Program-made: the position numbers and the translations under genes
Assembly (NCBI GenBank): GCA_016840425.1
Contig: JAEOSI010000052.1
Coordinates: 1-11,455, forward strand
Source: Candidatus Wukongarchaeum yapensis
Lineage (GTDB): Archaea; Asgardarchaeota; Wukongarchaeia; Wukongarchaeales; Wukongarchaeaceae
Length of the DNA: 11,455 bases
Direction of reading: 5' to 3'
The notes under the pieces: generated by a model
The model's database searches: none
Told to the model about the DNA's origin: nothing
What the model saw: only the letters and a program-made list of their open reading frames with translations
In this document: positions 1 to 11,455 of the stretch, one piece after another
How the letters are laid out: the number at the start of each line of letters is the position of its first letter
How positions within the stretch are numbered: the first letter of the stretch is position 1

Positions 1-1248
1 AAGGGATCCGGGTAATAAATACTTAAAATTTACGTTTTTAGGAAATAATCCTAAATATTCTTTACCTTTAAAATCAATAATAAGTGCTTTTAGCGCTGTT
101 TTTTTCACCAATTGTTCGATTATAGATGCTGTAAGCATTGTTTTCCCATAACCAGTCAAGCCTAAGATTACCATATGATGTATCAAATCGTTTACTTTAA
201 CTTTAACGGGATCAATAGCATTACCATTAAAGATTAGTTGTCCGAAGATTATTTCAGGATCAGAAGAAGAAGTATTGATGTTTAAAGGAATCTCAGTTTT
301 AGGTCTTTCAAAACGCGAAATACCTGGCAAGGGAGAGTTTGGTAATGAAAGATAAGTTTTTGCGTTTAGACCTGAAATTTTATTGGGGAAGAATCTAGAG
401 ATATAAAAATCTTTTAAAAGTATCTTCTTAAAAAAGTTTTTAACTTTCCTTTTTGTAGAAACAATTTTTATTTCAGATGGTTTTTTAGGGTTTAAAAGTG
501 CAGAAATTATGGATTTAGCGGCATATAAGCTTTCACGTAAGGTAGTTACATTTTCCGATCTTAAAACAACATAGAATGAAGATGAAAGAAGGTCATGCTG
601 ACAATCTTTAAATGAAGAAGGTTGGGAGGATTTATTTATATCAAAAAAACGCCTATAACCACTAAAATTCTTAGCTTTTCGTTCTTTAAAAACAAAATGT
701 ATTAAACTATCTGCTTTTAACTGCATACAAGCTTCAATGAGATTTTTGATGAAGTTTTTAATAGGTTTAGATGGTGAAATATTGCAATAAATATAGGCTG
801 CGTACATTTTCTTATTTCCGAAAAACATTCTTGGAAAGGAATTATTTCCCTTTTTTAAAGTTTTTAAGTCAGAATGGTTAAAAAAATGCTTTAAATTATC
901 AATATCGATTAATTGTGCATTTATTTGCGCATTTACAGCTTTTAGACTTCCTAAAAACTGCGAGGACAAAATCTGCATTTTTTCTTTAGCATTTTTAGGT
1001 CGTAATTTGGCGGATATCCAAAACCTTAAAGAGGCTTTTTTATCAAGTATCTCAATTTCATAGCAGTATTTTACGCCTTTTACGGTAAAAGAAAAAACCA
1101 AAGGAAAAGTCGAAGCGGAGAGAGGTAAGGAGACGAACTCAAAACAAGCAAAATAAATCTTCTTTTTAGTAGCCCATAAATAAACAAGAAAAGAAGAGGA
1201 GAAACAGATTAAAAATAAAAAAAGTGAAGAAACGCTTTTAAAAAGCAA
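1..1248 (-). CDS. Membrane-anchored P-loop NTPase, VirB4/HerA (FtsK-HerA superfamily)-like; N-terminal ~416 aa, 3' end lies outside the window
   Basis: My own minus-strand translation is open from the stop TAA (1254-1252) to base 1, in frame with base 1. It is absent from the ORF track because it is truncated and has no upstream ATG. The likely start is TTG at 1248, 10 nt downstream of GGGAGG (1264-1259). The N-terminus LFKSVSSLFLFLICFSSSFLVYLW is hydrophobic (a TM anchor). The Walker A motif HHMVILGLTGYGKTML has GLTGYGKT encoded at 162-139, around residue 363, followed by ALIIDFKGEY-like sequence. A long N-terminal domain ahead of the P-loop plus a TM anchor fits VirB4/CedB-type ATPases better than soluble HerA. 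The family assignment rests on motifs only. Confidence 0.6.
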   Translation of the reverse strand, partial: MLFKSVSSLFLFLICFSSSFLVYLWATKKKIYFACFEFVSLPLSASTFPLVFSFTVKGVKYCYEIEILDKKASLRFWISAKLRPKNAKEKMQILSSQFLGSLKAVNAQINAQLIDIDNLKHFFNHSDLKTLKKGNNSFPRMFFGNKKMYAAYIYCNISPSKPIKNFIKNLIEACMQLKADSLIHFVFKERKAKNFSGYRRFFDINKSSQPSSFKDCQHDLLSSSFYVVLRSENVTTLRESLYAAKSIISALLNPKKPSEIKIVSTKRKVKNFFKKILLKDFYISRFFPNKISGLNAKTYLSLPNSPLPGISRFERPKTEIPLNINTSSSDPEIIFGQLIFNGNAIDPVKVKVNDLIHHMVILGLTGYGKTMLTASIIEQLVKKTALKALIIDFKGKEYLGLFPKNVNFKYLLPGSL

Positions 1249-1276
1249 TCTTTAGAAGCCTCCCTAATTTTAAAGG

Positions 1277-1531
1277 TTATAAAATTAAAATAGGAGCAGT
1301 ACATATTACAAAAAGCATTATACCGCTTAAAATATAACTTCTTGCACGATAACTAAAATCGGTTATCATCAAGATACATCCTAGTATAATCATAATAAGT
1401 CCTATCAGTTGACCTAGCACAATAAGCCACTCAAAAGCCTTTTTAAGCCAAACAAGCAAGATATCAGGTAGGCGGGTCCATGCCTCCCAATATTCATCAG
1501 TGGAATTAATTTCTTTAAGAAATAAAACCAT
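1277..1531 (-). CDS. Small membrane protein with a two-TM helical hairpin (84 aa), co-oriented with and 28 nt upstream of the ATPase
   Basis: The ORF is in the track. There are two hydrophobic segments, WLIVLGQLIGLIMIILGCILMI and YILSGIMLFVICTAPILIL. A Shine-Dalgarno-like GAGGAT (1542-1537) lies just upstream of the ATG (1531-1529), and a TATA-like TTATAAAG is at 1572-1565 on the minus strand. I recognise no sequence family. Confidence 0.6.
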   Translation of the reverse strand: MVLFLKEINSTDEYWEAWTRLPDILLVWLKKAFEWLIVLGQLIGLIMIILGCILMITDFSYRARSYILSGIMLFVICTAPILIL

Positions 1532-1564
1532 AAGAGATCCTCAAAATTCTTTTACAAATTGAAA

Positions 1565-1572
1565 CTTTATAA
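1565..1572 (-). promoter_or_regulatory. Candidate TATA box for the minus-strand membrane-protein/ATPase operon
   Basis: The minus strand reads GGTTATAAAGT, about 35-40 nt upstream of the ATG at 1531. This is an archaeal TATA-like match judged by eye only. Confidence 0.3.
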
Positions 1573-1794
1573 CCACCAATAAAAAGAAACACCAATAAAC
1601 CAAAAAAGATTGGAAAAATTTTCGATTTTATTCAATGAAAAAATAAAAAGAAAGTATGAGATAAGGAATATTTTGAAAAAAGAGCCCTAAGAAAAGGCAG
1701 AAAAAAGGGGCATTTTTGCCATTAGAATAATTATATCTTAAAGAAAGAGAAGCCGATCCGCTAACCTTAAAAATAAAGAATGGAAAATAAATAT

Positions 1795-1812
1795 TTGGTG
1801 CCTCGGTGGGTC
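1795..1812 (+). other. 5' leader arm of a 16-bp leader-trailer helix enclosing the tRNA-Asp gene
   Basis: TTGGTGCCT (1795-1803) is perfectly complementary to AGGCACCAA (2045-2053). Pairing continues with G1805-G1806/C2043-C2044, G1808-G1810/C2040-C2042, T1811-G2039 (G-U) and C1812-G2038, with C1804 and T1807 bulged. The arm contains GCCTCGGTGG (1800-1809), a copy of tRNA positions 1813-1822. Confidence 0.6.
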
Positions 1813-1819
1813 GCCTCGG

Positions 1820-1848
1820 TGGTGGTAGCATGATGCGCCGCCGGGGAA
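1820..1848 (+). other. tRNA-Asp intron 1 (29 nt, between positions 7/8; equivalently 8/9, since T1820 and T1849 are identical)
   Basis: The central 4-bp helix is C1814-C1817/G1843-G1846 with one G-U. Three-nt bulges G1818-T1820 and A1847-T1849 lie on opposite strands. The inner helix is GGTGG 1821-1825 / CCGCC 1838-1842. The outer helix is essentially absent. Confidence 0.65.
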
Positions 1849-1870
1849 TAGTGTAGCCAGGCCTATCATC

Positions 1871-1898
1871 GCTAACGGTGAAGGATCGTTAGGGAGAG
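1871..1898 (+). other. tRNA-Asp intron 2 (28 nt, between positions 26/27)
   Basis: The inner helix is CTAACG 1872-1877 / CGTTAG 1887-1892. Three-nt bulges at 1869-1871 and 1897-1899 sit in exact BHB register. The central segment 1865-1868/1893-1896 has only two Watson-Crick pairs flanked by A-G juxtapositions. The outer helix 1858-1864/1900-1906 is 7 bp including two G-U. The boundary is uncertain by about 1 nt; C26 versus G26. Confidence 0.6.
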
Positions 1899-1910
1899 TG
1901 GGTCTGTCAC

Positions 1911-1933
1911 AGGAGTAAAAATGCTCCCAGAAG
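1911..1933 (+). other. tRNA-Asp intron 3 (23 nt, between positions 38/39, one nt 3' of the canonical site)
   Basis: The inner helix is GGAG 1912-1915 / CTCC 1924-1927, and the central helix is TCTG 1903-1906 / CAGA 1928-1931. The 3' bulge is AGA 1932-1934 and the outer helix is GGG 1900-1902 / CCC 1935-1937. The 5' bulge is 5 nt (1907-1911), so this is a relaxed BHB. Removal leaves the contiguous anticodon loop CTGTCAC. Confidence 0.6.
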
Positions 1934-1947
1934 ACCCAGGACCCGGG

Positions 1948-1974
1948 ACACATGAGCGGGCGCATGTGCGGGAA
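1948..1974 (+). other. tRNA-Asp intron 4 (27 nt, between positions 53/54 in the T arm)
   Basis: This is a near-textbook BHB. The central helix is CCCG 1942-1945 / CGGG 1969-1972. The 3-nt bulges are GGA 1946-1948 and AAT 1973-1975. The inner helix is CACATG 1949-1954 / CATGTG 1963-1968. The outer helix is short, A1941-T1976 and G1940-C1977. Confidence 0.75.
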
Positions 1975-1989
1975 TTCAAATCCCGGCCG

Positions 1990-2018
1990 AAGGAACTCAA
2001 AAAAGGGTTCCTGCCGAA
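1990..2018 (+). other. tRNA-Asp intron 5 (29 nt, between positions 68/69 in the 3' strand of the acceptor stem)
   Basis: This is a near-textbook BHB. The central helix is CGGC 1984-1987 / GCCG 2013-2016. The 3-nt bulges are CGA 1988-1990 and AAA 2017-2019. The inner helix is AGGAAC 1991-1996 / GTTCCT 2007-2012. The outer pairs are C1982-C1983/G2020-G2021. The predicted cuts recreate CCG|AGGC, the exact complement of GCCTCGG. Confidence 0.75.
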
Positions 2019-2037
2019 AGGCGCTATAAACTTAAAA

Positions 2038-2053
2038 GGCCCCCAGGCACCAA
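2038..2053 (+). other. 3' trailer arm of the leader-trailer helix enclosing tRNA-Asp
   Basis: GGCCCCCAGGCACCAA pairs with 1795-1812 (see the leader-arm feature). It is separated from the tRNA 3' end (G2023) by the 14-nt A/T-rich single strand CTATAAACTTAAAA (2024-2037). Confidence 0.6.
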
Positions 2054-2057
2054 AAAA

Positions 2058-2066
2058 TAATTTAAA
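2058..2066 (+). promoter_or_regulatory. Candidate TATA box for tRNA-Lys
   Basis: TAATTTAAA follows an A-rich (BRE-like) run and is centred about 29 nt upstream of the tRNA 5' end at 2091. Judged by eye only. Confidence 0.3.
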
Positions 2067-2090
2067 CTTTTCAATTTTAAAGAGTAAAAG

Positions 2091-2191
2091 GGGCCAATAG
2101 CTCAGCTAGAGCATATTTTAAATCTGTGGCAAAGTAGAGCGTCAGGCTTTTAACCTGATGGTCGGGGGTTCAAATCCCCCTTGGCCCGCCA
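2091..2191 (+). tRNA. tRNA-Lys (anticodon UUU) with an insertion/intron in the D-loop; 3' CCA genomically encoded
   Basis: The acceptor is GGGCCAA (2091-2097) / TTGGCCC (2181-2187), followed by discriminator G2188 and CCA 2189-2191. The anticodon arm is TCAGG-CTTTTAA-CCTGA, with TTT at 2149-2151. The variable loop is TGGTC and the T arm is GGGGG-TTCAAAT-CCCCC. The D-stem strands GCTC (2100-2103) and GAGC (2137-2140) are separated by 33 nt rather than the usual 7-11. Confidence 0.88.
2111..2132 (+). other. Best BHB-register candidate for the tRNA-Lys D-loop intron (22 nt); boundaries unresolved
   Basis: The central helix is GCTA 2105-2108 / TGGC 2127-2130 (4 bp, one G-U). The 3-nt bulges are GAG 2109-2111 and AAA 2131-2133. 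The inner helix is 2112-2117/2121-2126 with one mismatch. Caveat: the resulting D-loop, AGCTAGAAGTA, lacks the conserved G18G19 (the GG at 2128-2129 would be removed). An alternative register, 2106-2132, leaves only a 6-nt D-loop. Confidence 0.35.
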
Positions 2192-2444
2192 ACATTATAA
2201 ACCCGTATTAGAATTTAATTTGTTTTAAGAAAAGAGAATTAGAGGATATTGGATAATTGTTCTGGAAAAAATTTGGGAGAAATATTTTACTATTAAATTA
2301 CAAAGATATATCAAGAGTAGTTTCAATAAGTTTATAATTTTATATTTGGTTATCAAATAAAGTTGAAAAAAAAACTTTTAAATTAAAAAGGAAAAATTAA
2401 AAAAATAATGGTTTATTGATTGTAAGGGTGGCGACAAAAAGATT

Positions 2445-2464
2445 ATCGTAGCGATGCTTTTTTT
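2445..2464 (+). terminator. Small hairpin followed by a T7 tract (possible archaeal oligo-T terminator)
   Basis: ATCG-TAG-CGAT (2445-2455) is followed by GC and TTTTTTT (2458-2464) in otherwise featureless AT-rich spacer. No transcript can be assigned to it. Confidence 0.2.
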
Positions 2465-2567
2465 ACTTCCCAGAATACTAAAGAGAGAGCAATCTGAAGT
2501 TTCAATGTGAAATGAAAAATAAGTTCTAATTAATAATTTTGATTATAAAATAATTTTAGATGGGCGA

Positions 2568-2573
2568 GAGGTG
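2568..2573 (+). promoter_or_regulatory. Shine-Dalgarno-like site for rpoB
   Basis: GAGGTG lies 9 nt upstream of ATG 2583 and is complementary to the conserved archaeal 16S 3' end (..GAUCACCUCC). Confidence 0.5.
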
Positions 2574-2582
2574 CCTTATTAA

Positions 2583-5500
2583 ATGAGAACTAAAAATGAA
2601 GTGTGGGATATTTTAAATGTAATGTTAAATGATACTGGTTTAGTAAAACAACAACTCGATAGTTTTGATGATTTTATTACTCATGGAATGCAAGAAATAG
2701 TAAAAGAAGTAGGAAAAATAGAACCTGATATAGAGGGCTTTATGATAAGACTCGACAGGATAGAGATAGAAGAACCAAAAATAAGGGAGGCAGATGGAGC
2801 AACTAGACCAATATACCCCATGGAAGCACGAATAAGAAACCTAACTTATGGCGCCCCAGTTTATCTCTACATGACGCCAGTCTATGAACAGAATGGAATA
2901 CAAACACAAGAAGAACAAGTTCGTGTATATATAGGCATGATGCCTATAATGTTGCGTTCAAAAAAATGTATAACCAGTAATATGCCCCCTTCAAAACTTA
3001 TCAAAATAGGAGAAGATCCAAAAGATCCTGGAGGATATTTTATAATAAGTGGAAGTGAAAGGGTTTTAGTCACCCAAGAAGATTTAGCTCCAAATAAAAT
3101 ATTGGTTGAAAATGTGGGAGGAGTAAGTAACATAACAAGCAGGGCAAAAGTTCTTTCTACAGCAGGAGGGGTAAGAACCCCCTTAACCATTGAAAGAAAA
3201 AAAGATGGAACGATAAGCGTAAACGCGCCAGGTTTACCTCAGAAAATCCCATTAATAATCCACCTGAGAGCTTTAGGCCTCGAAACAGATAAAGAAATAA
3301 CCGAAGCGATAGGCCTTAATCCCGATATCCAAAAAGAGCTGCTGCCTTCAATAGAAGAAAGTATGGAAGTATCAGATGGAGAAGAAGCTTTAGATTATAT
3401 AGGGAGAAGGGTAGCAATAGGACAAACACAAGAATATCGAATAAAAAGGGCAGAAAACGTCTTAAACAGGTATCTATTACCACATCTTGGAACTACTAGC
3501 GAAAGCAAGCTAAAAAAAGCTCGATTTATAGGGATCATGACAAGAAGCATAATAGAACTATACCTGGGAATAAGAGAAGAAGACGATAAAGACCACTACT
3601 CCAATAAAAGGCTAAGATTAGCAGGAGACCTATTAAAAATCTTATTCAGAGTAGCATTTAATAGCCTTTGTAGAGACATAAAATATCAGACAGAAAGAGC
3701 GTCAATACGCGGAAAAACACCCAACCTTAAAACAGCAGTAAGAGCAGACGTGATAACAGACAGAATCAGCCACGCTTTGGCAACAGGAAACTGGGTAGGG
3801 GGAAAGACAGGGGTATCACAACTATTAGATAGAACAAACTACATATCAATGTTAAGCCATTTGAGGAGAGTAGTTAGCCCCTTAAGTAGAAACCAACCCC
3901 ACTTCCAAGCAAGAGATCTTCACCCCACACAATGGGGAAAAATATGCCCAAACGAAACACCTGAAGGACCAAATTGTGGACTCGTGAAAAACTTAGCACT
4001 CATGGCACATATAAGTCAAGGAACAGATGAAAAACGAGTATTACAAATACTGGTAGAAAGGGGCATGGAGCCTTTAGAGAGGCTTGAATATCCAGAAGGA
4101 AAAACGTGCGTATACCTAAACGGGACTCTAGTAGGGACACATGAAAAACCAGAACAATTAATAAACGAAATAAGGAAAAGCAGGAGAAGGGAGGAAATAA
4201 GCCAAGAAATAAATATTGCGTATCATCCGAAAGAAAAAGAAGTGATAGTAAACTGCGATTCAGGAAGAGTAAGAAGACCATTAGTAACAATAGAAGATGG
4301 AAAAAACCTCTTAGAAGAAAAACACATAGAGATGATACGAAAAGGAAAACTTCAATGGAAGGACCTTATTGCGAGCGCGATAATAGAATATTTAGACGCT
4401 GAAGAGGAAGAAAATGCATACATAGCTGTCATGCCCAATGAAATAACAAAAGAACACACACACGTAGAAATCTCGCCAGCATTCATATTAGGAGTAAGCG
4501 CATCCTTAATACCATTTGCAGAACATAACCAATCTCCTAGGAACACATACGAAGCAGGAATGGCAAAACAAGCACTAGGATTATACGCACCAAACTACAG
4601 AATAAGGGTAGATACAAGGGCGCACCTACTTCACTACTCCCAAACACCAATCGTAAGAACTCAAACAATAGATCTAATAGGATACGACAAAAGAGCAGCA
4701 GGACAAAACTTCGTAGTCGCAGTTTTAAGTTACGAAGGATACAACATAGAAGACGCATTAGTTATTAATAAAGCAAGTATAGAACGAGGATTAGCAAGAT
4801 CCACATTTTTCAGGACATATGACGCGGAAGAAAGAAAATATCCAGGCGGTCAAGAAGATCGATTCGAGATACCTACCAAAGATATTAGAGGATATAGGAT
4901 ACCTGAAGCCTACAGATACCTGAATGAAGACGGAATAATAGAACCTGAAACAGAAGTAATAGGAGGCATAGTAATTATTGGGAGAACATCACCCCCAAGG
5001 TTCATAGAAGAATATGCAAGGTTTGAAATACCAACACCCAACCGAAGAGAAACAAGCATAACAATGCGTCATGGAGAAAAAGGAGTAGTAGACGCAGTAA
5101 TATTAACGGAAACAAACGAAGGAAACAGGCTATTAAAAGTCAAGATAAGAGACGATAGAAAACCAACCCTTGGAGACAAATTCGCTTCAAGACATGGGCA
5201 AAAAGGAGTAATAGGGCAAATAGCATCGCAAGAAGATATGCCATTTACCGAAGACGGCATAGTACCCGACCTAATAATAAACCCGCATGCTATGCCCTCA
5301 AGGATGACTGTAGGACAACTTATAGAAAGCGCAACAGGAATAGCAGCAGCCATGGAAGGAAAACCAGCAGACGGAACACCCTTCATAGGCATAACCATAA
5401 AAGAGATAGAAAAAACCCTGAAAAAACACGGATACCACCCCGCAGGAGAAACAACACTATACGACGGCATAACAGGGGAAAAATACCCCGCAAGAATATA

Positions 5501-5909
5501 TATGGGAATAGTATATATGCAAAGACTACATCACCTTGTAGCAGACAAAATACATGCAAGGCCAAGGGGCCCTATACAGATACTTACAAGACAACCAACA
5601 GAAGGAAGAGCAAGAGAAGGAGGACTGAGATTTGGAGAAATGGAAAGAGACTGCCTAATAGGCCATGGAGCAGCATTACTATTAAAGGAAAGATTATTGG
5701 AGGGAAGTGATAAAGTAGAGGCACTAATATGTGAAAAATGTGGACTTCTAGCAGTTTATGATAGGAGTAGAGATCGATATTATTGCCCGGTATGTGATAT
5801 AGGGGCAAAAATAGCAAATATAGAAATTAGCTATGCGTTTAAGCTTCTCCTACAAGAACTTATGAGTTTAGGAATAGCGCCTAGACTAAGATTAAAAGAA
5901 AAAGCATGA
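2583..5909 (+). CDS. rpoB: DNA-directed RNA polymerase subunit B (Rpo2), unsplit, 1108 aa
   Basis: Hallmark motifs are GDKFASRHGQKGV and NPHAMPSRMTVGQL, plus the C-terminal Zn ribbon CEKCG...CPVCD. Length and operon position are typical. Confidence 0.97.
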   Translation: MRTKNEVWDILNVMLNDTGLVKQQLDSFDDFITHGMQEIVKEVGKIEPDIEGFMIRLDRIEIEEPKIREADGATRPIYPMEARIRNLTYGAPVYLYMTPVYEQNGIQTQEEQVRVYIGMMPIMLRSKKCITSNMPPSKLIKIGEDPKDPGGYFIISGSERVLVTQEDLAPNKILVENVGGVSNITSRAKVLSTAGGVRTPLTIERKKDGTISVNAPGLPQKIPLIIHLRALGLETDKEITEAIGLNPDIQKELLPSIEESMEVSDGEEALDYIGRRVAIGQTQEYRIKRAENVLNRYLLPHLGTTSESKLKKARFIGIMTRSIIELYLGIREEDDKDHYSNKRLRLAGDLLKILFRVAFNSLCRDIKYQTERASIRGKTPNLKTAVRADVITDRISHALATGNWVGGKTGVSQLLDRTNYISMLSHLRRVVSPLSRNQPHFQARDLHPTQWGKICPNETPEGPNCGLVKNLALMAHISQGTDEKRVLQILVERGMEPLERLEYPEGKTCVYLNGTLVGTHEKPEQLINEIRKSRRREEISQEINIAYHPKEKEVIVNCDSGRVRRPLVTIEDGKNLLEEKHIEMIRKGKLQWKDLIASAIIEYLDAEEEENAYIAVMPNEITKEHTHVEISPAFILGVSASLIPFAEHNQSPRNTYEAGMAKQALGLYAPNYRIRVDTRAHLLHYSQTPIVRTQTIDLIGYDKRAAGQNFVVAVLSYEGYNIEDALVINKASIERGLARSTFFRTYDAEERKYPGGQEDRFEIPTKDIRGYRIPEAYRYLNEDGIIEPETEVIGGIVIIGRTSPPRFIEEYARFEIPTPNRRETSITMRHGEKGVVDAVILTETNEGNRLLKVKIRDDRKPTLGDKFASRHGQKGVIGQIASQEDMPFTEDGIVPDLIINPHAMPSRMTVGQLIESATGIAAAMEGKPADGTPFIGITIKEIEKTLKKHGYHPAGETTLYDGITGEKYPARIYMGIVYMQRLHHLVADKIHARPRGPIQILTRQPTEGRAREGGLRFGEMERDCLIGHGAALLLKERLLEGSDKVEALICEKCGLLAVYDRSRDRYYCPVCDIGAKIANIEISYAFKLLLQELMSLGIAPRLRLKEKA

Positions 5910-6003
5910 TCAAAGTAACCTTAGAAAAGAGAAAAATTAACTTTAAAGTTTTGATATTACGAAATTCAAGAAAAAAATAATAACGTTTAGGAGATAGTAA
6001 AAA

Positions 6004-8667
6004 ATGAGTTTAATGCCCACAAAGCAGGTTGAAGCGATTGAGTTCGGTCTCATGACACCAGACACTATTAGGAAAATGAGTGTAGCTAGAATAATTACAG
6101 CAGACACATATGATGAAGACGGATTACCGATTACAGGAGGCTTGATGGATGGGAGATTAGGCACAATAGAACCAGGACAAAGATGTAAAACATGCGGAAA
6201 TCGTGTCGGCGAATGCCCGGGGCATTTTGGGCATATTGAGTTAGCTAGACCCGTAATCCATGTAGGATATGCCAAATTAATTTATAAAATTCTTAGAGCG
6301 ACTTGCAGACAATGCAGTCGGTTAAAACTTTCTGAAGAAGAGAAAAAAGAACTTAGAAAAAGACTTCATAAAACCATGAAACTTTTCGGACAAACAGAAA
6401 CAAAAGTAGTAGATGAAGTACTAAAAAAAGCTAGAACAGAGACATGTCCCTATTGTGAAAGTAAACAAAACAAAATAAGGTTAGAAAAACCAACGACATT
6501 TTATGAAGAAACAGAAGAAGGTCCTAAAAAATTAGGCTCATTAGAGATCAGAGAATGGTTAGAAAAAATACATAACGAAGATTGCGAGCTTATGGGGATA
6601 AACCCAGAGAAAGCAAGGCCAGAATGGATGATTTGGACAGTTTTACCTGTCCCGCCAGTAGTAATAAGGCCAAGCATTACATTAGAATCAGGAGTGCGTA
6701 GCGAGGACGACTTGACTCATAAGCTTGTCGATATAATACGCATAAACCAAAAACTACGAGAAAACATAGAAGCAGGTGCACCTAGTTTAATCGTAGAAGA
6801 CTTATGGGAACTGTTACAGTATCATGCTACGACCTTGCTGGATAATGAAGTATCAGGAATACCTCCCGCACGACACAGATCAGGAAGAGCTCTACGTACA
6901 TTAACTCAACGATTAAAGGGAAAAGAAGGACGGTTTAGAAGCAATTTATCTGGCAAAAGAGTCGATTTTTCTGCAAGAACAGTTATTTCACCAGACCCTA
7001 ATTTGAGCATAAATGAGGTAGGAATTCCTGAAGAAATAGCAAAAATATTAACAGTTCCAGAAAAAGTTACAGACTGGAACATTGAAGCCTTAAAAAGGTT
7101 AGTTTTGGCAGGACCCGCTGAAGTTGAAGGTGTAAACTATGTTGTTCGCCCAGATGGTAGGAGGATAGATCTTCGCTTTGTTAGGGACAAACAAACCATT
7201 GCAGATTCCCTTGAACCCAAATATATCATTGAAAGACACATCAGGGACGGAGACCTTGTACTTTTTAATAGGCAACCATCCCTTCACAGAATGTCAATAA
7301 TGGCACACATGGCAAAAATAATGCCTCACAGAACATTTAGGTTAAACCTTTGTGTTTGCCCACCATATAATGCAGATTTTGATGGAGACGAAATGAACGC
7401 TCATATACCTCAAGGAGGAGAGGCAAAAGCAGAAGCATTAGAATTAATGCTAGTTCAAAAGCAGATTTTAAGCCCAAGATATGGGGGCCCCATTATAGGC
7501 GCTATTCAGGATTATATTACCTCAGCGTTTTTACTGAGCAAAAAAGACACATTTTTAAAGAAAAAAGAAGCATGTCAACTACTGTTAGCAGCAGGATATT
7601 CAGGCCCGCTACCGCCACCAGAAGTAGCGGAACCAGAACCTATGTGGTCGGGCAAACAAATTGTTAGTTTAATCATACCCAAAGGGCTAAATATGACTTT
7701 GAAAGCAAATAACTGTCGCCATTGTGAAACATGTAAAGAAGAAAATTGTCCTTACGATGCATATGTCAAGGTAAAGGACGGAAGGCTAATTTGCGGCATT
7801 TTAGATAGAAAGACATTAGGAGCCCAACAACCAAAAAATATGATACATAGAATAGTAAAAGAGTTTGGATCAGACGAAGCAAGAAGGTTCTTAGATTCTT
7901 TAGGAAAACTACTTATCGCTTTTATCAGTAGGCACGGTTTTAGTATGGGATTAAGAGATATAGCGGTACTCAAAGAGGCCCAAGAGAGAATTCGTGCCAT
8001 TATAGAAGAAAAAGAGAAAAAAGTCTTAGTGCTAATAAAATCTTTCGAAAAACGCGAATTGGAGCGATTACCAGGAAGAACAGAAGAAGAAACGCTGGAA
8101 ATGCAGATAAGGCAAGAATTATCAGATGCAAGAGATACCGCGGGAGAAGTCATTACTTCAGAATATCTTAATCCTAAAAATCCTATAGCAATAATGGCTA
8201 AAAGTGGTGCACGAGGTAGCGCTTTAAACTTAGCCCAGATGATCGCTTGCGTAGGACAACAATCAGTAAGAGGGGAAAGGATTTCACGAGGATACAAGAA
8301 CAGAACGTTGCCACATTTTAAACCAGGGGATATTGGATCAAAAGCAAGAGGATTTGTGGAATCAAGTTTTCGAAAAGGCCTTGCACCCATCGAGTTTTTC
8401 TTCCACGCAAGCGGCGGACGTGAAGGACTTGTTGATACAGCAGTTAGAACATCGACTTCAGGTTATATGCAACGACGGCTTATAAACGCATTACAAGATC
8501 TTAAAGCAGAATATGATGGAACAATAAGAAATGCTATAGGAGACATTATTCAGTTCAAATTCGGAGAAGATGGCATTGATCCTTCAAAATCAGATTATGG
8601 TAAAGCGGTAGATGTTGACATGATTATTGAAAACTTTGTCCTCACTAAGCGAAAGGAGAAGGTTTAA
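6004..8667 (+). CDS. rpoA1: DNA-directed RNA polymerase subunit A' (Rpo1N), 887 aa
   Basis: It has the N-terminal Zn motif CKTCGNRVGECPGHFGHIEL and the catalytic motif YNADFDGDEMNAH. AGGAG lies upstream of the ATG. Confidence 0.97.
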   Translation: MSLMPTKQVEAIEFGLMTPDTIRKMSVARIITADTYDEDGLPITGGLMDGRLGTIEPGQRCKTCGNRVGECPGHFGHIELARPVIHVGYAKLIYKILRATCRQCSRLKLSEEEKKELRKRLHKTMKLFGQTETKVVDEVLKKARTETCPYCESKQNKIRLEKPTTFYEETEEGPKKLGSLEIREWLEKIHNEDCELMGINPEKARPEWMIWTVLPVPPVVIRPSITLESGVRSEDDLTHKLVDIIRINQKLRENIEAGAPSLIVEDLWELLQYHATTLLDNEVSGIPPARHRSGRALRTLTQRLKGKEGRFRSNLSGKRVDFSARTVISPDPNLSINEVGIPEEIAKILTVPEKVTDWNIEALKRLVLAGPAEVEGVNYVVRPDGRRIDLRFVRDKQTIADSLEPKYIIERHIRDGDLVLFNRQPSLHRMSIMAHMAKIMPHRTFRLNLCVCPPYNADFDGDEMNAHIPQGGEAKAEALELMLVQKQILSPRYGGPIIGAIQDYITSAFLLSKKDTFLKKKEACQLLLAAGYSGPLPPPEVAEPEPMWSGKQIVSLIIPKGLNMTLKANNCRHCETCKEENCPYDAYVKVKDGRLICGILDRKTLGAQQPKNMIHRIVKEFGSDEARRFLDSLGKLLIAFISRHGFSMGLRDIAVLKEAQERIRAIIEEKEKKVLVLIKSFEKRELERLPGRTEEETLEMQIRQELSDARDTAGEVITSEYLNPKNPIAIMAKSGARGSALNLAQMIACVGQQSVRGERISRGYKNRTLPHFKPGDIGSKARGFVESSFRKGLAPIEFFFHASGGREGLVDTAVRTSTSGYMQRRLINALQDLKAEYDGTIRNAIGDIIQFKFGEDGIDPSKSDYGKAVDVDMIIENFVLTKRKEKV

Positions 8668-9882
<1,215 letters not shown>

Positions 9883-9894
9883 ACGGTGAAAAAA

Positions 9895-10203
9895 ATGCCG
9901 ATAGAGATTAACAATGCAATAAAAGTAGCAGTTCAAAGTGGAAAAGTAAAATTTGGGATAAAATCGGCTATAAAAGCAACAAGAACAGAAAATGCTAAAA
10001 TGATAATAATTGCAAAAAATTGTCAAAAAGAATTAGAAGAAAAGATAATTAGACGCGTAAAAGACACAAACATATTAACTTATACTTATGAAGGGTCAAG
10101 CTGGGAGCTTGGCACAGCGTGTCTAAGACCGCATACTGTAGAAGCCTTAACAATTATTGATCCAGGATCAAGTGATATATTAAAAATTAGTGAAGAAACA
10201 TGA
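9895..10203 (+). CDS. rpl30e: Ribosomal protein L30e (eL30), 102 aa from ATG 9895; the track ORF begins at GTG 9886
   Basis: The sequence ...AVQSGKVKFGIKSAIKA...AKMIIIAKNC...YEGSSWELGTAC... follows the L30e/L7Ae-fold pattern. ATG 9895 is preferred because GGTGA (9885-9889) sits at Shine-Dalgarno distance. Confidence 0.88.
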   Translation: MPIEINNAIKVAVQSGKVKFGIKSAIKATRTENAKMIIIAKNCQKELEEKIIRRVKDTNILTYTYEGSSWELGTACLRPHTVEALTIIDPGSSDILKISEET

Positions 10204-10673
10204 CCACAGATCAAAACAAAAGGAGACAAAAAAAGATGGCTTCAGGCGTAAAAATAACCAACGAAGAAATGCAAATGATGAATATATTCGAAACAACTAC
10301 AGGCGCCCATACAAAAGACTGTATAATAGACCAAAAACTCAATCGTATCATATTTATAGTAAAGGAAGGGGATATGGGACTTGCGCTCGGAAGACAAGGA
10401 AGTAATTTAAAACGAGTAAAAGAGTTACTTAAAAAGAATATCGATGTAGTAGAATACGCTGAAATCCCTGAGGAACTTGTAAAAAAAGCGTTGGCACCTG
10501 CCCGTATAAAAACGGTATCAATGACACAAAGAAAAGACGGGAGAAAAGTGGCAATAGTCACAGTAGACGCAAAAGACAGAGGTGTCGCGATAGGGAAAGG
10601 GGGGAGAAACGTCGAAAAAGCAAGAATAATTGCGCGAAGATACCTTGATATCCAAGACGTGATAATAACATAA
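10200..10673 (+). CDS. nusA: Archaeal NusA-like transcription termination/antitermination factor (two KH domains)
   Basis: There are two GXXG KH signatures (GRQGSNLKRV and GKGGRNVEKA), and the gene is in its conserved position after rpl30e. The ATG at 10200 overlaps the rpl30e stop as ATGA. An alternative start is ATG 10236, preceded by AGGAG (10221-10225). Confidence 0.85.
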   Translation: MTTDQNKRRQKKMASGVKITNEEMQMMNIFETTTGAHTKDCIIDQKLNRIIFIVKEGDMGLALGRQGSNLKRVKELLKKNIDVVEYAEIPEELVKKALAPARIKTVSMTQRKDGRKVAIVTVDAKDRGVAIGKGGRNVEKARIIARRYLDIQDVIIT

Positions 10674-10763
10674 AAAATGTCTTAATTCAAAATGGAAAGA
10701 AAAATAAAAAATACTACTAATAAAACTAAAAATTCAGCTAAATCAAAAAGGAGTAAAACTAAA

Positions 10764-11207
10764 ATGGGTAAAAACAAGGCGCCAAAAGGCATGTTTTCAG
10801 CAAGAAAATTAAAACAAGACAGGCAAAAAAGACGATGGAGTAATAGATACTATAAACGACGAATGTTAAAATTAGATGTTAAAGCTGACCCCCTCGGAGG
10901 CGCTCCACAAGCTCGAGGGATAGTGATTGAAAAAGTAGGCGTTGAAGCAAAACAACCAAACAGCGCCATAAGAAAATGTGTAAGAGTACAACTTATAAAA
11001 AACGGAAAACAAGTTACATCATTTGTTCCAGGCGATGGAGGACTATTATTTGTAGACGAACATGATGACGTAGTTATACAAGGAATAGGAGGAGCACGAG
11101 GTAGAAGTAAAGGAGACATACCAGGCGTACGTTACCAAGTAATAAAAGTAAATGACGTTTCACTAAACGCTATTATAACAGGGAAAAAAGAGAAACCAAT
11201 GAGATAA
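10764..11207 (+). CDS. rps12: Ribosomal protein S12 (uS12), 147 aa from ATG 10764
   Basis: It contains [15 protein letters not shown] and GDIPGVRY. The typical archaeal N-terminus [16 protein letters not shown] begins at 10764 and is preceded by AAGGAG (10749-10754). The track ORF start at 10692 would add a 24-aa Lys-rich extension that is probably not translated. Confidence 0.93.
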
Positions 11208-11223
11208 AAAAACGAAATAAAAA

Positions 11224-11228
11224 TTTTT
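11224..11228 (+). terminator. Oligo-T tract downstream of rps12 (weak archaeal terminator candidate)
   Basis: TTTTT begins 17 nt after the rps12 stop codon. Judged by eye only. Confidence 0.25.
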
Positions 11229-11230
11229 AA

Positions 11231-11240
11231 CCTTTATATC
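11231..11240 (+). promoter_or_regulatory. Candidate TATA box (CCTTTATATC) for rps7
   Basis: It matches the archaeal TTTATATA-type consensus well. It lies about 75-85 nt upstream of the rps7 start codon, in the 107-nt rps12-rps7 spacer. Confidence 0.4.
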
Positions 11241-11314
11241 ATTTTACCAAAAAACCTCTAAAGAATACAAAAGAAGTAGTAAGAAACTGCAAAAACAAAA
11301 AGGAGCAGGTTTTT

Positions 11315-11455
11315 GTGACTAAAAAAACAACGGGAAAAACAAAAAGACGAGGAAGACCAAGAAAAAAAGAAGAAAAACAACAATCAAAAGAAAAAATTAC
11401 GTTCATACCCAAAATAATAACAATCCCAGACAAACCATTACTTTTCGACAAATGG
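11315..11455 (+). CDS. rps7: Ribosomal protein S7 (uS7), 5' partial, with a basic N-terminal extension
   Basis: My own translation from GTG 11315, with AGGAG at 11301-11305, gives MTKKTTGKTKRRGRPRKKEEKQQSKEKITFIPKIITIPDKPLLFDKW. It stays in frame to the window end. LLFDKW matches the conserved archaeal S7 N-terminal (K)LFGKW motif, and the gene order after rps12 is conserved. Confidence 0.7.
   Translation, partial: MTKKTTGKTKRRGRPRKKEEKQQSKEKITFIPKIITIPDKPLLFDKW

Follow-up and report, generated by a model that had tools for sequence, protein, structure and literature searches.

The closest described counterparts of the locus analyzed here are tRNA genes of other Asgard archaea, in which introns are found in 92-95% of the tRNA genes of the members studied (PMC11291895) and a single gene can carry up to four of them (Valentin-Alvarado et al., 2024, Nat Commun; PMC11291895, Supplementary Data 4). 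In the Atabeyarchaeia and Freyarchaeia more than half of the tRNA genes have several introns, and the two complete Atabeyarchaeia genomes have tRNA tables in which tRNA-Asp is absent (PMC11291895). The putative tRNA-Asp gene that we describe lies in an 11,455-nt stretch of Wukongarchaeota DNA, the whole of which is referred to as the window. It resembles the multi-intron genes of Atabeyarchaeia and Freyarchaeia in coming from the same superphylum and in having short introns of the bulge-helix-bulge (BHB) type at non-canonical positions, and it also shares the tRNA-Asp(GTC)-tRNA-Lys(TTT) tandem with the Freyarchaeia and the 53/54 intron with the tRNA-Asp of Freyr/Jordarchaeia. It differs from the tables of Atabeyarchaeia and Freyarchaeia, where the maximum is four introns and tRNA-Asp has two, in its five introns, of which one adjoins the acceptor stem (7/8) and another interrupts it (68/69).

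Outside the Asgard archaea, as many as three introns per tRNA gene are known in the Thermoproteales (Sugahara et al., 2007, 2008; reviewed in PMC4090602), at positions that include 3/4, 20/21, 25/26, 45/46, 53/54 and 59/60 and with relaxed hBH and HBh' motifs that need a broad-specificity (alpha-beta)2 endonuclease (PMC4090602). The many non-canonical positions and the relaxed motifs of the Wukongarchaeota gene are similar to those of these Crenarchaeota, but the phylum is another one and the maximum there is three introns; the positions 7/8, 26/27, 38/39 and 68/69 are absent from the position list of the review, which is non-exhaustive (PMC4090602). The sampled Asgard lineages have an (alpha-beta)2 EndA with an L1 loop, and the Wukongarchaeota stand outside that sample (PMC5829648); no EndA or RtcB was called in ~38 kb of the present genome.

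Up to three ectopic BHB introns also occur in nuclear tRNA genes of Cyanidioschyzon merolae (Soma et al., 2013, PMC3728597), and RT-PCR shows that they are removed in order, with the more stable BHBs first (PMC3728597). Ordered removal is the behavior that we infer here as well, whereas C. merolae is a eukaryote with no more than three introns per gene and with some genes permuted, and the exons of the present gene are all colinear. Split and tri-split tRNA genes, as in Nanoarchaeum equitans and Caldivirga maquilingensis, have their pieces at different loci, whose transcripts are linked in trans at BHBs. The same endonuclease and ligase would act on the Wukongarchaeota transcript, and the GC-rich complementary flanks of the split genes recall the predicted leader-trailer helix of this locus, but all six of its pieces follow one another in tRNA order over 211 nt and would be part of one transcript. 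A split or permuted gene was ruled out by the colinearity of the six exons within 1813-2023, as were self-splicing group I or group II introns, since the introns are only 23-29 nt long and no Rfam intron family was matched.

The predicted spliced product and its orthologs

Joining the six exons (Table 1) yields the 75-nt RNA GCCTCGGTAGTGTAGCCAGGCCTATCATCTGGGTCTGTCACACCCAGGACCCGGGTTCAAATCCCGGCCGAGGCG, which ARAGORN identifies as tRNA-Asp(gtc), and the five introns that are removed account for 136 of the 211 nt (64%) of the gene. The product has a 7-bp acceptor stem, the T arm CCGGG-TTCAAAT-CCCGG, C38, the discriminator G73 and a G10-U25 pair, and its stems are free of mismatches except for a U13-U22 opposition that is likewise present in orthologs. 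ARAGORN found no tRNA in the unspliced window, and the Rfam tRNA model left the site unmatched in the window at the gathering threshold and, in a sequence identical to the window over 1797-2051 (L087), even at E<=1. These results support the interpretation of 1813-2023 as one colinear tRNA-Asp(GUC) gene with five predicted BHB-type introns, all five of which would be at non-canonical positions. An earlier, sequence-only reading of this DNA had given the same gene, with exon and intron coordinates and lengths that proved exact; the acceptor stem, T arm and Asp identity features (GUC, C38, G73, G10-U25) that it listed are all present in the ARAGORN-called 75-mer, and it correctly expected standard finders to miss the gene. 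Its count of four non-canonical introns is one too low, as its own exon ends put intron 3 at 38/39 and the orthologs agree.

Table 1. Features of the tRNA-Asp locus and its flanks (coordinates are those of the window).
Feature	Coordinates	Strand	Length (nt)	tRNA position	Description
TATA-like box	1768..1778	+			TTAAAAATAAA; ~25 nt upstream of leader start; invariant in 6/6 variants
5' leader	1794..1812	+			Predicted to pair with 3' trailer: 17 bp in three blocks (MFE fold)
tRNA-Asp(GUC) gene	1813-2023	+	211		GC-rich; six exons and five predicted introns
Exon 1	1813..1819	+	7	1-7	Acceptor 5' strand GCCTCGG; conservation starts exactly at 1813
Intron 1	1820..1848	+	29	7/8	HBh' motif
Exon 2	1849..1870	+	22	8-26	D arm with 17a, 20a, 20b; zero variable sites
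Intron 2	1871..1898	+	28	26/27	Relaxed hBHBh', register correct
Exon 3	1899..1910	+	12	27-38	Anticodon stem 5' strand and loop CTGTCAC, anticodon GTC
Intron 3	1911..1933	+	23	38/39	Relaxed motif
Exon 4	1934..1947	+	14	39-53	Anticodon stem 3' strand, variable loop GGAC, T stem 5' strand; zero variable sites
Intron 4	1948..1974	+	27	53/54	Strict hBHBh'
Exon 5	1975..1989	+	15	54-68	T loop, T stem 3' strand, acceptor 3' strand nt 1-3; zero variable sites
Intron 5	1990..2018	+	29	68/69	Within acceptor stem; strict hBHBh'
Exon 6	2019..2023	+	5	69-73	AGGC and discriminator G73; conservation stops exactly at 2023
3' trailer	2024..2054	+			2024-2037 variable, unpaired; 2038-2054 predicted to pair with leader
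tRNA-Lys(UUU) gene	2091..2191	+			CCA encoded; one 24-nt D-loop intron at 2110-2133, relaxed BHB

Orthologous tRNA-Asp genes share the site upstream of rpoB in other archaea, and six orthologous 75-nt tRNA-Asp sequences align with GCCTCGGTAGTGTAGCCAGGCCTATCATCTGGGTCTGTCACACCCAGGACCCGGGTTCAAATCCCGGCCGAGGCG without gaps and with 58-65 of the 75 positions identical. The syntenic tRNA-Asp genes of the Hydrothermarchaeota (two loci) and the Methanobacteriota (one locus) are intron-less, and C38 is kept in every ortholog, with or without introns. An intron at 38/39 is also found in the tRNA-Asp of Baldrarchaeota and Borrarchaeota, and one at 53/54 with a similar intron 3' end in that of Freyr/Jordarchaeia; among the orthologs compared, positions 7/8, 26/27 and 68/69 are interrupted only in the Wukongarchaeota gene. 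The search of genome contigs for RpoB relatives provided these syntenic orthologs and no close relative, the best identity being at most 66%. Two scans of metagenome contigs for the anticodon-arm and T-arm exons separated by gaps of 0-30 nt, designed to pick up copies lacking some or all introns, gave no match, the known intron-containing form included, and as the same pattern does match the retrieved loci, the metagenome collection appears to be without this lineage. In Atabeyarchaeum no hidden tRNA-Asp was seen beside the tRNA-Lys upstream of rpoH/rpoB.

Splice motifs and predicted folding

A strict BHB scan of 1790-2060, which required a 4/4 central helix, 3-nt bulges and an inner helix of at least 6 bp, returned exactly three motifs, and these are the ones of predicted introns 1, 4 and 5 (inner helices of 6-8 bp); three or more were obtained in 14 of 1000 dinucleotide shuffles. 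Intron 1 has the central helix CCTC/GGGG with one G-U pair, bulges that would be cut as GG/T and AA/T, and an inner helix of 6 bp. The corresponding elements are CCCG/CGGG, GG/A and AA/T, and 6 bp for intron 4, and CGGC/GCCG, CG/A and AA/A, and 8 bp for intron 5. Intron 2 is enclosed by an outer helix of 7 bp (1858-1864/1900-1906) and has an inner helix of 8 bp, with a central "helix" that contains 2/4 Watson-Crick pairs between two A-G oppositions. In intron 3 the helix TCTG/CAGA (1903-1906/1928-1931) is combined with an inner helix of 6 bp, a canonical 3-nt 3' bulge (AG/A) and a 5' bulge that is enlarged to 5 nt, and in strict register the central helix has 2/4 standard pairs only. The single BHB rule that had been applied to all five introns, with relaxed motifs proposed for introns 1-3, is thus obeyed strictly at introns 1, 4 and 5; introns 2 and 3 are relaxed as proposed, but intron 1 has a strict HBh' motif with a 4/4 helix.

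At intron 3 the same five-intron gene might instead be cut at the canonical position 37/38 (1910-1932), which would give the anticodon loop CUGUCAG with G38 rather than CUGUCAC. The three central pairs are identical in the two registers, which differ only by bulge migration, and in the canonical one the 3' bulge AA/G stacks directly on an intact anticodon stem (outer helix of 5 bp) and 3/4 pairs form in the central helix CTGT/CCAG. The tRNA-Asp of Hod/Thor/Hermod do use 37/38, but C38 is present in all orthologs and the genome keeps CTGTCAC contiguous, the Baldr and Borr introns follow C38 with BHB scores of 3/4 and 4/4 versus at most 2/4 in the neighboring register, and a 5' cut after C1910 agrees with the register of the inner helix. 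We consider a 37/38 cut unlikely and assign intron 3 to 38/39.

None of the five BHB conformers corresponds to the predicted MFE structure of the whole precursor, which counts against the five-intron reading, and the penalties for forming them are +5.4, +12.1, +7.7, +3.3 and +4.0 kcal/mol for introns 1 to 5, respectively. The MFE structures of single-intron intermediates form no central helix, and an alternative continuous 11-bp register at intron 1 is locally 8.8 kcal/mol more stable than the BHB, which also counts against the reading. Moreover, 20 similar strict BHB motifs are present elsewhere on the plus strand of the window, as is common by chance in this AT-rich sequence. Because the BHB motif alone is unspecific, the chief support for the gene comes from the product, the orthology and the pattern of conservation and not from the number of motifs. 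The frequency of such hairpins is what would be expected if the GC-rich island resembled a tRNA by chance, or encoded some other structured RNA, and no tRNA were made. Such a coincidence is scarcely credible given a gap-free ortholog match over 75/75 columns with all of the invariant tRNA features, the synteny and the exon-specific conservation, and no other Rfam family was matched.

Conservation among Wukongarchaeota variants

The comparison set consists of six distinct Wukongarchaeota variants, all of which are close relatives (RpoB 94-100% identical) and whose contigs were reached through NusA and the proteins of other cluster members, exact look-ups with the RpoB and RpoA' of the window having matched nothing. 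Variable sites number 0/75 in the exons, 19/136 in the introns and 9/60 in the flanks (Fisher p = 2e-4 for exons versus introns), and the conserved blocks begin and end exactly at the two gene boundaries. Within the introns, nucleotides of the BHB cores vary at 1/35 sites, compared with 18/101 for the remaining intron nucleotides (p = 0.026). Of the nine pairs that vary in the inner helices of the introns, eight still pair, including one GC to AU double change, although the covariation is thin, with a single double change among six close variants and with shuffles that often reach the observed score. Pairing is kept in intron 2 through changes of GU to GC or AU and of UA to UG and in intron 5 through CG to UG and UG to CG, and intron 4 has one compensatory GC to AU change and two wobble changes. 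On these sequence comparisons the exons appear to be under stronger purifying selection than the introns, and the intron helices appear to be maintained.

This pattern bears directly on the possibility that the locus is a tRNA-Asp relic, decaying or without function and incompletely spliced, with a working tRNA-Asp, perhaps with fewer introns, elsewhere in the genome. BHB conformers that are not the MFE structure, two of them weak, are what such a relic might show, but relaxed constraint is difficult to reconcile with exons that lack any substitution next to introns with 19 variable sites, with exact boundaries, or with conserved BHB cores and maintained helices. In addition, the locus sits where archaea have a tRNA-Asp gene by conserved synteny and the stems are intact, the sole U13-U22 opposition also being found in orthologs, and we regard a relic as improbable. 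A tRNA pseudogene was rejected on the intact stems and the zero exon substitutions. Downstream of the functional gene that we favor, the three bases after 2023 differ among the variants (CTA, CCA, CCT or TCA), and therefore CCA is not reliably encoded.

Proposed maturation, genomic context and significance

We propose, with good though not complete confidence, that a tRNA-Asp(GUC) gene occupies the ancestral tRNA-Asp/tRNA-Lys site upstream of the rpoB operon and that its five introns are spliced stepwise by the endonuclease. A single precursor of ~250 nt would be made in which the 5' leader pairs with the 3' trailer, and the archaeal splicing endonuclease, to judge from the motifs, would remove the five 23-29-nt introns by cutting within the BHB bulges, each BHB being formed by an intron and its upstream exon, after which an RNA ligase would join the exons. 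The predicted motifs of introns 2 and 3 share exon-3 nucleotides and could not coexist, and being mutually exclusive they would therefore require stepwise splicing with refolding between the steps. The end product would be a canonical 75-nt tRNA-Asp, which would then receive its CCA.

The outer 14 pairs of the leader-trailer helix are invariant, and the leader pairs adjacent to the tRNA (1810-1812) are altered in one variant (L082), where 2/3 lose pairing. The helix itself was ruled out as a BHB of the kind used in rRNA or permuted tRNA processing, as its bulges are only 1 nt. The leader also carries an extra copy of GCCTCGGTGG at 1800-1809, the other copy being at 1813-1822, and the same mature sequence would result if the 5' exon were the upstream GCCTCGG at 1800-1806 and the first intron 42 nt long. 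The upstream copy offers weak BHB-like candidates with cuts after 1805 and 1807 (central helix 3/4, inner helix 3), but only the proximal copy has a strict motif (central helix 4/4, inner helix 6), the upstream copy sits inside the leader-trailer helix, and 1810-1812 between the copies vary freely, as in a leader. We consider use of the upstream copy highly improbable and retain 1813-1819 as exon 1. Upstream of the leader, TTAAAAATAAA is inferred to be an archaeal promoter element.

The five introns are one more than the highest published number that we found. The sequence-only reading had taken three introns per gene as the archaeal maximum, which is out of date given the four reported in Asgard archaea (PMC11291895), and it had called the gene an extreme case of fragmentation; five introns are indeed at record level, but the novelty was overstated, as fragmentation of this kind was published for Asgard archaea in 2024. 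The gene ranks at the top of a kind that was already known from Asgard archaea, and it reveals no new mechanism. A broader proposal, to which we give an even chance, is that this gene surpasses in fragmentation every cis-encoded tRNA gene described so far, with an acceptor stem broken on both strands, that hyper-fragmentation is a general reason for "missing" Asgard isoacceptors, and that maturation is ordered, dependent on refolding and assisted by the conserved leader-trailer helix, which would clamp the six exons through ten cleavages and five ligations. If so, tRNA-Asp and other isoacceptors would be "missing" from Asgard annotations through hyper-fragmented genes. The locus itself illustrates that an essential tRNA gene can escape routine finders in the archaea most closely related to eukaryotes. 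The predicted precursor would be a natural substrate of ~250 nt that combines strict and relaxed BHBs, among them those near the acceptor stem at 7/8 and 68/69, and it could serve in tests of the specificity and the order of cleavage of an Asgard endonuclease. The ortholog comparison also helps to date the introns, those at 38/39 and 53/54 being common to other Asgard classes, and so bears on how tRNA introns accumulate.

The neighboring tRNA-Lys(UUU) gene is matched by Rfam in its 3' part only, and its spliced 77-mer is identified as tRNA-Lys(ttt) by ARAGORN. Its intron was placed by BHB geometry and by the D loop of the Borrarchaeota ortholog; running ARAGORN on every single excision was far too permissive to locate it. 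The Asp-Lys tandem also occurs in Borrarchaeota, at one of the Hydrothermarchaeota loci and in Methanobacteriota. In ~38 kb of this genome there are two tRNA genes besides tRNA-Asp, and both have non-canonical introns, one in tRNA-Lys and two in tRNA-Met.

The spliced tRNA-Asp and its orthologs

The five-intron tRNA-Asp(GUC) gene is real, and the structural interpretation made from the sequence alone is correct in all essentials. The six proposed exon lengths (7, 22, 12, 14, 15, and 5 nt) are right, and ARAGORN identifies the 75-mer formed by the joined segments as tRNA-Asp(gtc). This product has a perfect 7-bp acceptor stem with discriminator G73, a D stem GUGU/UCAU with G10-U25, the anticodon loop CUGUCAC, the variable loop GGAC, and the T arm CCGGG-UUCAAAU-CCCGG. 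That the block is unreadable as a tRNA when unspliced, and is missed by standard finders, holds for the two tools used. ARAGORN reports no tRNA in the unspliced DNA of the whole window, while the Rfam tRNA model at its gathering threshold matches in the window only the 3′ part of the adjoining tRNA-Lys and not tRNA-Asp, which it still misses at E ≤ 1 on L087, a longer contig identical to the window over 1797-2051.

Features of the tRNA-Asp locus and of related loci (window coordinates unless a locus is named)
Feature	Location	Strand	Description
tRNA-Asp intron 1 (7/8)	1819/1820...1848/1849	+	strict BHB; 4/4 central pairs, inner helix ≥6 bp
tRNA-Asp intron 2 (26/27)	1871-1898	+
tRNA-Asp intron 3 (38/39)	1911-1933	+
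tRNA-Asp intron 4 (53/54)	1947/1948...1974/1975	+	strict BHB; 4/4 central pairs, inner helix ≥6 bp
tRNA-Asp intron 5 (68/69)	1989/1990...2018/2019	+	strict BHB; 4/4 central pairs, inner helix ≥6 bp
tRNA-Lys(UUU)	2091-2191	+	CCA encoded; 24-nt D-loop intron 2110-2133
rpoB	2583-5909	+	unsplit
rpoA′, rpoA″, L30e, NusA, S12	window	+
tRNA-Met/Ile2(CAT)	L087:5105-5251		~4 kb upstream of tRNA-Asp, same contig; two anticodon-arm introns
tRNA-Asp, Hydrothermarchaeota	L024, L032		no intron
tRNA-Asp, Methanobacteriota MAG	L073		no intron
tRNA-Asp, Baldrarchaeota	L002		one intron, 38/39
tRNA-Asp, Borrarchaeota	L004		two introns, 20b/21 and 38/39
tRNA-Asp, Freyr/Jordarchaeia	L005-L007, L026		two introns, 45/46 and 53/54
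tRNA-Asp, Hod/Thor/Hermod-type			one intron, 37/38; additional D-loop intron in L012

The window is archaeal, with a G+C of ~35% overall and a sharp peak of 59% at 1801-2000. By the organisms named as sources of proteins identical or nearly identical to its own, it belongs to Candidatus Wukongarchaeota (Asgard), and matching contigs are JAUQYV020000036.1 (L083), JAUQYU020000178.1 (L084), JAEORU010000002.1 (L090), and several ENA/JGI contigs. RpoB relatives are 94-100% identical and the next best, from other Asgard classes, only ~65%, which leaves the lineage isolated in the databases. The stretch from the tRNA genes to rpoB (2200-2582) has no rpoH-sized ORF, unlike in Atabeyarchaeum (L091), where rpoH (PF01191) lies immediately upstream of rpoB; the tRNA-rpoB spacer of one Wukongarchaeota locus (L081:860-1190) has an additional segment of ~330 bp that is missing in the window.

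Among loci fetched with an RpoB query, many lineages have a tRNA-Asp gene upstream of rpoB, usually with tRNA-Lys(UUU) next in line; in L091:3840-5720 (Atabeyarchaeum) no tRNA-Asp is found adjoining tRNA-Lys. The orthologs examined, spliced or intron-less, are all 75 nt and all ARAGORN tRNA-Asp, and the Wukong 75-mer aligns with them free of gaps, with 58-65 of 75 positions identical and stem differences compensated. Hence the mature sequence, including C26 and C38, is fixed independently of the BHB rule, and the alignment supports placing intron 3 at 38/39 rather than 37/38. Sites 38/39 and 53/54 are common to other Asgard classes, and 7/8, 26/27, and 68/69 are seen only in Wukong. By eye, an apparent 5S rRNA 3′ end directly precedes the tRNA-Asp/tRNA-Lys pair in L024, L025, L032, and L073 (Hydrothermarchaeota and a Methanobacteriota MAG), and no 5S-like sequence is seen upstream of tRNA-Asp in the Asgard loci read.

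Splice motifs, conservation, and proposed maturation

The BHB rule was coded such that the four exon nucleotides before the last two of the exon pair with the four intron nucleotides before the last two of the intron, with bulges of 3 nt each cut after the second nucleotide and an inner helix that starts 1 nt into the intron. A strict scan of 1790-2060 (central pairs 4/4, inner helix ≥6 bp) yields exactly introns 1, 4, and 5, so that the sequence-only reading, which applied this one rule to all five introns and called introns 1-3 relaxed, stands for introns 2 and 3 as relaxed motifs but not for intron 1. In dinucleotide shuffles of the region the mean number of strict motifs is 0.29, and 14 of 1000 shuffles have at least three; since the + strand of the AT-rich window has 20 more strict motifs outside the region, the motif alone is weak evidence. 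The register of intron 2 is correct, with an outer helix (exon 2 with exon 3) of 7 bp and an inner helix of 8 bp, and in its central "helix" an A-G opposition stands on either side of two Watson-Crick pairs. Read directly, intron 3 combines the 4-bp helix TCTG/CAGA with a canonical 3′ bulge, cut between AG and A, and a 5-nt 5′ bulge, with the cut 1 nt before a 6-bp inner helix, while the strict register gives 2/4 central pairs. The two motifs are mutually exclusive because both use exon-3 nucleotides 1899-1906. The sequence GCCTCGGTGG occurs twice in tandem, 13 nt apart, at 1800-1809 (leader) and 1813-1822 (exon 1 and the start of intron 1); the copies may stem from a duplication at intron insertion.

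Eight fetched copies of the locus represent six distinct sequences, in which variable sites number 0/75 in exons, 19/136 in introns, and 9/60 in flanks, plus indels (exon versus intron, Fisher p = 2e-4; six variants). Beyond the predicted mature ends variation sets in at once, at 1810-1812 and at 2024-2026, and within introns it affects 1/35 BHB-core nucleotides versus 18/101 of the rest (p = 0.026). Of nine variable inner-helix pairs, eight stay paired in all six sequences, including one GC to AU double change (intron 4), and covariation statistics by themselves are non-significant because the six variants are close relatives.

The 271-nt precursor has an MFE of −123.8 kcal/mol (z = −6.9), a fold in which the leader-trailer helix and the five inner hairpins all form. 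The central helices (0/5) are absent from it and likewise from the MFE of single-intron intermediates. Forcing the BHB costs +3.3 (intron 4), +4.0 (intron 5), +5.4 (intron 1), +7.7 (intron 3), and +12.1 kcal/mol (intron 2); owing to its GGU-GGU-GG repeat, intron 1 can shift to a continuous 11-bp helix. An MFE that lacks the central helices is usual for introns inside stems, where the mature and BHB folds compete. As the modeled BHB folds are not the MFE, the choice of conformer must fall to the enzyme rather than to the RNA alone.

From the exons, motifs, conservation, and orthology established for the gene, we infer its transcription and processing as follows. A TATA-like box at 1768-1778 would drive transcription, giving a 5′ leader (~1797-1812) that may pair with a trailer at 2038-2054. 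The endonuclease would cut ten sites, with ligation at five junctions, and removal would be stepwise, probably starting with the near-MFE strict motifs (introns 4, 5, and 1), and introns 2 and 3 would follow once the RNA has refolded. The tRNA would be completed by trimming of its ends and addition of CCA. The three bases after G73 (2024-2026) are CCA in some variants only (L082, L083), the others having CTA (window, L088), CCT (L081), or TCA (L089, L090), which looks like decay of an encoded CCA in closely related strains.

Interrupted tRNA genes in this genome and in other Asgard archaea

All three tRNA genes within the reachable 38 kb of the genome are interrupted at non-canonical sites. 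The BHB of the tRNA-Lys intron is relaxed, with 3/4 central pairs and an inner helix of 3 bp, and the direct repeat TAGAGC flanks the insertion on both sides; ARAGORN does not detect the gene, and the Rfam alignment covers only 2128-2187. Its removal gives the D arm AGCUCAGCUAGGUAGAGC, the same sequence as in our reading of the Borrarchaeota tRNA-Lys (L004). The tRNA-Met introns are of 41 nt (32/33) and 32 nt (38/39 or 39/40), and the gene has no Rfam match even at E ≤ 1, while ARAGORN calls the spliced 74-mer tRNA-Met(cat). L087 also contains a 101-nt direct repeat (5158-5258 and 5907-6007; 96% identical, starts 749 bp apart) that duplicates the 3′ part of this gene, introns included; it looks like a target duplication left by integration of an element into this gene, or is possibly an orphan 3′ half.

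Reviews give a maximum of three introns per archaeal (Thermoproteales) or red-algal tRNA gene (PMC4090602; PMC3728597), the limit that the sequence-only reading had assumed for archaea, and this has been superseded by four-intron Asgard genes, e.g., Trp-CCA, Arg-TCT, Ile2-CAT, and Leu-GAG (PMC11291895, Supplementary Data 4). In the complete Atabeyarchaeia and Freyarchaeia genomes, 92-95% of tRNA genes have introns, often non-canonical and multiple (Valentin-Alvarado et al., 2024, PMC11291895). Asgard EndA, as described for other Asgard lineages, is an (alpha-beta)2 enzyme with a specificity-broadening L1 loop (PMC5829648). A non-exhaustive full-text literature search found no tRNA genes with five or more introns and nothing on Wukongarchaeota tRNA introns. 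The fragmentation claimed as extreme is thus record-level, with five introns (136 of 211 nt) against up to four in the Atabeyarchaeia/Freyarchaeia tables, but the phenomenon was known from Asgard archaea before, and the Wukong tRNA-Asp is an example of it and not a new kind of system. The published tRNA tables of both complete Atabeyarchaeia genomes have no tRNA-Asp entry, that of Atabeya-1 has no Ile, and that of Atabeya-2 has Ile(TAT) alone, marked there as possibly a pseudogene (PMC11291895, Supplementary Data 4), which suggests that heavily interrupted tRNA genes were missed there too.
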